Assembly (NCBI RefSeq): GCF_056746865.1
Contig: NZ_CM163382.1
Direction: 5' to 3' (one strand)
DNA length: 64,000 nucleotides
Shown here: in pieces, positions 1 to 64,000 of the stretch
How positions within the stretch are numbered: the first letter of the stretch is position 1
Layout: each line of letters opens with the position of its first letter
Made by a program: the position numbers and the translations under genes
Notes under the pieces: generated by a model
Told to the model about the DNA's origin: nothing
Seen by the model: only the letters and a program-made list of their open reading frames with translations
The model's database searches: none

Positions 1-1465
1 GAAAAACATGCACGCCCGATTACTGGAACATGCCAGTTTACTCTGGCAGCCTGAAACAACCGATGCCATTCGTGCAGCACATGAGGGGGTGATTGGACAG
101 ATACTGACCATGAATTTGCTCCGTATCCAGGCTTTCTGGAGCCACTATCGTTTTCGCCAGCAAAACGCACGCCTTAATGCGCTGCTCCACCAGCAATTAC
201 GTATGACCAGTGTCATCTCCAGCCTGCGACGTATGTTGCTCAACTGGCCCTCACCGCCATGTGCCACACGAGAAATTCTCGAACAGCTGCTGACGGCGCT
301 CGCCAGTTCGCAAACAGATGTTTACACCGTCGCACGTATTATCGCCCCGCTACGCCCGACCAACGTCGCCGACTACCGGCACGTCGCCTTCTGGCAGCGA
401 CTACGTTATTTTTGCCGCCTTTATCTGCAAAGTAGTCAGGAATTACATCGTCTGCAAAGCGGTGTGGATGATCATACCAGACTCCCACGGACATCCGGCC
501 TGGCTCGTCATACCGATAACGCCGAAGCTATGTGGAGCGGACTGCGTACATTTTGTACGTTGATGATGATTGGCGCATGGAGTATTGCTTCGCAATGGGA
601 TGCCGGTGCCAATGCATTAACGCTGGCAGCAATTAGCTGCGTACTCTACTCCGCCGTCGCAGCACCGTTTAAGTCGTTGTCACTACTGATGCGCACTCTG
701 GTGTTACTTTCGCTATTCAGCTTTGTGGTCAAATTTGGCCTGATGGTCCAGATTAGCGATCTGTGGCAATTTTTACTGTTTCTCTTTCCACTGCTGGCGA
801 CAATGCAGCTTCTTAAATTGCAGATGCCCAAATTTGCCGCACTGTGGGGGCAACTGATTGTTTTTATGGGTTCGTTTATCGCTGTCACTAATCCCCCGGT
901 GTATGATTTTGCTGATTTTCTTAACGATAATCTGGCAAAAATCGTTGGCGTTGCGCTGGCGTGGTTAGCGTTCGCCATTTTGCGTCCAGGGTCGGGTGCT
1001 CGTAAAAGCCGTCGTCATATTCGCGCGCTGCGCCGGGATTTTGTCGATCAGCTAAGCCGCCATCCAACACTGAGTGAAAGCGAATTTGAATCGCTCACTT
1101 ATCATCACGTCAGTCAGTTGAGTAACAGCCAGGATGCGCTGGCTCGCCGTTGGTTATTACGCTGGGGTGTAGTGCTGCTGAACTGTTCTCATGTTGTCTG
1201 GCAATTACGCGACTGGGAATCGCGTTCCGATCCGTTATCACGAGTACGGGATAACTGTATTTCACTGTTGCGCGGAGTGATGAGTGAGCGTGGCGTTCAG
1301 CAAAAATCACTGGCGGCCACACTTGAAGAATTACAGCGGATTTGCGACAGCCTTGCCCGCCATCATCAACCTGCCGCCCGCGAGCTGGCGGCAATTGTCT
1401 GGCGGCTGTACTGCTCGCTTTCGCAACTTGAGCAAGCACCACCGCAAGGTACGCTGGCCTCTTAA
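1..1465 (+). CDS. ydhK: C-terminal part (about 485 aa) of an AaeB/FUSC-family inner membrane efflux protein; the 5' end lies upstream of the window
   Basis: ORF 8..1465 is open to the window edge; hydrophobic membrane segments; matches the K-12 gene order ydhK then sodC on the opposite strand. Confidence 0.8.
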
Positions 1466-1987
1466 TTACTTAATCACACCACAGGCATAGCGTTCACCGC
1501 CACCGCCCAGCGGTTTAGGTTGATCGGACATATTATCGCCGCCAACGTGGACCATCAGCGCTTTGTCTTTGATTTCATCCAGTGATTTCAGACGAGGCGC
1601 GATGACGGCATCGGTAGCTTTGCCGTCATTATTGACGACCAGTGCAGGCAGATCGCCTAAATGCCCGGCACCTTCTGGGCCTTCATGTTTACCGGTATTT
1701 TGTGGATCAAGATGCCCGCCTGCGGATTCCGCGGCGCTGGCTTTGCCATCTTTGGTGGCTGGCTGGCAGCTTCCTTTGGCATGAATATGGAAGCCATGTT
1801 CACCGGGGGGTAATGCTTTCAGGTCGGGCGAAAACTCCAGACCTTTATCGGTTTCAGTAATGGTGACGCTACCAATTGACTGCCCAACCCCTTGCGACGT
1901 GACGAGGTTCATCTCGACTTTTTCACTGGCAGCTTGTGCGCCGGTCGCAACAACCAGCGCCAGAATGGCCAGACTAAAACGTTTCAT
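1466..1987 (-). CDS. sodC: Periplasmic Cu/Zn superoxide dismutase
   Basis: ORF 1466..2038; start chosen at internal ATG 1985-1987 (MKRFSLAILALVVATGAQA signal peptide) with GGAGGT RBS; Cu/Zn SOD motifs (GFHIHAKGSC, GGGGERYACGVI); 173 aa. Confidence 0.93.
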   Translation of the reverse strand: MKRFSLAILALVVATGAQAASEKVEMNLVTSQGVGQSIGSVTITETDKGLEFSPDLKALPPGEHGFHIHAKGSCQPATKDGKASAAESAGGHLDPQNTGKHEGPEGAGHLGDLPALVVNNDGKATDAVIAPRLKSLDEIKDKALMVHVGGDNMSDQPKPLGGGGERYACGVIK

Positions 1988-2067
1988 AGGACCTCCGTTC
2001 ATTGTGCATTCCTGAATAAGTGTAAACCAGTGACACATTTTTGAACGGCGGCTATTCCTAAAAGTGC

Positions 2068-2964
2068 TTACGGTACGTCGTAACCCAGTGCCGCTTTACG
2101 GATACGAAACCATTGTTGACGGGTCATTTTCAGTGTTTCTGCTTCGACAGCTGCCCGTACGCGCTCAATTTTACCTGAGCCGATAATTGGCAGCGGCTGC
2201 GACGGTAAACGTAATACCCAGGCGTAAACCACCTGTTCAATCGAGCCCGCGTTTAACTCCTCTGCCACCACAGCCAGTTCATCACGCAGCGGCTGGAAAT
2301 AATCATCATTAAACAGACGACCACCACCAAGGCAGGACCACGCCATCGGACGAACACGCAGTTGTTGCAGTTGGTCGAGCGTACCATCCAGCAGTAACGG
2401 CTGATGTACCGGGGATATTTCCACCTGATTAGTGGCAAGGGTAAACGGCAGGCGTGATTGCAAAAGCGCAAATTGCGCAGGCGTAAAGTTCGATACGCCA
2501 AAATGGCGCACTTTGCCGCTCTGATGCAGATGTTTAAACGCGTCCGCCACTTCATCGGCATCCATTAACGGGTCTGGTCGGTGGATTAACAGCAGATCCA
2601 GATGATCGGTCGCGAGATTAATTAGCGACTGTTCGGCGCTCTTAATGATGTGATCGCGGTCAGTGATGTAATGACCAATGACGTTTTCTTCACGCGTGGT
2701 CGTCGCGATACCGCATTTACTGACGATTTCCATCCGTTCACGCAGATGAGGTGCAAGTTTCAGCGCCTCGCCAAACGCCGCTTCGCACTGATAGCCACCA
2801 TAAATATCAGCATGGTCCACGGTGGTCACGCCGAGATCCAGATGCTCTTCAATAAAACTGACCAGCTGGCGGGCGGACATATTCCAGTCCATCAATCGCC
2901 AGTAGCCCATCACAAAACGGGAAAACTCCGGGCCTTGCGGCGCAATAGTAATACGCTGAACCAT
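2068..2964 (-). CDS. ydhF: Aldo-keto reductase family oxidoreductase
   Basis: 298-aa ORF, recognised as K-12 YdhF. Confidence 0.9.
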   Translation of the reverse strand: MVQRITIAPQGPEFSRFVMGYWRLMDWNMSARQLVSFIEEHLDLGVTTVDHADIYGGYQCEAAFGEALKLAPHLRERMEIVSKCGIATTTREENVIGHYITDRDHIIKSAEQSLINLATDHLDLLLIHRPDPLMDADEVADAFKHLHQSGKVRHFGVSNFTPAQFALLQSRLPFTLATNQVEISPVHQPLLLDGTLDQLQQLRVRPMAWSCLGGGRLFNDDYFQPLRDELAVVAEELNAGSIEQVVYAWVLRLPSQPLPIIGSGKIERVRAAVEAETLKMTRQQWFRIRKAALGYDVP

Positions 2965-3012
2965 AATCGCTTCCTCTTATCAGATATGAGAGGAGTATAC
3001 GCAAGATTAGGC

Positions 3013-3252
3013 TCAAAAGAGTGATGGTTGCTCCGGTTCGTCTGATGACGCTGGCTTATTTGCGCGTAATTTGCGCATTAATCGCTGCCGACAAAGGCGC
3101 AGCACCTCTTGTTTTTCGCCATCGCTCATTTTATTCCAGTTAAAACGCTCATCCCGACTACGAAAACAGCCGCGACAAAACCCGCGTTCGTCAGACTGGC
3201 AAATTCCCCGGCACGGGCTCTGGACGGGAAAGAACTCTAATTGCTCCGCCAC
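3013..3252 (-). CDS. ydhL: DUF1289 small Cys-rich protein
   Basis: 79-aa ORF with CxxC motifs (CRGICQSD, CRGCFRSRDE), recognised as YdhL. Confidence 0.85.
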   Translation of the reverse strand: MAEQLEFFPVQSPCRGICQSDERGFCRGCFRSRDERFNWNKMSDGEKQEVLRLCRQRLMRKLRANKPASSDEPEQPSLF

Positions 3253-3355
3253 TTCGCCCTCCTCAAAATAAGATTATTACCATTATTGAAGCTGTTAATG
3301 CCCAAAGTAGCAACTTTGCTTGCACTAGACCGACTGGTCTACTACACTCCAACGC

Positions 3356-3955
3356 ATGAACAAACACACCGAACATGATACTCGCGAACATCTCCTGGCA
3401 ACGGGCGAGCAACTTTGCCTGCAACGTGGATTCACCGGGATGGGGCTAAGCGAATTACTAAAAACCGCTGAAGTGCCGAAAGGGTCCTTCTATCACTACT
3501 TTCGCTCTAAAGAAGCGTTTGGCGTTGCCATGCTTGAGCGCCATTACGCCGCATATCACCAGCGACTGACTGAGTTGCTGCAATCCGGCGAAGGTAACTA
3601 CCGCGACCGCATACTGGCTTATTACCAGCAAACACTGAACCAGTTTTGCCAACATGGAACCATCAGTGGTTGCCTGACAGTAAAACTCTCTGCCGAAGTG
3701 TGCGATCTGTCAGAAGATATGCGTAGCGCGATGGATAAAGGCGCTCGCGGCGTGATCGTTCTGCTCTCGCAGGCGCTGGAAAATGGCCGTGATAGCCATT
3801 GTTTAACCTTTTGTGGCGAACCGCTGCAACAGGCACAAGTGCTTTACGCACTATGGCTGGGTGCGAATCTGCAGGCCAAAATTTCGCGCAATTCCGAGCC
3901 ACTGGAAAACGCGCTGGCACATGTAAAAACCATTATTGCGACGCCTGCCGTTTAG
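3356..3955 (+). CDS. nemR: TetR-family electrophile-sensing repressor NemR
   Basis: 199-aa ORF with N-terminal TetR HTH; immediately upstream of nemA. Confidence 0.93.
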   Translation: MNKHTEHDTREHLLATGEQLCLQRGFTGMGLSELLKTAEVPKGSFYHYFRSKEAFGVAMLERHYAAYHQRLTELLQSGEGNYRDRILAYYQQTLNQFCQHGTISGCLTVKLSAEVCDLSEDMRSAMDKGARGVIVLLSQALENGRDSHCLTFCGEPLQQAQVLYALWLGANLQAKISRNSEPLENALAHVKTIIATPAV

Positions 3956-3991
3956 CAGGCATTTTTTATCACCAGACGACCGGGAGCCTTT

Positions 3992-5089
3992 ATGTCATCT
4001 GAAAAACTGTATTCCCCACTGAAAGTGGGCGCGATCACGGCGGCAAACCGTATTTTTATGGCACCGCTGACGCGTCTGCGCAGTATTGAACCGGGTGACA
4101 TCCCTACCCCGTTGATGGCGGAATACTATCGCCAACGTGCCAGTGCCGGTTTGATTATTAGCGAAGCCACGCAAATTTCTGCCCAGGCAAAAGGGTATGC
4201 TGGTGCACCTGGCATCCATAGTCCGGAACAAATTGCCGCATGGAAAAAAATTACCGCTGGCGTTCATGCTGAAAATGGTCATATGGCCGTACAGCTGTGG
4301 CACACCGGACGCATTTCTCACGCCAGCCTGCAACCTGGCGGTCAGGCACCGGTAGCGCCTTCCGCACTTAGCGCGGGAACACGTACTTCTCTGCGCGATG
4401 AAAATGGTCAGGCGATCCGTGTTGAAACATCCATGCCGCGTGCGCTTGAACTGGAAGAGATTCCGGGTATCGTCAATGATTTCCGTCAGGCCATTGCTAA
4501 CGCGCGTGAAGCCGGTTTTGATCTGGTAGAGCTCCACTCTGCTCATGGTTATTTGCTGCATCAGTTCCTTTCTCCTTCTTCAAACCATCGTACCGATCAG
4601 TACGGCGGCAGCGTGGAAAATCGCGCACGTCTGGTGCTGGAAGTGGTCGATGCAGGGATTGAAGAATGGGGTGCCGATCGCATTGGCATTCGCGTTTCGC
4701 CAATCGGTACTTTCCAGAACACAGATAACGGCCCGAATGAAGAAGCCGATGCACTGTATCTGATTGAACAACTGGGTAAACGCGGCATTGCTTATCTGCA
4801 TATGTCAGAACCAGATTGGGCGGGGGGTGAACCGTATACTGATGCGTTCCGCGAAAAAGTACGCGCCCGTTTCCACGGTCCGATTATCGGCGCAGGTGCA
4901 TACACGGTAGAAAAAGCCGAAACGCTGATCGGCAAAGGGTTAATTGATGCGGTGGCATTTGGTCGTGACTGGATTGCGAACCCGGATCTGGTCGCCCGCT
5001 TGCAACGCAAAGCTGAGCTTAACCCACAGCGTGCCGAAAGTTTCTATGGAGGCGGTGCGGAAGGCTACACGGATTACCCGACGCTGTAA
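3992..5089 (+). CDS. nemA: N-ethylmaleimide reductase (Old Yellow Enzyme family, FMN)
   Basis: 365-aa ORF, OYE-type TIM barrel sequence. Confidence 0.95.
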
Positions 5090-5169
5090 TCCAACATTGC
5101 GAGCGGCGTAAAGCCGCCGCTATACTAAAACAACATTTTGAATCTGTTAGCCATTTTGAGGATATAAAG

Positions 5170-5577
5170 ATGCGTCTTCTTCATACCATGCTGCGCGTTG
5201 GCGATTTGCAACGCTCCATCGATTTTTATACCAAAGTGCTGGGCATGAAACTGCTGCGTACCAGCGAAAACCCGGAATACAAATACTCACTGGCGTTTGT
5301 TGGCTACGGCCCGGAAACCGAAGAAGCGGTGATTGAACTGACCTACAACTGGGGCGTGGATAAATACGAACTCGGCACTGCTTATGGTCACATCGCGCTT
5401 AGCGTTGATAACGCCGCTGAAGCGTGCGAAAAAATCCGTCAAAACGGGGGTAACGTCACCCGTGAAGCGGGTCCGGTAAAAGGCGGTACTACGGTTATCG
5501 CGTTTGTGGAAGATCCGGACGGTTACAAAATTGAATTAATCGAAGAGAAAGACGCCGGTCGCGGTCTGGGCAACTAA
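5170..5577 (+). CDS. gloA: Glyoxalase I (lactoylglutathione lyase)
   Basis: 135-aa [23 protein letters not shown]..., recognised as GloA. Confidence 0.96.
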
Positions 5578-5679
5578 TCTCCTGCCGGGCGTGAACTCAT
5601 CGCGCCCGCATCTTTACTGCATCGACAAGTAATATTTGTCATAATGCGCGCTGCAATTTATCCGTATTAAGAGAATCAG

Positions 5680-6327
5680 ATGTCCGATAACGCTCAACTT
5701 ACCGGTCTGTGCGACCGTTTTCGTGGTTTTTATCCTGTTGTGATCGATGTTGAAACAGCCGGATTTAACGCCAAAACCGATGCGCTGCTTGAGATTGCCG
5801 CCATCACCCTGAAAATGGATGAACAAGGCTGGCTGATGCCGGACACCACATTACATTTCCACGTCGAACCATTTGTCGGCGCAAATTTGCAGCCAGAGGC
5901 CCTCGCCTTCAACGGCATTGACCCGAACGATCCCGATCGCGGCGCGGTCAGCGAATACGAGGCGCTGCACGAAATTTTTAAAGTTGTGCGTAAAGGTATT
6001 AAAGCGAGCGGTTGTAACCGCGCCATTATGGTGGCGCACAACGCCAATTTCGATCACAGCTTTATGATGGCCGCCGCAGAACGCGCCTCACTGAAACGTA
6101 ACCCGTTCCACCCTTTCGCCACTTTTGACACTGCTGCACTGGCCGGGCTGGCACTCGGACAAACCGTATTGTCAAAGGCTTGCCAGACCGCTGGCATGGA
6201 CTTCGACAGCACCCAGGCGCACTCCGCGCTGTACGACACCGAACGCACTGCTGTGCTGTTTTGTGAAATCGTCAACCGCTGGAAACGTCTGGGAGGTTGG
6301 CCGCTACCTGCCGCCGAAGAAGTGTAA
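5680..6327 (+). CDS. rnt: Ribonuclease T (DEDDh 3'-5' exoribonuclease)
   Basis: 215-aa ORF with exonuclease motif [10 protein letters not shown]. Confidence 0.95.
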
Positions 6328-6419
6328 TCGAGTCGATGCCTGATGACATGCAATGATTCAGGCATCTATAGTGAGGCTATTCCACGCATCATGCATGATA
6401 TTCACGGGGAATAGCGTTA

Positions 6420-9400
6420 ATGGCAGATAATCCAAACCTTTCATCGCCCCTGCCGGACGTGTTTTCACCGGCAACCCGCGACTGGTTTCTTCGCGCCTTT
6501 AAACAGCCGACCGCTGTCCAGTCGCAAACCTGGCATGTGGCGGCGCGAGGCGAACATGCGCTGGTGATTGCACCGACTGGCTCCGGGAAAACGCTGGCAG
6601 CATTTCTCTACGCCCTCGATCAGCTCTTCCGCGAAGGCGGCGAAGATACCCGCGAGGCGCATAAACGTAAAACCTCACGCATCCTCTATATTTCACCGAT
6701 AAAAGCCCTTGGCACCGACGTTCAGCGCAACTTGCAGATCCCGTTACAGGGTATTGCCGATGAACGGCGGCGGCGCGGCGAAACGGAAGTCAATCTTCGC
6801 GTGGGGATCCGTACTGGCGATACGCCTGCACAGGAACGCAGCAAACTCACCCGTAATCCGCCGGATATTCTGATCACCACACCCGAATCACTCTATCTGA
6901 TGCTGACCTCCCGCGCGCGCGAAACGCTACGCGGCGTCGAAACGGTAATTATTGATGAAGTCCACGCGGTAGCAGGCAGTAAACGTGGTGCGCATCTGGC
7001 GTTAAGTCTGGAGCGGCTCGATGCGCTGCTCCACACCTCAGCACAGCGAATTGGCCTTTCTGCCACTGTGCGTTCAGCCAGCGATGTGGCAGCATTTCTT
7101 GGCGGCGATCGCCCGGTTACGGTAGTCAACCCGCCCGCAATGCGCCATCCGCAGATACGGATTGTCGTACCGGTCGCCAATATGGATGATGTCTCATCGG
7201 TCGCCAGCGGCACTGGCGAAGACAGCCATGCTGGCCGGGAAGGCTCCATCTGGCCATATATTGAAACGGGTATCCTTGATGAAGTGTTGCGCCATCGCTC
7301 GACCATTGTCTTTACTAATTCGCGGGGACTGGCGGAAAAACTGACGGCACGATTAAATGAGCTTTACGCCGCACGCTTACAGCGTTCCCCGTCTATCGCC
7401 GTTGATGCGGCCCATTTCGAGTCGACCTCCGGCGCAACCTCTAACCGTGTACAAAGTAGCGACATTTTTATTGCCCGCTCACACCACGGCTCCGTCTCTA
7501 AAGAACAACGAGCAATCACCGAACAGGCGCTGAAATCGGGTGAATTACGCTGTGTGGTCGCAACCTCCAGTCTCGAACTGGGGATTGATATGGGCGCGGT
7601 GGATCTGGTGATTCAGGTGGCAACGCCGCTTTCTGTTGCCAGTGGGTTACAACGCATTGGACGTGCCGGACACCAGGTAGGAGGTATCTCCAAAGGGCTG
7701 TTTTTCCCCCGAACCCGGCGTGACTTAGTCGATTCCGCAGTCATTGTAGAGTGTATGTTCGCAGGCAGGCTGGAAAACCTGACACCACCGCATAATCCAC
7801 TCGACGTCCTTGCGCAGCAAACCGTTGCCGCCGCGGCGATGGATGCATTACAGGTAGACGAATGGTACTCCCGCGTACGCCGTGCCGCACCGTGGAAAGA
7901 TCTGCCAAGACGTGTTTTTGACGCCACGCTGGATATGCTTTCCGGGCGCTATCCCTCTGGCGATTTTTCTGCTTTTCGCCCCAAACTGGTCTGGAACCGG
8001 GAGACCGGGATATTGACCGCCCGACCTGGCGCTCAGCTGTTGGCGGTTACCAGCGGTGGCACCATTCCGGATCGTGGCATGTATAGCGTGTTATTACCCG
8101 AAGGTGAAGAACAGGCCGGTTCGCGGCGGGTGGGTGAACTGGATGAGGAGATGGTATATGAGTCGCGGGTGAACGACATTATCACTCTCGGCGCTACCTC
8201 ATGGCGGATCCAGCAAATCACCCGCGATCAGGTGATTGTGACTCCTGCTCCGGGTCGTTCTGCCCGGCTCCCCTTCTGGCGTGGTGAAGGTAACGGACGT
8301 CCGGCAGAATTAGGCGAGATGATCGGCGATTTTCTCCATTTACTGGCGGATGGCGCGTTCTTTTCCGGGACTATTCCCCCGTGGTTGGCAGAAGAAAATA
8401 CGATCGCCAATATTCAGGGGTTGATTGACGAGCAGCGCAACGCGACGGGCATCGTTCCGGGGAGTCGTCATCTGGTCCTCGAACGGTGCCGTGATGAAAT
8501 TGGTGACTGGCGTATTATTTTGCACTCTCCCTATGGAAGACGGGTGCATGAACCCTGGGCGCTGGCGATTGCCGGGCGAATACATGCACTATGGGGCGCT
8601 GACGCGTCTGTGGTTGCCAGTGATGACGGCATTGTTGCGCGCATTCCTGACACCGATGGTAAATTGCCCGATGCCGCGATTTTTTTGTTTGAACCAGAAA
8701 AGTTGCTGCAAATTGTCCGCGAGGCGGTAGGCAGCTCGGCACTTTTCGCCGCCCGTTTTCGCGAATGCGCCGCGCGGGCATTATTAATGCCGGGCCGCAC
8801 GCCGGGCCATCGCACCCCGCTCTGGCAACAACGGCTGCGCGCCAGTCAGTTGCTGGAAATCGCTCAGGGATATCCAGATTTTCCGGTCATTCTCGAAACC
8901 CTACGCGAATGTCTGCAAGATGTTTATGATCTTCCCGCGCTGGAACGTTTGATGCGTCGCCTGAACGGTGGCGAAATTCAAATATCCGATGTAACGACCA
9001 CTACGCCTTCGCCTTTCGCTGCCAGTTTATTGTTCGGCTATGTCGCGGAATTTATGTACCAGAGCGACGCCCCGCTGGCAGAGCGCCGGGCATCCGTACT
9101 GTCGCTGGACAGCGAGTTACTGCGCAATCTACTCGGACAGGTCGATCCGGGGGAATTACTCGACCCACAGGTCATTCGCCAGGTGGAAGAAGAGTTGCAA
9201 CGACTGGCTCCTGGCAGAAGAGCGAAAGGTGAAGAAGGATTGTTCGACCTGCTGCGCGAACTGGGGCCAATGACCGTTGAAGACCTGGCGCAACGGCATA
9301 CAGGCAGCAGTGGAGAGATTGCGTCGTATCTGGAAAATCTTCTTGCAGTAAAACGAATCTTCCCGACGATGATTAGCGGGCAGGAGCGTCTTGCCTGTAT

Positions 9401-11036
9401 GGATGATGCCGCCAGGCTGCGCGATGCCCTCGGCGTACGACTACCAGAGTCACTGCCAGAGATTTATTTGCACCGAGTCAGTTACCCGCTTCGCGACCTC
9501 TTTCTGCGCTATCTCCGGGCTCATGCTCTGGTCACGTCTGAACAACTGGCTCATGAGTTTAGTCTCGGTATTGCCATTGTCGAAGAGCAACTTCAGCAAC
9601 TGCGCGAACAGGGGCTGGTGATGAATCTGCAACAAGACATCTGGGTGAGCGATGAAGTATTTCGTCGTCTGCGTTTGCGCTCGCTGCAAGCCGCCAGAGA
9701 AGCGACACGTCCCGTTGCGGCCACGACCTATGCGCGATTGCTGCTGGAACGTCAGGGCGTATTACCCGCCACCGATGGTAGCCCGGCACTCTTTGCCTCA
9801 ACATCACCAGGCGTTTATGAGGGCGTGGATGGCGTCATGCGGGTGATCGAACAGCTTGCCGGAGTCGGTTTACCCGCCTCACTCTGGGAAAGCCAGATCC
9901 TGCCTGCCCGCGTACGCGACTATTCGCCAGAAATGCTCGATGAATTACTGGCAACCGGTGCGGTTATCTGGTCGGGGCAAAAAAAGCTGGGTGAAGATGA
10001 CGGTCTGGTGGCACTGCATCTACAGGAATATGCCGCAGAATCGTTCACTTCCGCCGAAGCGGATCAGGCGAATCGTTCGGCGCTGCAGCAAGCGATAATC
10101 GCTGTTCTGGCTGACGGAGGAGCCTGGTTTGCACAACAAATCAGCCAACGGATACGCGATAAAATCGGCGAATCGGTTGATCCCTCGGCACTGCAAGAGG
10201 CGTTATGGGCGCTGGTCTGGCAAGGCGTCATCACCAGCGATATTTGGGCACCGTTACGCGCTCTCACCCGCAGCAGTTCCAACGCACGCACCTCAACTCG
10301 CCGCAGTCACCGGGCTCGTCGTGGGCGTCCTGTCTATGCACAACCCGTCTCGCCGCGGGTATCTTACAACACACCAAATCTTGCTGGACGCTGGTCGTTA
10401 TTGCAGGTGGAGCCACTAAACGATACCGAAAGGATGCTGGCGCTGGCGGAAAATATGCTCGACCGCTACGGCATCATCAGTCGTCAGGCGGTGATAGCCG
10501 AAAATATCCCTGGCGGGTTTCCATCGATGCAAACGCTTTGTCGAAGTATGGAAGACTCCGGGCGAATTATGCGAGGTCGTTTTGTAGAAGGTCTGGGGGG
10601 TGCGCAATTCGCTGAACGTCTGACTATTGACCGATTGCGCGATCTGGCGACACAAGCCACGCAAACGCGCCACTATACACCAGTGGCGCTCTCCGCCAAC
10701 GATCCGGCTAATGTGTGGGGAAATCTTCTGCCCTGGCCTGCACATCCGGCAACGCTGGTTCCAACGCGTCGGGCGGGTGCGCTGGTGGTCGTTTCTGGCG
10801 GCAAATTGTTACTCTATCTGGCGCAAGGCGGCAAAAAAATGCTGGTCTGGCAGGAAAAAGATGAATTACTCGCCCCAGAGATTTTCCAGGCGCTGACCAC
10901 CGCACTGCGTCGCGAACCACGGCTGCGCTTTACGCTAACAGAAGTGAATGATCTACCGGTCCGGCAAACGCCGATGTTTACGCTGCTGCGTGAGGCGGGA
11001 TTTTCAAGTTCGCCACAAGGGCTGGATTGGGGATAG
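6420..11036 (+). CDS. lhr: ATP-dependent helicase Lhr (large helicase-related, superfamily 2)
   Basis: 1538-aa ORF; Walker A APTGSGKT, DEVH box, helicase C motifs. Confidence 0.95.
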   Translation: MADNPNLSSPLPDVFSPATRDWFLRAFKQPTAVQSQTWHVAARGEHALVIAPTGSGKTLAAFLYALDQLFREGGEDTREAHKRKTSRILYISPIKALGTDVQRNLQIPLQGIADERRRRGETEVNLRVGIRTGDTPAQERSKLTRNPPDILITTPESLYLMLTSRARETLRGVETVIIDEVHAVAGSKRGAHLALSLERLDALLHTSAQRIGLSATVRSASDVAAFLGGDRPVTVVNPPAMRHPQIRIVVPVANMDDVSSVASGTGEDSHAGREGSIWPYIETGILDEVLRHRSTIVFTNSRGLAEKLTARLNELYAARLQRSPSIAVDAAHFESTSGATSNRVQSSDIFIARSHHGSVSKEQRAITEQALKSGELRCVVATSSLELGIDMGAVDLVIQVATPLSVASGLQRIGRAGHQVGGISKGLFFPRTRRDLVDSAVIVECMFAGRLENLTPPHNPLDVLAQQTVAAAAMDALQVDEWYSRVRRAAPWKDLPRRVFDATLDMLSGRYPSGDFSAFRPKLVWNRETGILTARPGAQLLAVTSGGTIPDRGMYSVLLPEGEEQAGSRRVGELDEEMVYESRVNDIITLGATSWRIQQITRDQVIVTPAPGRSARLPFWRGEGNGRPAELGEMIGDFLHLLADGAFFSGTIPPWLAEENTIANIQGLIDEQRNATGIVPGSRHLVLERCRDEIGDWRIILHSPYGRRVHEPWALAIAGRIHALWGADASVVASDDGIVARIPDTDGKLPDAAIFLFEPEKLLQIVREAVGSSALFAARFRECAARALLMPGRTPGHRTPLWQQRLRASQLLEIAQGYPDFPVILETLRECLQDVYDLPALERLMRRLNGGEIQISDVTTTTPSPFAASLLFGYVAEFMYQSDAPLAERRASVLSLDSELLRNLLGQVDPGELLDPQVIRQVEEELQRLAPGRRAKGEEGLFDLLRELGPMTVEDLAQRHTGSSGEIASYLENLLAVKRIFPTMISGQERLACMDDAARLRDALGVRLPESLPEIYLHRVSYPLRDLFLRYLRAHALVTSEQLAHEFSLGIAIVEEQLQQLREQGLVMNLQQDIWVSDEVFRRLRLRSLQAAREATRPVAATTYARLLLERQGVLPATDGSPALFASTSPGVYEGVDGVMRVIEQLAGVGLPASLWESQILPARVRDYSPEMLDELLATGAVIWSGQKKLGEDDGLVALHLQEYAAESFTSAEADQANRSALQQAIIAVLADGGAWFAQQISQRIRDKIGESVDPSALQEALWALVWQGVITSDIWAPLRALTRSSSNARTSTRRSHRARRGRPVYAQPVSPRVSYNTPNLAGRWSLLQVEPLNDTERMLALAENMLDRYGIISRQAVIAENIPGGFPSMQTLCRSMEDSGRIMRGRFVEGLGGAQFAERLTIDRLRDLATQATQTRHYTPVALSANDPANVWGNLLPWPAHPATLVPTRRAGALVVVSGGKLLLYLAQGGKKMLVWQEKDELLAPEIFQALTTALRREPRLRFTLTEVNDLPVRQTPMFTLLREAGFSSSPQGLDWG

Positions 11037-11044
11037 ATAAAGAA

Positions 11045-11072
11045 CTGACGGATGCCCGTTCGCATCCGTCAG
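11045..11072. terminator. Inverted repeat between convergent lhr and grxD (possible bidirectional terminator)
   Basis: CTGACGGATGC / GCATCCGTCAG 11-bp stem with 6-nt loop; no strong U-run on either strand. Confidence 0.35.
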
Positions 11073-11086
11073 TACTGCAGGACGGA

Positions 11087-11434
11087 TTATTCCGCGTCCG
11101 GCTCTTCAGACTTGTATTTAGCGGCAGTTTCTTTGATCAGCTGCTGCAGTTCGCCACGCTGATACATTTCGATCACGATATCACAACCGCCGACCAGCTC
11201 GCCGTCAACCCACAGTTGCGGGAAGGTCGGCCAGTTAGCATATTTCGGCAGTTCCGCACGAATGTCCGGATTCTGCAGAATATCAACATAGGCAAAACGT
11301 TCGCCACATGCGGCAAGCGCCTGGACTGCCTGGGCAGAGAAACCGCAGCTCGGCAGTTTCGGTGAACCTTTCATGTACAGCAGGATCGGGTTTTCAGCAA
11401 TCTGGCGTTGGATTTTTTCGATAGTGGTGCTCAT
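11087..11434 (-). CDS. grxD: Monothiol glutaredoxin Grx4
   Basis: 115-aa ORF with CGFS active site (PSCGFSAQ). Confidence 0.95.
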   Translation of the reverse strand: MSTTIEKIQRQIAENPILLYMKGSPKLPSCGFSAQAVQALAACGERFAYVDILQNPDIRAELPKYANWPTFPQLWVDGELVGGCDIVIEMYQRGELQQLIKETAAKYKSEEPDAE

Positions 11435-11768
11435 TGTCTTGCTTCCTCAAACTTCTTTACGGCAGTAATCTGACATTGTAGCGGGTCAGTGCGGCATCGG
11501 AAAATAACATTTTCATCACGCTTTTGCTATTTTATCCCTTTGCTCTATTTGTTGCATTTCAAATATTCGTTTCTTCCCTGACGCAAGGCAAACTGGCGTA
11601 TTTATGACCATTTTTAGCTTTCACTGCTGCATTTTTTTGCGCTCGCCGACGAAACGTATTTTTTAACAATAAAAGCTATTAACTTTCTCTTCTTCTATGC
11701 ATTAGAATCATCAAGTTTTGTAAATCAGACGCAGGCATGATAGACCTGCCTTAACAGAGGGACGCTCA

Positions 11769-12596
11769 GTGGCGCGGATAAACCGTATTTCGATCACGCT
11801 CTGTGCTTTACTTTTTACCACCCTGCCTTTAACGCCTATGGCCCATGCTTCAAAGCAAGCCAGGGAGAGTTCTGCTACTACTCATATCACCAAAAAAGCA
11901 GATAAAAAGAAAAGCACGGCAACCACCAAAAAGACCCAGAAAGCCAGCCAGAAAACAGCGAAAAAAGCCGCCAGTAAAAGTACGATCAAAAGCAAAACCG
12001 CTTCTTCCGTTAAAAAATCTTCCATTACCGCTTCTAAAAACGCCAAAACTCGCAGCAAACACGCCGTCAATAAAACGGCCTCAGCCAGCTTTACCGAAAA
12101 GTGTACCAAACGTAAGGGCTATAAATCGCATTGTGTGAAAGTCAAAAATGCCGCGTCAGGAACTCTTGCCGACGCGCACAAAGCGAAGGTGCAAAAAGCC
12201 ACGAAAGTGGCAATGAATAAACTGATGCAGCAAATTGGTAAGCCATATCGTTGGGGTGGCAGCTCACCGCGTACCGGTTTTGATTGCAGCGGCCTGGTTT
12301 ATTACGCTTATAAAGATTTGGTGAAAATTCGTATTCCGCGTACGGCGAATGAAATGTATCACCTGCGCGATGCAGCGCCAATCGAACGTAGTGAACTGAA
12401 AAACGGCGACCTGGTCTTTTTCCGTACTCAGGGACGCGGTACAGCCGATCATGTCGGCGTGTATGTCGGCAACGGCAAATTTATTCAGTCACCGCGCACG
12501 GGTCAGGAAATTCAAATCACTTCTCTCAGTGAAGACTACTGGCAGCGCCACTATGTTGGCGCTCGTCGGGTAATGACCCCAAAAACACTTCGCTAA
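11769..12596 (+). CDS. mepH: NlpC/P60 peptidoglycan DD-endopeptidase MepH
   Basis: GTG-initiated ORF; signal peptide, Lys/Ser/Thr-rich linker, C-terminal NlpC/P60 domain (GFDCSGLVYYAY); exact start uncertain. Confidence 0.85.
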   Translation: MARINRISITLCALLFTTLPLTPMAHASKQARESSATTHITKKADKKKSTATTKKTQKASQKTAKKAASKSTIKSKTASSVKKSSITASKNAKTRSKHAVNKTASASFTEKCTKRKGYKSHCVKVKNAASGTLADAHKAKVQKATKVAMNKLMQQIGKPYRWGGSSPRTGFDCSGLVYYAYKDLVKIRIPRTANEMYHLRDAAPIERSELKNGDLVFFRTQGRGTADHVGVYVGNGKFIQSPRTGQEIQITSLSEDYWQRHYVGARRVMTPKTLR

Positions 12597-12723
12597 AACT
12601 TTACCCTGTTGTTACGGCAACAGGGTAAGTTCATCTTTTGTCTCACCTTTTAATTTGCTACCCTATCCATACGCACAATAAGGCTATTGTACGTATGCAA
12701 ATTAATAATAAAGGAGAGTAGCA

Positions 12724-13305
12724 ATGTCATTCGAATTACCTGCACTACCATATGCTAAAGATGCTCTGGCACCGCACATTTCTGCGGAAACCATCGAGTA
12801 TCACTACGGCAAGCATCATCAGACTTATGTCACTAACCTGAACAACCTGATCAAAGGTACCGCGTTTGAAGGTAAATCACTGGAAGAGATTATTCGCAGC
12901 TCTGAAGGTGGTGTATTCAACAACGCAGCTCAGGTCTGGAACCATACTTTCTACTGGAACTGCCTGGCACCGAACGCGGGTGGCGAACCGACTGGAAAAG
13001 TCGCTGAAGCTATCGCCGCATCTTTTGGCAGCTTTGCCGATTTCAAAGCTCAGTTTACTGATGCAGCGATCAAAAACTTTGGTTCTGGCTGGACCTGGCT
13101 GGTGAAAAACAGCGATGGCAAACTGGCTATCGTTTCAACCTCTAACGCGGGTACTCCACTGACCACCGATGCAACTCCGCTGCTGACCGTTGATGTCTGG
13201 GAACACGCTTATTACATCGACTATCGCAATGCACGTCCTGGCTATCTGGAGCACTTCTGGGCGCTGGTGAACTGGGAATTCGTAGCGAAAAATCTCGCTG
13301 CATAA
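12724..13305 (+). CDS. sodB: Iron superoxide dismutase
   Basis: 193-aa [23 protein letters not shown]..., Fe/Mn SOD signature DVWEHAYY. Confidence 0.97.
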
Positions 13306-13327
13306 TAACTGATGGCAAATGCAACAT

Positions 13328-13387
13328 TGCCTGATGCGCTTCGCTTACCATACCAACTCGGATGAAGCGTTAACACTGCATCCGGCA
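13328..13387. repeat. Degenerate REP/BIME-like palindromic element pair
   Basis: TGCCTGATGCGCTTCGCTTACC... and its partner ...GCATCCGGCA resemble the REP consensus (GCCTGATGCG / GCCGGATGCG) in inverted orientation. Confidence 0.4.
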
Positions 13388-13416
13388 AGATAAATCGCAC
13401 GTTGCCAGCAACTGTA

Positions 13417-13447
13417 ACGCAGAAGGTTATCCTTCTGCGTTTTTATT
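13417..13447 (+). terminator. Rho-independent terminator downstream of sodB
   Basis: AACGCAGAAGG-TTAT-CCTTCTGCGTT hairpin followed by TTTTATTT. Confidence 0.7.
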
Positions 13448-13450
13448 TAA

Positions 13451-14620
13451 TTAGCTGTTGGCAACGCAAACTGTTTCAGGTTGTTTTCTGGCTGACATAA
13501 ACACCAGCAATAATGCCAGTCCCGCGACAATCGCCCCCATCACCGGCACAAAACTGTATCCCAGCCCAGCGGAAATTACCGCACCACCAGCAGCTGCTCC
13601 CAGAGCATTTCCAAGATTAAAGGCACCAATATTGACTGATGAAGACAGACCTGGCGCTTCACTGGCGACACGCATCACGCGCATCTGTAACGGCGGTACG
13701 ACCGCAAAGGTTGCAGCTCCCCACACCACCATGCTAATAGCTGCGCCGAACTCATTGCGGGCCAGGAACGGGATTGCCAGCATAATCACCATCAGCAGCA
13801 ACAAAAAGCCTTTCAACGTGCCGTTAACTGAACGATCTGCCAGTTTGCCGCCGAGATAGTTACCGATAGAGAATCCGACACCAATCAGCACCAGCATTGC
13901 CGTGACGAACACCGGCGTTGCGTGGGTAATGCTTTGCAGTACCGGAGAGATATAGGTGTAGAGGGTAAACATTGCACCAGCTCCCAGTACCGTCGTCAGC
14001 AATGCAGACAGCACCTGCGGACGCATTAATACCGCCAGCTCTTTTTTCACTTCAGGTCGCGCCCCTGCGCCACCTTTAGGTAATGAGAAGAACAGACTTA
14101 CCATTGAAATCACGCCCAGCCCCGCCGTTGCCAGAAATGACATCCGCCAGCCGATGGTTTCGCCCAACCAGGTCGCTGCCGGAACGCCACCGATATTTGC
14201 CAGGGTTAACCCCATAAACATAGTGGCAACTGCGCTGGCCTGTTTATGTTTTGGCACCACGCTTGCGGCCACAACTGAACCCAAACCAAAAAATGCTCCG
14301 TGATTCAGGCTGGTCAAAATGCGTGAAAGCATGAGAGTCATATAATCCGGCGCGATGGCGGAAAGTACGTTGCCGAGCGTGAAAATCGCCATCAGGAAAA
14401 TCAACGCACTGCGGCGGGCACGATGAGAAAGTAGAAGCGTCATCAGCGGCGCGCCCACCATTACGCCAACTGCATAGGCACTGATTAACATTCCGGCAGC
14501 GGGAATCGAGACATCCACACCGCGCGCAATGACGGGCAATAAGCCCATTGGCGAGAACTCCGTTGTCCCGATACCAAACGCGCCAATCGCCAGCGCCAGC
14601 AACGGATAGTTAATTTTCAT
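13451..14620 (-). CDS. ydhP: MFS transporter
   Basis: 389-aa ORF with 12 predicted TM segments. Confidence 0.9.
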   Translation of the reverse strand: MKINYPLLALAIGAFGIGTTEFSPMGLLPVIARGVDVSIPAAGMLISAYAVGVMVGAPLMTLLLSHRARRSALIFLMAIFTLGNVLSAIAPDYMTLMLSRILTSLNHGAFFGLGSVVAASVVPKHKQASAVATMFMGLTLANIGGVPAATWLGETIGWRMSFLATAGLGVISMVSLFFSLPKGGAGARPEVKKELAVLMRPQVLSALLTTVLGAGAMFTLYTYISPVLQSITHATPVFVTAMLVLIGVGFSIGNYLGGKLADRSVNGTLKGFLLLLMVIMLAIPFLARNEFGAAISMVVWGAATFAVVPPLQMRVMRVASEAPGLSSSVNIGAFNLGNALGAAAGGAVISAGLGYSFVPVMGAIVAGLALLLVFMSARKQPETVCVANS

Positions 14621-14785
14621 GCCTTATCTCCACCTCTTCGCGTCATTACGCGATATTCATTAAAGTGGCGAAAGCATGACAGCAATCACAAAAAAATGAA
14701 AATAACAAAAAGAGAAAACACTTTTGCCATTTTGCTAACAAACAGGAAGGAGATGCGAGGGAGAACGCGCTCCCTCGAGAGGAAA

Positions 14786-14875
14786 TCAGTGCAGCGCGGC
14801 AGTCAAACCCACGGCCACGATCAAACCGAGGACGATAATCGTTGTTACCAGTGAAAATTTAAGGTCGGTGCTCAT
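14786..14875 (-). CDS. ynhF: Small membrane protein (29 aa)
   Basis: Hand translation of the minus strand gives MSTDLKFSLVTTIIVLGLIVAVGLTAALH with a stop; not in the ORF track because it is short; sits where K-12 ynhF lies between ydhP and purR. Confidence 0.7.
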   Translation of the reverse strand: MSTDLKFSLVTTIIVLGLIVAVGLTAALH

Positions 14876-15113
14876 CAAGTTTTCTCCTTTTTTATTACCA
14901 CACAAAAAGTGATATTACGCATTTTTACACACTGTGATGAAAAAATCTCCCGTCATTTATAATGATAAGTGTTTTTACCACTTCCCCTTTTCGTCAAGAT
15001 CGGCCAAAATTCCACGCTTACACTATTTGCGTACTGGCCATTGACCCCTTCCTGACGCTCCGTGTCGTTTTTCCGGCGTACCGCAACACTTTTGTTGTGC
15101 GTAAGGTGTGTAA

Positions 15114-15129
15114 AGGCAAACGTTTACCT
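15114..15129. promoter_or_regulatory. PUR box (PurR operator) in the purR leader, consistent with autoregulation
   Basis: AGGCAAACGTTTACCT, a 16-bp near-palindrome matching the PurR consensus ACGCAAACGTTTTCNT, 45 bp upstream of the purR ATG. Confidence 0.55.
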
Positions 15130-15173
15130 TGCGATTTTGCAGGAGCTGAAGTTAGGGTCTGGAGTGAAATGGA

Positions 15174-16199
15174 ATGGCAACAATAAAAGATGTAGCGAAA
15201 CGAGCAAACGTTTCCACTACAACTGTGTCACACGTGATCAACAAAACACGTTTCGTCGCTGAAGAAACGCGCAACGCCGTGTGGGCAGCGATCAAAGAAT
15301 TACACTACTCCCCTAGCGCGGTGGCGCGTAGTCTGAAGGTTAACCACACCAAGTCTATCGGTTTGCTGGCGACCAGCAGCGAAGCGGCCTATTTTGCCGA
15401 GATCATTGAAGCGGTTGAAAAAAATTGCTTCCAGAAAGGTTACACCCTGATTCTGGGCAATGCGTGGAACAATCTTGAGAAACAGCGGGCTTATCTGTCG
15501 ATGATGGCGCAAAAACGCGTCGATGGTCTGCTGGTGATGTGTTCTGAGTACCCAGAGCCGTTGCTGGCGATGCTGGAAGAGTATCGCCATATCCCAATGG
15601 TGGTGATGGACTGGGGTGAAGCAAAAGCTGACTTCACCGATGCGGTCATTGATAACGCGTTCGAAGGCGGCTACATGGCCGGGCGTTATCTGATTGAACG
15701 CGGTCACCGCGAAATCGGCGTTATCCCTGGCCCGCTGGAACGTAACACCGGCGCAGGCCGCCTTGCCGGTTTTATGAAGGCGATGGAAGAAGCGATGATC
15801 AAGGTGCCGGAAAGCTGGATTGTGCAGGGTGACTTTGAACCCGAATCTGGTTATCGCGCCATGCAGCAAATCCTGTCGCAGCCGCATCGCCCTACTGCCG
15901 TCTTCTGTGGTGGCGATATCATGGCAATGGGCGCACTTTGTGCTGCTGATGAAATGGGTCTGCGTGTCCCGCAGGATGTTTCGCTGATCGGGTATGATAA
16001 CGTGCGCAACGCCCGCTATTTTACGCCGGCGCTGACCACGATCCATCAGCCAAAAGATTCGCTGGGCGAAACGGCGTTCAACATGCTGTTGGATCGTATC
16101 GTCAATAAACGCGAAGAACCGCAATCCATTGAAGTGCATCCGCGGTTGATTGAACGCCGCTCCGTGGCTGACGGCCCGTTCCGCGACTATCGTCGTTAA
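15174..16199 (+). CDS. purR: Purine repressor PurR (LacI family)
   Basis: 341-aa [27 protein letters not shown]... with LacI-type HTH. Confidence 0.97.
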
Positions 16200-17128
16200 T
16201 CACCCGTTGCGGGAGTCTCTTCCGGCTCCCGCAGCCACTCCTTATTCAGCGTCTCACTATCGCCGAGATACTCAAGCAACCAGGTTAACGCAGGCGACAT
16301 ATCATTTTGCTGCCATGTCAGACAACATGCCGAATCCGGGAAGGGGTTTTCCAGTTCTAGTGCTACCCACTTACCCTCATTAAGCCACGGTTTGGCGAAA
16401 TGTGTTGGCACCATCCCTATGCATAATCCTGCCGAGATACAGGTTGCCGATGATTCCCAGTCAGGCACGACAAGTCTTTTTTGGTTATCCAGCAACCAGG
16501 TAATACGTTTAGGTAGCGTTCGCGAGGTGTCTTCGCGCACCAACGACGGCCAGTTGCGCAACGTATCATCGCTGAACGGGCCATCCATCAACGCCAGCGG
16601 GTGGTGACTGGCAACAACGCAACTCCAGCTTAGCATCCCCATATCCCGGAAGGCATAACGACCGCCTACCGGAATCGCGCGTGTTGCGCCAATCGCCAGT
16701 TCCACGCGCCCGTCGGAAAGCGCATCCCAGACACCGTTGAACACTTCCTGAAAGACAAGAAGTTCGACATCATCAAAATGGCGATAAAAATCAACGATCA
16801 TCTGCCGTGTACGTTCTGGCCTGACAATATTATCCACTGCGATAGCTAACTGACCGCGCCAGCCGTTCGCTATCTGCTGACATTGCTGCCGGGTGATCTG
16901 CATTTTTTTGACAACAGAGCGCCCTTCTTTGAGAAACCACGCCCCGGCAGCGGTCAGTTCCACATCACGGTGACGTCGTTCAAACAGCGGCACCGCCAGC
17001 CACTCTTCCAGCTGACGCACGGTATAGCTGACCGCAGAAGGAACGCGATGCAACTCCTGTGCCGCAGCGCTAAAACTACCATTACGCGCTACCGCATCAA
17101 CAACTTCGAGTGAATATTCTGACCACAT
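16196..17128 (-). CDS. punR: LysR-family transcriptional regulator (PunR/YdhB)
   Basis: 310-aa ORF with N-terminal LysR HTH; divergent from punC. Confidence 0.9.
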
Positions 17129-17240
17129 AGTCTGCCTGCAAAATTTTTGAAACCAGTCATCAAATATTACCGTTTCACAACACTAATTTCACTCCCTACA
17201 CTTTGCGGCGGTGTTTAATTGAGAGATTTAGAGAATATAC

Positions 17241-18452
17241 ATGCAACCTGGGAAAAGATTTTTAGTCTGGCTGGCGGGTTTGAGCGTACTCGGTTTTCTG
17301 GCAACCGATATGTATCTGCCTGCTTTCGCCGCCATACAGGCCGACCTGCAAACGCCTGCGTCTGCTGTCAGTGCCAGCCTTAGTCTGTTCCTTGCCGGTT
17401 TTGCCGCAGCCCAGCTTCTGTGGGGGCCGCTCTCCGACCGTTATGGTCGTAAACCGGTATTATTAATCGGCCTGACAATTTTTGCGTTAGGTAGTCTGGG
17501 GATGCTGTGGGTAGAAAACGCCGCTACGCTGCTGGTATTGCGTTTTGTACAGGCTGTGGGTGTCTGCGCCGCGGCGGTTATCTGGCAAGCGTTAGTGACG
17601 GATTATTATCCTTCACAGAAAGTTAACCGTATTTTTGCGACCATCATGCCGCTGGTGGGTCTATCTCCGGCACTGGCTCCTCTGTTAGGAAGCTGGCTGC
17701 TGGTCCATTTTTCCTGGCAGGCGATTTTCGCCACCCTGTTTGCCATTACCGTGGTGCTGATTCTGCCTATTTTCTGGCTCAAACCCACGACGAAGGCCCG
17801 TAACAATAGTCAGGATGGTCTGACCTTTACCGACCTGCTACGTTCTAAAACCTATCGCGGCAACGTGCTGATATATGCGGCCTGTTCAGCCAGTTTTTTT
17901 GCATGGCTGACCGGCTCACCGTTCATCCTTAGTGAAATGGGCTACAGCCCGGCAGTTATTGGTTTAAGTTATGTCCCGCAAACTATCGCGTTTCTGATTG
18001 GTGGTTATGGCTGTCGCGCCGCACTGCAGAAATGGCAAGGCAAGCAGTTATTACCGTGGTTGCTGGTACTGTTTGCTGTCAGCGTCATTGCGACCTGGGC
18101 TGCGGGCTTCATTAGCCATGTGTCGCTAGTCGAAATCCTGATCCCATTCTGTGTGATGGCGATTGCCAATGGCGCGATCTACCCGATTGTTGTCGCCCAG
18201 GCGCTGCGTCCCTTCCCACATGCAACTGGTCGCGCCGCAGCGTTGCAGAACACTCTACAACTGGGTCTGTGCTTCCTCGCAAGTCTGGTAGTTTCCTGGC
18301 TTATCAGTATCAGCACGCCATTGCTCACCACCACCAGCGTGATGTTATCAACAGTAGTGCTGGTTGCTCTGGGTTACATGATGCAACGTTGTGAAGAAGT
18401 AGACTGCCAGAATCATGGCAATGCCGAAGTCGCTCATAGCGAATCACACTGA
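17241..18452 (+). CDS. punC: MFS transporter (purine nucleoside exporter PunC/YdhC)
   Basis: 403-aa ORF, Bcr/CflA-like MFS. Confidence 0.9.
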
Positions 18453-18742
18453 TCTATATCGATATGCTTATACTTAGGCTGCTAACAAAATTTTGTTGTA
18501 TGATTGAAATTAGCGGCCTATACTAATTTCGAGTTGTTAAAGCTACGATAAATATTATGTTTTTACGGGGACAGGATCGTTCCCGACTCGCTATGGATGG
18601 TCATTTCGGCAAGGGTTCCTCCTTTCCCTCTGTTCTACGTCGGATTATAGACTCGCGGTTTTTTCTGCGAGATTTCTCACAAAGCCCAAAAAGCGTCTAC
18701 GCTGTTTTAAGGTTCTGATCACCGACCAGTGATGGAGAAACT

Positions 18743-19891
18743 ATGAGTTCATCGTGTATAGAAGAAGTCAGTGTACCGGATGACAACTGGTACCGTATCG
18801 CCAACGAATTACTTAGCCGTGCCGGTATAGCCATTAACGGTTCTGCCCCGGCGGATATTCATGTGAAAAACCCCGATTTTTTTAAACGCGTTCTGCAGGA
18901 AGGATCGTTGGGGTTAGGCGAAAGTTATATGGATGGCTGGTGGGAATGTGACCGACTGGATATGTTTTTTAGCAAAGTCTTACGCGCAGGTCTCGAGAAC
19001 CAACTCCCCCATCATTTCAAAGACACGCTGCGTATTGCCGGCGCTCGTCTCTTCAATCTGCAGAGTAAAAAACGTGCCTGGATAGTCGGCAAAGAGCATT
19101 ACGATTTGGGTAATGACTTGTTCAGCCGCATGCTTGATCCCTTCATGCAATATTCCTGCGCTTACTGGAAAGATGCCGATAATCTGGAATCTGCCCAGCA
19201 GGCGAAGCTCAAAATGATTTGTGAAAAATTGCAGTTAAAACCAGGGATGCGCGTACTGGATATTGGCTGCGGCTGGGGCGGACTGGCGCACTACATGGCA
19301 TCTAATTATGACGTAAGCGTGGTTGGCGTCACCATTTCTGCCGAACAGCAAAAAATGGCTCAGGAACGCTGCGAAGGCCTGGATGTCACCATTTTGCTGC
19401 AAGATTATCGTGACCTGAACGACCAGTTTGATCGTATTGTTTCTGTGGGGATGTTCGAGCACGTCGGACCGAAAAATTACGATACCTATTTTGCGGTGGT
19501 GGATCGTAATTTGAAACCGGAAGGCATATTCCTGCTCCATACTATCGGTTCGAAAAAAACCGATCTGAATGTTGATCCCTGGATTAATAAATATATTTTT
19601 CCGAACGGTTGCCTGCCCTCTGTACGCCAGATTGCTCAGTCCAGCGAACCCCACTTTGTGATGGAAGACTGGCATAACTTCGGTGCTGATTACGATACTA
19701 CGTTGATGGCGTGGTATGAACGATTCCTCGCCGCATGGCCAGAAATTGCGGATAACTACAGTGAACGCTTTAAACGGATGTTTACCTATTATCTGAATGC
19801 CTGTGCGGGTGCTTTCCGCGCCCGTGATATTCAGCTCTGGCAGGTCGTGTTCTCACGCGGTGTTGAAAACGGCCTTCGAGTGGCTCGCTAA
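18743..19891 (+). CDS. cfa: Cyclopropane-fatty-acyl-phospholipid synthase
   Basis: 382-aa ORF with SAM-binding motif VLDIGCGWG. Confidence 0.96.
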   Translation: MSSSCIEEVSVPDDNWYRIANELLSRAGIAINGSAPADIHVKNPDFFKRVLQEGSLGLGESYMDGWWECDRLDMFFSKVLRAGLENQLPHHFKDTLRIAGARLFNLQSKKRAWIVGKEHYDLGNDLFSRMLDPFMQYSCAYWKDADNLESAQQAKLKMICEKLQLKPGMRVLDIGCGWGGLAHYMASNYDVSVVGVTISAEQQKMAQERCEGLDVTILLQDYRDLNDQFDRIVSVGMFEHVGPKNYDTYFAVVDRNLKPEGIFLLHTIGSKKTDLNVDPWINKYIFPNGCLPSVRQIAQSSEPHFVMEDWHNFGADYDTTLMAWYERFLAAWPEIADNYSERFKRMFTYYLNACAGAFRARDIQLWQVVFSRGVENGLRVAR

Positions 19892-19900
19892 AGGCTATTC

Positions 19901-19923
19901 TATCGCCCCCTCTCCGGGGGCGA
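19901..19923. terminator. Hairpin between convergent cfa and ribC (candidate bidirectional terminator)
   Basis: ATCGCCCCC-TCTCC-GGGGGCGAT perfect 9-bp GC-rich stem. Confidence 0.5.
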
Positions 19924-19930
19924 TTTCAGA

Positions 19931-20572
19931 TCAGGCTTCTGTACCTGGTTGATTCATGGCATTTTCTCGTGCCGCCAGCACTCGTTCTACCGTATCTACC
20001 ACTGCCTGAGTTTGTGGATCGATTTCAATGTTGACGCGTGCGCCAAGTTTTTTCTTCCCAAGAGTCGTGCGTTCCAGTGTTTCCGGAATTAAATGGACGC
20101 AAAAACGCGTTGGCGTGACTTCACCGACGGTCAGGCTAATACCGTCGATGCCAATAAATCCTTTGTACAGAATATATTTCATCAACTGACTATCCTGGAC
20201 TTTAAACCAGATCTGGCGATTATTTTCCGAGGTTAATATTTTCGCCACTTCAGCGGTGGTCATAATATGACCTGACATTAAGTGTCCGCCAATTTCATCA
20301 CTGAATTTCGCCGCACGCTCAACGTTTACCCAATCCCCCACTTTTAAATCGCCAAGATTGGTAATGCGTAACGTTTCTTTCATCAGGTCAAAACTGACAT
20401 GGTTGCCGTTAATTTCCGTCACGGTCAGGCAGCAACCGTTATGCGCCACGGAAGCACCGGTTTCCAGACCGTCCAGCATGTGGTCGGGTAACTCCACCAC
20501 ATGTGTGCGAAAATTTGGTTTCTCGTCAATCGACACCAGTTTTGCGGTGCCCTGTACAATCCCCGTAAACAT
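19931..20572 (-). CDS. ribC: Riboflavin synthase
   Basis: 213-aa [23 protein letters not shown]... with the lumazine-binding repeat. Confidence 0.95.
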
Positions 20573-20765
20573 ACTTACAACTCCTGAAATCAGTTAAGAC
20601 ATTCTGTTCAGCACAATAGCAGGTGGAAAACGCCCTTACCAGTGAAGGGGTAAGAATGACTATTTTTTCACTGGAGAATTAATAAATCCTCGCTACAATA
20701 GACTGAATTTCCCCTGCTTCTTCTTTTTGCTGCCCATTCAGGCGGCTTTTTAGTCTCTCATATAA

Positions 20766-22160
<1,395 letters not shown>

Positions 22161-22169
22161 TAAAGACAA

Positions 22170-22203
22170 GGCGCAAACTTCACGGGTTGCGCCTGTGTTT
22201 TTA
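22170..22203 (+). terminator. Rho-independent terminator downstream of mdtK
   Basis: GGCGCAA...TTGCGCC stem followed by TGTGTTTTTA. Confidence 0.55.
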
Positions 22204-23457
22204 CGCAGGCTGGAGCGTTGCGCCAATCCCGTCTTCGTCTGGCTGTAGTTTCAGTGCGTTACACAGAGTTTGCCGACTGGCATCTGTTATCTCAACGTGT
22301 ATATCACCAGTAACTTCCCCTTTCACATTGATGAAGTCAGGTGAAATTTCTTTCGCACTGGTTTGCAGGCAAATGGCTCCCTCTCCACGCAGGCGTTTCA
22401 CTTTCAGTTGCACATGCGTTGCCGCACCAGTGATTAGCCACAGTTTTCCGCCATTTAGATTGATGTTACCAACATTGAAAGTGACACTGTCACCTTTTAC
22501 CATACTGCCGTCGAGAATCAATACACCGCCCTGCTGTACAGTAATCGTTGATTGTTGCAGATCTGCGCCATAGCCAATAATCATTGAAGCGCCGTCCAGT
22601 AATGCAACACTACCGGTCAGTTCAACCGGTGCGCGATCTTCCTCTACGACAAAATTTTCGTCCGCGCTGGTGGGTGACAACAGGATGACTGTCCCACCTT
22701 GTATTACCGCATTTTCCAGCGTACCGGCATGCACTTCAGCCCGACCACCCACATTAACGGACAGGTTTTGCGTCTTACCGGAACTGTAGAGCTGAAGACC
22801 ATCCGTCCCCAGACGATAAGTGGATCCATTCTCAACAATAGTGTCAGAGTCTTCACCACCGAGATTATTCATGGTGCCACCAGCAAGCAATGTATCACTG
22901 GCTTTCCCCGCCAGCATAAAAACGCCGCCCTGATTAATCTCACAATTGCTGGCTTCCCCACCTGGATACACCAACAATTCACCACCTTCATCTACCACGA
23001 CCGCTGAGGTTGTCCCATTGACCAACAGGCCACCCTCTTGATCGAGAATAATTTTTTCCGCGCGATGGCCTTCCAGTACACGCAGGTTACCGCCATTTTC
23101 CAGCAACAAACCGCAGGCATAACCTTTATCAACGCTGAATTCACCTTCGGGATGGCGGCCATTAACCGTAGCGAGCGTAGAGAGACTAATTGCGCCTCCC
23201 TCGGACTGAACAATATCTGTGGCAATGGCACCGTCGCTGACCGATAGCGTGCCATTGTTGCCGTACTGTGTGCATTTGGCGATCCCACCGGTTGCCACTT
23301 TCAACCAGCCAGCCCCCGTGACCACGGTATTTTCGGCTCTTCCGCCAGCTTCAACAATTAACTCACCTTCAGTAAGTTGCGTCGCGCCAATGACCTCGCC
23401 GGTCTTAACAATTTGCACGTTCCCGTCGCTCATCAAGTTTTTCGCATCAGATCCCAT
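22201..23457 (-). CDS. ydhQ: Autotransporter passenger-like protein with no beta-barrel domain
   Basis: 418-aa ORF rich in Gly/Thr/Asn beta-helix-like repeats; no signal peptide or C-terminal barrel. Confidence 0.85.
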   Translation of the reverse strand: MGSDAKNLMSDGNVQIVKTGEVIGATQLTEGELIVEAGGRAENTVVTGAGWLKVATGGIAKCTQYGNNGTLSVSDGAIATDIVQSEGGAISLSTLATVNGRHPEGEFSVDKGYACGLLLENGGNLRVLEGHRAEKIILDQEGGLLVNGTTSAVVVDEGGELLVYPGGEASNCEINQGGVFMLAGKASDTLLAGGTMNNLGGEDSDTIVENGSTYRLGTDGLQLYSSGKTQNLSVNVGGRAEVHAGTLENAVIQGGTVILLSPTSADENFVVEEDRAPVELTGSVALLDGASMIIGYGADLQQSTITVQQGGVLILDGSMVKGDSVTFNVGNINLNGGKLWLITGAATHVQLKVKRLRGEGAICLQTSAKEISPDFINVKGEVTGDIHVEITDASRQTLCNALKLQPDEDGIGATLQPA

Positions 23458-23710
23458 GATTTATTCCTTTGCTGCATCTGTGTGCCTTTATTGCTACCTA
23501 AGTGTAAAGGCTACGGAGGATTTATCCACGACAGATTTTGAGATGGTGGCAAACAACTCTGTTTAAACTCTGATACACGGATTATTGGGTTGTATCTGAT
23601 GTAAATGCGATCCTGAATAAAAATCGCCCTTGCAAATCAACAAAATATAGCCAATTTGCTTAAAAGCTCTGCAAACGGTCGAAATAGCGCAGAAAATTAC
23701 GTTTTGCCTC

Positions 23711-23739
23711 TTGCCACCTTCCCACTCTGCCGCTAATAT
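23711..23739 (+). promoter_or_regulatory. Candidate sigma70 promoter of the valV-valW tRNA operon
   Basis: TTGCCA (-35), 17-bp spacer, TAATAT (-10), then GC-rich discriminator CGTCCCCG typical of stringently controlled stable-RNA promoters; about 27 bp upstream of valV. Confidence 0.5.
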
Positions 23740-23765
23740 TCGTCCCCGTTGTCACCTACAACGTT

Positions 23766-23842
23766 GCGTTCATAGCTCAGTTGGTTAGAGCACCACCTTG
23801 ACATGGTGGGGGTCGTTGGTTCGAGTCCAATTGAACGCACCA
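23766..23842 (+). tRNA. valV: tRNA-Val (anticodon GAC)
   Basis: 77-nt cloverleaf GCGTTCATAGCTCAGTTGGTTAGAGCACCACCTTGACATGG...TGAACGCACCA; anticodon GAC; encoded CCA. Confidence 0.97.
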
Positions 23843-23846
23843 TCCT

Positions 23847-23923
23847 GCGCCCGTAGCTCAGTTGGTTAGAGCACCACCTTGACATGGTGGGGGTCGGTGG
23901 TTCGAGTCCACTCGGACGCACCA
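23847..23923 (+). tRNA. valW: tRNA-Val (anticodon GAC), with C4 opposite A69 in the acceptor stem
   Basis: 77-nt cloverleaf GCGCCCGTAGCTCAG...CTCGGACGCACCA, 4 bp after valV; 5' strand GCGCCCG against 3' strand CGGACGC. Confidence 0.93.
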
Positions 23924-24030
23924 GATTTTCTTAATCTGGTCTTCTCCTTTTTCCCTCTGTTTCTTCTCTGTATCCAATACGTTAAAAGATTTACACTGTC
24001 TTCGTATGCGTTATCAGAAGGAGAATCGCT

Positions 24031-24336
24031 ATGGCAACTTTGTTACAACTTCATTTTGCTTTTAATGGCCCATTTGGCGACGCAATGGTTGAGCAGCTTG
24101 AACCGCTTGCTGAGTCGATTAATCAGGAACCTGGTTTTCTGTGGAAGGTATGGACAGAAAGTGAAAAGAACCACGAAGCCGGTGGGATCTACCTTTTTAC
24201 TGATGAAAAAAGCGCCCTTGCCTATCTGGAAAAACATACTGCCCGACTGAAAAATCTCGGCGTTGAGGAAGTTGTCGCCAAAGTTTTCGATGTCAATGAG
24301 CCACTTAGTCAAATCAATCAGGCAAAACTCGCCTGA
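24031..24336 (+). CDS. ydhR: Putative monooxygenase (Dabb/ActVA-Orf6-like)
   Basis: 101-aa ORF, recognised as YdhR. Confidence 0.88.
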
Positions 24337-24348
24337 CAGAATTTAATC

Positions 24349-24370
24349 AAGGGCGGTTAGCGCCCTTTTC
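24349..24370 (+). terminator. Rho-independent terminator downstream of ydhR
   Basis: GGGCG-GTTAG-CGCCC followed by TTTTCATCC. Confidence 0.5.
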
Positions 24371-24461
24371 ATCCCTGTCTGAAATTTCTCAAATTCTAAA
24401 AATCTCAACCAAACTTATCTGATAACACTAAATTCGAAAGAATGCGTACAGGTAAGTAACA

Positions 24462-26066
24462 ATGAAAAAAATTGCTATTGTGGGTGCCGGGCCTACGGGG
24501 ATCTACACCTTATTCTCGCTTCTACAGCAACAAACTCCACTTTCTATTTCTATCTTCGAGCAGGCTGATGAAGCCGGTGTCGGGATGCCATACAGTGATG
24601 AGGAAAACTCAAAAATGATGCTGGCAAATATTGCCAGTATTGAAATACCGCCGATTTATTGTACGTATCTCGAATGGCTACAAAAGCAAGAAGCCAGCCA
24701 TCTCCAGCGTTATGGCGTTAAAAAAGAAACCTTGCACGATCGTCAGTTTTTACCGCGAATTCTGCTGGGCGAATATTTCCGCGATCAATTTTTACGATTA
24801 GTAGACCAGGCACGACAGCAAAAATTTGCAGTGGCTGTTTATGAATCATGCCAGGTTACCGATCTGCAAATTATAAATGCTGGCGTCATGCTCGCTACAA
24901 ATCAGGATTTACCCAGCGAGACGTTTGATTTAGCAGTGATCGCGACGGGTCACGTCTGGCCTGATGAAGAAGAAGCAACCAGAACGTATTTTCCCAGCCC
25001 GTGGTCAGGCCTGATGGAAGCAAAGGTCGATGCGTGTAACGTGGGTATTATGGGAACATCCTTGAGCGGACTAGATGCGGCAATGGCAGTGGCTATTCAG
25101 CATGGTTCGTTCATTGAAGATGATAAACAACACGTCATTTTTCACCGCGATAACGCAAGTGAAAAGCTAAATATTACGTTAATGTCGCGCACGGGTATTT
25201 TACCCGAAGCCGATTTCTATTGCCCTATTCCCTACGAGCCCTTACACATCGTCACTGATCAGGCATTAAATGCTGAGATTCAAAAAGGCGAAGAGGGCCT
25301 TTTGGATCGGGTATTTAGATTGATAGTAGAGGAAATCAAGTTTGCTGATCCAGACTGGAGCCAACGCATAGCCTTAGAGAGCCTGAATGTTGATTCCTTT
25401 GCTCAAGCCTGGTTTGCCGAGCGCAAACAACGCGACCCATTTGACTGGGCAGAAAAAAATCTCCAGGAAGTCGAACGCAATAAACGAGAAAAACATACTG
25501 TTCCCTGGCGTTATGTCATTCTGCGCCTGCATGAAGCCGTACAGGAAATTGTTCCTCATCTGAATGAACACGACCATAAACGGTTCAGTAAAGGCCTTGC
25601 CAGGGTTTTCATCGATAATTATGCGGCAATCCCTTCAGAGTCTATTCGTCGCCTACTTGCCTTACGTGAAGCGGGAATCATTCATATTCTCGCCCTCGGT
25701 GAAGACTACAAAATGGAAATTAATGAGTCGCGCACCGTCCTGAAAACGGAAGACAACAGCTACTCGTTTGACGTTTTTATTGATGCCCGCGGACAGCGTC
25801 CGCTTAAAGTGAAAGATATTCCTTTCCCTGGACTACGCGAACAATTACAGAAAACAGGGGATGAAATCCCTGATGTTGGCGAAGATTATACGTTACAGCA
25901 ACCCGAAGATATTCGTGGACGCGTAGCGTTCGGCGCGTTGCCCTGGTTGATGCACGACCAGCCTTTCGTTCAGGGACTTACGGCATGTGCAGAAATTGGT
26001 GAGGCGATGGCTCGGGCGGTCGTAAAGCCTGCATCCCGTGCTCGTCGGCGTCTTTCGTTTGATTAA
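24462..26066 (+). CDS. ydhS: FAD/NAD(P)-binding protein
   Basis: 534-aa ORF with N-terminal Rossmann motif IAIVGAGPTG. Confidence 0.88.
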   Translation: MKKIAIVGAGPTGIYTLFSLLQQQTPLSISIFEQADEAGVGMPYSDEENSKMMLANIASIEIPPIYCTYLEWLQKQEASHLQRYGVKKETLHDRQFLPRILLGEYFRDQFLRLVDQARQQKFAVAVYESCQVTDLQIINAGVMLATNQDLPSETFDLAVIATGHVWPDEEEATRTYFPSPWSGLMEAKVDACNVGIMGTSLSGLDAAMAVAIQHGSFIEDDKQHVIFHRDNASEKLNITLMSRTGILPEADFYCPIPYEPLHIVTDQALNAEIQKGEEGLLDRVFRLIVEEIKFADPDWSQRIALESLNVDSFAQAWFAERKQRDPFDWAEKNLQEVERNKREKHTVPWRYVILRLHEAVQEIVPHLNEHDHKRFSKGLARVFIDNYAAIPSESIRRLLALREAGIIHILALGEDYKMEINESRTVLKTEDNSYSFDVFIDARGQRPLKVKDIPFPGLREQLQKTGDEIPDVGEDYTLQQPEDIRGRVAFGALPWLMHDQPFVQGLTACAEIGEAMARAVVKPASRARRRLSFD

Positions 26067-26077
26067 AGGTAAAGCTA

Positions 26078-26890
26078 TCAGCACTCAACAAACTGATGCT
26101 GTTCATTAAGACGATAGCGGACTCCGGTTCGAATATTGTTTTCACCTTCAATGGCGACGGCGAAGCGAACTCTTTCGCCGTCATGATATGCCAGTGCGGC
26201 GCTTCCCCCTGGCCCGAGAATAATTGAGTCGACCACGCCCGTGCTCACTACCGTTGAATTTTCACCGCTGGCAATGATGTGTACATTGTCGCCGCTGTTG
26301 GCAATTCTGGCGTTTGCGCCAAAGCTGGCGATTTGCACCAGGTCACCATTACTGGCGACATGACATCGTTCACCCAATGTACAAACGCGTACTCGCATTC
26401 CAGTATTCGCAATCCGACTACTATCTCCAGCGCTGCTTATCCGCGAAGAATTACCGGTTACAGCAACCCGTGCGCGTTCACCGGAGCTGCCAATGTGACT
26501 GTTAAAGCCGACACTTCCAATCCGCACGCTATAACCCATACTGGCAATTTGCGCGGCATACCCAGCGGTTGCGATTCTGGCATTATCCTCACAACAGCCG
26601 ATGCGAGCGTGATCGTCGCTGCGGGCAAACTGACTGCAAAATGCTCTCTCTCCGGGATCTGTGGCCAGTTTTTGCATAGAAGAAACTTCCTGATGCGCGA
26701 AGTTTTCATCCGCCAGCCATTTTTTCCACGCATACTCAACCAGACTCTCCGCCCAGTCCGTATATCCTTCCTCAATCAGTGCATGATGAATATCGGCATA
26801 ACTACCGCCGCGTGGGAAATGGCGCAGGAACCAGCGATACATCACCGCTCCGATACGCCATTCTCGCAGGCCTGCTCGTGTAATGATCAT
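26078..26890 (-). CDS. ydhT: Uncharacterised protein, last gene of the ydhYVWXUT operon
   Basis: 270-aa ORF, recognised as YdhT. Confidence 0.85.
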   Translation of the reverse strand: MIITRAGLREWRIGAVMYRWFLRHFPRGGSYADIHHALIEEGYTDWAESLVEYAWKKWLADENFAHQEVSSMQKLATDPGERAFCSQFARSDDHARIGCCEDNARIATAGYAAQIASMGYSVRIGSVGFNSHIGSSGERARVAVTGNSSRISSAGDSSRIANTGMRVRVCTLGERCHVASNGDLVQIASFGANARIANSGDNVHIIASGENSTVVSTGVVDSIILGPGGSAALAYHDGERVRFAVAIEGENNIRTGVRYRLNEQHQFVEC

Positions 26891-26893
26891 TCG

Positions 26894-27679
26894 TTAGTGC
26901 CGGTGATAGCCATCGACCATGCTTTTAAAGGTTTCGTGTGGCGTACGCCCCGTGGTGCAAAGATAAAGATGACCGAAGATAAAAAAGAGGCTTATAAATG
27001 CCAGAGCAAAATGCGCCTGCAATAACCAGTATCTTACGCCAGGAAACACATCTCCCACGGCTTGCGGATAGAGACACAGCAGCCCCGTCAATAGTAACAA
27101 CGGCAGCAATCCAAACATGACACCAATATAGGCAACCTGCTGTAAGGGATTAAATTTAGACTGGGTTGTTGCCGGGAAAGGATGTTCTTCCCCCTGCATA
27201 ATGCCAAACAAATAAAATCGCGTTTGTTTTGCCGCTCGCTCCAGCCAACCCTGACGACGAATGCGATAGTGGTGACCATTACCCCCAACGGCATTGATCA
27301 GAACAAAGCCGAGCCAGCATGCCAGTAACAAAAATCCGCAAACTTCATGCAACGCAACCAGACTTTTAACCGCAGTTGCGCCCACCAGCGCAAAGTGATT
27401 TATCAGCCCACTTGCCAGCAACAATACAAAGAGTAACGCATTCGACCAGTGCCATAATCTGACCGCTTTGCTGTAAAGATAAATCTTCTCACCATGATCG
27501 GTGGCTGATTTCTTCACGCCACGAGCACGAAGCAAGGCATGCAGCCCCAGCACCAACCACATCCCAACCAGCAATAGTCCGGCAATGATCAACCACACCG
27601 GCCAAAATTCGGGAGTGAATTGTGGCACATAGTTCGCCAACTGGCTCTGAAACTGTTCAGCATGTTGCGACGGGTTCAT
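26894..27679 (-). CDS. ydhU: Integral membrane cytochrome b-like subunit (PhsC/NrfD-like)
   Basis: 261-aa hydrophobic ORF; 4-nt overlap with ydhX. Confidence 0.85.
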   Translation of the reverse strand: MNPSQHAEQFQSQLANYVPQFTPEFWPVWLIIAGLLLVGMWLVLGLHALLRARGVKKSATDHGEKIYLYSKAVRLWHWSNALLFVLLLASGLINHFALVGATAVKSLVALHEVCGFLLLACWLGFVLINAVGGNGHHYRIRRQGWLERAAKQTRFYLFGIMQGEEHPFPATTQSKFNPLQQVAYIGVMFGLLPLLLLTGLLCLYPQAVGDVFPGVRYWLLQAHFALAFISLFFIFGHLYLCTTGRTPHETFKSMVDGYHRH

Positions 27680-28344
27680 ACATTTTCCTTTTTAATCAAA
27701 TGTTGACCGAATCGGCGATACAGATGCGGTTTCCCGGCACCAGGTAGCTGATATTGATAGTATTTATTTTCCTGCAACCACGCCTGAATTTCTGGGCTAT
27801 CTTCGCGACCAAAGATCAATGCATGTTCCGGACAGGCGCTGACGCAAATGGGCGGAAAGCCTTTTGCCAGTCGGGACTCAGCGCAGAAATCACATTTATC
27901 TGCCACTTTAGTGACAGGGTTAAGGTAGCGAACCTGGTAAGGACAAGCGCCAATGCAATAACTGCAGCCGATGCACTGCGATTTTTCTACCCGCACGATC
28001 CCCTGCTCATCACGCCACGACGCCCCTGTCGGGCATACGTCGATGCAAGGAGCATCTTCACAGTGCTGGCATGACTGGCGAAAATAGTGATACTGCGTTT
28101 CGTTGTCGTTATCGGTGACTGGAATGTGTGCTATCGATAAACGGCTTCCCTGAGCGGGGACGTGGTTAGTTTTACGGCATGCGCGGGCGCAAATATTACA
28201 GCCATTGCACCGTGACTCGTCATGAATCATGGCATACCGAACTTTCTTTTCTTGCCTCGTGTTCGCTAACAGAGAAGACGCAGAACCAGTAAAAAAGATT
28301 ACTGTTCCCATCCCCAGAACAAATTTGCGTCGAGTGAAGGACAT
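27676..28344 (-). CDS. ydhX: Tat-exported 4Fe-4S ferredoxin-like protein
   Basis: Start chosen at internal ATG (MSFTRRKFVLGMG twin-arginine signal); multiple CxxCxxCxxxCP clusters; 222 aa. Confidence 0.85.
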   Translation of the reverse strand: MSFTRRKFVLGMGTVIFFTGSASSLLANTRQEKKVRYAMIHDESRCNGCNICARACRKTNHVPAQGSRLSIAHIPVTDNDNETQYHYFRQSCQHCEDAPCIDVCPTGASWRDEQGIVRVEKSQCIGCSYCIGACPYQVRYLNPVTKVADKCDFCAESRLAKGFPPICVSACPEHALIFGREDSPEIQAWLQENKYYQYQLPGAGKPHLYRRFGQHLIKKENV

Positions 28345-28407
28345 CTGATTATCCCCTAATGCAGTGGCTGCAACTGTCCACCCTATCCATGACATCTCCC
28401 TGAAATT

Positions 28408-29055
28408 TCAGGGGTTCTGAAACTGCTCTACCTCAAACCATTCGCATAAGCCATACGCCTTGCCATAGGTCATAAATCGCTCGCTAAACAAGTACAACAC
28501 CGCCGTCGATGACTCCACCTGCCGTATATCAGCATATTCAGGTGCAATATCCATCGCGGCGATCGCGGCTTCGATCTGCGCTTCCTGGAAGTAATATGGC
28601 GCTTGCATCAGCATGGCGACTTTGTAAGGACGAGGATACGTCTGGCACTCAAAACGAACGGCGTGTGCAATGGCGCGACAAATGTCCTGCTCCACAACTT
28701 GCAAAGACATCGCCGCGTAGTTTTCACTCATGGCCTGCGTTGAGTAATAGTAATCATCCTGGCTTCCCGTCAAACAAGCGATATCCGCGTGGTCTCCGTT
28801 CTGCTTAATGCTTTCCAGCAAAACTGACAGTTCCTCTTCTGCAACCGAATAGGGTGGCGAGAGAAACACGGCGCGCGCCACCAGCTGCCCAGCAGCAGAA
28901 TGCTGACGAATGAACTCTGCCAGGATTTCAGCAGGTTCTGGTTCGGTTACCGTATCAACGGGGTGACGCATCCCCTGCAACCATTGCCGCTTCGCCTCGT
29001 CAATTTCGCTGACTTCCGCTAACGGCAATTCATCCTGATGGTTCATCTCACCCAT
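28408..29055 (-). CDS. ydhW: Uncharacterised protein of the ydhYVWXUT operon
   Basis: 215-aa ORF, recognised as YdhW. Confidence 0.85.
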   Translation of the reverse strand: MGEMNHQDELPLAEVSEIDEAKRQWLQGMRHPVDTVTEPEPAEILAEFIRQHSAAGQLVARAVFLSPPYSVAEEELSVLLESIKQNGDHADIACLTGSQDDYYYSTQAMSENYAAMSLQVVEQDICRAIAHAVRFECQTYPRPYKVAMLMQAPYYFQEAQIEAAIAAMDIAPEYADIRQVESSTAVLYLFSERFMTYGKAYGLCEWFEVEQFQNP

Positions 29056-29058
29056 TCC

Positions 29059-31808
<2,750 letters not shown>

Positions 31809-32009
31809 TTATTTCGCATCCTCTTCGCAAACACAGTGCTGACAATTCAGCAGACTGATATTAAGCATTCAACTAATACGCTGCTGACTCTGTCCCCAAC
31901 ACCAGATATTTTCCCTAACCCGATAGTGTATGAGAAAAGATTTAACGCTGATAAACTAATCCTTTATGGTTAGGAGAAAAAATAATGTGATTATTCTGGG
32001 CCCTTAACA

Positions 32010-32023
32010 TTGATCGTTATCAA
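32010..32023. promoter_or_regulatory. FNR-binding site upstream of ydhY
   Basis: TTGATCGTTATCAA matches the FNR consensus TTGAT-N4-ATCAA exactly, in the AT-rich ydhY-fumD intergenic region. Confidence 0.6.
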
Positions 32024-32263
32024 TTAAAATCACAAAGCAAGAAATTATAAGTGAACTGATATTTATTATCATTTGAAATAAATTTAACTTAAGCGACAAT
32101 TATTTGTGACGTTCATTGCAGAAAATAAAAATAACATTATCGTTATAAATTAAAATACATACCGAAATTCGTATAATTTCAGCAGTTGTTATTTAGAATG
32201 ATTAACTTGACCGCAACTGAAGCAAGAATATCAGGATGAAGCTTACCGCCTCATCCTGAATGG

Positions 32264-32473
32264 TCATTTTACCAGTGCGTTAATGACGGTTTCCATCGCC
32301 TGCTTTTCCAGCTCACTGCGCTGAATGCGTTTATTGGCTAATGCTGTACGTAATACGCCTGCGATAACAATATGCTTTGGTTCCTGCCCCAGATCGCGCA
32401 TTTCCAGCACAACTTTACCGACAACTCTGCACATTTCTCGGTACAGTTCATCCTCTTTTGTCCGATTTCCCAT
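32264..32473 (-). CDS. fumD: Fumarase D (small, 69 aa)
   Basis: 69-aa ORF MGNRTKEDELYREMCRVVGK..., recognised as YdhZ/FumD. Confidence 0.85.
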   Translation of the reverse strand: MGNRTKEDELYREMCRVVGKVVLEMRDLGQEPKHIVIAGVLRTALANKRIQRSELEKQAMETVINALVK

Positions 32474-33029
32474 TCTTTATACCTATTTATCATGCCAACT
32501 ATCAGCATATATCAATCTAACCAATTAGACAAAAATCAAACAAAATCAGACAAATAACGCGATAAATTATTTTAACTGTAGCAATTGAGCGATGATGTAT
32601 TTATACACCGGATGAACTTTCACTTATCTTCACAGTGACAACCCCGGCACCAGACGTTGCGCAAACAGCGAAGTTTTTGCGTAACCTTTTCCCTGGAACG
32701 TTAAATCTTTGATAACAATTTATTGTCTTACAAGTTGTATATTTTTTGAAACGCTGTTTTTGTTTTCCTTTTGGATTAATTTCAGCGTATAATGCGCGCC
32801 AATTGACTCTTGAATGGTTTCAGCACTTTGGACTGTAGAACTCAACGACTCAAAAACAGGCACTCACGTTGGGCTGAGACACAAGCACACATTCCTCTGC
32901 ACGCTTTTTCGATGTCACCTATCCTTAGAGCGAGGCACCACCACTTTCGTAATACCGGATTCGCTTTCCGGCAGTGCGCCCAGAAAGCAAGTTTCTCCCA
33001 TCCTTCTCAACTTAAAGACTAAGACTGTC

Positions 33030-34442
33030 ATGAAAAAGACCAAAATTGTTTGCACCATCGGACCGAAAACCGAATCTGAAGAGATGTTAGCTAAAATGCT
33101 GGACGCTGGCATGAACGTTATGCGTCTGAACTTCTCTCATGGTGACTATGCAGAACACGGTCAGCGCATTCAGAATCTGCGCAACGTGATGAGCAAAACT
33201 GGTAAAACCGCCGCTATCCTGCTTGATACCAAAGGTCCGGAAATCCGCACCATGAAACTGGAAGGCGGTAACGACGTTTCTCTGAAAGCGGGTCAGACCT
33301 TTACTTTCACCACTGATAAATCTGTTATCGGCAACAGCGAAATGGTTGCGGTAACGTATGAAGGTTTCACAACTGACCTGTCTGTTGGCAACACCGTACT
33401 GGTTGACGATGGTCTGATCGGTATGGAAGTTACTGCCATTGAAGGTAACAAAGTTATCTGTAAAGTGCTGAACAACGGCGACCTGGGTGAAAACAAAGGT
33501 GTGAACCTGCCTGGCGTTTCCATTGCCCTGCCAGCACTGGCTGAAAAAGACAAACAGGACCTGATCTTTGGTTGCGAACAAGGCGTAGACTTTGTCGCTG
33601 CTTCCTTTATTCGTAAGCGTTCTGACGTTATCGAAATCCGTGAGCACCTGAAAGCGCACGGCGGCGAAAACATCCACATCATCTCCAAAATCGAAAACCA
33701 GGAAGGCCTCAACAACTTCGACGAAATCCTCGAAGCCTCTGACGGCATCATGGTTGCGCGTGGCGACCTGGGTGTAGAAATCCCGGTAGAAGAAGTTATC
33801 TTCGCCCAGAAGATGATGATCGAAAAATGTATCCGTGCACGTAAAGTCGTTATCACTGCGACCCAGATGCTGGATTCCATGATCAAAAACCCACGCCCGA
33901 CTCGCGCAGAAGCCGGTGACGTTGCAAACGCCATCCTCGACGGTACTGACGCAGTGATGCTGTCTGGTGAATCCGCAAAAGGTAAATACCCGCTGGAAGC
34001 GGTTTCTATCATGGCGACCATCTGCGAACGTACCGACCGCGTGATGAACAGCCGTCTCGAGTTCAACAATGACAACCGTAAACTGCGCATTACCGAAGCG
34101 GTATGCCGTGGTGCCGTTGAAACTGCTGAAAAACTGGATGCCCCGCTGATCGTGGTTGCTACCCAGGGCGGTAAATCTGCTCGCGCAGTACGTAAATACT
34201 TCCCGGATGCCACCATCCTGGCACTGACCACCAACGAAAAAACGGCTCATCAGTTGGTACTGAGCAAAGGCGTTGTGCCGCAGCTGGTTAAAGAGATCAC
34301 TTCTACTGATGATTTCTACCGTCTGGGTAAAGAACTGGCTCTGCAGAGCGGTCTGGCACACAAAGGTGACGTCGTAGTTATGGTTTCTGGTGCACTGGTA
34401 CCGAGCGGCACTACTAACACCGCATCTGTTCACGTCCTGTAA
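33030..34442 (+). CDS. pykF: Pyruvate kinase I (fructose-1,6-bisphosphate activated)
   Basis: ORF 32814..34442 trimmed to ATG at 33030 ([38 protein letters not shown]), giving 470 aa. Confidence 0.96.
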
Positions 34443-34472
34443 TATTGCTTTTGTGAATTAATTTGTATATCG

Positions 34473-34498
34473 AAGCGCCCTGATGGGCGCTTTTTTTA
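34473..34498 (+). terminator. Rho-independent terminator of pykF
   Basis: AGCGCCC-TGAT-GGGCGCT followed by TTTTTTTATT. Confidence 0.75.
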
Positions 34499-34678
34499 TT
34501 TAATCGATAACCAGAAGCAATAAAAAATCAAATCGGATTTCACTATATAATCTCACTTTATCTAAGATGAATCCGATGGAAGCATCCTGTTTTCTCTCAA
34601 TTTTTTTATCTAAAACCCAGCGTTCGATGCTTCTTTGAGCGAACGATCAAAAATAAGTGCCTTCCCATCAAAAAAATA

Positions 34679-34707
34679 TTCTCAACATAAAAAACTTTGT
34701 GTAATAC
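34679..34707 (+). promoter_or_regulatory. Candidate lpp sigma70 promoter
   Basis: TTCTCA (-35), 17-bp spacer, TAATAC (-10), about 45 bp upstream of the lpp ATG; AT-rich UP-like region upstream. Confidence 0.5.
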
Positions 34708-34740
34708 TTGTAACGCTACATGGAGATTAACTCAATCTAG

Positions 34741-34989
<249 letters not shown>

Positions 34990-35004
34990 TAGTACCTGTG
35001 AAGT

Positions 35005-35037
35005 GAAAAATGGCGCACATTGTGCGCCATTTTTTTT
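35005..35037 (+). terminator. lpp rho-independent terminator
   Basis: AAAAATGGCGCACA-TTG-TGCGCCATTTTTTTT: hairpin flanked by an A-run and a T-run. Confidence 0.85.
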
Positions 35038-35052
35038 GCCTGCCATTTACCG

Positions 35053-36057
35053 CTACTGCGTCGCGCGTAACATATTCCCTTGCTCTGGTTCACCATTCTG
35101 CGCTGACTCTACTGAAGGCGCATTGCTGGCTGCGGGAGTTGCTCCACTGCTCACCGAAACCGGATACCCTGCCCGACGATACAACGCTTTATCGACTAAT
35201 TTCTGATCTACACCCTTATTGTCTTTAAATTGCGTAAAGCCTGCTGGCAGTGTGTATGGCATTGTCTGAACGTTCTGCTGTTCTTCTGCCGATAGTGGTC
35301 GATGTACTTCAACATAACGCATCCCGTTCGGTTCCACGGAATATTTCACCGGTTCGTTGATCACTTTCACCGGCGTTCCCGTCCGCACGCTGGAGAACAA
35401 GGCTTTAATATCCGGTGCATTCATGCGAATACACCCTGAACTGACGCGCAAACCGACGCTGTCCGGCGCACTGGTGCCATGAATGAGGTATTCGCCATTA
35501 CCATGCGCGAGGCGCAGTGCGTAACGTCCTAGCGGGTTATTTGGCCCGGCAGGAACGACTGGCGGTAATTTAATGCCACGCTCCAAAGAACGCTGACGAA
35601 TGCCCGCCGTAGGCGTCCAGGTTGGGTTAGGGATTTTCTGCCCCACACGCGTTTCCATCACTGGCGTTTCCAGCCCCTGCAAACCAATACCTATCGGATA
35701 GACCTGCACGATATTTTCTCCCGGCGGATAATAATAAAGGCGCAGCTCTGCAAGGTTAACGATAATCCCCTGACGCGGCGCATCAGGTAATAACAGTTGC
35801 GAAGGAATAGTTATCGTCGTACCAGGTTTTGGCACCGGGGCGATAGTGTTATTGGCTTCAAGGATCAACATTGCCGCAGTATCAAAACGTCGGGCGATGG
35901 CCTGAAGGTTTTTATCCCCTTCCTGCACCGTATACGTTTGATTTTGCCCAACCAGTCGGCTTCCGGTTGGAGGTAGCGGATAATCAACCGCCCAGGCAGC
36001 CTGGATGGCGCTAAAAGCGCCGATAAGCGTGAGTGTAAGCAAAGACGCGCGTTTCAT
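35053..36057 (-). CDS. ldtE: L,D-transpeptidase (LysM plus YkuD domains)
   Basis: 334-aa ORF with signal peptide and catalytic Cys motif (SSGCIRM). Confidence 0.92.
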
Positions 36058-36205
36058 TGTAAACCTCCTGTATTTGCCGGAGACTCACGCTGAAACGTCG
36101 GATGGCGCTTATGTTCACCTGAAACCAAAACACTCCTGTGCAGGTCAGTGTAAACATTGACCATCCGGCAATGTGAGCCAACCGGATGAAAGCTGTTCCT
36201 TTAGT

Positions 36206-36622
36206 TTAGCTAAGTGCAGCGGCTTTGGCGCGAATTGCGCGAATCATCGCTTCCAGACCTTGTGAACGAGATGGGGTGAGATGTTGAGTGAGCGCCATTT
36301 TTTCAAACCACGGACGCACATCGAAATTGACAATATCCTGCGGCGTCATCTGATCGTAGAGAATAAAGACGACCGCAATAAGCCCTTTCACAATCGCCGC
36401 ATCGCTGTCGCCCTGCAATTTAATAATTCCCTGCGCATTCTGGCGCATGACAATCCACACCTGACTCTGGCAGCCCTGAATGCTATTTTGTGAGCTTCTG
36501 TCTTCGTCGCGTAATTCTGGCAGACGCTGGCCCAGCTCAATAATGTAGAGATATTTCTCTTCCCAGTTGGCGCAGCGTAAAAAATTACGCAGCAATTTTT
36601 CTTTATCCGGCAATAAAGCCAT
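36206..36622 (-). CDS. sufE: Cysteine desulfuration protein SufE
   Basis: 138-aa ORF; suf operon order. Confidence 0.95.
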
Positions 36623-36634
36623 AGTGCCTCCCTG

Positions 36635-37855
36635 TTATCCCAGCAGACGGTGAATACGTTGCAGGCCGGTCACCAGACGATCCACTTCTTCATGGGTGTT
36701 ATACATGGCCAGCGACGCCCGACACATGGCAGGAACGTTGTAATAGGCCATTAATGGCATAGCGCAGTGATGTCCGGTACGCACAGCAATGCCGTAATTA
36801 TCGAGAAAACTGCCAACATCATAGGCGTGGTGTTTACCAAGATTAAAAGCAATAACGCCAAGTCTGTTCTGGGGACCATAGAGAGTGAGATCCGGTACAG
36901 ATTCCAGCTGTGATAGCGCGTAGTGCATCAGATTCTGTTCATACTCGGCTATATTATTAAGCCCCAGCGCCGACACATACTCCAGCGCCGCGCCAAGACC
37001 AATGATGCCCCCGGTATTGGGTGTACCGGCTTCAAACCGCCAAGGTGCTTTGGTCCAGGTAGTGCCTTCACTCAGGCTGACGGTGGCGATCATAGAACCG
37101 CCCCCTTCCCACGGCGGCATCTCCTGCAACAAGGCTTCTTTGACATAAAGAATGCCAATCCCAGTGGGGCCATACAGTTTATGCCCGGAGAACACGTAAA
37201 AATCGCAATCCAGCGCCTGAACGTCCACCGGATGATGCATCACCGCCTGAGCGCCATCCACCAGTACTTTTGTGCCATGCTGATGCGCAAGCGTGATCAT
37301 TTCCGCCAGCGGATTTTCCGTTCCCAGCACGTTGGAGACATGAGTAATTGCCAGCAGGCGAGTTTTCTCATCAAACAGCGTAGGTAGCGTCTCCAGTTGC
37401 GACGTACCGTCGGGATTGAGCGGGATCACACGCAGCTCTGCGCCAACGCGTGCGCAAAGCATCTGCCAGGGAACAATGTTAGCGTGGTGCTCCATCTGAC
37501 TGATGATGATGTTATCGCCCGCCCGCACATTGCTGTTACCCCAGCTATTGGCGACCAGATTGATCCCTTCCGTCGTGCCGCGGACGAACACCAGCTCTTC
37601 CGCCGAACGGGCATTAATAAACAGCGATGCCCGCTTGCGCACGTTCTCCATTTTCTCGGTCGCCTGGGCGCTTAAGGTATGAATACCGCGATGCACCGCC
37701 GCGTAGCCATGACGATAAAACTCGGCCTCGGCGTCAATCACCTGGCTCGGTTTCTGTGCACTGGCGGCGCTGTCGAGATAAGCCAGCGGCAAACCGTTTA
37801 CCTCACGCGAAAGCACCGGAAAGTCGGCCCGCACTTTGTCGACGGAAAAAGTCAT
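36635..37855 (-). CDS. sufS: Cysteine desulfurase SufS (PLP-dependent)
   Basis: 406-aa ORF, class V aminotransferase fold; 4-nt overlap with sufD. Confidence 0.96.
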
Positions 37856-39123
37856 CTTGCACCTCCTGGCAGTCGTTGACCGATTCGGGCCAGCACCTGC
37901 TGTTTAAGCCCCTCATCACGCAGTGCTTCCGTCAGTTCAGCAGCAAAGGCGTAGATGATCATCTGCTGGGCATCTTGCTGATTGATCCCGCGCGAGCGCA
38001 GATAAAACATCTGTTCGTCATCAATACGCCCCACCGTCGCGCCGTGGCTGCATTTCACATCATCTGCATAGATTTCCAGCTGTGGTTTCGTATCCACTTC
38101 CGCCAGTTTGCCCATCAGCAGATTATTGTTGGTCATCTGACCATCCGTTTTGATGGCGTGCTGCGCGACGTTGATCAAACCGTTAAATACCGCGCGGCCT
38201 TTGTCGCTGACGATAGTTTTGTGCAACTGTCGGCTGTTACAAAAACCTTTATTGTGTTCCAGCCAGGTACGGGTATCACACACCTCGTTTTTCACCGGCA
38301 TCGCCAGGCTATTGATCCGCAGCGTGCTGTTTTCGCCATTGAGTTGCGAACTGGTGTTGTGTCGTAACACTGCGCCACCCAGCAGGTAACTGTGGCTAAA
38401 TGCGGTGGCATCGTCTGCCAGCAACAAATCGTTATGGGCAAAGTGGTGACTGAGCGGGTTTTCAAACGCCAGCTTGATATGCTGCAAGTGGGCGTTCGCT
38501 GCGACATTGATAGTGAACCGTGCCCCAGTAAAATGACGAGCATCATTAAGGCTGACAAAATGTTCGATCACCGTTGCTTCGGCACCTTCCGCCAGATCCA
38601 GATGATGTCGGTAATGGGCAGTGTTCACCTCTTCACCTGCCACGCCCTGGGTTATATGCATTAACAGCAATGGCTTTACCGGCCGTTGACCGCGCTTCAC
38701 GGCGATATGCGTCACGCTATGCGCCAGGCTTTCCGTCAAATGCAGAAACACTTCCGCCTGAATAGCGTCGGGTAACCCCTGGCGGTCATCGTTAATGCTC
38801 ACTTCATATCCGCTGCCTTCAGTTGCATCGCTCAGTGCTGACACGTAACGTCCATCGACAAATACCAGCCGCACAGCGTCTAACGTTAACGCTAAGGCAT
38901 CTCGCTGCTGTGGGGATATCTCTCCCGCAATGCAGACAAACTGGCTATTGGTCAGCCCTTCCAGCGGCGTATATTTCCAGTTTTCATGTTTCCGTGTCGG
39001 CAGTCCGGTACGCAGCAATTGTTGTAAATGCTGCTGTGCTTGCGGGGAGCGTTTTGCACCCTCGGCTTCAAACAAGTGATGCCACTGTTGCAGCGCGTTA
39101 CTGCTGTTCGGTAAGCCAGCCAT
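37852..39123 (-). CDS. sufD: Fe-S cluster assembly protein SufD
   Basis: 423-aa ORF; overlaps sufC by 26 nt. Confidence 0.95.
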
Positions 39124-39844
39124 AACCCTGCTCCTCCAGTTGTTTGACCAACGTGAAATCGCCGGATTTCACAATTCGTCCCTGATACAGCACATGGACG
39201 TAATCAGGCTTGATGTAGTCGAGAATGCGTTGGTAGTGCGTAACAATGATGAATGAACGCTTGCCGTCACGCAGCGAGTTCACGCCATCGGCAACCACTT
39301 TTAATGCGTCAATATCCAGCCCGGAGTCCGACTCATCAAGAATACATAACTCCGGTTCCAGCACCGCCATTTGCAAAATATCGTTGCGCTTTTTCTCGCC
39401 GCCGGAAAAACCAACGTTTACCGAACGGGTTAATAAATCTTCCGGCATCTTCAGGAGAGCGATTTTCTCTTCCATCAAATCCTGAAAATCAAAGCGGTCG
39501 AGCGTTTCCTGGCCGCGATAGCTGCGCACCGCATTAAGTGCCGTTTGCAGGAAAAACTGGTTACTGACGCCGGGAATTTCCACCGGATACTGGAAGGCCA
39601 TAAAGATGCCTTCACCTGCACGATCTTCCGGCGACAGCGCAAGCAAATCTTTGCCTTTGAACTCAACCGCGCCGCCCGTCACTTCATAATCTTCTCGCCC
39701 GGCAAGCGTTGCCGATAAGGTACTTTTGCCCGAACCGTTTGGCCCCATAATGGCGTGAACTTCGCCGGGACGAACGTCGAGGCTTAATCCACGCAGGATA
39801 GCTTTATCTTCCACGCTGACGTGTAAATCTTTAATACTTAACAT
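39098..39844 (-). CDS. sufC: Fe-S cluster assembly ATPase SufC (ABC-type)
   Basis: 248-aa ORF with Walker A GPNGSGKST and ABC signature. Confidence 0.96.
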   Translation of the reverse strand: MLSIKDLHVSVEDKAILRGLSLDVRPGEVHAIMGPNGSGKSTLSATLAGREDYEVTGGAVEFKGKDLLALSPEDRAGEGIFMAFQYPVEIPGVSNQFFLQTALNAVRSYRGQETLDRFDFQDLMEEKIALLKMPEDLLTRSVNVGFSGGEKKRNDILQMAVLEPELCILDESDSGLDIDALKVVADGVNSLRDGKRSFIIVTHYQRILDYIKPDYVHVLYQGRIVKSGDFTLVKQLEEQGYGWLTEQQ

Positions 39845-39853
39845 GTTTATTCC

Positions 39854-41341
39854 TTATCCGACGCTGTGTTCAAGACTGATGGCGAGGAGTTTTTGTGCTT
39901 CAACGGCAAATTCCAGCGGCAGTTCTGAGAACACGTCTTTGCAGAAACCGTTAACAATCATCGAGATGGCATCTTCTTCGCTGATCCCGCGTTGCAGGCA
40001 GTAAAACAGTTGATCTTCACCAATACGTGATGTTGTTGCCTCGTGCTCCAGTTGTGCGCTGTTATTGCGACATTCGACATACGGGAAGGTATGCGCCCCA
40101 CAATTAGCGCCAATCAGCATTGAGTCGCACTGAGTGAAATTGCGCGCATTGGTTGCCGTCGGCATGATTTTCACTAAGCCGCGATAACTGTTCTGACTAT
40201 GTCCGGCAGAGATCCCTTTCGAGATAATGGTCGATTTAGTGTTTTTACCGATGTGGATCATCTTGGTGCCGGTATCCGCTTGCTGATGACCGCTGGTCAG
40301 CGCCACTGAGTAAAACTCACCAATGGAGTTATCGCCGCGCAAAATACAGCTGGGATATTTCCACGTAATCGCTGACCCGGTTTCTGATTGCGTCCATGAC
40401 ATTTTGCTGTTTTCGCCTTCGCACAAAGCACGCTTGGTGACGAAGTTGAGAATACCGCCGGTGTTGTTATCGCCAGGGAACCAGTTTTGTACCGTGGAAT
40501 ATTTCACCTCGGCGTTTTTATGGATGATGACTTCCACCACCGCCGCGTGTAACTGATAGCTGTCACGCACCGGAGCGGAACAGCCTTCAATGTAGCTGAC
40601 GTAGCTGTCTTCGTCGGCCACCAGAATGGTGCGCTCAAACTGCCCGGTTTTTTCCGCGTTAATGCGAAAATAGGTGGAAAGTTCCATCGGGCAGCGCACG
40701 CCTTTAGGCACATAAATAAACGTACCGTCAGAGGCTACCGCCGCATTAAGTGCGGCAAAGAAGTTGTCATTCCCCGGCACCACGGTGCCGAGATATTTAC
40801 GCACCAGTTCCGGGTGATCGTGGATCGCCTCGCCAAAGGAACAGAAAATAATTCCCTGCTCCGCCAGTTTTTCGCGATAAGTGGTGGCAACCGAAACAGA
40901 GTCGAAAATGGCGTCCACCGCCACCTCTTTGCCTTCCCGCACGGGAACGCCCAACTGCTCAAACGCCGCCTCCACCTCTTTACTTAAAAAGGCGTTCGCG
41001 CCAGTTTGCTGCACCGCGCCGGGTTCAGACGCGCAGTTGTCGTCACAATTACCGCACGATGGTGCTGAGTAGTAGCTGTAATCCTGATAATTCAGCTTGT
41101 CGTAGTGCGCTTTCAACCAGTGCGGTTCTTCCATCTCCAGCCATGCGCGATAGGCGTTGAGACGAAACTCCAGCATCCACTCCGGCTCATTACGCTTCGC
41201 CGAAATTGCGCGCACCACCTCTTCGTTTATCCCCTTTGCCAGCTCATCGGTGGCTAACTGGGTGAAGAATCCTTCTTTATAATTCAGCGGGCCGCCGGTC
41301 CAGGTTTTGACATCGTCAGTTGCTTCAGTATTACGAGACAT
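39854..41341 (-). CDS. sufB: Fe-S cluster scaffold complex protein SufB
   Basis: ORF trimmed to internal ATG ([14 protein letters not shown]...), giving 495 aa. Confidence 0.95.
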
Positions 41342-41349
41342 AGTACCGC

Positions 41350-41718
41350 CTATACCCCAAAGCTTTCGCCACAGCCACATTCATTCTGGGCTTTAGGGTT
41401 GTGAAATTTGAATATCTGATTAAGTCCTTCACGAACGAAATCGACTTCCGTGCCATCAATAAACGGCATCGCTTGCAGCGGGACAAACAGCTTCGCACCG
41501 TCGTGTTCAAACAGCAGATCGTCTTTGTCCGGCTCGCTAACACTGTCGAGCACATAGCCAAAGCCCGCGCAGCCCGTTTGCTTCACGCCTAAGCGCACGC
41601 CGACCATACCCGGCTGCTTTGCCACCAGCTCGCGTATGTGGACAGCGGCTGCGGGTGTCAGCGTTAAGCCCTGCCAGGCGAAATCCTGTGGATTAAAGGT
41701 TCCTGAATGCATGTCCAT
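41350..41718 (-). CDS. sufA: Fe-S cluster A-type carrier SufA
   Basis: 122-aa ORF with C-terminal CGCGESF motif. Confidence 0.95.
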
Positions 41719-41763
41719 CGATTTACCTCACTTCATCGCTTTCAGCGTATAACAGCATGTTAG

Positions 41764-41778
41764 TGATAATGATTATCA
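41764..41778. promoter_or_regulatory. Fur box in the sufA promoter region
   Basis: TGATAATGATTATCA matches the Fur consensus GATAATGATAATCATTATC, about 46 bp upstream of the sufA ATG. Confidence 0.6.
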
Positions 41779-42004
41779 GTTCAACCCAGCAAACGCAGGG
41801 GCTTTACCGTAAAACATGCTTTTTTCTTGCTTTTAATAAGCATAGACCCTGATGTGTGGGTTAACAGGCACGCTAAGAATTAGGTATCTCATTGTTAGAT
41901 AATGATTATTATCTAAGGAGCATTAAGGCTGTGATGAAAAAGAAAAAGTTGTATTGAAAATGACTATTTAAGAGATAGGTAAAAAAGTGCAGCGTTCAGA
42001 AATA

Positions 42005-42113
42005 AGAAAACCCTTAAGTCTGTGCGACACAGGCTTAAGGGTTTCTACCCCATCCGGCGCTTATCTCCGGCACTCTCAGTGGCTTAGCTCTTGAAGGGGC
42101 GATAAGAATAATC
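42005..42113 (-). ncRNA. rydB: Small RNA RydB region (approximate) with its terminator hairpin
   Basis: K-12 rydB lies between sufA and ydiH on the minus strand; a 17-bp near-perfect hairpin (42007-42044) is followed on the minus strand by TTTTCTTATTT; exact 5' end not determinable from sequence. Confidence 0.4.
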
Positions 42114-42266
42114 TCATAAAGCTAAGCCGTCGTTTTAACACAAACTGCGATTAGTATTATTTTTGAACAATATCAGGCGGTTAGATAAGCAGTATTAAGA
42201 AGGTTATCGAACCTGGACGGAGGTTAATCCAGGTCGATTTGGCGAAATTGCAGCATTAAGTCAGGA

Positions 42267-42455
42267 TCAATGCACGCCCAGACGCCAGGCAAAGTAGATT
42301 TCTTCTTTTAATTCAGCAGAAGAGAGAGTAAGCAGGTCAGCAAATTCAAGTTCTAGTTGTTTCAGACGTTTGAGATATTGGGCAGGTGAAAGATTGCTCT
42401 GGTCACGGCGTAAAAATTCAATGGCCAGCTGGGTGGGATCAAGTTGAGTAGACAT
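42267..42455 (-). CDS. ydiH: Small uncharacterised protein (62 aa)
   Basis: ORF trimmed to internal ATG (MSTQLDPTQLAIEFLRRDQS...). Confidence 0.8.
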   Translation of the reverse strand: MSTQLDPTQLAIEFLRRDQSNLSPAQYLKRLKQLELEFADLLTLSSAELKEEIYFAWRLGVH

Positions 42456-42554
42456 AGCATCCTCGCTTTTAGACAAGACCTGCACAGTATACCACCGTTT
42501 ACTGTGCAGATAATAACCAAAAGCAATATGCGTCACACTTTTCTGGTGACAACG

Positions 42555-42965
42555 TCACAAAATGGCGGTCGTTAATCGTGACGAACAGCACAAACGCCCT
42601 TTCTCATCGAAGATTTCAATCTGCCAGACCTGGTGACGCGAACCGAGATGCAACGGTTTGCATACGCCGCGCACCCGCCCTTCTCGTGCCGAGCGGACGT
42701 GGTTAGCATTGATTTCCAGACCAACCACCTTTTGCTCACCTTCGGTACATAAATAACCGGCAACGGAACCGATACTTTCGGCCAGTACCACGGATGCCCC
42801 TCCATGCAGCAACCCGAAAGGCTGCTTTGTCCGCGAGTCTACTGGCATTGTCGCTTCAAGGGTGTCATCACCAATATGTTCAAAGCGAATATCCAGCAAC
42901 CCCACCATGTTTCCTTCACCCATGGCATTCAGTGCTTCCAGGGTGATTTTTCGTTTCCATATCAT
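42555..42965 (-). CDS. menI: 1,4-dihydroxy-2-naphthoyl-CoA hydrolase (hotdog-fold thioesterase)
   Basis: 136-aa ORF, PaaI-like hotdog thioesterase; 4-nt overlap with ydiJ. Confidence 0.9.
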   Translation of the reverse strand: MIWKRKITLEALNAMGEGNMVGLLDIRFEHIGDDTLEATMPVDSRTKQPFGLLHGGASVVLAESIGSVAGYLCTEGEQKVVGLEINANHVRSAREGRVRGVCKPLHLGSRHQVWQIEIFDEKGRLCCSSRLTTAIL

Positions 42966-45900
42966 TTAATAATCTCCAGTAAAGCCTGCACAGGATGGCG
43001 TACCCCCGTGCCTTCGACCCGTTTTACCTGGCTACGGCAGGAATATCCGGTCGCCAGACAGCGATTACGCGGCAGTCGCTGCATCGCCTGATGCCAGGAT
43101 AACTCATAGATCCCGAGCGAATTTTTATGGTTTTTCGCTTCATGTCCGTAAGTCCCTGCCATGCCGCAGCAACCCACGCTGACATTTTCCAGTTTCGCGC
43201 CAAAACGGGCAAATATCGCGGCCCATTGTGCTGGCGCGCCCGGCAAAGCGGTAACTTCGGTACAGTGACCAAAGAAATACCATGATTCACCGCTGACTGT
43301 AGCCACTGGCTGTGAGTCAAGTGCGCTTGCCAGCCATTCATTCGCCAGTAAGACGTTAAACTCGCCACGTTCCTCGCCCAGCGCCAGTTTATATTCATCG
43401 CGATAACAAAGTACCAGCGCCGGATCGACGCCCACCATTGGCATCCCCAGCTTCGCCATACGGTTGAGGAAATCCGCCGTCTTTTTCGCCGTCTTCGCAA
43501 AACGATTAAGAAAGCCTTTGATATGCTGGGCTTTGCCATTTGGCGAAAATGGCAGTAACACAGGCTGGAAACCTAATTTTTCGACCAGACGGACAAAATC
43601 CGCCACCACTTGCGCATCGTAATAGCTGGTAAAGGGGTCCTGCACCACCAACACCGTGCGCGCTTTCTGCTCTGCATTGAGAGCTTCAAGCTGTTCCAGC
43701 GTCATATTCGCCGAGCGATGCCCCACCATTTGTTGTTGCAGCGAGGGGACCGACAGCAGCGGCAAATCAACCATGCCAATATGTTTTTCCGAGAGTTTGC
43801 GCACCAGCGGCTGGTTAATGAAGAAGTTAAAGGTTTTCGGCGCGCGTGCCATCAGCGGTGCGTAGCTCTCGACCGTAGCGACAAGGTGGTCGCGCAGAGG
43901 GCGTAAATAACGGGTGTGATAGAGCTGCAGAAAACGAGAGCGAAACTCCGGCACATCAATTTTGATGGGGCACTGGGTCGAACAAGCTTTACAGGCCAGA
44001 CAGCCCGACATCGCCTCTTTGACTTCGTGGGAGAAGTCATATTCGCCTTTATTCGCATGCCAGCTATTGCGCGTGCGGGCAATTAACGTCCGCAAACTGA
44101 CGCCGGATTCAGGCAGTTCTTGTTCCAGTTTGAGTGGGTCAACGCCGCGATCCGCCAACAAGCGCAGCCATTCACGCACCAGCGTTGCGCGCCCTTTCGG
44201 TGAATGAATCCGGTTCTGGGTGATCTTCATCGACGGACACATCGGACTACGGACATCAAAGTTGAAGCATAAACCGTTGCCGTTACACTCCATCGCACCG
44301 CGCCACTGCTGGCGTACCGCAATGGGGATCTGCCGATCGAATGTACCGCGCTTCACCGCGTCCACTTTCATCATCGGCGCATCGAGACCTTCTGGCGGGC
44401 AAATCTTCCCAGGGTTGAGTCGGTTATGCGGGTCAAATGCCGCTTTCACTTTGCGCAGTTCTGCAAAAAGTTCCTCACCGAAAAACGCCGGGCTGTATTC
44501 AGCGCGAAAACCTTTGCCGTGCTCGCCCCACAACAAGCCACCGTATTTCGCAGTCAGCGCCACCACGTCATCAGAGATTTGCTTCATCAAAATCTCTTGT
44601 TGTGGATCGCACATATCCAGTGCCGGACGGACGTGCAAGACACCTGCGTCGACGTGACCGAACATACCGTAGCTTAAGCCGTGGCTGTCGAGCAGCGCGC
44701 GAAATTCAGCAATATAATCTGCCAGATGTTCCGGCGGTACGCAGGTATCCTCAGCAAACGGAATTGGCTTGGCTGCTCCTTTGGCATTACCGAGCAGGCC
44801 GACAGCTTTTTTGCGCATCGCATAAATACGCTCAACACCTGCCAGCTCACTGCATACCTGCCAGCCGATCACACCTGCTTGCTGACTGGCGATAAGTTCA
44901 TCCAGCCGCGCACAGAGTGCATTTACTCGCTCATCAATCAGCGTCTCATCATCACCAGCAAATTCCACAATGTTCAGCCCGAGCATTTCTTTGTCAGGCA
45001 CATCGGTAATCAACTCGCTGACGGAATGCCAGACAATATCTTCCCGCGCCAGATTCAGCACTTTTGAGTCCACCGTCTCTACCGAAAGCGCCCGCGCCTC
45101 AACCATAAACGGCGCGTTACGCAGCGCGGAGTCAAAAGAGTCATATTTGACGTTCACCAGACGGCGCACTTTAGGCAAGGGCGTAATATCCAGCCGCGCT
45201 TCGGTAATAAAGGCCAGCGTCCCTTCTGAACCCGTCAGAATGCGCGTCAGGTCGAACTCGGTCATCTCATCGTTAAAGACATGACGCAGATCGTAACCGG
45301 TAAGAAAGCGGTTAAGTTTGGGGAAGTTGTCGATGATTAACTGGCGTTGCTGACGGCAACGTTGATAAACCGTGTTATAAATTCGCCCGATTGCGGTATT
45401 GGTTTTACCCAGCGTTTCTGCCAGTTCGACGGGTAAAGATTGCGTATCGAGAATATCGCCCCCCAACAACACCGCGCGTACGCCAAGTACGTGATCTGAC
45501 GTTTTGCCATAGACCAGCGATCCCTGACCGGATGCATCGGTATTGATCATCCCGCCGAGCGTTGCCCGGTTGCTGGTCGAAAGCTCCGGCGCAAAAAAGT
45601 AGCCGAACGGTTTCAGGTACTGATTGAGTTGGTCTTTTATCACCCCGGCCTCAACGCGCACCCAGCCCTCTTCAGGGTTAATTTCGATGATGCGGTTCAT
45701 ATGGCGGGACATATCAACAATAATCCCCTGGTTGAGCGCCTGACCGTTAGTGCCGGTGCCGCCGCCGCGGGGGGTAAAGATCAGCGATGAATAGCGTTCC
45801 TGCGCGGCAAGACGGGCGATCAGCGCCACATCTGCGGTTGAACGCGGAAATACCACCGCATCGGGGAGAAGTTGGTAAATACTGTTGTCGGTCGACATTG

Positions 45901-46018
45901 TCAGACGATCGGCATAACTTGTCGCCGTATCGCCGGTAAACCCCTGTTGCTCCAGCTCTTGCAAAAAATTAAGCACCAGTTGAACGACGCCGGGTGCCTG
46001 GGAAATCTGTGGAATCAT
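42962..46018 (-). CDS. ydiJ: FAD-linked oxidoreductase with C-terminal Fe-S domain (D-2-hydroxyglutarate dehydrogenase-like)
   Basis: 1018-aa ORF: FAD-binding PCMH domain plus CxxCxxCxxxCP clusters. Confidence 0.9.
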   Translation of the reverse strand: MIPQISQAPGVVQLVLNFLQELEQQGFTGDTATSYADRLTMSTDNSIYQLLPDAVVFPRSTADVALIARLAAQERYSSLIFTPRGGGTGTNGQALNQGIIVDMSRHMNRIIEINPEEGWVRVEAGVIKDQLNQYLKPFGYFFAPELSTSNRATLGGMINTDASGQGSLVYGKTSDHVLGVRAVLLGGDILDTQSLPVELAETLGKTNTAIGRIYNTVYQRCRQQRQLIIDNFPKLNRFLTGYDLRHVFNDEMTEFDLTRILTGSEGTLAFITEARLDITPLPKVRRLVNVKYDSFDSALRNAPFMVEARALSVETVDSKVLNLAREDIVWHSVSELITDVPDKEMLGLNIVEFAGDDETLIDERVNALCARLDELIASQQAGVIGWQVCSELAGVERIYAMRKKAVGLLGNAKGAAKPIPFAEDTCVPPEHLADYIAEFRALLDSHGLSYGMFGHVDAGVLHVRPALDMCDPQQEILMKQISDDVVALTAKYGGLLWGEHGKGFRAEYSPAFFGEELFAELRKVKAAFDPHNRLNPGKICPPEGLDAPMMKVDAVKRGTFDRQIPIAVRQQWRGAMECNGNGLCFNFDVRSPMCPSMKITQNRIHSPKGRATLVREWLRLLADRGVDPLKLEQELPESGVSLRTLIARTRNSWHANKGEYDFSHEVKEAMSGCLACKACSTQCPIKIDVPEFRSRFLQLYHTRYLRPLRDHLVATVESYAPLMARAPKTFNFFINQPLVRKLSEKHIGMVDLPLLSVPSLQQQMVGHRSANMTLEQLEALNAEQKARTVLVVQDPFTSYYDAQVVADFVRLVEKLGFQPVLLPFSPNGKAQHIKGFLNRFAKTAKKTADFLNRMAKLGMPMVGVDPALVLCYRDEYKLALGEERGEFNVLLANEWLASALDSQPVATVSGESWYFFGHCTEVTALPGAPAQWAAIFARFGAKLENVSVGCCGMAGTYGHEAKNHKNSLGIYELSWHQAMQRLPRNRCLATGYSCRSQVKRVEGTGVRHPVQALLEIIK

Positions 46019-46406
46019 TATATTGACCCTTTCCTGCGGTCTGTGATGTAGGTCGATACACTATTCTTTCAGGCGGCTGCAATAGCGCACTGAAAGGTGA
46101 TGTTTATTTACTCTATGGATTTCGAGTTGCAGGAAGGCGGCAAGCGAGTGAACTCCAGGAGCTTACAATAGTAAGTGACTGGGGTGAACGAACGTAGCCG
46201 CAGCACATGCAACTTGAAATACGACGAGTAAATCGTTTGCGTGTTGCCTGAGTTGTTGTACCACATTTTTTTCTAACACGCCCATCAGAATTAAGGGCAG
46301 AATCGGCCTGTTAAAAACCGCTGAAATTGCTCATCATTATGCAGGTGAGTTTCGCGTGTTCACGTCGCGTCGACGATTTGACGCACAAAAAAGGTGAAAA
46401 GTAGTT

Positions 46407-47519
46407 ATGGTAAATGTTCGTCAGCCCAGGGATGTCGCACAAATTCTGCTTTCGGTGCTCTTTTTAGCCATCATGATTGTGGCATGTCTGTGGATTGTAC
46501 AACCCTTTATTCTCGGCTTTGCATGGGCTGGTACGGTGGTTATCGCCACCTGGCCGGTATTGTTACGTTTGCAAAAGATCATGTTTGGTCGCCGGTCTCT
46601 CGCCGTTCTGGTGATGACGCTGTTATTAGTGATGGTGTTTATCATCCCTATTGCCTTGCTGGTTAACAGTATCGTCGACGGCAGCGGCCCGCTAATTAAA
46701 GCCATTTCCAGCGGTGACATGACGTTACCCGATCTGGCGTGGCTTAATACCATTCCGGTGATTGGCGCGAAGCTGTATGCAGGCTGGCACAACTTGCTGG
46801 ATATGGGGGGGACGGCGATCATGGCAAAAGTCCGTCCTTATATTGGCACCACCACCACCTGGTTCGTTGGGCAGGCGGCGCATATCGGGCGCTTTATGGT
46901 GCATTGTGCGCTGATGCTTCTCTTCAGCGCCCTGCTGTACTGGCGCGGTGAACAAGTGGCGCAAGGCATTCGCCATTTTGCAACCCGTCTGGCAGGCGTT
47001 CGTGGAGATGCCGCCGTGCTGCTGGCGGCACAAGCTATCCGCGCGGTGGCGCTGGGTGTTGTGGTGACAGCGTTAGTACAGGCAGTGCTTGGCGGTATCG
47101 GCCTCGCCGTATCCGGCGTACCTTATGCAACTTTGCTCACGGTGTTAATGATCCTCTCCTGCCTTGTCCAGCTTGGACCGTTGCCGGTACTGATTCCGGC
47201 GATTATCTGGCTCTACTGGACTGGCGATACCACCTGGGGAACGGTATTGTTAGTGTGGAGCGGTGTGGTTGGCACGCTGGATAACGTCATCCGCCCAATG
47301 TTAATTCGCATGGGTGCCGATTTACCGCTGATCCTGATTCTCTCTGGCGTTATTGGTGGTTTGATTGCTTTCGGGATGATCGGCCTGTTTATTGGTCCGG
47401 TTCTGTTAGCCGTTTCCTGGCGTCTTTTTGCCGCGTGGGTGGAAGAAGTCCCACCGCCGACTGACCAACCGGAAGAAGTTCTCGAAGAACTTGGCGAAAT
47501 CGAGAAACCGAATAAGTAA
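46407..47519 (+). CDS. ydiK: AI-2E family transporter (PerM-like)
   Basis: 370-aa GTG-initiated hydrophobic ORF. Confidence 0.9.
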   Translation: MVNVRQPRDVAQILLSVLFLAIMIVACLWIVQPFILGFAWAGTVVIATWPVLLRLQKIMFGRRSLAVLVMTLLLVMVFIIPIALLVNSIVDGSGPLIKAISSGDMTLPDLAWLNTIPVIGAKLYAGWHNLLDMGGTAIMAKVRPYIGTTTTWFVGQAAHIGRFMVHCALMLLFSALLYWRGEQVAQGIRHFATRLAGVRGDAAVLLAAQAIRAVALGVVVTALVQAVLGGIGLAVSGVPYATLLTVLMILSCLVQLGPLPVLIPAIIWLYWTGDTTWGTVLLVWSGVVGTLDNVIRPMLIRMGADLPLILILSGVIGGLIAFGMIGLFIGPVLLAVSWRLFAAWVEEVPPPTDQPEEVLEELGEIEKPNK

Positions 47520-47704
47520 TTTCTCATCAGGCGGCTCTGCCGCCTGATTGTTAACCCCTGCTAATTGATATTTGCTTGCTCTTCCCCATATTTTCCTGCT
47601 TACCGCCATTCAGCTGGTAGTACCTGTCGCAAATTCTTTACAGTTTTTAAACTAATGAGACGAATCTGATCGACGCAAAAAGTCCGTATGCCTACTATTA
47701 GCTC

Positions 47705-47809
47705 ACGGTTATAAATCAACATATTGATTTATAAGCATGGAAATCCCCTGAGTGAAACAACGAATTGCTGTGTGTAGTCTTTGCCCATCTCCCACGATGG
47801 GCTTTTTTT
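47705..47809 (+). ncRNA. rprA: Small regulatory RNA RprA (rpoS translational activator)
   Basis: ACGGTTATAAATCAACATATTGATTTATAAGCATGGAAATCCCCTGAGTGAAACAACGAATTGCTGTGTGTAGTCTTTGCCCATCTCCCACGATGGGCTTTTTTT matches the known 105-nt RprA, including the terminator hairpin and U-run. Confidence 0.93.
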
Positions 47810-47947
47810 TAACATTTTTCCGCTTCGCTACCTCGCCCCTCACGCTTTCCAATAATGTTGCACAAGATACTGTGACTCTCTTCAAGCCGTCAGCAGGCTG
47901 ATAATGTTATTTATATTTTATTGTTTATTTCATGCAGCCATTACACG

Positions 47948-48304
47948 ATGAACGCTTATGAACTCCAGGCACTCCGCCATATTTTTGCCATGACTATTGA
48001 TGAATGCGCGACCTGGATTGCCCAGACCGGTGACAGTGAAAGCTGGCGTCAATGGGAAAATGGCAAATACGCCATTCCTGATCGTGTAGTCGAGCAACTG
48101 TTGGCTATGCGTCAGCAAAGAAAAAAACATCTTCATGCCATCATAGAGAAAATAAATAACCGCATCGGCAACAACACCATGCGTTTTTTCCCCGACTTAA
48201 CCGCGTTTCAACAAGTCTACCCTGATGGCAATTTTATTGACTGGAAGATCTATCAATCGGTAGCCGCTGAATTATATGCACACGATCTGGAGCGCCTTTG
48301 TTAA
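47948..48304 (+). CDS. ydiL: Uncharacterised protein YdiL (DUF1870)
   Basis: ORF trimmed to internal ATG (MNAYELQALRHIFAMTIDE...), giving 118 aa. Confidence 0.85.
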   Translation: MNAYELQALRHIFAMTIDECATWIAQTGDSESWRQWENGKYAIPDRVVEQLLAMRQQRKKHLHAIIEKINNRIGNNTMRFFPDLTAFQQVYPDGNFIDWKIYQSVAAELYAHDLERLC

Positions 48305-48402
48305 TTTTCCAAAGAAAGGAATTGTCGTTGTTACAACAATAATGAACGGATGCTGACACAACATCGCTTCACTTTTTAAAGCACCTTTGCTAAGTAGAAC
48401 CT

Positions 48403-49153
48403 ATGAAAAATCCCTATTTCCCTACCGCACTGGGGTTGTATTTTAATTACCTGGTGCATGGTATGGGCGTCATTTTGATGAGCCTGAATATGGCCTCGCT
48501 GGAGACGCTTTGGCAGACTAATGCCGCAGGCGTCTCAATAGTTATCTCATCGCTGGGTATTGGTCGATTAAGTGTCTTGCTTTTTGCAGGATTATTATCC
48601 GATCGCTTTGGTCGCCGCCCTTTTATCATGCTCGGGATGTGCTGCTATATGGCCTTCTTTTTTGGCATCCTGCACACCAATAACATTATTATCGCTTATG
48701 TTTTGGGCTTTCTGGCGGGAATGGCAAACAGTTTTCTCGATGCAGGCACATATCCCAGTTTGATGGAAGCTTTTCCACGCTCACCGGGGACAGCCAATAT
48801 TTTAATTAAAGCATTTGTTTCCAGCGGACAATTTTTGTTACCGCTAATCATTAGCCTGTTAGTGTGGGCTGAACTGTGGTTCGGTTGGTCCTTTATGATT
48901 GCTGCAGGCATTATGTTTATTAACGCTCTGTTTTTATACCGTTGTACGTTCCCACCCCATCCGGGTCGTCGCTTACCTGTCATAAAGAAAACCACCAGAT
49001 CTACGGAACATCGCTGTTCAATTATCGATTTAGCCAGTTATACCTTATATGGTTATATCTCAATGGCAACGTTTTATCTGGTTAGCCAGTGGCTGGCACA
49101 GTACGGACAATTTGTTGCAGGCATGTCATACACTATGTCGATCAAACTACTTA
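48403..49153 (+). pseudogene. ydiM: 5' fragment of MFS transporter gene ydiM, interrupted by IS5
   Basis: MFS N-terminal half; the reading frame runs into the IS5 left end at 49154 and terminates 23 nt inside it. Confidence 0.88.
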
Positions 49154-50348
<1,195 letters not shown>

Positions 50349-50352
50349 CTTA

Positions 50353-50816
50353 GTATCTACACCGTGGGTTCGCTGCTTTGTGTATTTATTACCGCTCCAC
50401 TCATTCGTAATACCGTTCGCCCAACAACATTACTGATGCTGTACACCTTTATCTCATTTATTGCTCTGTTTACCGTCTGCCTGCATCCCACATTTTATGT
50501 GGTGATAATATTTGCTTTTGTCATTGGTTTTACCTCTGCTGGAGGTGTTGTGCAAATTGGCCTGACGTTAATGGCTGAACGTTTCCCCTATGCTAAAGGT
50601 AAAGCTACAGGGATCTATTACAGTGCGGGCAGTATTGCAACATTTACCATTCCGTTGATTACGGCTCATCTGTCCCAAAGAAGTATTGCCGATATTATGT
50701 GGTTCGATACCGCCATCGCTGCCATCGGCTTTTTACTGGCACTGTTTATCGGCTTACGCAGCCGCAAAGAAACGCGGCATCACTCGCTAAAGGAAAATGT
50801 CGCTCCGGGTGGGTAA
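50353..50816 (+). pseudogene. ydiM: 3' fragment of ydiM downstream of IS5
   Basis: Joining 48403..49153 to 50353..50816 gives a 1215-nt ORF (404 codons plus stop) encoding one 12-TM MFS transporter. Confidence 0.88.
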
Positions 50817-51042
50817 TGCAATATTCTTTTCAGGTCATGCAAGATCTTACGGATAAATAACTATTTCTGCGCTAACTAAGGAAAATCGCGATCAAAAACA
50901 AACTATGACATGCAATATTCCTGGAAACATAAACTTTATGCCATGTACCCAGGGAAAATCATCTTCAGTATAGTAATTATGTAAACCGTCGGAGAACAAT
51001 ACGTACGGTAACGAAATTATCTTTCAGCAAGGAGCTGTGAAA

Positions 51043-52308
51043 ATGTCTCAAAATAAGGCTTTCAGCACGCCATTTATCCTGGCTGTTCTTTGTATTTACT
51101 TCAGCTATTTCCTGCACGGCATTAGTGTTATTACGCTTGCCCAAAATATGTCATCTCTGGCAGAAAAGTTTTCCACTGACAACGCGGGCATTGCCTATTT
51201 AATTTCCGGTATCGGTTTGGGGCGATTGATCAGTATTTTATTCTTCGGTGTGATCTCCGATAAGTTTGGTCGTCGGGCGGTGATATTAATGGCAGTAATA
51301 ATGTATCTGCTATTCTTCTTTGGTATTCCCGCTTGCCCGAATTTAACTCTCGCCTACGGTCTGGCAGTGTGCGTAGGTATCGCTAATTCAGCGCTGGATA
51401 CGGGTGGCTACCCCGCGCTCATGGAATGCTTTCCGAAAGCCTCTGGTTCGGCGGTCATACTGGTTAAAGCGATGGTGTCATTCGGGCAAATGTTCTACCC
51501 AATGCTGGTGAGCTATATGTTGCTCAATAACATCTGGTACGGCTATGGGCTGATTATTCCGGGTATTCTGTTTGTACTGATCACACTGATGCTGTTGAAA
51601 AGCAAATTCCCCAGCCAGTTGGTGGACGCCAGCGTAGCTAATGAATTACCGCAAATGAACAGCAAACCGTTAGTCTGGCTGGAAGGTGTTTCATCAGTAC
51701 TGTTCGGTGTAGCCGCATTCTCGACCTTTTATGTGATTGTGGTGTGGATGCCCAAATATGCGATGGCTTTTGCTGGTATGTCAGAAGCTGAGGCATTAAA
51801 AACCATCTCTTATTACAGTATGGGCTCGTTGGTCTGTGTCTTTATTTTTGCCGCACTGCTGAAAAAAATGGTCCGGCCCATCTGGGCTAATGTATTTAAC
51901 TCTGCACTGGCAACAATAACAGCTGCCATTATCTACCTGTACCCTTCTCCATTGGTGTGTAATGCCGGAGCCTTTGTTATCGGTTTCTCAGCAGCTGGCG
52001 GCATTTTACAGCTCGGCGTTTCGGTCATGTCAGAGTTTTTCCCAAAAAGCAAAGCCAAAGTCACCAGTATATATATGATGATGGGTGGACTGGCTAATTT
52101 TGTTATTCCGCTGATTACCGGTTATCTGTCGAACATCGGCCTGCAATATATCATTGCTCTCGATTTTACTTTCGCGCTGCTGGCCCTGATTACCGCAATT
52201 ATTGTCTTTATCCGCTATTACCGCGTTTTCATTATTCCTGAAAATGATGTGCGGTTTGGCGAGCGTAAATTTAGCACCCGGTTAAACACAATTAAGCATA
52301 GAGGTTAA
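51043..52308 (+). CDS. ydiN: MFS transporter
   Basis: About 421-aa ORF (track start 51037), paralogous to ydiM; upstream of ydiB-aroD. Confidence 0.9.
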
Positions 52309-52319
52309 AGGAGTTAATT

Positions 52320-53186
52320 ATGGATGTTACCGCAAAATACGAATTGATTGGGCTGATGGCCTATCCCATCCGCCACAGTTTATCGCCTGAAATGCAGAAT
52401 AAAGCCTTAGAAAAAGCGGGATTGTCATTTACCTATATGGCCTTTGAAGTGGATAACGATAGTTTTCCCGGAGCAATTGAAGGATTAAAAGCCCTCAAAA
52501 TGCGCGGAACTGGTGTATCAATGCCGAACAAACAACTGGCGTGTGAATATGTTGATGAATTAACGCCAGCGGCCAAACTGGTGGGTGCCATCAACACCAT
52601 CGTTAATGATGATGGCTATCTGCGTGGCTATAACACCGACGGCACGGGCCATATTCGCGCCATTAAAGAGAGCGGTTTTGATATCAAAGGCAAAACGATG
52701 GTGCTGTTAGGGGCCGGAGGTGCCTCAACGGCGATTGGCGCGCAGGGGGCAATTGAAGGTTTAAAAGAAATTAAACTCTTTAACCGTCGGGATGAGTTCT
52801 TCGATAAAGCCCTCGCCTTCGCGCAGCGGGTTAACGAAAACACCGATTGTGTCGTCACGGTTACCGATCTCGCCGATCAGCAAGCCTTTGCTGAAGCCCT
52901 GGCTTCCGCCGACATTTTAACCAATGGCACAAAAGTGGGTATGAAACCCCTTGAGAATGAATCATTGGTTAATGATATCAGTCTGTTACATCCGGGACTT
53001 CTGGTCACTGAATGCGTGTATAACCCGCATATGACGAAGTTATTGCAGCAGGCGCAACAAGCTGGTTGCAAAACGATTGATGGATACGGCATGTTGTTGT
53101 GGCAAGGGGCTGAACAGTTCACGTTATGGACTGGCAAAGATTTCCCTCTGGAATATGTTAAACAGGTCATGGGGTTCGGTGCCTGA
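52320..53186 (+). CDS. ydiB: Quinate/shikimate 5-dehydrogenase (NAD(P))
   Basis: 288-aa AroE-paralog ORF with Rossmann motif LGAGGAS. Confidence 0.93.
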
Positions 53187-53216
53187 CAGGCTGACCGCGT
53201 GCAGAAAGGGTAAAAA

Positions 53217-53975
53217 ATGAAAACCGTAACTGTAAAAGATCTCGTCATTGGTACGGGCGCACCTAAAATCATCGTCTCGCTGATGGCGAAAGATATCGCC
53301 AGCGTGAAATCTGAAGCTCTCGCCTATCGTGAAGCGGACTTTGATATTCTGGAATGGCGTGTTGACCACTATGCCGACCTCTCCAATGTGGATTCTGTCA
53401 TGGCGGCGGCAAAAATTCTCCGTAAAACCATGCCAGAAAAACCGCTGCTGTTTACCTTCCGCAGTGCCAAAGAAGGCGGCGAGCAGGCGATTTCCACCGA
53501 GGCTTATATTGCACTCAATCGTGCAGCCATCGACAGCGGCCTGGTTGATATGATCGATCTGGAGTTATTTACCGGCGATGATCAGGTTAAAGAAACCGTC
53601 GCCTACGCCCACGCGCATGATGTGAAAGTTGTCATGTCCAACCATGACTTCCATAAAACGCCGGAAGCCGAAGAAATCATTGCCCGTCTGCGCAAAATGC
53701 AGTCCTTCGACGCCGATATTCCTAAGATTGCGCTGATGCCGCAAAGTACCAGCGATGTGCTGACGTTGCTTGCCGCGACCCTGGAGATGCAGGAGCAGTA
53801 TGCCGATCGTCCAATCATCACGATGTCAATGGCAAAAACTGGCGTAATTTCTCGTCTGGCTGGTGAAGTATTTGGCTCGGCGGCAACTTTTGGTGCGGTA
53901 AAAAAGGCCTCTGCACCAGGGCAAATCTCGGTAAATGATTTGCGCACGGTATTAACTATTTTACACCAGGCATAA
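53217..53975 (+). CDS. aroD: 3-dehydroquinate dehydratase, type I
   Basis: 252-aa ORF, recognised as AroD. Confidence 0.95.
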
Positions 53976-54119
53976 GCAATAATATTTCGGCGGGAACATC
54001 CTCCCCCGCCGAACTAAAAAAATATATTTAACCGTATTTAATAAAAATATTTCGTGAGTCTCTGTGCGCTAATTCTCCATCTGGCGTAGGGAAAATCACA
54101 CCTGAATCAGGAATTAACA

Positions 54120-55715
54120 ATGAAACCTGTAAAACCACCTCGTATTAATGGACGAGTGCCGGTCCTGTCGGCACAGGAAGCGGTGAATTATATTCCCGAC
54201 GAAGCAACACTTTGTGTGTTAGGCGCTGGCGGCGGTATTCTGGAAGCCACCACGTTAATTACAGCTCTTGCTGATAAATATAAACAGACTCAAACGCCAC
54301 GTAATTTATCGATTATTAGTCCGACAGGGCTTGGCGATCGCGCCGACCGTGGTATTAGTCCGCTGGCGCAAGAAGGTCTGGTGAAATGGGCATTATGCGG
54401 TCACTGGGGACAATCGCCGCGTATTTCTGATCTCGCAGAACAAAATAAAATTATTGCTTATAACTATCCACAAGGTGTACTTACACAAACCTTACGCGCC
54501 GCCGCAGCCCACCAGCCTGGTATTATTAGTGATATTGGCATCGGAACATTTGTCGATCCACGCCAGCAAGGCGGCAAACTGAATGAAGTCACTAAAGAAG
54601 ACCTGATTAAACTGGTCGAGTTTGAAAACAAAGAATATCTCTATTACAAAGCGATAGCGCCAGATATTGCCTTCATTCGCGCTACCACCTGCGACAGCGA
54701 AGGCTACGCCACTTTTGAAGATGAGGTGATGTATCTCGACGCATTGGTTATTGCCCAGGCGGTGCACAATAACGGCGGTATTGTGATGATGCAGGTGCAG
54801 AAAATGGTTAAGAAAGCCACGCTGCATCCTAAATCTGTCCGTATTCCGGGTTATCTGGTGGATATTGTGGTGGTCGATCCGGATCAAACCCAACTGTATG
54901 GCGGTGCGCCGGTTAACCGCTTTATTTCTGGTGACTTCACCCTTGATGACAGCACCAAACTTAGCCTGCCCCTAAACCAACGTAAATTAGTTGCACGGCG
55001 CGCATTATTCGAAATGCGTAAAGGCGCGGTGGGGAATGTCGGCGTCGGTATTGCTGACGGCATTGGCCTGGTCGCCCGGGAAGAAGGTTGTGCTGATGAC
55101 TTTATTCTGACGGTAGAAACAGGTCCGATTGGCGGAATTACTTCACAGGGTATCGCCTTTGGCGCGAACGTGAATACCCGCGCCATTCTGGATATGACGT
55201 CCCAGTTTGATTTTTATCACGGTGGTGGTCTGGATGTTTGTTATTTGAGTTTTGCTGAAGTCGACCAGCACGGTAACGTCGGCGTGCATAAATTCAATGG
55301 CAAAATCATGGGCACCGGTGGATTTATTGATATCAGTGCCACTTCGAAGAAAATCGTTTTCTGCGGCACATTAACTGCGGGCAGTTTAAAAACAGAAATT
55401 ACCGACGGCAAATTAAATATCGTCCAGGAAGGACGGGTGAAGAAATTTATTCGGGAACTACCGGAAATTACTTTCAGCGGAAAAATCGCTCTCGAGCGAG
55501 GGCTGGATGTTCGTTATATCACTGAGCGCGCAGTATTCACACTGAAAGAAGACGGCCTGCATTTAATCGAAATCGCCCCTGGCGTCGATTTACAAAAAGA
55601 TATTCTCGACAAAATGGATTTCACCCCAGTGATTTCGCCAGAACTCAAACTGATGGACGAAAGATTATTTATCGATGCGGCGATGGGTTTTGTCCTGCCT
55701 GAAGCGGCTCATTAA
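54120..55715 (+). CDS. ydiF: Fused alpha/beta acyl-CoA:acetate CoA-transferase
   Basis: 531-aa ORF, family I CoA-transferase. Confidence 0.9.
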   Translation: MKPVKPPRINGRVPVLSAQEAVNYIPDEATLCVLGAGGGILEATTLITALADKYKQTQTPRNLSIISPTGLGDRADRGISPLAQEGLVKWALCGHWGQSPRISDLAEQNKIIAYNYPQGVLTQTLRAAAAHQPGIISDIGIGTFVDPRQQGGKLNEVTKEDLIKLVEFENKEYLYYKAIAPDIAFIRATTCDSEGYATFEDEVMYLDALVIAQAVHNNGGIVMMQVQKMVKKATLHPKSVRIPGYLVDIVVVDPDQTQLYGGAPVNRFISGDFTLDDSTKLSLPLNQRKLVARRALFEMRKGAVGNVGVGIADGIGLVAREEGCADDFILTVETGPIGGITSQGIAFGANVNTRAILDMTSQFDFYHGGGLDVCYLSFAEVDQHGNVGVHKFNGKIMGTGGFIDISATSKKIVFCGTLTAGSLKTEITDGKLNIVQEGRVKKFIRELPEITFSGKIALERGLDVRYITERAVFTLKEDGLHLIEIAPGVDLQKDILDKMDFTPVISPELKLMDERLFIDAAMGFVLPEAAH

Positions 55716-55728
55716 CAGGAGTATCACG

Positions 55729-56880
55729 ATGGATTTTTCTTTAACTGAAGAACAAGAACTGCTGCTGGCCAGTATTCGCGAACTGATTACGACTAACTTT
55801 CCGGAAGAGTATTTCCGCACCTGCGATCAAAACGGGACATACCCGCGTGAATTTATGCGGGCACTGGCGGATAACGGTATTTCCATGCTTGGCGTGCCGG
55901 AAGAATTTGGTGGTATCCCTGCGGATTACGTCACCCAAATGCTGGCGCTGATGGAAGTGTCAAAATGCGGTGCCCCGGCATTTTTGATCACCAACGGTCA
56001 ATGTATTCACAGTATGCGCCGTTTCGGTTCTGCAGAGCAGCTACGTAAAACGGCGGAAAGCACCCTGGAAACGGGTGATCCCGCCTATGCCCTGGCATTG
56101 ACGGAACCAGGCGCAGGCTCAGATAACAACAGCGCCACCACCACTTACACGCGTAAAAACGGCAAGGTTTACATCAACGGCCAGAAAACCTTTATTACCG
56201 GTGCGAAAGAGTACCCGTATATGCTGGTGCTGGCGCGCGATCCGCAACCGAAAGATCCCAAAAAAGCCTTCACCCTGTGGTGGGTCGACTCCAGTAAGCC
56301 CGGCATTAAGATTAACCCGCTGCATAAAATCGGCTGGCATATGCTCAGCACCTGCGAAGTCTATCTCGACAACGTGGAAGTTGAAGAGAGCGACATGGTG
56401 GGCGAAGAAGGAATGGGTTTCCTCAATGTGATGTATAACTTTGAGATGGAGCGCCTGATCAACGCCGCGCGCAGCACCGGCTTTGCCGAGTGTGCCTTTG
56501 AAGATGCCGCCCGCTATGCCAACCAGCGTATCGCTTTTGGTAAACCCATTGGTCATAACCAGATGATCCAGGAAAAACTGGCGCTGATGGCGATTAAGAT
56601 CGACAACATGCGCAACATGGTGTTGAAAGTGGCATGGCAAGCCGATCAGCATCAGTCACTGCGCACCAGCGCGGCGCTGGCAAAACTGTACTGCGCACGT
56701 ACCGCAATGGAAGTTATTGATGATGCGATTCAAATCATGGGCGGTCTGGGCTATACCGATGAGGCGCGCGTCTCTCGCTTCTGGCGTGATGTCCGTTGTG
56801 AACGTATCGGCGGCGGTACAGACGAAATTATGATTTACGTAGCGGGTCGGCAGATCCTGAAAGATTATCAGAACAAATAA
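55729..56880 (+). CDS. ydiO: Acyl-CoA dehydrogenase-family protein (FAD)
   Basis: ORF trimmed to ATG at 55729 (MDFSLTEEQELL...), giving 383 aa. Confidence 0.9.
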   Translation: MDFSLTEEQELLLASIRELITTNFPEEYFRTCDQNGTYPREFMRALADNGISMLGVPEEFGGIPADYVTQMLALMEVSKCGAPAFLITNGQCIHSMRRFGSAEQLRKTAESTLETGDPAYALALTEPGAGSDNNSATTTYTRKNGKVYINGQKTFITGAKEYPYMLVLARDPQPKDPKKAFTLWWVDSSKPGIKINPLHKIGWHMLSTCEVYLDNVEVEESDMVGEEGMGFLNVMYNFEMERLINAARSTGFAECAFEDAARYANQRIAFGKPIGHNQMIQEKLALMAIKIDNMRNMVLKVAWQADQHQSLRTSAALAKLYCARTAMEVIDDAIQIMGGLGYTDEARVSRFWRDVRCERIGGGTDEIMIYVAGRQILKDYQNK

Positions 56881-56922
56881 TCTGCAGGCGGCGCAGCTTC
56901 TTAACAAACTGCGCCGCCAGAT

Positions 56923-57834
56923 TTATCCAACAAGACTTACCGGTTGAGGAAATTCAGATAAGATTTCTTGTTCCGCAAAACAGTTTTTAAATTGCCTGCG
57001 GTAATCGCTGGGCGAACAGCCGACATGGCGCAAAAACAGTTTGGCAAAGTGATCGACATTTTCATAACCCACACGCCAGGAGATCTCTGCCTGTGATAAT
57101 TCAGTATTAGTGAGTGACCATTTCGCTTCCGTCATACGCCGTTGAATAACATAGTTAATAGGGGAAATGCGATACTCTTTGGTAAATTCATGGCAAATAT
57201 AACTGACGCTGGCACGAAACTTTTTCGATAACTGCTCTAAAGTGATTTTTTCGCGATAGTTATTATTCAGATAGAAAAGAATATCTTTTATCAGAACATC
57301 TTTTTTAATATATCCCTGCTCCGAACGATAAGCATTTTTAAAGTTTTCGTAGTAAAGAATTGCTAACGTATAGGCAAAGGCGTCCCATAACGAAGATGTT
57401 TGGCTATTTTTACTTTGCGGCAAAATCACACTTAGCTCATTAAATAAGGTTTTAATGACTTCTTTTCCCTGCCCTGCGGCAATTACCGGGCAAGAATGCG
57501 GTTGCAGTAGCTGATTTTCCTCAGCCCCCTGAAACTGAAAGCCGTACAGCGCACAAGTACACGTCGTTGCCGGATCGTTAACGTCAGAGGCCACCGCATG
57601 CAGCCTGCCACGTTCTATCACCACAATGTCATCGGCGTGCGCGACATATAACGAAGAATCGATGGTAAACCTTGCTACCCCTTTCTTGACGTAAATCAAC
57701 TCAGTTTCATTGTCATGAACGTGATGTCCGGACTCCCATTTTGGATCATCGCTAAATGCAAAACGTGAAAGCCGTGGCGTTTTACCGGCGACAAACAGCG
57801 TTTCGCTGGCGTTATCAAAACAGCGTTGATACAT
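56923..57834 (-). CDS. ydiP: AraC-family transcriptional regulator
   Basis: 303-aa ORF with N-terminal cupin-like domain and C-terminal AraC HTH; divergent from ydiQRST. Confidence 0.88.
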   Translation of the reverse strand: MYQRCFDNASETLFVAGKTPRLSRFAFSDDPKWESGHHVHDNETELIYVKKGVARFTIDSSLYVAHADDIVVIERGRLHAVASDVNDPATTCTCALYGFQFQGAEENQLLQPHSCPVIAAGQGKEVIKTLFNELSVILPQSKNSQTSSLWDAFAYTLAILYYENFKNAYRSEQGYIKKDVLIKDILFYLNNNYREKITLEQLSKKFRASVSYICHEFTKEYRISPINYVIQRRMTEAKWSLTNTELSQAEISWRVGYENVDHFAKLFLRHVGCSPSDYRRQFKNCFAEQEILSEFPQPVSLVG

Positions 57835-58149
57835 GACAACCTCCCTATTCCATGAGCAAGCAAAAACAATATATGCCGGATAAAATACGGCGTGTATTGC
57901 GGTTATACAACCGCGTTTAGCGAGAGCTAAACAAGATTATTTACACTGAATGCAAGATTGTACGGTCATGGAATAACTATATTGCCGCAAATTGCACTTT
58001 TGTTTTAGCGATCGCATTTTTTTTGCAAGATTGTTGGCAAGGAAAACAGCTTGCTCCGTCGAAAACCCCGCACCGCTATCGCACACTATTTTCAGACCAT
58101 TTTTACCTTCCATCGGAGATGGTTCCGTATGCGACTCACAGGAGAAATC

Positions 58150-58914
58150 ATGAAAATAATAACCTGCTTTAAGCTGGTGCCTGAAGAACAGGACATTGTT
58201 GTCACTCCAGAATATACCCTGAATTTCGACAATGCCGACGCCAAAATCAGCCAGTTCGATCTCAATGCCATTGAAGCTGCAAGCCAGATTGCAACAGATG
58301 ACGATGAGATAGCCGCGCTGACCATTGGCGGCTCATTGTTGCAGAACTCGAAAGTGCGTAAAGACGTGCTATCCCGCGGGCCGCATAGCCTGTATTTGGT
58401 GCAGGATGCGCAACTTGAACATGCACTGCCTCTCGATACCGCAAAGGCGCTGGCGGCAGCAGTTGAAAAGATCGGCTTCGATTTACTGATCTTTGGTGAA
58501 GGTTCCGGCGACCTTTATGCCCAGCAGGTTGGCTTGCTGGTCGGAGAAATTCTGCAACTTCCGGTGATTAATGCAGTGAGTGCTATTCAGCGTCAGGGCA
58601 ATACACTGGTGATTGAACGCACGCTTGAAGATGATGTTGAAGTTATTGAGCTCTCTGTTCCAGCCGTGCTCTGCGTCACCTCCGATATTAATATGCCACG
58701 CATTCCTTCGATGAAAGCCATTCTCGGCGCGGGTAAAAAACCGATAAATCAGTGGCAGGCAAGTGACATTGGCTGGAGCCAGAGCGCGCCACTTGCTGAG
58801 CTGACCGGCATTCGCGTACCGCCGCAAACAGAACGTAAGCACATCATTCTCGATAACGATTCGCCGGAGGCCATTGCCGAGCTGGCGGAATATCTGAAGA
58901 AAGCCCTGAACTGA
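58150..58914 (+). CDS. ydiQ: Electron transfer flavoprotein beta-subunit homolog
   Basis: ORF trimmed to ATG at 58150 (MKIITCFKLVPEEQD...) with AGGAGA RBS; 254 aa. Confidence 0.9.
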   Translation: MKIITCFKLVPEEQDIVVTPEYTLNFDNADAKISQFDLNAIEAASQIATDDDEIAALTIGGSLLQNSKVRKDVLSRGPHSLYLVQDAQLEHALPLDTAKALAAAVEKIGFDLLIFGEGSGDLYAQQVGLLVGEILQLPVINAVSAIQRQGNTLVIERTLEDDVEVIELSVPAVLCVTSDINMPRIPSMKAILGAGKKPINQWQASDIGWSQSAPLAELTGIRVPPQTERKHIILDNDSPEAIAELAEYLKKALN

Positions 58915-58933
58915 AGCCTACGGAGAAGAAACG

Positions 58934-59872
58934 ATGAGTCAATTAAACAGCGTCTGGGTCTTTAGCGATAATCCTGAACGTTATGCTGAACTGTTTGGCG
59001 GCGCGCAGCAATGGGGCCAACAGGTGTATGCCATTGTACAAAATACCGACCAGGCGCAGGCAGTTATGCCTTATGGTCCAAAATGTATTTATGTTCTTGA
59101 GCAAAATGATGCGCTGCAACGTACTGAAAATTACGCCGAAAGCATTGCTGCCCTGCTGAAAGATAAACATCCTTCTATGTTGCTGCTGGCCGCGACGAAA
59201 CGCGGTAAAGCTCTGGCAGCACGGTTAAGTGTGCAACTGAATGCGGCGCTGGTGAACGATGCCACTGCGGTGGATATTGTCGATGGTCACATTTGCGCCG
59301 AACACCGGATGTATGGCGGGTTAGCGTTCGCACAGGAAAAGATCAACAGCCCGCTGGCGATCATTACCCTTGCACCCGGTGTTCAGGAACCGTGCACCAG
59401 TGATACCGCTCATCAGTGCCCGACAGAAACGGTACCTTATGTTGCCCCGCGTCATGAAATTCTCTGTCGCGAACGCCGTGCGAAAGCGGCAAGCAGCGTG
59501 GACCTGAGCAAAGCAAAACGTGTGGTTGGCGTCGGTCGTGGTCTGGCAGCGCAGGATGACCTGAAAATGGTCCACGAACTGGCGGCGGTGCTGAATGCTG
59601 AAGTCGGCTGTTCACGTCCAATTGCCGAAGGCGAGAACTGGATGGAGCGTGAACGTTATATCGGTGTCTCCGGCGTGTTGCTGAAATCCGATCTCTACCT
59701 GACGCTGGGGATCTCCGGGCAGATCCAGCATATGGTTGGCGGCAACGGCGCAAAAGTGATTGTCGCCATCAATAAAGATAAAAATGCGCCAATCTTCAAC
59801 TATGCCGACTACGGTCTGGTGGGCGATATCTACAAAGTCGTCCCTGCCCTGATTAGCCAGTTGAGCCGCTAA
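58934..59872 (+). CDS. ydiR: Electron transfer flavoprotein alpha-subunit homolog
   Basis: 312-aa ORF, EtfA-like FAD-binding C-terminus. Confidence 0.9.
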   Translation: MSQLNSVWVFSDNPERYAELFGGAQQWGQQVYAIVQNTDQAQAVMPYGPKCIYVLEQNDALQRTENYAESIAALLKDKHPSMLLLAATKRGKALAARLSVQLNAALVNDATAVDIVDGHICAEHRMYGGLAFAQEKINSPLAIITLAPGVQEPCTSDTAHQCPTETVPYVAPRHEILCRERRAKAASSVDLSKAKRVVGVGRGLAAQDDLKMVHELAAVLNAEVGCSRPIAEGENWMERERYIGVSGVLLKSDLYLTLGISGQIQHMVGGNGAKVIVAINKDKNAPIFNYADYGLVGDIYKVVPALISQLSR

Positions 59873-59927
59873 TTCCCCTTTCAACCACATCTCCCGCTGT
59901 AAACGCAGCGGGAAGGGAGCATAACGC

Positions 59928-61217
59928 ATGTCGGATGACAAATTTGATGCCATTGTGGTCGGTGCGGGCGTTGCCGGTAGCGTTGCCGCACTGGTCATGG
60001 CGCGAGCCGGGCTGGATGTCCTGGTGATAGAACGCGGCGACAGTGCCGGATGTAAAAACATGACCGGCGGGCGTCTTTATGCCCACACACTTGAAGCGAT
60101 TATTCCAGGCTTTGCAGCATCAGCGCCGGTAGAACGCAAGGTCACACGCGAGAAAATCTCCTTCTTAACCGAAGAAAGCGCCGTTACCCTCGACTTTCAC
60201 CGCGAGCAACCAGATGTTCCGCAACACGCGTCTTATACCGTATTGCGTAATCGTCTGGACCCGTGGTTGATGGAACAAGCCGAGCAGGCGGGCGCGCAGT
60301 TTATCCCGGGCGTACGCGTCGATGCGCTGGTTCGTGAAGGAAACAAGGTCACTGGCGTGCAGGCCGGGGATGATGTTCTTGAAGCGAATGTGGTGATTCT
60401 GGCTGATGGCGTTAACTCGATGCTTGGCCGCTCGCTGGGAATGGTTTCCGCTTCCGATCCGCATCATTACGCTGTTGGTGTTAAAGAGGTTATTGGCTTC
60501 ACACCAGAACAGATCAACGATCGCTTTAATATTACGGGCGAGGAAGGTGCCGCCTGGCTGTTTGCCGGTTCCCCTTCTGACGGCCTGATGGGTGGCGGAT
60601 TCCTCTATACCAATAAGGATTCCATATCGTTGGGGCTGGTTTGTGGATTGGGTGATATCGCCCATGCGCAAAAAAGCGTGCCGCAAATGCTGGAAGATTT
60701 TAAACAACACCCCGCCATTCGCCCGCTGATTAGCGGCGGCAAACTGCTTGAATATTCCGCGCATATGGTGCCGGAAGGCGGTCTGGCAATGGTGCCGCAG
60801 CTGGTTAACGATGGCGTGATGATCGTTGGTGACGCCGCAGGCTTCTGCCTGAATTTGGGTTTTACAGTTCGCGGCATGGATTTAGCCATTGCATCAGCTC
60901 AGGCTACCGCCACAACAGTGATTGCCGCCAAAGAACGCGCGGATTTCTCCGCCAGCAGTCTGGCGCAATACAAACGTGAGCTGGAACAAAGTTGTGTTAT
61001 GCGCGATATGCAGCATTTCCGCAAGATCCCGGCGCTGATGGAAAATCCGCGCCTGTTTAGTCAGTATCCGCGCATGGTCGCCGACATCATGAACGATATG
61101 TTCACCATTGACGGCAAACCAAACCAGCCGGTACGCAAAATGATCATGGGACACGCGAAAAAAATTGGGCTGATCAACTTGCTGAAAGATGGCATTAAGG
61201 GAGCAACCGCGCTATGA
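59928..61217 (+). CDS. ydiS: FAD-dependent oxidoreductase (FixC-like ETF-quinone oxidoreductase family)
   Basis: 429-aa ORF with N-terminal dinucleotide-binding motif AIVVGAGVAGS. Confidence 0.9.
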   Translation: MSDDKFDAIVVGAGVAGSVAALVMARAGLDVLVIERGDSAGCKNMTGGRLYAHTLEAIIPGFAASAPVERKVTREKISFLTEESAVTLDFHREQPDVPQHASYTVLRNRLDPWLMEQAEQAGAQFIPGVRVDALVREGNKVTGVQAGDDVLEANVVILADGVNSMLGRSLGMVSASDPHHYAVGVKEVIGFTPEQINDRFNITGEEGAAWLFAGSPSDGLMGGGFLYTNKDSISLGLVCGLGDIAHAQKSVPQMLEDFKQHPAIRPLISGGKLLEYSAHMVPEGGLAMVPQLVNDGVMIVGDAAGFCLNLGFTVRGMDLAIASAQATATTVIAAKERADFSASSLAQYKRELEQSCVMRDMQHFRKIPALMENPRLFSQYPRMVADIMNDMFTIDGKPNQPVRKMIMGHAKKIGLINLLKDGIKGATAL

Positions 61218-61507
61218 GCCAGAACGCTACGGTTAACGTCGACATCAAATTAGGCGTCAATAAATTCCATGTTGATGAGGGCCACCCGCATATCATTTTG
61301 GCGGCAAATCCCGATATCAATGAATTCCGTAAATTAATGAAAGCCTGCCCTGCCGGACTTTATAAGCAGGATGACGCCGGCAACATTCATTTTGATTCTG
61401 CCGGTTGTCTGGAGTGCGGCACCTGTCGGGTGCTGTGCGGCAACACTATTCTCGAACAGTGGCAATATCCCGCAGGCACCTTCGGTATTGATTTTCGCTA
61501 CGGCTAA
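61214..61507 (+). CDS. ydiT: Ferredoxin-like protein (FixX-like)
   Basis: 97-aa ORF with Cys cluster; 4-nt overlap with ydiS. Confidence 0.88.
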   Translation: MSQNATVNVDIKLGVNKFHVDEGHPHIILAANPDINEFRKLMKACPAGLYKQDDAGNIHFDSAGCLECGTCRVLCGNTILEQWQYPAGTFGIDFRYG

Positions 61508-61509
61508 TC

Positions 61510-63210
61510 ATGCATCCCACAGGCCCGCATCTCGGGCCTGATGTTCTGTCTCGAGAGTCCAAAATGAAAGTGACATTAACGTTTAACGAACAACGTCGTG
61601 CGGCGTATCGTCAGCAAGGGCTATGGGGCGATGCTTCGCTGGCCGATTACTGGCAGCAGACCGCTCGTGCGATGCCAGACAAAATTGCCGTGGTCGATAA
61701 TCATGGAGCATCGTACACCTATAGCGCGCTCGATCACGCCGCGAGCTGTCTGGCAAACTGGATGTTAGCGAAGGGTATTGAATCAGGCGATCGCATCGCA
61801 TTTCAACTGCCTGGCTGGTGTGAATTTACCGTTATCTATCTTGCCTGCCTGAAAATCGGTGCGGTTTCCGTACCGCTGTTGCCTTCCTGGCGGGAAGCAG
61901 AACTAGTATGGGTGCTCAATAAGTGTCAGGCAAAAATGTTCTTTGCTCCGACGTTGTTTAAACAAACGCGTCCGGTAGATTTAATCCTGCCGCTGCAAAA
62001 TCAGCTTCCACAACTACAACAACTTGTCGGCGTGGACAAACTGGCTCCCGCCACCTCTGCTCTCTCATTAAGTCAGATTATCGCCGACAATACTCCTCTA
62101 ACCACGGCGATAACGGTCCACGGCGATGAATTAGCCGCGGTGCTGTTTACCTCCGGAACCGAGGGTCTGCCAAAGGGCGTGATGCTAACGCATAACAATA
62201 TTCTCGCCAGTGAGCGGGCTTATTGCGCGCGGTTGAATCTGACCTGGCAGGATGTCTTTATGATGCCTGCGCCACTTGGTCATGCAACGGGCTTTCTGCA
62301 TGGCGTAACGGCACCATTCTTAATTGGCGCTCGCAGCGTGTTGTTAGATATTTTCACTCCTGATGCGTGTCTCGCGCTGCTTGAGCAGCAGCGTTGCACC
62401 TGTATGCTCGGCGCAACGCCGTTTGTCTATGATCTTTTGAATTTACTGGAGAAACAACCCGCTGACCTTTCAGCGCTGCGCTTCTTTCTTTGCGGCGGGA
62501 CCACAATCCCCAAAAAAGTGGCGCGTGAATGCCAGCAGCGCGGCATTAAATTATTAAGTGTTTATGGTTCCACAGAAAGTTCGCCGCACGCAGTGGTGAA
62601 TCTCGACGATCCTTTGTCGCGCTTTATGCACACCGATGGTTACGCTGCCGCAGGTGTTGAGATTAAAGTGGTCGATGACGCACGCAAGACCTTACCGCCA
62701 GGTTGCGAAGGTGAAGAAGCCTCGCGTGGCCCCAATGTGTTTATGGGGTATTTTGATGAACCTGAATTAACCGCCCGTGCCCTGGATGAAGAAGGCTGGT
62801 ATTACAGCGGCGATCTCTGCTGCATGGATGAGGCCGGCTATATAAAAATAACCGGGCGCAAGAAAGATATTATTGTCCGCGGCGGCGAAAATATTAGCAG
62901 CCGTGAAGTAGAAGATATTTTATTGCAGCATCCTAAAATTCACGATGCCTGTGTGGTTGCGATGCCCGATGAACGTTTAGGTGAACGCTCATGCGCTTAT
63001 GTCGTGCTGAAAGCACCGCATCATTCATTATCGCTGGAAGAGGTGGTGGCTTTTTTTAGCCGTAAACGGGTCGCGAAATATAAATATCCTGAACATATCG
63101 TGGTAATCGAAAAACTACCGCGCACTGCCTCAGGTAAAATACAAAAGTTTTTGTTAAGGAAAGATATTATGCGGAGATTAACTCAGGATGTCTGTGAAGA
63201 GATTGAATAA
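61510..63210 (+). CDS. fadK: Short-chain acyl-CoA synthetase (anaerobic), AMP-binding family
   Basis: ORF 61510..63210 (566 aa) with AMP-binding signature; an alternative start at 61564 (MKVTLTF...) would give 548 aa. Confidence 0.88.
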   Translation: MHPTGPHLGPDVLSRESKMKVTLTFNEQRRAAYRQQGLWGDASLADYWQQTARAMPDKIAVVDNHGASYTYSALDHAASCLANWMLAKGIESGDRIAFQLPGWCEFTVIYLACLKIGAVSVPLLPSWREAELVWVLNKCQAKMFFAPTLFKQTRPVDLILPLQNQLPQLQQLVGVDKLAPATSALSLSQIIADNTPLTTAITVHGDELAAVLFTSGTEGLPKGVMLTHNNILASERAYCARLNLTWQDVFMMPAPLGHATGFLHGVTAPFLIGARSVLLDIFTPDACLALLEQQRCTCMLGATPFVYDLLNLLEKQPADLSALRFFLCGGTTIPKKVARECQQRGIKLLSVYGSTESSPHAVVNLDDPLSRFMHTDGYAAAGVEIKVVDDARKTLPPGCEGEEASRGPNVFMGYFDEPELTARALDEEGWYYSGDLCCMDEAGYIKITGRKKDIIVRGGENISSREVEDILLQHPKIHDACVVAMPDERLGERSCAYVVLKAPHHSLSLEEVVAFFSRKRVAKYKYPEHIVVIEKLPRTASGKIQKFLLRKDIMRRLTQDVCEEIE

Positions 63211-63266
63211 GTTTCATCTTCGGGGATCACATAAACCCGGCGACTGAACGCCGCCGGGGATTTATT

Positions 63267-64000
63267 TTATTTCTTCAGTTCAGCCAGGCTTAACCAGGTT
63301 TGCACCACGGTATCCGGGTTCAGAGACAGGCTATCGATCCCTTCTTCCATCAACCATGCGGCAAAGTCTTCGTGGTCGGACGGGCCCTGACCGCAAATCC
63401 CGACATATTTGCCCTGTTTCTTCGCGGCACGAATCGCCATCGACAGCAGTGCTTTCACCGCATCGTTGCGCTCATCGAACAGTTCAGACACCACTCCGGA
63501 GTCACGGTCCAGACCGAGCGCCAGCTGTGTCATGTCGTTTGAGCCAATTGAGAAGCCGTCGAAATATTCGAGGAACTGCTCTGCCAGCAAGGCGTTGGAC
63601 GGAATTTCACACATCATGATGATTTTCAGCCCGTTCTCACCACGTTTCAGCCCCTGACGCGCCAATTCGTCAACCACCGCTTTCGCCTGATCTACGGTAC
63701 GCACGAACGGGATCATGATCTCAACGTTGGTCAGTCCCATGTCGTTGCGCACACGTTTCACTGCTTCACACTCCAGCGCAAAGCAGTCGCGGAAGCTGTC
63801 GGAAACATAGCGGCCCGCGCCACGGAAGCCGAGCATCGGGTTCTCTTCATCTGGCTCGTAACGCTCACCACCGACCAGGTTGGCATATTCGTTCGATTTA
63901 AAATCAGAGAGACGGACAATGACGCGCTTCGGATAAAACGCGGCACCCAGCGTCGCGATCCCTTCAGTCAGACGCCCAACGTAAAATTCACGCGGAGAAT
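63267..64000 (-). CDS. ppsA: Phosphoenolpyruvate synthase, C-terminal part; the 5' end lies beyond the window
   Basis: Minus-strand frame is open from 63267 to the window edge; C-terminal sequence ...[18 protein letters not shown]; PEP-utilising enzyme TIM-barrel domain. Confidence 0.9.

Follow-up and report, generated by a model that had tools for sequence, protein, structure and literature searches.

The stretch of DNA analyzed here, 64 kb long and referred to below as the window, belongs to an Escherichia coli chromosome. Its intergenic region 13306–13450 lies between two convergent genes, sodB and ydhP, and contains, within the sodB 3′UTR, an extragenic pair of repeat units at 13328–13387 that is the subject of this report (Table 1). 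The names of both genes, as well as the presence of a sodB intrinsic terminator downstream of the repeat pair, had been proposed in a preliminary description made from the sequence alone. The names are borne out by the open reading frames and by the RefSeq annotation of identical DNA, and the terminator by a terminator scan, in which 13416–13441 is the sole terminator-like site on the plus strand downstream of the sodB stop codon. All 11 pairs of its stem are invariant in nine sequences compared. The repeat pair was also considered as an intrinsic terminator in its own right, and this was ruled out, with no T run following position 13387. As for the terminator U tract, the window has TTTTTATTT where all other alleles examined, that of E. 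albertii included, have TTTTTGTTT; the difference is a single base at position 13445, which is A in the window and G in the other alleles seen.

Table 1. Features of the sodB–ydhP region, with positions counted from the first letter of the window.
Feature	Position	Strand	Basis or remarks
sodB CDS (Fe superoxide dismutase)	12724–13305	+	ORF; identical DNA named sodB in RefSeq E. coli genomes
sodB stop codon TAA	13303–13305	+	
REP-bearing insert, ~105 nt, long imperfect palindrome	13309–13414		Among sampled genomes in Escherichia only
Left flank arm, outside REP head	13310–13322	+	Pairs with 13397–13410; helix of 11 pairs, 98.7% of cells paired
Left unit, decayed short Z-type REP (GCCTGATGCGCTTCGCTTACCATACCAAC)	13329–13357	+	24/30 to short Z consensus
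Right unit, decayed Y-type REP (TGCCGGATGCAGTGTTAACGCTTCATCCGAGTTGG)	13353–13387	−	25/35 to Y consensus; palindromic core 13359–13384
Right flank arm	13397–13410	+	Pairs with 13310–13322
sodB intrinsic terminator and T tract	13416–13448 (hairpin 13416–13441)	+	Terminator scan; 11-bp stem, 4-nt loop
ydhP CDS (MFS transporter), convergent with sodB	13451–14620	−	ORF; RefSeq annotation

Several other elements were seen in the window. In Rfam, the sodB 5′ leader (12649–12753, plus strand) matches SodB_thermometer (RF02775) at a level below the threshold (31.4 bits, E = 0.0013; gathering score 98), and a terminator-like hairpin of 13 pairs, followed by a T-rich tail, is found at 12600–12629 (plus strand), directly 3′ of mepH (11769–12596) and upstream of the sodB promoter region. 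The MepH protein is 265, 271, or 275 residues long across strains with identical SodB (L093–L102), which suggests a length polymorphism, with the Lys/Ser/Thr-rich N-terminal part as its candidate location. At the gathering level, Rfam families are matched by STnc550 at 14783–15173 (minus strand, between ydhP and purR), rydB at 42040–42100 (minus strand), RprA at 47705–47812 (plus strand), two tRNAs at 23766–23920 (plus strand), and the HPnc0260 antisense family at 23885–24047 (minus strand), the last overlapping the second of the two tRNA genes.

The ends of the repeat pair coincide with the heads of two REP units, TGCCTGATGCG (13328–13338, plus strand) and TGCCGGATGCA (13377–13387, minus strand). 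The units are arranged tail to tail, with their tails overlapping at 13353–13357, so that the linker measures 0 nt. The REP head lies 23 nt from the sodB stop codon, and 28 nt separate the pair from the terminator. For the assignment of the units, the three E. coli REP consensus sequences given in the methods of PMC11208160 were aligned to both strands of the window over its full length; one of the three, the short Z consensus of 29–30 nt, is the z1 of PMC8266576. The best match to the short Z consensus anywhere on either strand of the 64 kb is the left unit (score 18, with the runner-up at 10), and the Y consensus is best matched by the right unit, on the minus strand, with a score of 15 (runner-up 13). 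Among 200 first-order Markov simulations of the window, which served as the null, none reached the Z score and three reached the Y score, whereas the joint tail-to-tail score of 33 was reached by none, the null having a mean of 16 and a maximum of 22. The position of the pair between convergent genes is one shared by ~60% of REPs (bioRxiv 10.64898/2026.03.23.713779).

A scan of the whole window against Rfam at the gathering level returned nothing in the sodB–ydhP intergenic region, and an E-value scan of 12500–13600 gave in that region a single sub-threshold match, to the REP325-derived naRNA4, over positions 13359–13384 of the right unit (E = 5.4; 15.9 bits against a gathering score of 59.5). 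Further REPs were sought in the 64-kb window and none were found. Two candidates were rejected, namely 47108–47121, with a score of 13 to the Y consensus that falls inside the null range, and 55696–55706, which falls in a coding sequence.

In K-12 MG1655, the same position is occupied by two units that are both close to consensus, a short Z (GCCTGAAGCGCTACGCTTATCAGGCCTAC, 29/30) and an inverted Y (30/35), with a spacer of 12 nt between them. The sodB element of K-12 is listed as REPv128ab in Table 2 of PMC10100675; neither the type of element nor the locus, catalogued as REP128, is new. The K-12 RefSeq annotation has no repeat_region features over 50 kb, so its silence on REPs is uninformative. 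Over its whole length, the window element can be aligned with the K-12 intergenic region carrying REP128a-b, sharing with it the position, both flanks, the downstream terminator, and the order of a short Z on the plus strand followed by a Y on the minus strand. The two alleles differ in their tails, in the spacer, and in the folding of the individual units. E. coli REPs are defined as imperfect palindromes preceded by GTAG (PMC8266576), and the K-12 pair has GTAG in both units (GTAG/CTAC tails), as well as separate stem-loops of −12.8 and −16.2 kcal/mol. In the window, in contrast, the spacer is missing and GTAG is absent from both units, being replaced by GTTG in the left one (the reverse complement of 13354–13357) and by CCAA in the right one (13353–13356). 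The heads of both units are intact. The right unit retains a palindrome with 13-nt arms (13359–13371 and 13372–13384) that are 85% complementary and fold at −9.8 kcal/mol, whereas the left unit has kept its head and lost its 3′ arm and CTAC tail, so that it does not form a stem of its own (−1.6 kcal/mol). In other strains, the decayed units carry additional scattered SNPs, such as a change of GCC to ATC in the head of the left unit.

The locus is present in 5,425 of the 5,426 complete E. coli genomes that were searched with queries specific for each form of the element, and three alleles can be told apart. The decayed 2-unit form seen in the window is the majority allele (~3,719 genomes); one strain with this form, 118UI, has 100% identity to the window over 13250–13500. 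A 4-unit form is found in 1,350 genomes; since the intact pair as such occurs in 1,706, about 356 have the K-12-like intact 2-unit form. The 4-unit form consists of an intact short Z, an intact Y, a decayed long Z (29/37), and a decayed Y (28/35); its linker is 12 nt, as in K-12, and its last unit is the homologue of the right unit of the window. Comparison of the K-12 locus (L001, 1961–2121) with a 4-unit locus (L098, 1283–1516) shows that removal of the 73 nt lying between two copies of a 9-nt direct repeat, CCGCATCCG, converts the 4-unit allele into the K-12 allele without a single mismatch over 152 nt, and at the sequence level the junction is that of a clean single-step deletion. Between the window-type and the 4-unit allele, the difference amounts to 89 nt, one Z–Y period and also the distance between two ACGCGGAT repeats, plus 6–11 substitutions, so the former is not a recent derivative of the latter. 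The 2-unit forms would have arisen from an ancestor with four units through deletions between repeats of the same orientation, although an ancestor with two units is also conceivable. In the 4-unit form, the divergence between the two periods is too great for a recent duplication.

The natural target of IS621 is the 11-nt ATCAGGCCTAC, with a CT core, located within REP elements (PMC11208160; PMC1525189). The K-12 and 4-unit alleles match this target in 11/11 positions, while the closest match in the window, ACCATACCAAC in the tail of the left unit, agrees in 7/11 and has its core changed from CT to CA. In strain K99B, an element of the IS621 family resides inside the intact short Z REP of a 4-unit allele, inserted at ATCAGGCCT^AC, with junctions ATCAGGCCT|IS...CT|ACGCGG and CT at both of them (L003, about 146–1414). 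This insertion is independent support for the identity of the element as a REP. Interruptions of the region are found in ~5/5,425 genomes.

Outside of E. coli, a 2-unit form is present at the same place in E. albertii, with a left unit nearer to the consensus (26/30) than that of the window. No REP follows sodB in Citrobacter werkmanii, Citrobacter sp., Enterobacter cloacae, or Pseudocitrobacter faecalis; in these genomes, the sodB stop codon is followed within ~10 nt by ACGCAGAAGG..CCTTCTGCGT, the homologue of the E. coli terminator, which is thus ancestral. Among the matches listed, the outgroups included one Escherichia other than E. coli, namely E. albertii, and no Salmonella, Shigella, or E. 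fergusonii, while an exact-protein look-up returned E. coli-type alleles only. Within this sample, the REP-bearing palindromic insert would have entered between the sodB stop codon and the ancestral terminator in an ancestor of E. coli and E. albertii.

The characterization of the feature in the preliminary description, as an old and degenerate REP/BIME remnant made of two imperfect palindromic units in opposite orientation, is borne out. Formal alignment to the Y and Z consensus sequences gave significant similarity (24/30 and 25/35, with a joint score reached in 0/200 simulations), and its identity as a REP remnant is further supported by orthology to the intact K-12 pair and by the IS621 insertion in the REP of an intact allele. 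The decay relative to the consensus is evident from the comparison with 29/30 and 30/35 in K-12, and its age is supported by the similar 2-unit form in E. albertii and by the absence of the insert from Citrobacter, Enterobacter, and Pseudocitrobacter. The opposite orientation and the REP similarity hold for both units, Z on the plus strand and Y on the minus strand, but a palindrome of its own is found in the right unit only.

In RNA of the sodB sense, the two units are predicted to pair with each other at −21.3 kcal/mol, and the whole insert, including the flank arms, forms one long imperfect hairpin at −31.2 kcal/mol. The full 3′UTR folds at −49 kcal/mol, with z = −5.0 relative to shuffled sequences, a figure that includes the terminator. 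All nine 2-unit sequences compared, that of E. albertii among them, retain the hairpin fold, with 97% of cells paired. A covariation test on the same nine sequences was not above shuffles (142/500), and the alignment contains a single compensatory pair (G–C to A–U), as well as several one-sided changes that give G–U pairs. The fold of the minus strand is about as good as that of the plus strand, without asymmetry.

As for the 3′ end of the transcript, Term-seq data for K-12 place a plus-strand end at 1736114, in the U tract of the terminator, which by our own arithmetic is 3 nt beyond the terminator stem. This position is the sole plus-strand 3′ end listed between mepH and ynhF, appearing in both lists that contain ydhP, and no 3′ end is located at the REPs in these tables (PMC7815308 supplement). 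By analogy, we infer that the sodB mRNA of the window allele has the same 3′ end as in K-12, at the terminator. The suggestion that the remnant might still affect the stability of the sodB mRNA 3′ end is not favored, in view of the location of the K-12 end at the terminator and of the lack of significant covariation. Genome-wide, mRNA half-lives are not longer with terminal REPs (bioRxiv 10.64898/2026.03.23.713779). A search of the literature for an sRNA derived from the sodB 3′UTR, or for REPs together with sodB, found nothing relevant beyond the REP128 listing. REPs within ~15 nt of a stop codon can reportedly stall terminating ribosomes, a finding attributed to Liang, Rudd and Deutscher (Mol Cell 2015), although this mechanism probably does not apply to the REP of sodB, with 23 nt between the stop codon and the REP head.

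Taken with considerable confidence, the reading that accounts best for the locus is that of a decayed BIME allele, consisting of a short Z and an inverted Y arranged tail to tail in the sodB 3′UTR, orthologous to REP128a-b, immobile, and near neutral. After the entry of the insert, deletions between same-orientation repeats would have produced the 2-unit forms. In the window allele, GTAG, the left stem, and the IS621 target are gone. From the loss of all three, we infer that it has become an immobile, drifting fossil. Such a fossil would be transcribed as part of the sodB mRNA, its units pairing into an imperfect hairpin (about −21 kcal/mol, or −31 kcal/mol with the flanks), while transcription would end 28 nt downstream, at the terminator, where the K-12 end has been mapped. 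The most that could then be expected of the fossil is a second, weaker obstacle to 3′-to-5′ exonucleases once the terminator hairpin has been breached. Its present role is most likely close to neutral. Weak selection on the RNA structure of the 2-unit hairpin may nevertheless operate, a possibility left by the presence of the hairpin in every 2-unit variant (97% paired) and by the one-sided changes that yield G–U pairs.

A stronger version of the latter idea, in which the 2-unit hairpin is a selected RNA element of the sodB 3′UTR, acting as a stabilizer, an RNase barrier, or a docking site and tuning sodB, perhaps also ydhP, appears quite improbable to us. The 3′UTR does fold far better than its shuffles, with the terminator counted in, and the consensus fold extends to E. 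albertii, its changes comprising the compensatory pair and the G–U substitutions described above. Expression is also higher for convergent genes separated by a REP, however canonical that REP is (bioRxiv 10.64898/2026.03.23.713779), an observation that likewise weighs against the fossil being near neutral. However, covariation does not exceed that of shuffles, and two inverted copies of one repeat pair with each other by descent, so the conserved fold does not show selection. The nearly equal folding of the two strands likewise gives no indication that the sodB-sense RNA is under selection. In addition, 31% of E. coli genomes have a very different structure at this place, other genera have none, and the 3′ end in K-12 maps to the terminator rather than to the hairpin.

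Still less likely, indeed very improbable, is that the pair remains an active REP/BIME, serving as a substrate of TnpA-REP, a site for DNA gyrase or other REP-binding proteins, or a target of insertion sequences. Both heads are intact and the right unit still forms a stem-loop, but GTAG is absent from both of them, and for the E. coli TnpA-REP this motif is essential, with no mutation of it tolerated (PMC8266576), which argues against mobility. The left unit, moreover, is unable to fold alone, the core of the IS621 target is broken, and SNPs accumulate in the units.

The insert extends beyond the REP pair. Inverted symmetry runs ~20 nt past the heads of both REPs, and the insert is flanked by AACTG as a direct repeat of 5 nt, at 13307–13311 and 13410–13414; in E. 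albertii, the flank arms pair in another register. The insert may originally have been a longer palindrome, or else the 5-nt repeat is there by chance. That the likeness to REPs is itself accidental, or that an unrelated MITE-like palindrome with AACTG as its target-site duplication lies at this place, is scarcely credible, since the symmetry past the heads and the flanking repeat, which would suit such an origin, stand against a joint score that none of the 200 simulations reached and near-consensus K-12 REPs at the same position, while a 5-nt repeat noticed post hoc is weak evidence and the equivalent bases in E. albertii belong to the inverted repeat.

Like the BIMEs and REPINs built of Y, Z1, and Z2 units, as these are defined in PMC8266576 and PMC2817692, the decayed allele combines two REPs of different type in inverse orientation, is extragenic, and lies between convergent genes, and its copy number at sodB–ydhP varies between strains. 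It differs from them in having no GTAG and no linker, in the loss of one stem, and in showing no sign of present mobility. With REP325/naRNA4 (Rfam RF02564), a 3′UTR array that acts as a terminator and stabilizer in yjdMN, the element shares a REP-derived hairpin located in a 3′UTR. REP325, however, consists of canonical units in multiple copies, and transcripts end at the array itself (bioRxiv 10.64898/2026.03.23.713779), whereas sodB has a separate intrinsic terminator, to which the 3′ end maps in K-12.

Among the intergenic repeats of E. coli, REP/BIME elements are the most common, and their polymorphism from strain to strain is well known, so the element described here is ordinary and matters little when taken alone. 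It does provide a clean example of REP decay, in which both heads persist without the GTAG tails and with one of the two stems lost. We also consider it possible, although unlikely, that the three alleles represent a natural regulatory polymorphism that sets the stability of the sodB mRNA, ydhP read-through, or both, according to lineage; if this were true, strains would differ in their Fe-SOD output without any change in promoter or coding sequence. In any case, the three alleles form a natural series in the 3′UTR of a well-studied mRNA, one that could be used to examine REPs located upstream of a strong terminator.

Follow-up and report, generated by a model that had tools for sequence, protein, structure and literature searches.

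Among overlapping convergent genes, the modal class is that in which the two stop codons share a tetranucleotide (TTAA, CTAA, TTAG or CTAG); Lillo & Krakauer (2007, Biol Direct 2:22) counted 58 overlaps between convergent genes in Escherichia coli. Members of this class consist of two real genes on opposite strands, and the overlap is created when mutation of a stop codon lets the frame continue to the next stop; any terminator then falls within the coding sequence of the partner. Two other types of described system concern the ends of the transcripts themselves. Dar & Sorek (2018, NAR 46:6797) describe 3' ends that are defined by a stem-loop in transcripts without a U-tract, and bidirectional terminators (Ju et al. 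2019; Wang et al. 2022) feature a boundary hairpin that is unlike an intrinsic terminator and a uniform 3' end. The convergent purR and punR (ydhB) genes, analyzed here in a window of 64,000 nt of E. coli DNA, resemble each of these systems in part. As a gene arrangement, the locus is an ordinary member of the class of Lillo & Krakauer: the overlap arises in the same manner, the hairpin lies within the coding sequence of the partner, and there is no essential difference other than a history that can be read directly from its relatives. The real feature of the locus is its well-conserved boundary hairpin.

Table 1. Features of the purR/punR locus. Positions refer to the 64,000-nt window, except in the last two rows, which give MG1655 coordinates.
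Feature	Position	Strand	Description	Basis
PurR box AGGCAAACGTTTACCT	15114..15129	+	upstream of the purR start codon	pattern search, at most 3 mismatches
purR CDS	15174..16199	+	341 aa, LacI-family purine repressor; stop TAA at 16197-16199	ORF list, RefSeq, NCBIfam
Tetranucleotide TTAA	16196..16199	.	common to both stop codons, 4-bp tail-to-tail overlap	sequence
punR (ydhB) CDS	16196..17128	-	310 aa, LysR-family activator of punC	ORF list, RefSeq, NCBIfam
PunR residues 301-310	16199..16228	-	tail lying beyond the family profile, not conserved	profile ends at residue 300
Boundary hairpin	16206..16235	.	5' arm 16206-16217; loop 16218-16223 (6 nt); 3' arm 16224-16235	
purR mRNA 3' end	16237..16238	+	MG1655 1738907 and 1738908	Adams et al. 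2021 Term-seq, supplementary file 1
punC (ydhC)	17241..18452	+	PunR-activated transporter gene, transcribed divergently from punR	annotation, NCBIfam PunC equivalog, Rodionova et al. 2021
MG1655 purR (b1658)	1737844..1738869			RefSeq annotation
MG1655 punR (b1659)	1738866..1739798			RefSeq annotation

Two genuine genes on opposite strands meet at the junction. The purR product matches the NCBIfam PurR equivalog over its full length (711 bits against a cutoff of 501), and the punR product matches the PunR equivalog with 529 bits (cutoff 345) across residues 1-300 only. The first-pass annotation had proposed that the stop codons of both genes overlap in TTAA, and this is borne out by the sequence, the ORF list, the RefSeq annotation and the equivalog matches. 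The letters of the junction (...cgtcgTTAAtcacc...) are T16196, T16197, A16198 and A16199; positions 16191-16205 read CGT CGT TAA TCA CCC, with CGT as the last purR codon, and the punR stop appears as TTA on the plus strand at 16196-16198, to be read as TAA on the minus strand from 16198 down to 16196. The 2.4-kb purR/punR region is 100% identical to that of strain 118UI, and of 5426 complete E. coli genomes 5423 carry it with at least 95% identity. An identical 4-bp overlap is annotated by RefSeq in both 118UI and MG1655; the overlap is hence already in public annotation, just as the 3' end of purR is already in published Term-seq tables. The mechanical ORF list contains also a stop-free frame of 279 aa antisense to purR (window 15300-16139, minus strand), which is putative only.

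The overlap is no more than what is expected from chance and codon logic. Wherever a TAA stop follows a pyrimidine, as in the CGT TAA of purR, one of the three frames of the opposite strand automatically contains a TAA or TAG stop. Close packing of convergent genes is also seen elsewhere in the window, where the gaps of the ten convergent pairs are 0, 50, 145, -4, 39, 40, 11, 63, 42 and 56 bp, with three of the ten pairs lying at most 11 bp apart. The biological weight of this particular instance is small, as it is one among dozens of short convergent overlaps in E. coli.

A scan with one genome per species identified 80 loci encoding PunR relatives, 78 of which contain both genes, and the punR stops of these relatives were counted in frame from the start codon. 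In all 78 Enterobacteriaceae species representatives purR and punR are convergent neighbours and PurR is 341 aa long, a context (purR-punR-punC) whose conservation had already been noted by Rodionova et al. (2021). The spacing of the two stops, on the other hand, varies. A stop-to-stop distance of -4 bp, associated with a PunR of 310 aa, is found in 27 of the 78 species (22 with TTAA and 5 with CTAA), whereas 45 present a gap of +14 to +22 bp and a PunR of 303 aa ending in ...EWLREPE*; the gap is +1 to +5 bp in five species and +45 bp in one, and none of the 78 representatives has a punR that reads into purR. The overlap is thus a minority state, and it is the tight packing of purR and punR that stays constant. 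The occurrence of the overlap in only 27 of 78 species, with a spacer in the others, argues that the overlap itself is not under selection. The sole species with the 45-bp spacer, Enterobacter sp. kpr-6 (locus L036), carries an extra hairpin (GGCCTGCGG-TTTTACG-CTGCAGGCC) between purR and the usual boundary hairpin.

Comparison of the two main forms suggests how the overlap came about. The stop of the 303-aa forms sits 21 nt upstream of the extended punR stop (45/78), and in these species it falls within the loop of the boundary hairpin (35/45) or at the edge between loop and stem (10/45). In E. coli, the place of that stop is taken by PunR codon 304, a GAG (16217-16219) that is one base away from TAG, and the extension past codon 303 comprises seven codons (ETPATGD). 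It seems plausible, then, that in the Escherichia/Citrobacter/Salmonella group, along with a small number of other relatives, a punR stop located in the hairpin region was turned into a sense codon (GAG in E. coli), and that translation would since have run through the other arm of the hairpin and the spacer, seven codons in all, to the next in-frame stop. This new stop would be the reverse complement of the pyrimidine plus TAA that ends purR, and the seven added residues would be a mere translation of hairpin arm and spacer. The PunR tail would be neutral, and the family profile, which ends at residue 300, is consistent with its lack of conservation. The purR/punR locus can thus be described as a tightly packed convergent pair that would be bounded by a conserved GC-rich hairpin, and not by TTAA, and in which the shared tetranucleotide probably arose passively, as the punR stop drifted across a structural element. 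So viewed, it would provide a clean example of the origin of an overlap: a stop in the loop is lost and the frame crosses the second arm to reach the mirrored stop of the neighbour.

The hairpin on which this explanation hinges begins 7 nt after the purR stop and lies wholly within the last punR codons. Its stem has 12 bp, including two G.U pairs on the purR-sense strand. In E. coli, the plus-strand RNA folds with -23.2 kcal/mol (z = -6.6) and the minus-strand RNA with -17.1 kcal/mol (z = -1.6), the punR-sense fold being weaker because the two G.U pairs become A.C mismatches. A strand-neutral search recovered an equivalent hairpin in all 77 relatives scored, at 5-13 nt past the purR stop and with stems of 7-13 bp. 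The stem itself is far from constant in sequence: 31 different inner-stem versions occur among the 77 relatives (e.g. GGGAGCC/GGCTCCC, GTGCCGG/CCGGCAC, GACACCC/GGGTGTC and AACGCTC/GGGCGTT), and the 5' arm pairs at 6.94 of 7 positions with its own 3' arm, as opposed to 3.93 of 7 with the arms of other species. Across 69 distinct hairpins, 638 pairs are Watson-Crick, 39 are wobble and 2 are mismatched. A covariance model was built from 12 in-register sequences; at strict thresholds it missed the Escherichia/Citrobacter hairpins, and the resulting alignment hence contains 33 sequences. In this alignment 95.4% of the cells are paired, compared with 86% after shuffling and at most 50% when the partner column is slid, and double compensatory changes affect six of the ten pairs, values that none of 500 shuffles attained; these figures are indicative and are not to be read as probabilities, since the 33 sequences are related and their alignment is fitted to the structure. 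The hairpin is a conserved RNA secondary-structure element whose pairs are kept by compensatory substitutions.

Plain alignment with MAFFT followed by RNAalifold recovered almost no structure at the junction, a failure attributable to a shift of 1-2 nt in the position of the stem against the coding frame from one clade to another, and no Rfam family matches the junction (16100-16300) at E <= 1. Tight convergent junctions do not carry such hairpins as a rule. Two others in the window, those of ydhK/sodC (0-bp gap, TAATTA, window 1463-1468) and ydhS/ydhT (11 bp apart, window 26066-26078), show no hairpin folding better than shuffled sequence (z of -0.9 to +1.9), which argues that the element at purR/punR is not generic to this type of arrangement.

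The distribution of wobble pairs gives some indication of the molecule on which the hairpin acts. In the set of 69 distinct hairpins, 36 G.U pairs are formed on the purR-sense strand and 3 on the punR-sense strand, a count drawn from related sequences that may represent some ten independent events, and this near-exclusive placement suggests that the purR RNA is the selected molecule. A general advantage in stability for the purR-sense fold was considered and rejected, the mean energies over the 78 species being -20.8 and -20.5 kcal/mol (Wilcoxon p = 0.58). The purR-sense strand is therefore favoured only by the wobble asymmetry and by the E. coli sequence itself, and with equal mean stability on both strands the hairpin may have a role on the punR RNA too.

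The hairpin marks the end of the purR message. At least two entries in the Term-seq tables of Adams et al. (2021), classified as 'primary purR / antisense ydhB', place the 3' end of purR inside punR, at 2-3 nt past the stem and 38-39 nt past the purR stop; our coordinate conversion was checked against their 61-mers, which carry the 3' end at position 51. The mapping of transcript ends envisaged by the first-pass annotation is thus already published for the purR side. Its accompanying claim, that the two convergent mRNAs must overlap at their 3' ends, holds as a matter of logic and is documented on the purR side; the punR side finds no counterpart, as the Adams et al. (2021) supplementary tables list neither a punR 3' end nor a Rho termination region near 1738500-1739099, and neither a punR 3' end nor Rho data for the junction could be located in the supplements of SMRT-Cappable-seq and TERMITe.

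A strong GC-rich stem-loop that lies shortly after a stop codon and closely precedes a mapped 3' end is also what a canonical intrinsic (Rho-independent) terminator of purR would look like. Such a terminator, however, should be followed by a U-tract, and there is no T-run after the stem on either strand (plus strand CACUCCUUAUUC, minus strand AACGGGUGAUUAAC). The mapped end, moreover, lies too close to the stem, and not 7-9 nt into a U-run. A consensus terminator scan called seven sites in all against 5.2 expected, none of them at the junction; the two that fall within purR on the minus strand (16123-16110 and 16070-16058) do not exceed chance expectation. The lack of a U-tract and of any called site argues that the hairpin is not a canonical intrinsic terminator in spite of its GC-rich stem-loop, and we regard this reading as extremely improbable.

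Rho-dependent transcripts are reportedly trimmed back to a protective hairpin, and the end of purR has the corresponding layout. It lies where a stable stem-loop ends, with no U-tract following, and the plus strand downstream of the stem shows a skew of C over G that is compatible with Rho loading. A steady-state end at the stem base, lacking a U-tract and followed by C-rich untranslated RNA, fits trimming to a protective hairpin after termination farther downstream. In these respects purR resembles the ends described by Dar & Sorek; it differs from them in that Adams et al. (2021) report no Rho region nearby and in that its hairpin forms part of the opposing gene's coding sequence. We propose that the hairpin would act mainly at the RNA level and on the purR message, where it would define the 3' end of the mRNA and probably protect it. 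The polymerase would read on into the untranslated C-rich sequence antisense to punR and terminate there, by Rho or otherwise, and 3' exonucleases would then trim the purR RNA back to the stem. A contribution of the hairpin to pausing or termination in both directions is possible within this scheme. Taken as a whole, the combination of a hairpin-bounded pair, a punR stop that has drifted and a purR end at a protective hairpin constitutes the likely explanation of the locus.

Several of the same observations might be accommodated by a bidirectional terminator, in which a hairpin without a U-tract pauses polymerases arriving from both sides and these are released by head-on and trailing collisions. 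The hairpin is located exactly at the ends of a convergent pair, it lacks a U-tract, across species it folds with near-equal stability on either strand, and just beyond the stem the purR 3' end is sharp; the model, including its requirement for a hairpin, has been described in a preprint (Wang et al. 2022). The mechanism, however, needs frequent converging polymerases and, according to that work, operates best for highly expressed genes, and punR expression appears to be low, judging from the undetected punR 3' end and from a baseMean of 38 for punC as against 521 for purR. With punR weakly expressed, polymerase collisions at this junction should be rare. An end situated 2-3 nt from the stem base resembles the product of exonuclease trimming more closely, the wobble asymmetry favours one strand, and, as opposed to the described bidirectional terminators, just one of the two 3' ends is mapped at purR/punR. 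For these reasons we consider a bidirectional terminator unlikely.

The first-pass annotation had also suggested that the overlap might couple the purine repressor and the regulator of punC through antisense or transcriptional interference, and this part of it found no support. Under such coupling, pairing of the two mRNAs (e.g. as an RNase III target) or interference between polymerases would leave the levels of both regulators reciprocally linked. The transcripts do overlap, with purR RNA reaching 38 nt into punR; both genes act in purine metabolism and are adjacent in all 78 species, and the expression of punC is inversely correlated with the PurR regulon (Rodionova et al. 2021). The inverse correlation is nonetheless explained in the same study by the action of PunR and Nac at the punC promoter, and no PurR box was found near punR/punC in the 64-kb window with up to three mismatches. 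The overlap, furthermore, is missing in 51 of the 78 species. Because the purR 3' end falls right behind a strong covarying hairpin, the stable purR RNA spans only some 42 nt of the punR ORF, comprising the punR stop and the non-conserved last 10 codons. The reciprocal expression effects that coupling should bring about are absent from published RNA-seq data, which are weak evidence in that they cover one condition each for adenosine and for deletion of punR. With adenosine, purR decreases 2.6-fold (log2 -1.37, baseMean 521) and punC increases (log2 +1.58, baseMean 38), but punR does not feature in the list of differentially expressed genes; in the punR deletion, punC alone changes. Weak expression of punR, for which no Term-seq 3' end was detected, points in the same direction, and we deem coupling through the 3' overlap very improbable. 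A related reading, in which the covarying hairpin is a selected two-way insulator or 3'-end module shared by both genes and the tight packing permits a duplex of 30-40 bp between the purR and punR messages, or polymerase collisions, that would link PurR and PunR output upon induction of punR by adenosine or nitrogen limitation, strikes us as quite improbable.

The arrangement has practical consequences for the construction of punR alleles. C-terminal tags and deletions of punR would touch the stop codon of purR and its 3' hairpin, and the phenotypes ascribed to punR alleles could hence include effects on purR. The Keio deletion design keeps the last 21 nt of the target gene, and a Keio-type deletion of punR would thus take away the loop of the hairpin at the end of the purR mRNA together with its 3' arm. 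A C-terminal tag inserted before the punR stop would split the TAA of purR, and the published PunR ChIP-exo strain carries a punR tagged C-terminally with 8xmyc. The ChIP-exo table of that study lists purR and ydhB among the nearest genes of PunR peaks, an observation that might be connected.

The first-pass annotation had described the punC product as an exporter of purine nucleosides, which is doubtful. By sequence, PunC does belong with the efflux transporters, scoring 492 bits against the model of the Bcr/CflA efflux MFS subfamily, but experiment identifies it as a transporter for purine nucleoside uptake (Rodionova et al. 2021). Given this disparity between an efflux subfamily and a reported uptake function, the direction of PunC transport may merit a direct test.

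At the other end of purR, the PurR-box match upstream of the gene is the only one in the 64-kb window, against 0.65 expected by chance, and we take it to be purR's own autoregulatory operator. Adams et al. (2021) report two further plus-strand 3' ends at window positions of about 15163 and 15282 (MG1655 1737833 and 1737952), the first of them 11 nt before the start codon of purR and the second 108 nt into the gene. Both might reflect premature termini within the autoregulated leader and the beginning of the coding sequence, and they bear no Rho-dependent flag in supplementary file 3 of the same work. The Rfam family STnc550 (RF02081, 396 bits) matches the minus strand at 14783-15173, covering cydH/ynhF and its leader. 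As this match ends one base before the purR ATG (15174), the corresponding RNA would be antisense to the 5' leader of purR, PurR box included. In the Term-seq data the ynhF 3' end has 655,382 reads as against about 1,500 for that of purR, and the read count indicates that, of the two antisense neighbours of purR, the one at the 5' end greatly exceeds the 3' one in abundance.

Follow-up and report, generated by a model that had tools for sequence, protein, structure and literature searches.

The closest described relatives of YdhQ are Antigen 43 (Ag43, Flu), TibA, and AIDA-I. Ag43 is a surface-displayed protein whose signal peptide is accompanied by a complete autochaperone domain, a linker, and a barrel of 12 strands; TibA and AIDA-I are exported, glycosylated adhesins that also possess barrels. 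The autochaperone domain aids folding of the passenger outside the cell, and AIDA-type repeats are the motif modified by cytoplasmic heptosyltransferases of the Aah/TibC family. ydhQ is a core Escherichia gene that is often filed as an "autotransporter adhesin" and has recently been presented as a "leaderless autotransporter" display anchor. The gene, the YdhQ family, and the missing signal peptide have been described before. We add here that the protein does not qualify as an autotransporter, and we map the point of truncation, document purifying selection on the gene, and describe the empty site in outgroups.

Measured against these systems, YdhQ is ~20–40% identical to the α-domain of Ag43 (PDB 4KH3, 7KO9, 7KOH, and 7KOB) and has none of the export parts. 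For the TibA and AIDA-I families (PDB 4Q1Q), where the cutoff is 1200 bits, it scores 52.6 and 88.5, and the family models of Ag43 and AIDA-I align to it only through internal segments of the passenger, far under their cutoffs. The region related to the pertactin-type autochaperone (PF03212/PF18883) matches the first 78 of 121 profile positions and is collinear with that of barrel-bearing homologs, but roughly its last third is missing and a lineage-specific 15-residue tail stands in its place.

Organization of the ydhQ locus

The window, the whole 64,000-nucleotide stretch of DNA that was analyzed, contains ydhQ in the following setting.

22201..23457, minus strand: ydhQ coding sequence, ATG start, 418 amino acids plus stop (open reading frame list, full-length match to NF007409/PRK09945, RefSeq annotation)
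20787..22160, plus strand: mdtK, convergent with ydhQ and at its 3′ side
22181-22197, no strand assigned: GC-rich hairpin, a terminator, in the 40-bp gap between mdtK and ydhQ (terminator scan and sequence)
23766-23923, plus strand: two tRNA-Val genes (valVW), divergent from ydhQ and at its 5′ end
23458..23710, minus strand: ydhQ 5′ region (sequence)

The identification of this 418-residue reading frame as ydhQ is borne out by its ATG start, a Shine-Dalgarno sequence (AAGGA, 23465-23469), the RefSeq label "ydhQ: AIDA repeat-containing protein" for the same gene, and the NCBIfam equivalog NF007409/PRK09945, which aligns residues 1-418 to profile positions 1-418 with 938.6 bits (cutoff 830). Two codons upstream of the ATG, the frame is closed by a TAA (23461-23463). 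The original prediction placed the end of the gene beside the tRNA-Val genes and referred to its function in K-12; the placement does not hold, and the window is not K-12. The tRNA pair is at the 5′ end, with ydhR on its other side, while the 3′ end faces convergent mdtK, the two stop codons being 40 bp apart; the T-run that follows the intervening hairpin on the plus strand belongs to the mdtK side. The sequence agrees with that of strain 118UI at 100% identity, compared with 97.5% for K-12 derivatives. About five nonsynonymous differences separate this YdhQ from that of K-12, and the GC content of the gene (0.509, compared with 0.503 for the window) is unremarkable; it is an ordinary allele of the family.

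Within the ydhQ 5′ region, the ~60 bases adjoining the start codon show conservation throughout Escherichia, while the middle part is variable. A simple sigma-70 scan of this region gave no promoter site on the minus strand. This conserved stretch (23461-23520, minus strand) contains the GGA motifs AAAGGCA and AAAGGAA, in line with the inclusion of ydhQ mRNA among published CsrA targets (PMC5389547). The ydhQ-valV spacer also holds an FlhDC peak found by gSELEX (PMC9962212). Farther along, Rfam model RF02194 (HPnc0260, "bacterial antisense RNA") matches 23885-24047 on the minus strand with 112 bits (gathering score 59). The match covers part of the second tRNA-Val gene at its 3′ end, together with the spacer and the opening bases of ydhR; tRNA-like sequence may account for it.

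YdhQ resembles the C-proximal part of a passenger

YdhQ is a protein of ~43 kDa with a pI of 4.4 and a net charge of -26. Its elements can be laid out as follows.

Residues 1-328 (22474..23457, minus strand): AIDA/Ag43-type β-helix rungs with a period of ~18–19 residues
Residues 99-135 (23053..23163, minus strand): most conserved block, NGRHPEGEFSVD.GYACGLLLENGGNLRVLEGHRAEK (orthologue alignment, Ag43 alignment)
Residues 261-280 (22618..22677, minus strand): conserved acidic loop, SPTSADENFVVEEDRAPVEL, disordered in the predicted model
Residues 329-403 (22249..22473, minus strand): truncated pertactin/autochaperone-like domain
Residues 404-418 (22204..22248, minus strand): YdhQ-specific C-terminal tail, LQPDEDGIGATLQPA, kept in all orthologues

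The likeness to a β-helical adhesin passenger that had been read from the sequence is confirmed at several levels. Pfam AIDA (PF16168) matches in three stretches (E 8.7e-29), Pfam Pertactin (PF03212) matches residues 329-403 through profile positions 1-78 of 121 (E 5.6e-6), and structure prediction returns a confident β-helix whose nearest relatives are TibA and Ag43. With AIDA-type repeats and a three-faced, right-handed β-helix, YdhQ belongs to the self-associating autotransporter passenger fold, and it also qualifies as a β-helical passenger with a C-terminal autochaperone region. A profile search of the PDB with the C-terminal region matched nothing beyond Ag43 and TibA. The repeat model TIGR04415 ("O_hepto_targRPT") is recognized with 44.4 bits against a cutoff of 30 (E 1.2e-11). 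The composition had been described as rich in Gly, Asn, and Thr; this is true of Gly (15.3%) and Thr (7.9%), whereas Asn reaches only 5.7%.

Two segments stand out by their conservation. The block at residues 99-135 is almost invariant in nine YdhQ orthologues, down to 72% identity, with 95% of columns invariant over residues 101-120, and it aligns with a motif that is present twice in Ag43 (PDB 7ko9, within 201-317 and 315-426). The acidic loop at residues 261-280 has pLDDT values <50 at 263-268 and 270-275, yet 85% of its columns are invariant. A barrel-bearing homolog, P0148, has a nine-residue gap opposite residues 263-271 of YdhQ.

This 978-residue autotransporter also locates the point of truncation. 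Residues 12-416 of YdhQ are collinear with residues 245-594 of P0148, whose pertactin domain spans 519-634 and is followed by a barrel at 717-956. The tail at residues 404-418, modeled as two short strands with pLDDT ~88–90, replaces the remaining autochaperone, the linker, and the barrel. By these alignments, YdhQ corresponds to the C-proximal part of an AIDA/Ag43-type passenger and stops ~40 residues short of the autochaperone's end.

The export machinery is missing

None of the export features of a type Va autotransporter was found in YdhQ, neither a signal peptide, nor a barrel with its linker, nor a C-terminal aromatic residue. The first 50 residues contain no hydrophobic core (best nine-residue Kyte-Doolittle mean 1.21) and the N-terminus carries a net negative charge and lacks both a twin-arginine motif and a Pfam match to an ESPR. 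The frame is closed upstream by the in-frame stop, and the stretch from the start codon to the tRNA genes holds no minus-strand open reading frame of at least 20 amino acids with a hydrophobic, signal-peptide-like N-terminus. SignalP 6.0 is likewise reported as negative for YdhQ in a display study (PMC13101318). At the other end, the Pfam barrel PF03797 gives no match even at E ≤ 1, and the protein terminates in ...GATLQPA, apart from small variants among the orthologues, none of which ends in an aromatic residue. The predicted absence of both a signal peptide and a C-terminal β-barrel is thus upheld. The homologs P0148 and P0164 do possess barrels. Two short homologs whose domains are similar, P0062 (422 amino acids) and P0121 (503 amino acids), were considered as independent barrel-less analogs and rejected, as their C-termini are frameshift junk.

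Nor does YdhQ qualify as the TpsA partner of a two-partner secretion system: Pfam detects no TPS domain, and the neighbors are mdtK and tRNA-Val/ydhR. No secretion gene adjoins ydhQ in the window or at the E. albertii and E. marmotae loci. The lack of a signal peptide bars YdhQ from the periplasm, where a barrel partner would act. YdhQ is not an autotransporter and most likely not a working surface adhesin; having no route of export, it would also not be expected to mediate aggregation between cells from their surface.

Two further properties were examined as possible indicators of location. Cys makes up 0.7–1.4% of residues in YdhQ orthologues compared with a median of 0.5% in 102 large homologs, roughly the top 10–20% of the range; since these values fall inside the homolog range, high Cys is not decisive as a marker of cytoplasmic life. 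The acidic pI matches that of ordinary passengers (median 4.39), and is therefore inherited and uninformative.

ydhQ is maintained under purifying selection

Among 5426 complete E. coli genomes, 5425 carry the ydhQ region, and the gene is intact in nearly all E. coli. The exact YdhQ protein of the window occurs in at least 1000 contigs, and the 90%-identity cluster to which it belongs holds 8778 sequences. Orthologues of 418–419 amino acids with the same start and stop are found in E. albertii, E. marmotae, E. ruysiae, other Escherichia, and a 71%-identical lineage. E. albertii and E. marmotae share the arrangement in which mdtK is convergent and valVW and ydhR lie on the opposite side of ydhQ; in the 71%-identical lineage mdtK is also the convergent neighbor, and its product is 95% identical to that of E. 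coli. This lineage, with a 419-residue YdhQ, is represented by Logan runs SRR31578456, SRR26188688, and SRR26188687 and is probably an Escherichia-like organism on a deep branch, for which read-set assemblies are the only source. None of the homolog matches is labeled E. fergusonii, as judged by match name. An exact-peptide contig scan with YdhQ returned one locus (Escherichia sp. MOD1-EC7003), the patterns being too strain-specific to show distribution.

Pairwise Nei-Gojobori comparisons among six lineages, with dS up to saturation, give dN/dS values of 0.06–0.13 in all 15 pairs. The corresponding values are 0.01–0.03 for mdtK, ribE, and cfa and 0.06–0.10 between species for ydhR, and dN of ydhQ is ~5–10 times that of its housekeeping neighbors. 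When the gene is divided into four segments, each is constrained (dN/dS ≤0.19 where dS is unsaturated), including the truncated autochaperone part at ~0.19. ydhQ does not fit the profile of a pseudogene (dN/dS near 1, frame disruptions, patchy presence). Some positively selected sites in ydhQ have been reported from a site-model study (PMC9110714).

Variants that alter the gene more drastically are rare. In strain AR_0013, ISEcp1 is inserted in ydhQ, the one such disruption seen, and a few singleton alleles carry in-frame deletions of 16–48 residues inside the repeats with both termini intact.

Origin of ydhQ

At the mdtK-valVW position of Salmonella, Enterobacter, and Pseudenterobacter there is no ydhQ gene, and neither tblastn nor blastn detects a remnant. 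These outgroup loci run from mdtK through its terminator to the valVW promoter, and only the valV promoter region aligns with Escherichia. By this comparison ydhQ, together with ~200 bp of upstream DNA, is an insertion of ~1.5 kb in the Escherichia lineage. The segment is not flanked by direct or inverted repeats and so bears no sign of its arrival route. Comparison with full-length homologs, by which loss of a barrel might have been revealed, shows a barrel following the pertactin domain in P0148; because the outgroups have no gene at this position, barrel loss cannot be traced through other Enterobacteriaceae.

In a HMMER scan of 1.84 billion representative proteins, the YdhQ family forms a single 50%-identity cluster, short fragments aside. 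The next best match outside the family is a 1534-residue autotransporter at 38% identity, and no homolog exceeds this value. By these comparisons, the truncation is older than the divergence of the genus Escherichia.

Other differences were seen around these loci. In Salmonella (L008, 7514-13362), type III secretion apparatus genes, which we take to be SPI-2, lie directly past the two tRNA-Val genes, and in Enterobacter (L009, 7528-13374) a type VI secretion cluster lies past valVW. The DNA beside valVW is an island hotspot; ydhQ of Escherichia lies on the opposite, mdtK side of the tRNAs. The mdtK-valV spacer of Pseudenterobacter timonensis contains a 46-residue minus-strand open reading frame (L010, 7411-7551) with no similarity to YdhQ. 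In E. albertii (L002, 1-4432), ydhS is missing between ydhR and ydhT (compare 24031-27679 of the window). In E. marmotae (L004, 1-4426), the genes after ydhS are DUF2767 and YnhH-like ones and one for a pyruvate kinase, probably pykF; none of those that come after ydhS in the window, from ydhT onward, is there.

Discussion

YdhQ is, in our judgment, probably a conserved and expressed, soluble, right-handed β-helix, most likely cytoplasmic, made from a re-used passenger fragment, and neither an autotransporter nor a pseudogene. ydhQ would have descended from the C-proximal portion of an AIDA-I/Ag43/TibA-type passenger, starting in the middle of the passenger and stopping once about two-thirds of the autochaperone domain had been covered. 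Its fixation, in the interval separating the mdtK terminator from the valVW promoter, would have taken place in an ancestor early in the Escherichia lineage. Selection since then would have maintained it as a 418-residue protein. Because it has no signal peptide, linker, or barrel, YdhQ would be made, folded, and retained in the cytoplasm, and cytoplasmic residence of the native protein is the most likely case. That the protein is produced is documented by label-free proteomics, in which its level was 5.5-fold lower with vanillin (PMC6561319).

The idea that ydhQ is a decaying remnant, in which what is left of a truncated autotransporter gene has no function and simply awaits deletion, has some appeal given the fragment-like architecture: YdhQ has no signal peptide, linker, or barrel, no N-terminal portion of the passenger, and only the first two-thirds of the autochaperone. 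The deletion mutant has no known laboratory phenotype, and the rare in-frame deletions and the single ISEcp1 insertion would fit decay as well. Against this stand the low dN/dS (0.06–0.13), a frame that is intact in six of six lineages over dS up to saturation, the identical start, stop, and length throughout the genus, the near-universal presence of the gene (5425 of 5426 genomes), and detection of the protein by proteomics. A neutral frame of 1.25 kb would not stay open over dS >1. The decay reading put forward in the original prediction is largely refuted, and we regard it as extremely improbable. The second suggestion made there, an orphan passenger that needs an export partner, is improbable, and no such partner is evident. 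It would have YdhQ leave the cell non-classically or through a partner encoded elsewhere (the barrel of another autotransporter, BAM/TAM, or vesicles) to serve as a surface adhesin or biofilm factor. YdhQ is homologous to self-associating adhesins; early adhesion is said to need ydhQ, a claim repeated from earlier work in a paper that also reports the positively selected sites (PMC9110714); and YDHQ appears in a COG3468 list built from vesicle proteomes (PMC10458587). Export by a type V or two-partner mechanism, however, requires crossing of the inner membrane, for which YdhQ has no signal peptide, and the protein has no TPS domain, barrel, or adjacent secretion gene. The later open-access papers citing the 2005 adhesin screen (Roux et al.) do not mention ydhQ.

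The display study bears on this question from both sides. There, YdhQ is named a "leaderless autotransporter", fusions furnished with an exogenous signal peptide are reported to be surface-displayed, and signal-less fusions give cytoplasmic fluorescence and no agarase activity, the read-out for display; the evidence for display includes plate halos and a membrane-permeant fluorogen, and the missing barrel is not addressed (PMC13101318). The claim is unexplained and is not proof of autotransport. One way to accommodate it would be that the truncated autochaperone lets YdhQ reach the surface from the periplasm without a barrel of its own, as that 2026 paper implies, although we give this little credence. 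A different cytoplasmic role is conceivable, in which YdhQ would be a substrate or decoy that binds or titrates Aah/TibC-family heptosyltransferases or nascent passengers, and not RNA or translation factors. The TIGR04415 match lies above its cutoff and the closest solved structure is that of TibC-glycosylated TibA; ydhQ is universal, though, while to our knowledge most E. coli, K-12 included, lack Aah/TibC, and there is no glycosyltransferase gene nearby in the window and no experimental hint of such a role. We consider this very unlikely.

Returning to a cytoplasmic β-helix of re-used passenger origin, its role would most likely be that of an intracellular binding scaffold, with candidate contact sites in the invariant residues 99-135 and in the acidic loop, also conserved, at 261-280. 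The partners hinted at so far, a weak lead, would be translation or RNA-associated complexes only: a report that names 17 unannotated proteins as new RNA binders by cross-linking includes YdhQ (bioRxiv 10.1101/2023.07.03.547468), and co-purification of YdhQ with EF-Tu has been described (PMC2672614). With its net charge of -26, YdhQ would be an unusual RNA binder, which counts against the RNA reading. EF-Tu is in addition a frequent co-purification contaminant. That a secretion passenger has been re-used inside the cell as a genus-wide cytoplasmic β-solenoid acting in translation or RNA-protein complexes is a speculative extension that we consider unlikely as it stands. We know of no description of an autotransporter passenger with an intracellular job, and the autochaperone-like domain has no obvious use in the cytoplasm. 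The Keio ydhQ deletion serves as a neutral control strain (PMC6962156) and the locus is in use as an integration site, so no phenotype anchors a function for YdhQ.

These results have consequences for how the gene is labeled and employed. YdhQ fails every export-related test of family membership yet is under purifying selection, which corrects the autotransporter label and rules out a pseudogene. In practice, ydhQ serves as a neutral deletion control and integration site, and the display results obtained with YdhQ need a barrel-independent mechanism. For the biology of Escherichia, the question shifts to the job that a passenger-type β-helix would perform in the cytoplasm.

Follow-up and report, generated by a model that had tools for sequence, protein, structure and literature searches.

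A rare valW allele with a mismatched acceptor stem in the valV valW operon of Escherichia coli

In Escherichia coli, valV and valW are transcribed together, and a UCCU spacer lies between the two tRNAs in the dicistronic transcript (PMC2190699, PMC4176162). The tRNAs are separated solely by RNase P, which acts at the mature 5' ends: the cut between them is the one at the 5' end of valW (PMC2190699, PMC4176162). The terminator of the operon is Rho-dependent and unstructured, and the transcript is trimmed there by PNPase and RNase II (PMC2190699, PMC4176162). The same work counts five genes for tRNA-Val(UAC) (PMC2190699/PMC4176162).

The recognition of valine tRNAs by valyl-tRNA synthetase (ValRS) is covered in a review, whose account of valine gives A35, C36, A73, G20, and G45 as the identity elements (PMC9976931). 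In that account, mutations of U4-A69 affect valine acceptance, which is impaired by a G.U at the third or fourth pair, and 4:69 is a sensitive position of the acceptor stem (PMC9976931). A regular, fully paired acceptor helix is reported there to be necessary for efficient recognition by ValRS (PMC9976931). Defective tRNA precursors in E. coli are described as targets of polyadenylation and degradation (Li et al. 2002, as cited in PMC3561954).

The valV valW operon in the window

We analyzed a 64-kb stretch of DNA from assembly GCF_056746865.1 (contig NZ_CM163382.1), which we refer to as the window. It contains valV and valW in tandem between ydhQ and ydhR, and the 4-nt TCCT spacer between the two genes is the one that was described for this operon (PMC2190699). 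The features of the locus are as follows.

23711-23739, plus strand: promoter-like site for the valV valW operon, TTGCCA and TAATAT with a 17-nt spacer (found by consensus scan alone, with 9 matches out of 12)
23766-23842, plus strand: valV, tRNA-Val(GAC) (ARAGORN; Rfam tRNA score of 70.1 bits)
23843-23846, plus strand: TCCT spacer between valV and valW, 4 nt, as read from the sequence; the RNase P cut is at its 3' edge
23847-23923, plus strand: valW, tRNA-Val(GAC), variant allele with the C4.A69 mismatch (ARAGORN; Rfam tRNA score of 65.3 bits)
23850, plus strand: variant base at tRNA position 4, which is C here and T in nearly all E. coli
23916, plus strand: A69, opposite position 4 and unchanged as read from the sequence, so that the change is uncompensated
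23920-23940, plus strand: weak terminator-like hairpin from a consensus scan, with 8 pairs (G-C pairs make up 3 of these); it takes in the ACCA end of valW and has a T-rich tail after it

A G+C-rich stretch follows the predicted promoter-like site, which is 27 nt upstream of valV. Because the literature gives Rho-dependent termination at this locus, the hairpin is unlikely to function as an intrinsic terminator.

Apart from the mismatch, valW has the features of a tRNA-Val(GAC). Its score for the Rfam tRNA family (RF00005) compares with a gathering score of 29, ARAGORN places the anticodon GAC at positions 34-36, and the identity elements A35, C36, A73, and G45 can all be read in the sequence. 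G45 is within the variable region GGGTC, and A73 is the A at 23920, just before CCA. Position 20 is U in this isoacceptor, the wild type included; G20 is a minor element of the identity list. The window's valV is identical to the valV of MG1655 and to that of strain ET201, which is discussed below. Besides the variant base, valW can be told from valV by positions 5, 7, 50, 64, 66, and 68.

On the opposite strand, we noticed a match to RF02194 (HPnc0260, a Helicobacter antisense RNA family) at 23885-24047, with 112 bits against a gathering score of 59. The match is about equally strong in MG1655 (112.1 bits) and ET201 (110.3 bits). Since the T-arm and acceptor strand of valW are the reverse complement of the 3' part of the match, it may be driven largely by this complementarity to the tRNA.

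The acceptor stem of valW is formed by GCGCCCG (23847-23853) and CGGACGC (23913-23919), which leaves C4 opposite A69. The first-pass annotation had reported this mismatch, and both the sequence and cmscan bear it out: both tRNA genes align to the Rfam tRNA model from end to end, and 4:69 is the sole pair of valW that cmscan marks as non-standard. Thus, valW lacks the fully paired, regular acceptor helix. The stem of valV is fully paired (GCGTTCA and TGAACGC), as had also been noted, and the start of the K-12 gene, which had been given as GCGTCCG, proved correct. The proposed check with ARAGORN gave tRNA-Val(GAC) for both genes, and since both tools still make this call, the annotation is unaffected by the mismatch, whether or not it is real. 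We also considered a shift in register that might restore pairing. If A69 were bulged, C4 and C5 would pair with G68 and G67, but C6 would then be opposite C66, so by inspection there is no gain.

Rarity of the C allele and strain background

When 23700-24000 is aligned to MG1655, just 1 of the 301 bases differs: 23850, which is C in the window and T in MG1655. The window's gene departs at position 4 from the exact T-bearing 77-mer for valW, which was found unchanged in 5,349 of the 5,425 complete E. coli genomes, and T is also found in 118UI, a near relative of the window's strain. These comparisons support the T-to-C transition that the first-pass annotation had proposed. In 76 of the 5,425 genomes, valW differs from the wild-type 77-mer in some way. 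Separately, one of 5,426 complete genomes has no match whatever to the valV valW region.

We then considered whether other valW sequences carry C, which had been raised as a check. Our probe was a 41-mer centred on 23850, ATTGAACGCACCATCCTGCGCCCGTAGCTCAGTTGGTTAGA, for which a megablast seed is possible only if the C is present. It matched just one of 5,426 complete E. coli genomes, that of ET201 (NZ_CP100994.1), which is from frog faeces in China; so C is a rare variant and not the norm. None of the complete E. coli genomes that we searched has G69. In a collection of metagenome contigs, the exact variant 77-mer had no matches, while a control search that allowed any base at positions 4 and 69 found at least 139 valW-type copies in at least 120 contigs, with T4:A69 in all of the matches listed.

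Comparison of these sequences indicates that T is the ancestral base at 23850 and that C is derived. The C allele is derived, uncompensated, and very rare. We see no new kind of element here: the valV valW operon is known, and one public genome already carries the same rare allele of valW.

The window is not derived from K-12, as it is 98.4% identical to MG1655 over the 6.3 kb around valW, and an origin from ET201 (98.3% identity around valW) is ruled out as well. Because the flanks in ET201 are so diverged from those in the window, the sequences indicate that C4 in these two genomes reflects independent occurrences, not common ancestry. The nearest genomes to the window are those of 118UI, EC31, and EF5-18-41, and in a search with a 20-kb query, at least 25 complete genomes had a bit score that fits one mismatch. 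Compared to 118UI, a 48-kb stretch of the window is identical except at 23850 and 37401, and the entire 64 kb has four substitutions, all of which are transitions, with no indels or frameshifts. Besides the change in valW, the differences are as follows.

37401: G here, A in 118UI; changes Leu152 of SufS to Ser (L152S)
55541: synonymous change in ydiF
60498: L191F in YdiS
49155-50349: copy of IS5, 1.2 kb, with the InsH transposase ORF at 49186-50202 and the terminal repeats GGAAGGTGCGAA...

The IS5 element splits ydiM, which encodes an MFS transporter; neither 118UI nor EC31 has IS5 at this location, and the insertion is private. Of the four substitutions, three, including the one at 23850, are rare. 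The 41-mer for 37401 matched none of the 5,426 complete E. coli genomes, a SufS protein with L152S is not on record in a large collection of assemblies, and the variant at 55541 had no match among the complete E. coli genomes. The fourth, at 60498, is common to just three genomes, CFSAN061770, EC31 (from a meat duck), and EF5-18-41 (from a chicken), and this sharing implies that these are the nearest relatives. From these comparisons, the window represents a distinct strain with a small set of private changes of its own, one of which is the change in valW.

These data bear on whether the change is real; the first-pass annotation had allowed for either a mutation with functional effects or a sequencing error. 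If C were due to an error in sequencing, assembly, or polishing, the strain would have T at 23850 and a normal tRNA. An error would account for C being unique among near-identical relatives and for its breaking a pair that keeps to Watson-Crick pairing in all the other tRNA-Val(GAC) genes that we examined. In addition, the collections yielded no independent assembly for comparison: two further substitutions match none of the complete genomes, and SufS L152S is absent from the larger collection. However, 64 kb without indels or frameshifts, with just four transitions and a clean insertion of IS5 relative to 118UI, speaks against an error, and none of the four variant sites falls in a Dam or Dcm motif, where methylation might have led to systematic errors in base calling. 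The sharing of the 60498 variant by three related genomes implies that at least this substitution is real, lineage-specific variation, and the identical change in valW was found in ET201, which was sequenced independently. We consider an error to be the less likely explanation, though a plausible one, and we put the chance that the mutation at 23850 is real at about two in three.

The reading that we prefer, with a probability of roughly 0.6, is that a recent and real mutation has left this copy of valW partly defective, and that the defect is buffered, so that the allele would be nearly neutral to mildly deleterious. This reading depends in part on modeling of the tRNA, which we turn to below.

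Constraint on pair 4:69 and predicted effects of the mismatch

We examined the 4:69 pair in other species by sampling one genome per species and searching with the core of the tRNA (the D-arm and the anticodon arm). The resulting 120 loci, from Gammaproteobacteria and Betaproteobacteria, contain 148 copies of tRNA-Val(GAC), with 47 distinct sequences. Among the distinct sequences, pair 4:69 is C:G in 29, A:U in 10, and U:A in 8, and it is never mismatched. Because the pair is Watson-Crick in all 47 sequences and occurs in three states, it covaries and is kept paired. The valW allele with C4 opposite A69 is absent from all 148 of these genes. In Pantoea stewartii, one sampled locus (L114, 496-739) has three tandem genes for tRNA-Val(GAC): a gene of the E. 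coli valW type, with U4:A69, is flanked on each side by one with C4:G69. Thus, both states coexist within the Enterobacterales.

The scan found just one non-standard pair in the acceptor stem, A5.C68, which occurs in 18 copies: 17 in Pseudomonas loci and 1 in a metagenome-assembled genome. ARAGORN confirmed that these genes encode tRNA-Val(GAC). Examples from Pseudomonas are at 2145-2221 in sampled locus L054, at 3945-4021 and 4686-4762 in L073, and at 5414-5490 and 5650-5726 in L122. The A5.C68 mismatch is uncompensated, is found in many species of Pseudomonas, and is present in both copies if the locus has two; other Pseudomonas have A5:U68 or G5:C68. These sequences suggest that an A.C mismatch in the acceptor helix of tRNA-Val(GAC) can persist in some lineages, and since A5.C68 is fixed in species of Pseudomonas, an A.C in this helix need not be harmful.

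We predicted the effect of C4 on folding with ViennaRNA parameters, which indicate the direction of an effect and not its size. The predicted energy of the valW cloverleaf rises from -31.3 kcal/mol in the wild type to -26.2 kcal/mol in the variant, with 4:69 open, or a loss of about 5 kcal/mol. The minimum-energy structure predicted for the variant is not a cloverleaf, because C4 strengthens a competing helix between G3-C6 and the run of Gs in the variable region: this structure is at -33.3 kcal/mol in the variant, and the same fold is at -27.7 kcal/mol in the wild type. The predicted probabilities of the acceptor pairs fall from about 0.98 in the wild type to about 0 in the variant. The Rfam tRNA score also drops, by 4.3 bits, from 69.6 bits for valW of MG1655 to 65.3 bits in the window.

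These predictions come from a model that takes no account of tertiary contacts, Mg2+, or modifications, or of a protonated A+.C wobble pair; such a pair, if it formed, would soften the defect. Also, when the valV valW precursor with its flanks is folded at equilibrium, the wild type itself is predicted to misfold (the acceptor-pair probability is about 0.1), so that this folding says nothing about the effect of C4. This prediction fits a report that the predicted structures occlude the RNase P sites (PMC2190699).

Under the preferred reading of a real and partly disabling mutation, a derived T-to-C change at position 4 of valW would lie in an otherwise ordinary valV valW operon. In the transcript, C4 opposite A69 would replace U4:A69 midway along the 7-bp acceptor helix, so that the helix would be weakened and the competing fold would be favoured. 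The irregular helix at 4:69 would be expected to raise the Km for valyl-tRNA synthetase. In the kinetic study by Liu et al. from 1997, the effect of 4:69 was reportedly mainly on Km and tracked the distortion of the A-form helix. The isoacceptor in the 4:69 kinetics of Liu, Chu, Liu and Horowitz (1997) is said to have been tRNA-Val(UAC). The published kinetics for G.U thus concern another pair and reportedly another isoacceptor than C.A in tRNA-Val(GAC), which would limit how far they transfer by analogy.

Processing may be affected too. Cleavage by RNase P at the 5' end of valW could be slowed, and the same step frees the 3' end of valV. Because this cut alone separates the dicistron, a weaker or misfolded acceptor helix in valW could, according to the folding model, delay the release of valV as well. 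The precursor of valW could also be exposed to degradation. There is a likely parallel in the work of Li, Reimers, Pandit and Deutscher from 2002, in which the precursor of a destabilised mutant tRNA (Trp) was reportedly polyadenylated and degraded.

The cell should tolerate a defective valW, because valV is intact and tRNA-Val(UAC), whose genes are elsewhere in the genome, reads the same codons. The modified wobble base of tRNA-Val(UAC) reads the U-ending codon and reads the C-ending codon less well. We would expect the C4 allele to be short-lived in evolution.

Other explanations, implications, and closest known systems

Could the allele instead have been selected? If it is real, C4.A69 arose at least twice, in the window's strain and in ET201, and it might be useful under some conditions. 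For example, a pH- or temperature-sensitive A+.C wobble pair might tune the supply of tRNA-Val(GAC), or a changed acceptor stem might let valW escape a toxin or nuclease that recognises this stem; we know of no toxin that targets tRNA-Val(GAC). The independent appearance of the same change in two lineages of E. coli speaks for selection, and the A.C that is fixed at the neighbouring pair in Pseudomonas tRNA-Val(GAC) is a precedent. But with a single match among 5,426 genomes and none in metagenome contigs, the allele shows no sign of clonal expansion, and two transitions at the same site among thousands of genomes, 76 of which have some variant of valW, fit recurrent mutation. We think it very improbable that the allele was selected.

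It seems similarly improbable that C4 is best described as an early stage in the replacement of U4:A69 by C4:G69, in which a compensatory change would follow and the mismatch is the intermediate: the covariation of 4:69 across species (with C:G the most common state), the C4:G69 copies in Pantoea stewartii, and the greater predicted stability of a valW with C4:G69 (-33.4 kcal/mol, as compared to -31.3 kcal/mol for the wild type) all speak for it, but G69 is absent from the complete E. coli genomes, intermediates of this kind are mostly lost, and this explanation describes a possible future of the allele rather than its current function and overlaps with the preferred reading.

If the mutation is real, as the preferred reading holds, then one of the two copies of this tRNA gene in the strain is partly disabled, and the allele belongs to the kind of mildly deleterious variation normally removed by purifying selection. 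The strain would also offer a natural test case for two published ideas: that 4:69 is the most sensitive position in the acceptor stem for valyl-tRNA synthetase, and that cleavage by RNase P at valW is needed for the release of valV. If the C is an error, it serves as a warning about the quality of the assembly.

Among known systems, the closest is valW of E. coli K-12, which shares the locus between ydhQ and ydhR, the TCCT spacer, the adjacent valV, and 76 of 77 nucleotides; the difference is that K-12 has T at position 4 and a paired U4:A69, whereas the window has C. ET201 has the identical 77-nt allele, with C4 and an uncompensated A69, and an identical valV, but it belongs to another lineage, with flanks that are 98.3% identical to the window. 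Engineered mutants at 4:69 of tRNA-Val (Tamura 1991; Liu, Chu, Liu and Horowitz 1997; via PMC9976931) altered the same base pair of an E. coli valine tRNA, and in the review's account of them, the irregular geometry of G.U lowers the efficiency of aminoacylation. As this account describes them, those mutants had G.U in transcripts made in vitro, and C.A in the GAC isoacceptor is not among them (PMC9976931). The quality control of defective tRNAs in E. coli provides a precedent for the fate of a destabilised mutant precursor, although it involved a different tRNA (Trp) from valW. Finally, the tRNA-Val(GAC) of Pseudomonas shares the conserved core of the tRNA and has an uncompensated A.C (A5.C68) one pair away in the acceptor stem. 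The A5.C68 mismatch is fixed across many species, where it is tolerated or used, whereas C4.A69 in E. coli is a singleton.

Follow-up and report, generated by a model that had tools for sequence, protein, structure and literature searches.

A Fur-like dyad upstream of the Escherichia coli suf promoter probably forms the AT-rich arm of its IHF site

The regulatory region of the suf promoter of E. coli K-12 (PsufA) has been described by Lee 2004, Outten 2004, Lee 2008, and Mettert and Kiley 2014, and it is a model for the integration of iron (Fur), Fe-S status (IscR), and peroxide (OxyR and IHF) signals. OxyR acts at ORE-I, IHF at ORE-II, and Fur/IscR at ORE-III (reviews PMC8300815 and PMC7229158); the binding of IHF in K-12 was reported by Lee 2004 and Outten 2004, as summarised in the same two reviews. 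In published reporters, the Fur site was mutated from -26 ATA -24 to TAT (Fur*), and the IscR site by deletion of -56 to -51 or by a C-to-G exchange at -50 (PMC12594620). Chen 2007 gave the sufA Fur site a score of 21.3 bits, with its centre at -53 from the ATG, and performed gel shifts at a 10-bit cutoff, in which the oligonucleotides with predicted sites were all shifted with 150 nM Fur (PMC2189734). In the following, what is said on binding of Fur, IscR, IHF, and OxyR in K-12 is taken from the literature, and the sequences, scores, conservation, and peak mapping are from our own analysis.

The window, i.e., the whole 64-kb stretch of DNA that was analysed, is from E. coli. Its segment 41350-42540 found matches in 5421 of 5426 genomes and is 100% identical to several complete genomes, e.g., that of strain 118UI. 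All genes in this part (sufA, sufB onward, rydB, ydiH, menI, and ydiJ) are encoded on the minus strand. sufA, the first gene of sufABCDSE, occupies 41350..41718 with the ATG at 41718 (according to the ORF list and the annotation in K-12 and in 118UI, to which the window is 100% identical in this part), and sufB and the following genes lie below it. On the other side, the small RNA gene rydB (42040..42100, minus strand) was recognized by Rfam (RF00118, 81.6 bits) and is also annotated in K-12; an Rfam scan of 41000-43000 revealed nothing besides rydB. The gene order therefore identifies the sufA-rydB intergenic region, and with it the interval 41719-42000, as the PsufA control region. Directly 3' of the Rfam match, an inverted repeat gives a 17-bp hairpin followed by a T-rich tail (42008..42044, minus strand). 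By its sequence, this hairpin probably is the terminator that closes the upstream rydB unit, and as such it would shield PsufA from transcription arriving from upstream; a simple terminator scan did not call the hairpin at 42008-42044. A small plus-strand ORF (MKKKKLY) that follows an AAGGAG at 41916-41921 was dropped because this Shine-Dalgarno sequence is absent in the GTDB E. coli representative. Farther away, the window, which is otherwise 99.99% identical to strain 118UI, has ~1.2 kb of additional DNA inside ydiM (49155-50348), and the 338-amino-acid ORF within this insertion (49186-50202) is presumably an IS5 transposase.

In the sufA sense, the promoter reads TTGAAC-TGATAATCATTATCAC-TAACAT-GCTGTT-A. 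The -10 hexamer TAACAT (41757..41762, minus strand) is kept across genera in the alignment, and the -35 hexamer TTGAAC (41779..41784, minus strand), separated by a 16-bp spacer, is conserved as well. From the -10/-35 geometry, the start point (+1) would be at 41750 (minus strand), 32 nt upstream of the ATG. This assignment is confirmed by the match between the published mutant coordinates and the bases of the window: -26 ATA -24 maps inside the proximal Fur box (element 1), and the base at -50 is C, both as in PMC12594620. The IscR activator site in the ORE-III region is located at 41785..41806 (~-35..-56; position from the literature) and includes this C. The OxyR site (ORE-I) spans 41953..41985 (~-203..-235) and contains the motif ATTG-N7-CTAT-N7-ATAG at 41953-41978 (~-203..-228), which occurs a single time in the 64-kb window, with 0 occurrences expected, and is kept in Escherichia, Citrobacter, and Salmonella in the alignment. 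An 11-nt inverted repeat, AACAGCATGTT / AACATGCTTTT (41751-41761 and 41813-41823; 91% complementary), flanks the core promoter and the IscR site.

To score Fur sites, a symmetric 19-bp matrix was rebuilt from 20 K-12 sites with a footprint or gel shift, the site coordinates being taken from Tables 3 and 4 of Chen et al. 2007 (PMC2189734). All 17 sites with a listed centre were found exactly at the predicted coordinate, and the remaining three (fepB, fur, and tonB) were chosen by the best score within their footprints. The rebuilt matrix gives 21.0 bits for sufA, 12.3 for fur, and 11.4 for tonB, compared to 21.3, 12.3, and 11.5 in Chen 2007, and the proven sites score from 11.4 to 28.1 bits. 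Element 1, TGATAATGATTATCA, at 41764-41778 (-28..-14), is a perfect 7-1-7 Fur box with 0 mismatches (15/15) and 21.0 bits. It lies 46-60 bp upstream of the sufA ATG, where it fills the spacer between TTGAAC and TAACAT and, hence, overlaps the core promoter. In a SufA-based scan of the loci of 80 Enterobacteriaceae species, element 1 was present at a fixed position in 79 (77 at -60..-63 from the ATG and 2 more with a shifted start call), and practically all loci show 0-2 mismatches.

Occupation of this box in vivo is documented by the Fur ChIP-exo peak tables of Gao et al. 2023 for nine strains (Dataset 2; PMC10164565), which we mapped onto the genome sequences. In eight strains, the listed peaks flank element 1. 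The distances from the ATG were mapped for MG1655, CFT073, 042, and Sakai. MG1655 has a peak at 1762473-85 (old coordinates), 63-75 bp upstream of the sufA ATG, under iron-replete conditions only. Two peaks each are found in CFT073 (1920557-69 and 1920591-603, with the ATG at 1920526; 31-43 and 65-77 bp upstream) and in 042 (1933744-56 and 1933777-89, with the ATG at 1933714; 30-42 and 63-75 bp upstream). The single peak of Sakai is 63-78 bp upstream, as in MG1655, after correction for an offset of ~133-136 bp of the Sakai coordinates versus the current RefSeq version, which was checked with the ydiE site. Two such peaks are also in the table for KO11FL, and one each in those for W, W3110, and Crooks. 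The mapped peaks (~30-78 bp upstream) thus bracket element 1. In sum, element 1 is the established Fur operator of PsufA, the one that was mutated in the Fur-blind reporters. The first-pass annotation had taken the interval 41719-42000 for the suf control region and had proposed a strong Fur box over its core promoter; the gene content and the published mutant coordinates bear out the former, and the perfect match at -28..-14 bears out the latter.

It had also pointed to a second AT-rich dyad ~180 bp upstream of the ATG that resembles the first box, and both sequences are indeed present at 41764-41778 and 41898-41913. The second dyad (element 2), GATAATGATTATTATC, has the structure GATAAT-GATT-ATTATC, corresponds to GATAATAATCATTATC in the sufA sense, and consists of A or T at 13 of 16 bases. 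It is located at -148..-163, 180-195 bp upstream of the ATG, and the 19-mer scored by the matrix (41895-41913, centre 41904) extends from 177 to 195 bp upstream. With 15.5 bits and 12 of the 14 specified bases, element 2 is the third best match in 64 kb, outscores the proven tonB and fur sites, and is above the cutoff of Chen 2007. Only three positions of the window reach at least 15.5 bits. A search with the consensus TGATAATNATTATCA (up to 2 mismatches) likewise gave three matches, compared to 0.21 expected: element 1 with 0 mismatches, 41897-41911 with 2, and 32057-32071. Furthermore, elements 1 and 2 have an exact 12-mer in common, GATAATGATTAT, repeated at a distance of 133 bp. In locally composed random DNA, 15.5 bits would be reached by chance in ~0.3% of 300-bp stretches; if the conserved half of the dyad is taken as given, random arms reach at least 15.5 bits in 0.1-0.4% and at least 13 bits in 0.5-1.1%. 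The resemblance to a Fur box is, therefore, well above chance.

The third of these matches, at 32055-32073 (ACTGATATTTATTATCATT; 20.1 bits), is located between ydhY and fumD, 256 bp upstream of ydhY. It is the predicted cluster "ydhY -255, 19.9 bits" of Chen 2007 (PMC2189734), and ChIP-exo peaks at the ydhY operon/ydhZ were found in KO11FL, 042, and W, with none in the MG1655 list (Gao 2023; PMC10164565). Another match, AACGATAAGCATTTTTAAA (57324-57342; 15.0 bits), lies within the ydiP coding sequence.

The high score raises the question of whether Escherichia acquired in element 2 a true auxiliary Fur operator, which is bound by Fur when iron is plentiful and damps activation by OxyR and IHF. 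In such a scheme, Fur could compete with IHF or cooperate with the Fur bound at element 1. The rarity of the score, the shared 12-mer, and the gel shifts of Chen 2007, in which every predicted-site oligonucleotide was shifted, speak for it. The same model predicts that Fur should shift naked DNA containing element 2, and from the score alone, weak binding of Fur in vitro is plausible. On the other hand, the neighbouring OxyR site region (41953-41971; ATTGAAAATGACTATTTAA) also scores 12.0 bits, above the cutoff of Chen 2007, which indicates how readily AT-rich operator DNA scores on the Fur matrix here and sets a level for false positives. The centre-to-centre distance of 133 bp corresponds to ~12.7 helical turns, so that the two elements are not in phase, and Fur-Fur looping between them was rejected for this reason. 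Finally, element 2 is centred at -154, away from any convincing promoter.

The last point would change if element 2 itself contributed the -10 (GATAAT) of a second promoter in the sufA sense, ATCACA-16-GATAAT, which Fur would repress directly. The promoter-like match on the minus strand (41935..41908) has 9 of 12 positions, and a Fur-like site would overlap its -10 and start point. However, promoter-like matches in the region are at chance level (2 found compared to 1.5 expected), and the -35-like hexamer is not kept within Escherichia, the GTDB E. coli representative having ATAACC. The ChIP-exo tables contain no Fur peak at element 2, and no literature on a second sufA start site was found. 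A chance-level match that is not conserved makes a very poor candidate, and we rejected this promoter as hardly credible.

More informative is what lies next to the dyad. In a typical IHF site, the core is preceded on its 5' side by an AT-rich arm. Element 2 directly abuts, on the 5' side and on the same strand, the IHF core-like sequence TAACAATGAGATA (41885..41897, minus strand; -135..-147), and thus presents this very feature. The core is placed between the OxyR-type motif (41953-41978) and the core promoter (41757-41784), and it has 2 mismatches to WATCAANNNNTTR (TAACAA....ATA). According to Lee et al. 2004, ORE-I reportedly extends from -236 to -196 and ORE-II from -156 to -127. These limits fit the motifs found, and the proximal half of element 2 would hence fall inside ORE-II. 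The position given to element 2 in the first-pass annotation, i.e., where an IHF site is reported, is therefore in line with the abutting core as well as with ORE-II.

The comparison with other species, for which the sequences were anchored on the proximal Fur box, reveals how strongly this site is constrained. Among the 75 non-Escherichia species, 45 have a perfect WATCAANNNNTTR core 167-181 bp upstream of the sufA ATG, in register with TAACAATGAGATA, and it is usually the sole perfect match in the 3.4-kb locus. Most genera have the conserved block AAATnCATTATTWATCAAnnnATTGAAC, which is in register with CATTATCTAACAATGAGATA here. Escherichia aligns as GATAATAAYCATTATC-TAACAATGAGATA, with CATTATC as the conserved flank, of which CATTAT is in register with the other genera. 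In the seven Escherichia sequences, the IHF core varies only at an N position and its constrained positions are invariant; variation at N positions next to specified positions that are fixed across genera marks an IHF site under constraint. The sufA IHF site is thus conserved across the Enterobacteriaceae far better than the degenerate E. coli core suggests. Since element 2 lies directly 5' of a position that is a perfect IHF core in 45 of the 75 non-Escherichia species, we take it for the AT-rich arm of the IHF site (ORE-II).

The Fur likeness has a different distribution. Only the distal GATAATAA of the dyad is specific to Escherichia, and this half varies at 3 of 9 positions among the seven sequences. 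In these seven sequences, distal Fur scores peak at 11.2-15.5 bits, compared to a median best score of 6.9 bits in 73 species outside Escherichia (two loci, L058 and L051, were left out of the median). That every Escherichia sequence exceeds 11 bits again fits an auxiliary Fur site, and the 2 mismatches in the IHF core of E. coli speak against the reading as IHF arm. In Escherichia, however, no part of this region varies more than the Fur-like half, which speaks against an auxiliary Fur site. Among the non-Escherichia species, only L051 (Enterobacteriaceae bacterium UBA5654) reaches 13 bits distally: ~183 bp upstream of sufA, AATATTATTTATTATCAAT scores 16.8 bits and overlaps a perfect IHF core. 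The Fur/IHF resemblance may thus have arisen independently in this species.

A distal half that is absent outside Escherichia and variable within it could also be bound by neither IHF nor Fur, the Fur-like dyad itself then being a functionless product of drift in an AT-rich spacer. However, IHF sites generally have an AT-rich arm on the 5' side of the core, such a score is rare under a compositional null, and GATAATAA is kept in five of the seven Escherichia sequences. Drift alone is, in our view, quite improbable.

Part of the variation is a single-nucleotide polymorphism (SNP) inside element 2 that is common in E. coli. At position 41905, the window has A (15.5 bits) and MG1655 has G, which lowers the score of element 2 to 13.0 bits in K-12; a third allele, plus-strand C (11.8 bits), is found in the GTDB E. 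coli representative. In exact searches with a 71-mer, the window allele was found in 1977 of ~5415 complete E. coli genomes (~36%), O157:H7 included, and the K-12 allele in 3254 of ~5415 (~60%). The base of the window is also present in E. albertii, E. whittamii, and one genome of the cryptic clades, and therefore, judging from seven sequences, the window allele is probably ancestral and the K-12 allele derived. Under an auxiliary Fur operator, the A/G exchange could tune the strength of the site between lineages; the presence of three alleles within E. coli speaks against such an operator and fits drift. Because the K-12 reference carries the weaker Fur-like allele, footprints in K-12 do not settle the matter for element 2 in strains of groups B2, D, and E.

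The ChIP-exo data cover the stronger allele as well. The peak tables for MG1655, W3110, W, KO11FL, Crooks, CFT073, 042, and Sakai list no Fur peak at element 2 (177-195 bp upstream), and three of these strains, CFT073, 042, and Sakai, carry the 15.5-bit allele of the window, with element 2 at 1920703-1920721 in CFT073 and at 1933891-1933909 in 042. The dataset resolves secondary peaks 110-160 bp from the primary one at cirA and yqjH, among others, and therefore, a well-occupied site 133 bp away should appear in the tables. Peak tables can miss weak sites, and weak occupancy of element 2 is compatible with the absence of a peak. In this respect, the first-pass annotation is not supported: its additional Fur or Fur-like site has a distal half found in Escherichia only, lacks a convincing promoter, and is outside the ChIP-exo peaks, which are found only around element 1. 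Taken together, the position at -154 far from a convincing promoter, the out-of-phase distance of 133 bp, the restriction to one genus, the variable half, and the missing ChIP-exo peak speak against a functional second Fur site. Such a site at element 2 is unlikely, and the same goes for the auxiliary operator as a whole.

Hence, we consider it likely that the interval is the known PsufA, with element 2 as the AT-rich arm of its IHF site and the Fur likeness as a by-product. In our model, Fe-Fur on element 1 would block RNA polymerase and the adjacent activator IscR. IHF would bind a site of ~30-35 bp located ~130 bp further upstream, with the core TAACAATGAGATA as its 3' half and element 2 as its 5' arm, and the bending by IHF would let oxidised OxyR at ~-200..-235 contact the polymerase. 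An AT-rich arm that already carried the conserved CATTATC could have acquired its Fur likeness as a by-product, and element 2 would be at most a weak, normally unoccupied Fur site. We infer that, in the strain of the window, the protein in contact with element 2 is IHF and not Fur.

It is imaginable, if very doubtful, that evolution in Escherichia turned the IHF arm into a Fur site of low affinity, with competition between Fur and IHF at -154, and that the A/G exchange at 41905 sets the iron gating of suf induction by OxyR and IHF across lineages. If an auxiliary Fur site did exist, it would illustrate, on a small scale, how cis-regulatory variation in nature affects the gating of stress responses. 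If our preferred reading of element 2 as IHF arm holds, little changes, with the window carrying a known architecture. In any case, the PsufA architecture in the window is the already known system, the well-studied suf control region of E. coli; the only new details are that the Fur-matrix score of the IHF arm depends on the allele and that the IHF core is strongly conserved across the family.

The closest described system is PsufA of K-12, which is the same locus. In the part of the promoter that was compared, 3 bases are different between the window and MG1655. None of them falls into element 1, the -10 and -35 hexamers, the C at -50 in the IscR site, the IHF core, or the OxyR motif; one of the three is the A (G in K-12) inside element 2. 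Compared to canonical Fur boxes (7-1-7, 9-1-9, the 19-bp consensus, and M9 of Chen 2007), element 1 is a textbook case, being strong and placed on the core promoter. By its matrix score, element 2 falls within the range of the proven sites as well but, unlike canonical boxes, is far upstream (-154), has no 6-bp-shifted partner above 3 bits, is confined to one genus, and has no ChIP-exo peak. A precedent for far-upstream Fur boxes that compete with an architectural protein is ftnA, and an auxiliary Fur site at element 2 would work likewise. At ftnA, as Nandal et al. reportedly found in 2010, binding of Fur upstream was demonstrated, and Fur counteracts H-NS and activates transcription. In contrast, element 2 is a candidate Fur site only, and the effect of Fur would be to lower activation. 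The layout seen here, with an AT-rich arm 5' of the core, is that of IHF bending sites between a distal activator and a promoter; what sets the site in Escherichia apart from typical IHF sites is that the sufA core has 2 mismatches and that the arm happens to be palindromic and Fur-like.

Follow-up and report, generated by a model that had tools for sequence, protein, structure and literature searches.

A long, nearly perfect hairpin lies between ydiH and sufA in the 64-kb window analyzed here (the whole stretch of 64,000 nucleotides), raising the question of the transcript to which this structure belongs and of its role at the 3' end of that transcript. The first-pass annotation of the window had proposed that the hairpin terminates a candidate small RNA, RydB, or equally that it terminates ydiH.

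Identity and boundaries of rydB

Positions 41906 to 42125 of the window are base-for-base identical to K-12, the species being E. coli, and experimental data obtained with K-12 therefore apply directly. The gene order on the minus strand is menI, ydiH, rydB plus the hairpin, and sufA, with the same synteny as in K-12. The minus-strand segment 42040-42100 matched the Rfam rydB model RF00118 over its full length (model positions 1 to 61 of 61) with 81.6 bits (E = 8.6e-19; gathering score, 50), and K-12 rydB (b4430; 1764713-1764780) was projected by alignment to 42045-42112 of the same strand (68 nt). The model match, the projection, and the shared synteny confirm the location of rydB between ydiH and sufA that the first-pass annotation had assigned. 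RF00118/b4430 is the same gene as the locus in the window and differs from it in the bookkeeping of coordinates only, not in biology. What lies here is the known small-RNA gene rydB together with a 3' hairpin dedicated to it; a terminator at rydB is likewise already on record, and the finding is ordinary and well explained. The features of the region are the following.

42267-42455, minus strand: ydiH coding sequence (62 aa), upstream neighbor (annotation)
42206-42238, minus strand: smaller hairpin, 29 nt past the ydiH stop codon, without a U tract (folding)
42133-42143, minus strand: upstream element TTGTGTTAAAA, of putative function (conservation in 53 upstream regions)
42108-42116, minus strand: extended -10 motif TGAGATTAT (conservation in 53 upstream regions)
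42045-42112, minus strand: K-12 GenBank rydB feature b4430, 68 nt, projected (alignment)
42040-42100, minus strand: mature RydB RNA, 61 nt (RF00118; Term-seq 3' end; 5' end predicted)
42039-42040, minus strand: presumed endonucleolytic cut, AAACC^CUUAAG (Term-seq 1764708(-))
42008-42044, minus strand: long hairpin (inverted-repeat search, folding, and comparative data)
41997-42010, minus strand: U-rich tract UUUUCUUAUUUCUG (sequence; U-rich tail in 24/24 orthologous hairpins)
41350-41718, minus strand: sufA coding sequence, downstream neighbor (annotation)

The sufA-ydiH intergenic region shares 100% identity with that of strain 118UI and is present in 5421/5426 complete E. coli genomes; rydB is a single-copy core gene in 5421/5426 genomes of this species. 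The rydB feature is missing from most RefSeq E. coli annotations, and several extents have been given to the gene, namely, 68 nt in GenBank (42045-42112), 61 nt in Rfam (42040-42100), and 105 nt in Salmonella, where the annotated gene is flanked by ydiH and STM1368; the 3' end determined by Term-seq is at 42040. According to published work, RydB is Hfq independent, lowers the expression of RpoS, is repressed by ppGpp in Salmonella, is strongly repressed following replication stress, and has no known direct targets or regulators. The RydB phenotypes reported in the literature are scattered (rpoS, persisters, and peroxide sensitivity).

Term-seq analysis of K-12 by Adams et al. 2021 (PMC7815308, supplementary file 1) mapped the dominant 3' end of rydB to 1764708(-), which corresponds to position 42040 of the window (...GGGGUAGAAACC^CUUAAG, i.e., AAACC^C) and is exactly where the Rfam match ends. 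This coordinate comes from two of the three condition sheets (LB at an OD of 0.4 and, probably, LB at an OD of 2.0); the file contains three rydB entries, one of them in the third sheet. The RydB 3' end was covered by 2.17 and 4.14 million reads in two condition sheets, in comparison to ~0.08 to 0.18 million for lpp and 3.5 million for the end of tRNA-Asp (PMC7815308). The published K-12 data thus establish RydB as a discrete small transcript. The lack of such a transcript had been named in the first-pass annotation as an observation that would refute the proposal; RydB is instead among the strongest Term-seq 3' ends. Under the three conditions, no 3' end was listed in the K-12 interval 1764600-1764699, which includes the U tract, or at any coordinate of the form 17646xx, 17648xx, or 17649xx, and none was listed after ydiH.

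The 5' boundary of RydB is uncertain, as the first-pass annotation had cautioned; GenBank places it at 42112 and promoter prediction at ~42100. The extended -10 motif (TG-n-GATTAT) ends 7 nt upstream of G 42100. Comparison of 53 distinct RydB upstream regions revealed conservation of the TG at -16/-15 and of GAnnAT at -13 to -8, and divergent paralogs share the same spacing (TATGAT, 7 nt, and then P1 of the RydB fold). The block located further upstream (-43 to -33 from G 42100) contains TT at -43/-42 (69 to 75% conservation in the 53 regions), T at -37 (75%), and AAA at -35 to -33 (83 to 92%), whereas the intervening positions are mixed, the set including paralogs in unrelated contexts. This block may be a -35-like or UP-like element. 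The RydB start is predicted from this promoter to lie at ~42100; the GenBank 5' end falls inside the -10 hexamer, 12 nt upstream of the predicted start, which suggests that it was probably set 12 nt too far upstream. The predicted start and the Term-seq end would together define an RNA of 61 nt, the length of the Rfam model. A predicted promoter of its own would also set RydB apart from small RNAs derived from 3' untranslated regions (3' UTRs), which have none. The original Northern blot reportedly displayed a RydB band of ~60 nt, with which the 61-nt prediction agrees.

These data bear on the possibility that the hairpin is the terminator of ydiH and that RydB is a fragment of the 3' UTR of the ydiH mRNA. 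Indeed, ydiH, RydB, and the hairpin are co-stranded, no convincing terminator is present between them (the structure at 42206-42238 has no U tract), and a ydiH 3' end is absent from the Term-seq data. However, the promoter motif is kept at a fixed distance beside other upstream genes (a LysR regulator in Citrobacter, a phosphotransferase system [PTS] transporter in Pantoea, and others), RydB reads are at the level of a tRNA whereas ydiH has no called 3' end, and no part of the region varies more within E. coli than the ydiH-rydB spacer. A purely ydiH-derived RydB therefore appears very improbable. The helix at 42206-42238, which belongs to an 82-nt fold (-16.7 kcal/mol; z = -3.0), may be the 3' structure of the ydiH mRNA; Term-seq listed no 3' end at this site. 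Of the proposal that the hairpin could equally be the ydiH terminator, what stands is that read-through from ydiH would meet the hairpin; what does not is the equivalence, as RydB has a conserved predicted promoter of its own. Because this promoter lies between ydiH and the hairpin and is kept in paralogs without ydiH, the choice is not an either/or.

Structure and conservation of the hairpin

The inverted repeat consists of two 17-nt arms (42008-42024 and 42028-42044), which are 94% complementary, contain one mismatch, and are separated by 3 nt. The minus-strand RNA reads AAACCCUUAAGCCUGUG-UCG-CACAGACUUAAGGGUUU, followed by UCUUAUUUCUG, with the 5' arm at 42044-42028, the loop at 42027-42025, and the 3' arm at 42024-42008. 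Of the 17 stem positions, 16 are paired, and position 12 is a C.A mismatch. The first-pass annotation had correctly described the 17-nt arms, the single mismatch, and the 3-nt loop, but its start coordinate, 42007, was off by one base (42008). The U-rich tract that it had noticed after the hairpin on the minus strand is also present, as UCUUAUUUCU follows the stem on the RydB strand. The first three U residues of the tract at 41997-42010 form the base of the stem, and the tract is interrupted in E. coli (UUUUCUUAUUU).

Folding of the region, one of the checks suggested by the first-pass annotation, gave -22.0 kcal/mol for the minus strand (z = -6.15), with 0/200 dinucleotide shuffles being as good, and -25.2 kcal/mol for the plus strand, in which the C.A mismatch turns into a G.U pair. 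The rydB hairpin is the longest close-spaced inverted repeat (at least 90% complementarity) of the 64-kb window, the runners-up being the lpp terminator (14-nt arms) and one 15-nt pair. A simple consensus terminator scan of positions 41600-42600 made no call, the hairpin included, which we think is due to the interruption of the stem by the mismatch.

The view of the hairpin as a part of RydB had to be abandoned. The K-12 annotation stops at 42045, one base before the stem, and the Term-seq end at 42040 sits 5 nt inside the 5' arm, after stem position 5. Since the annotated RNA ends one base ahead of the stem, the hairpin is downstream of RydB; it adjoins the 3' side of RydB and is outside the abundant RNA.

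Comparative analysis was performed with 24 species representatives (Escherichia, Salmonella enterica subsp. diarizonae, many Citrobacter, Silvania, and Leclercia). The hairpin and a U-rich tail were present in 24/24, with stems of 16 to 18 bp. The outer 11 bp are nearly invariant in sequence (G/A-AACCCUUAAG with CUUAAGGGUUU), whereas positions 12 to 17 covary; compensatory changes occur at positions 8, 12, 13, 15, 16, and 17. Position 12 is occupied by U-A, G-C, or A-U pairs and is mismatched in 11/24 representatives, C-G and U-A alternate at positions 13 and 16, G-C and A-U alternate at position 15, and Leclercia displays a U-A to C-G switch at position 8. The loops (3 to 11 nt) are unconstrained in these 24 representatives, and the tail contains six to seven consecutive U residues in most Citrobacter and UUUUCUU... 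in Escherichia. The hairpin is also present in S. enterica subsp. arizonae (L088), in which the linker falls outside the search pattern. In Salmonella, sufA was not found within ~1.8 kb downstream of RydB, and the hairpin is retained (L088 and L119), indicating that it belongs to rydB rather than to sufA. Within E. coli, the hairpin is single copy in 5420/5426 genomes (median, 1 place per genome; maximum, 2), and its stem is unchanged in strains with more than 20 single nucleotide polymorphisms in the ydiH-rydB spacer; the loop is altered in one O26 strain. Together, these results show that selection has maintained the hairpin as a structure and that it is tied to RydB.

In one E. coli strain, the stem base is the exact insertion site of an element of the IS1397 family. 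The IS1397 family targets palindromic units.

The palindrome might alternatively act as DNA, either as the site of a regulator of sufA or rydB or as what is left of a mobile palindromic element or serves as its target. The sequences of the outer arms (AACCCTTAAG/CTTAAGGGTT) are conserved, the counts of G.U versus C.A favor neither strand clearly, and the IS1397-family insertion points in the same direction. However, shifts in the lengths of the inner stem and loop cause the spacing of the conserved arms to vary from 13 to 21 bp, which would be awkward for a dimeric DNA-binding protein, and the changes in the inner stem are compensatory. In addition, the T-run is one-sided, and the hairpin, being single copy, is not a REP/BIME or ERIC-type repeat. 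We consider a role of the palindrome as DNA to be extremely improbable. Derivation from a REP element, an idea prompted by the IS1397-family insertion, was rejected, since the hairpin is single copy and the RepRanger paper classes rydB under Rho-independent terminator (RIT) rather than REP. The asymmetry between G.U and C.A was likewise discarded as an indicator of the strand, as the approximately equal counts are uninformative; the one-sided T-run decides instead.

The RydB fold comprises P1 (CCCC/GGGG), a small P2, P3 (CCGG-A-G-AUAAG-C-G-CCGG), and an 8-nt tail (UAGAAACC), with a predicted energy of -14.7 kcal/mol for the core. RNAalifold analysis of 100 homologs recovered the Rfam fold, with compensatory changes in all 5 P1 pairs; P3 was invariant, in part because it had served as the search pattern, and is hence uninformative. 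The junction AGAGCUA was invariant in the 100 homologs, the invariant junction and loop sequences of RydB being AGAGCUA and GCCGGAGAUAAGCGCCGG. Pairing of the RydB 5' segment (CCCCUUCAAG) with the 3' arm of the hairpin was considered and rejected, since its energy (-8.1 kcal/mol) had a P value of ~0.16 in comparison to shuffles and the pairing is absent with the other types of hairpin.

Scanning species-representative genomes for the RydB core identified >120 loci. RF00118 hits are present in 2 to 4 copies per genome in Pantoea, Erwinia, Rouxiella, Serratia, Raoultella, Kosakonia, Atlantibacter, relatives of Sodalis, and others. The genes next to 106 RydB-like copies belong to numerous unrelated clusters, among them sufA, a LysR regulator, a protein that by its appearance is metallophosphatase-like, and a dehydrogenase encoded on the opposite strand. 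This heterogeneity indicates that the copies are independent small genes rather than leaders of one gene family, and no conserved family of same-strand downstream genes, as would be the case for a riboswitch or cis-acting leader, was found among the 106 copies. A riboswitch-like leader, suggested by the aptamer-like conservation and the paralog terminators, was therefore dismissed, the downstream genes being unrelated and all copies hitting the rydB model.

A hairpin of at least 15 bp follows the core in 34/103 copies and, in all but one of these, begins ~0 to 4 nt from P1. Most of the other copies are followed, 15 to 50 nt downstream, by an ordinary terminator of 6 to 13 bp with a strong U run. 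The long hairpins belong to at least three unrelated sequences: the CUUAAG type analyzed here, the GCGAACGGUCAG type (Citrobacter koseri, Citrobacter sp. R56 and Awk 4, and Pseudenterobacter), and the UUUCAUCAGGGCUG type (a Pantoea/Erwinia paralog). The GCGAACGGUCAG and UUUCAUCAGGGCUG types have stems of 14 to 19 bp (17 bp in C. koseri) and no U run directly after the stem.

Probable termination and processing at the 3' end of RydB

The identification of the hairpin as a terminator of RydB in the first-pass annotation is correct as to the terminator signature, but the abundant RydB RNA ends at 42040 without the hairpin. The hairpin combines a stable stem-loop and an immediately following U-rich tract on the transcribed strand, as expected for an intrinsic terminator; 3' ends in the U tract, which an intrinsic terminator should also generate, were not detected by Term-seq under the three conditions. 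Because the Term-seq end is in the 5' arm and none is found at the U tract, a terminator could account for no more than the first of two steps in the formation of the RydB 3' end. If the hairpin were removed rapidly, a primary end at the U tract could be masked.

Termination at the hairpin is nonetheless likely. It is supported by the stem and U tract, by the RepRanger classification, by the 105-nt Salmonella annotation, and by the presence of terminators after most paralogs. Since Salmonella has the same hairpin, the 105-nt annotation must span the core, the hairpin, and the U tract. Points against a terminator are that the stem, at 17 bp, is long for this type of terminator, that the U tract is interrupted, and that the scan made no call.

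The sufA regulatory region extends from 41719 to ~41990 and is a site of action of OxyR, IHF, Fur, and IscR. It contains a sigma-70 promoter-like site (ATCACA-16-GATAAT) at 41935-41908 and, ~20 nt past the U tract, a palindrome resembling OxyR half-sites (CTATCTCTTAAATAG, 41978-41964). The hexamer pair ATCACA/GATAAT is listed for sufABCDSE by genomic SELEX.

We favor, with a probability of about 0.6, an explanation in which the hairpin is a terminator-insulator for rydB and for read-through from ydiH, and in which the RNA is subsequently matured by an endonuclease, probably RNase III. RNA polymerase would start at or next to G 42100 from the conserved extended -10 promoter, would transcribe the 53-nt three-helix core and then the 17-bp hairpin, and would mostly terminate at ~42007-41998. 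The hairpin would also stop read-through from ydiH, and the terminator would thereby shield the regulatory region of sufA, a few tens of bases further on, from the heavily transcribed rydB gene. A putative primary transcript of ~100 nt would be cut inside the stem, with RNase III as the likeliest candidate enzyme, leaving the abundant 61-nt RydB that would end with ...GGGGUAGAAACC, in keeping with the 3' end of the published Term-seq data. An observation that counts against this explanation is that Term-seq reported no 3' ends in the U tract. Processing is supported by the unrelated hairpins of 14 to 19 bp, without a U run, that occupy the same place after other RydB copies.

RNase III is the preferred maturation enzyme, although we regard its involvement as somewhat short of an even chance. 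The stem offers continuous double-stranded RNA longer than one helical turn (17 stem positions with one C.A mismatch), and the mapped end lies within the duplex. RNase III is preferred because a terminus located within a stable helix is difficult to generate by other means, because the 3' end is the same nucleotide in the two displayed Term-seq conditions, and because 12 stem positions separate the cut at 42040 from the loop. If a 2-nt 3' overhang is assumed, the 3' arm would be cut between 42011 and 42010. The pairs between the assumed staggered cuts would be C4-G and C5-G, which are invariant in the 24 species and fit the rule reported for RNase III in E. coli in vivo (PMC6212723), according to which the two positions between the cuts are paired and usually include G-C. 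The distal fragment would be small and unstable after a double cut, which would explain the absence of an end at the U tract in Term-seq. The texts and available files of the RNase III mapping papers contained no rnc-dependent data for rydB, and rydB is not in Gordon 2017. The 8-nt tail could mark the stalling of a 3' exonuclease after another cut, which argues against RNase III.

Such stalling is central to a simpler explanation, in which the hairpin is a plain intrinsic terminator and the 42040 end is generated by another endonuclease, such as RNase E, cutting nearby or by 3' exonucleases, helped by polyadenylation or a helicase, that digest the hairpin and stall ~8 nt from the core. RNase II and PNPase stall before a helix at about 8 nt, the stem and a conserved U-rich tail are present, and the lack of rnc data for the 42040 site in the RNase III mapping papers is also compatible with this explanation. 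However, an end at the same nucleotide in two conditions fits a site-specific cut better than nibbling, and exonucleases able to clear a hairpin of -22 kcal/mol should not stop at a core with a predicted energy of -14.7 kcal/mol. RNase E, for its part, needs single strands, whereas AACC^CUUAAG is in a helix. Termination followed by such trimming is, in our opinion, unlikely.

Conversely, the hairpin might not terminate transcription at all and might act as a double-stranded processing signal that frees RydB from longer transcripts, the U-rich tail being incidental. Hairpins of similar length and unrelated sequence elsewhere have tails (GGUCAUUU, GUUAAUUA, and AUCUUCCU) without a direct U run, no E. 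coli 3' end at the U tract was reported by Term-seq, and the outer 11 bp are conserved in sequence and not in pairing alone. This possibility is rendered quite improbable by the U-rich tail found in 24/24 representatives, with six to seven consecutive U residues in most Citrobacter, and by the cost of letting transcription of an RNA that ranks among the most abundant in the cell run on into the control region of sufA. In addition, loss of the distal fragment from the libraries after a double cut would deprive the missing peak of its value as an argument against termination.

A further possibility concerns the nature of RydB itself. RydB may be a processed "stable RNA" rather than a terminator-ended regulator of the Hfq type, with a conserved RNase III hairpin signal 0 to 4 nt after the core for which similarly shaped but unrelated sequences would have been substituted on at least two occasions in other lineages. 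Consistent with this proposal, which we regard as tentative and on balance doubtful, RydB is a compact 61-nt three-helix RNA with tRNA-like levels, 2 to 4 paralogs per genome in Pantoea, Erwinia, Rouxiella, and related genera, and invariant junction and loop sequences.

Implications and comparison with known systems

The main value of this analysis lies in annotation, since three sets of RydB coordinates circulate and most RefSeq E. coli annotations leave the gene out. The sequence and the Term-seq data give a consistent 61-nt RNA (42100 to 42040) with its own predicted promoter and a separate 3' hairpin. The location of the mature end inside a terminator-like stem and the recurrence of unrelated long hairpins at this place have perhaps not been spelled out before; they are a modest refinement. 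If the hairpin insulates sufA and is then cut, deletions or insertions at the annotated rydB gene could alter suf expression, and overexpression constructs limited to the 68-nt sequence would be without the natural context of 3' processing. This would bear on the interpretation of the rpoS, persister, and peroxide sensitivity phenotypes attributed to RydB. The stable-RNA proposal, if true, would point to a protein- or ligand-binding role for RydB.

Intrinsic terminators such as that of lpp (35006-35034) similarly combine a stem-loop and a U-rich tract that end a short, highly expressed gene, and the rydB hairpin is, like the lpp terminator, located just before the control region of the next gene. 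The rydB stem (17 bp) is longer than the 14-nt arms of the lpp terminator and the 6- to 13-bp stems of most RydB-paralog terminators. Furthermore, the lpp end maps in the U run, whereas the RydB end is inside the stem and the rydB U tract is interrupted.

Similar to REP/BIME sequences, the rydB hairpin is an extragenic palindrome with an IS1397-family insertion at its base in one strain. Unlike these sequences, which occur in many copies, it is present once per genome and does not contain the REP consensus.

Hairpins cleaved by RNase III, such as phage T7 R1.1 and the processing stems of rRNA, are likewise long, nearly perfect duplexes beside a stable RNA whose end is within the duplex, and the C-G pairs between the predicted staggered cuts of the rydB hairpin match the rule of PMC6212723. 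RNase III maturation of a small RNA has been reported in Campylobacter (PMC8687705). The rydB stem differs from RNase III hairpins in having 3 to 5 bp below the cut and a terminator-like U tract, and the cut in its 3' arm is a predicted one.

Annotation and integrity of RydB in E. coli

The rydB feature of the K-12 GenBank record appears to be shifted. It projects to positions 42045-42112 of the window, versus 42040-42100 for the Rfam match; at the 5' side it begins within the predicted -10 hexamer, and at the 3' side it stops 5 nt before the published Term-seq end. Most E. coli genomes are left without a rydB annotation by the NCBI pipeline. In E. coli P276M (NZ_CP044293.1, 188117-188157), the RydB match was confined to the first 41 nt, and the gene appears to be truncated or interrupted in this strain.

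Analysis of E. coli SC434 (NZ_LR778142.1; 4326-5765 of locus L003, one of the numbered RydB loci) revealed an IS3-family, IS1397-like element between RydB and the hairpin, exactly at the hairpin base. The insertion point is equivalent to window 42042-42044, with a target duplication of 3 bp (GTT). The insertion thus places RydB ~1.4 kb away from its own hairpin. IS1397 is known to target palindromic units.

Neighboring features of the window

The following features flank RydB or overlap it on the opposite strand.
42552-42525: promoter-like site, TTGTCA-16-CATATT
42465-42524: menI-ydiH spacer, imperfect inverted repeat with arms of 28 nt that are 75% complementary and separated by 4 nt, a short way upstream of the ydiH start codon
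42206-42238 (-): 12-bp hairpin with one bulge, 29 nt past the ydiH stop codon
41987-42094 (+): 35-codon GTG-initiated ORF, antisense to RydB and spanning the hairpin
41964-41978 (-): palindrome CTATCTCTTAAATAG, starting ~20 nt past the U tract

The palindrome resembles OxyR half-sites and lies where an OxyR site would be expected in the suf promoter. For the hairpin following ydiH, which is devoid of a U tract, the published data list no 3' end. No support was obtained for the antisense ORF, which was taken to have arisen by chance. Upstream of ydiH, the hexamers of the promoter-like site are the pair listed for this gene by genomic SELEX.

Other Rfam matches in the window were STnc550 (14783-15173, minus strand), two tRNAs together with an HPnc0260 match in antisense orientation (23766-24047), and RprA (47705-47812, plus strand).

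RydB paralogs outside E. coli

RydB is present as a single copy in E. coli. Many other Enterobacterales carry 2 to 4 paralogs per genome (loci L012 to L123), in gene contexts unrelated to each other. Examples include Pantoea (L022/L023, L037/L038, and L097/L098), Rouxiella (L030/L031 and L046/L047), Erwinia (L057/L058), and Raoultella (L111/L112). All of these paralogs matched Rfam RF00118, with covariation in the closing helix (P1) and invariant AGAGCUA and GCCGGAGAUAAGCGCCGG segments.

In Candidatus Pantoea deserta (L055, 287-678), a CRISPR array (Rfam CRISPR-DR4 repeats at 411-678) is preceded by a RydB paralog scoring 80.6 bits, which lies ~60 nt ahead of the first repeat, at the leader position of the array.

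Structures 3' of RydB in other lineages

A conserved segment, AGAAAAGCGCAUCGGC...UUACCUCCUCG-AGAGGGAGUACAGCAAAGGUUGUCGGUGCGC, was detected in the Sodalis and Acerihabitans group (L008, L042, L043, L085, L090, and L117) beyond the terminator of one RydB paralog. This segment lies about 40 to 110 nt after the RydB core and folds as a long stem; scanning of L008 and L043 identified no Rfam family in it at an E value of ≤0.01.

Two further long hairpins (14 to 19 bp), unrelated in sequence and neither with a U run immediately following its stem, were found directly 3' of RydB copies.

Loci with other long hairpins
Set 1: L015, L068, L104, L066 (Citrobacter sp. R56 and Awk 4, C. koseri, Pseudenterobacter)
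Set 2: L096, L057, L113, L037, L073

Across lineages, the sequence of the long hairpin following RydB is replaced, and its shape and position are kept.
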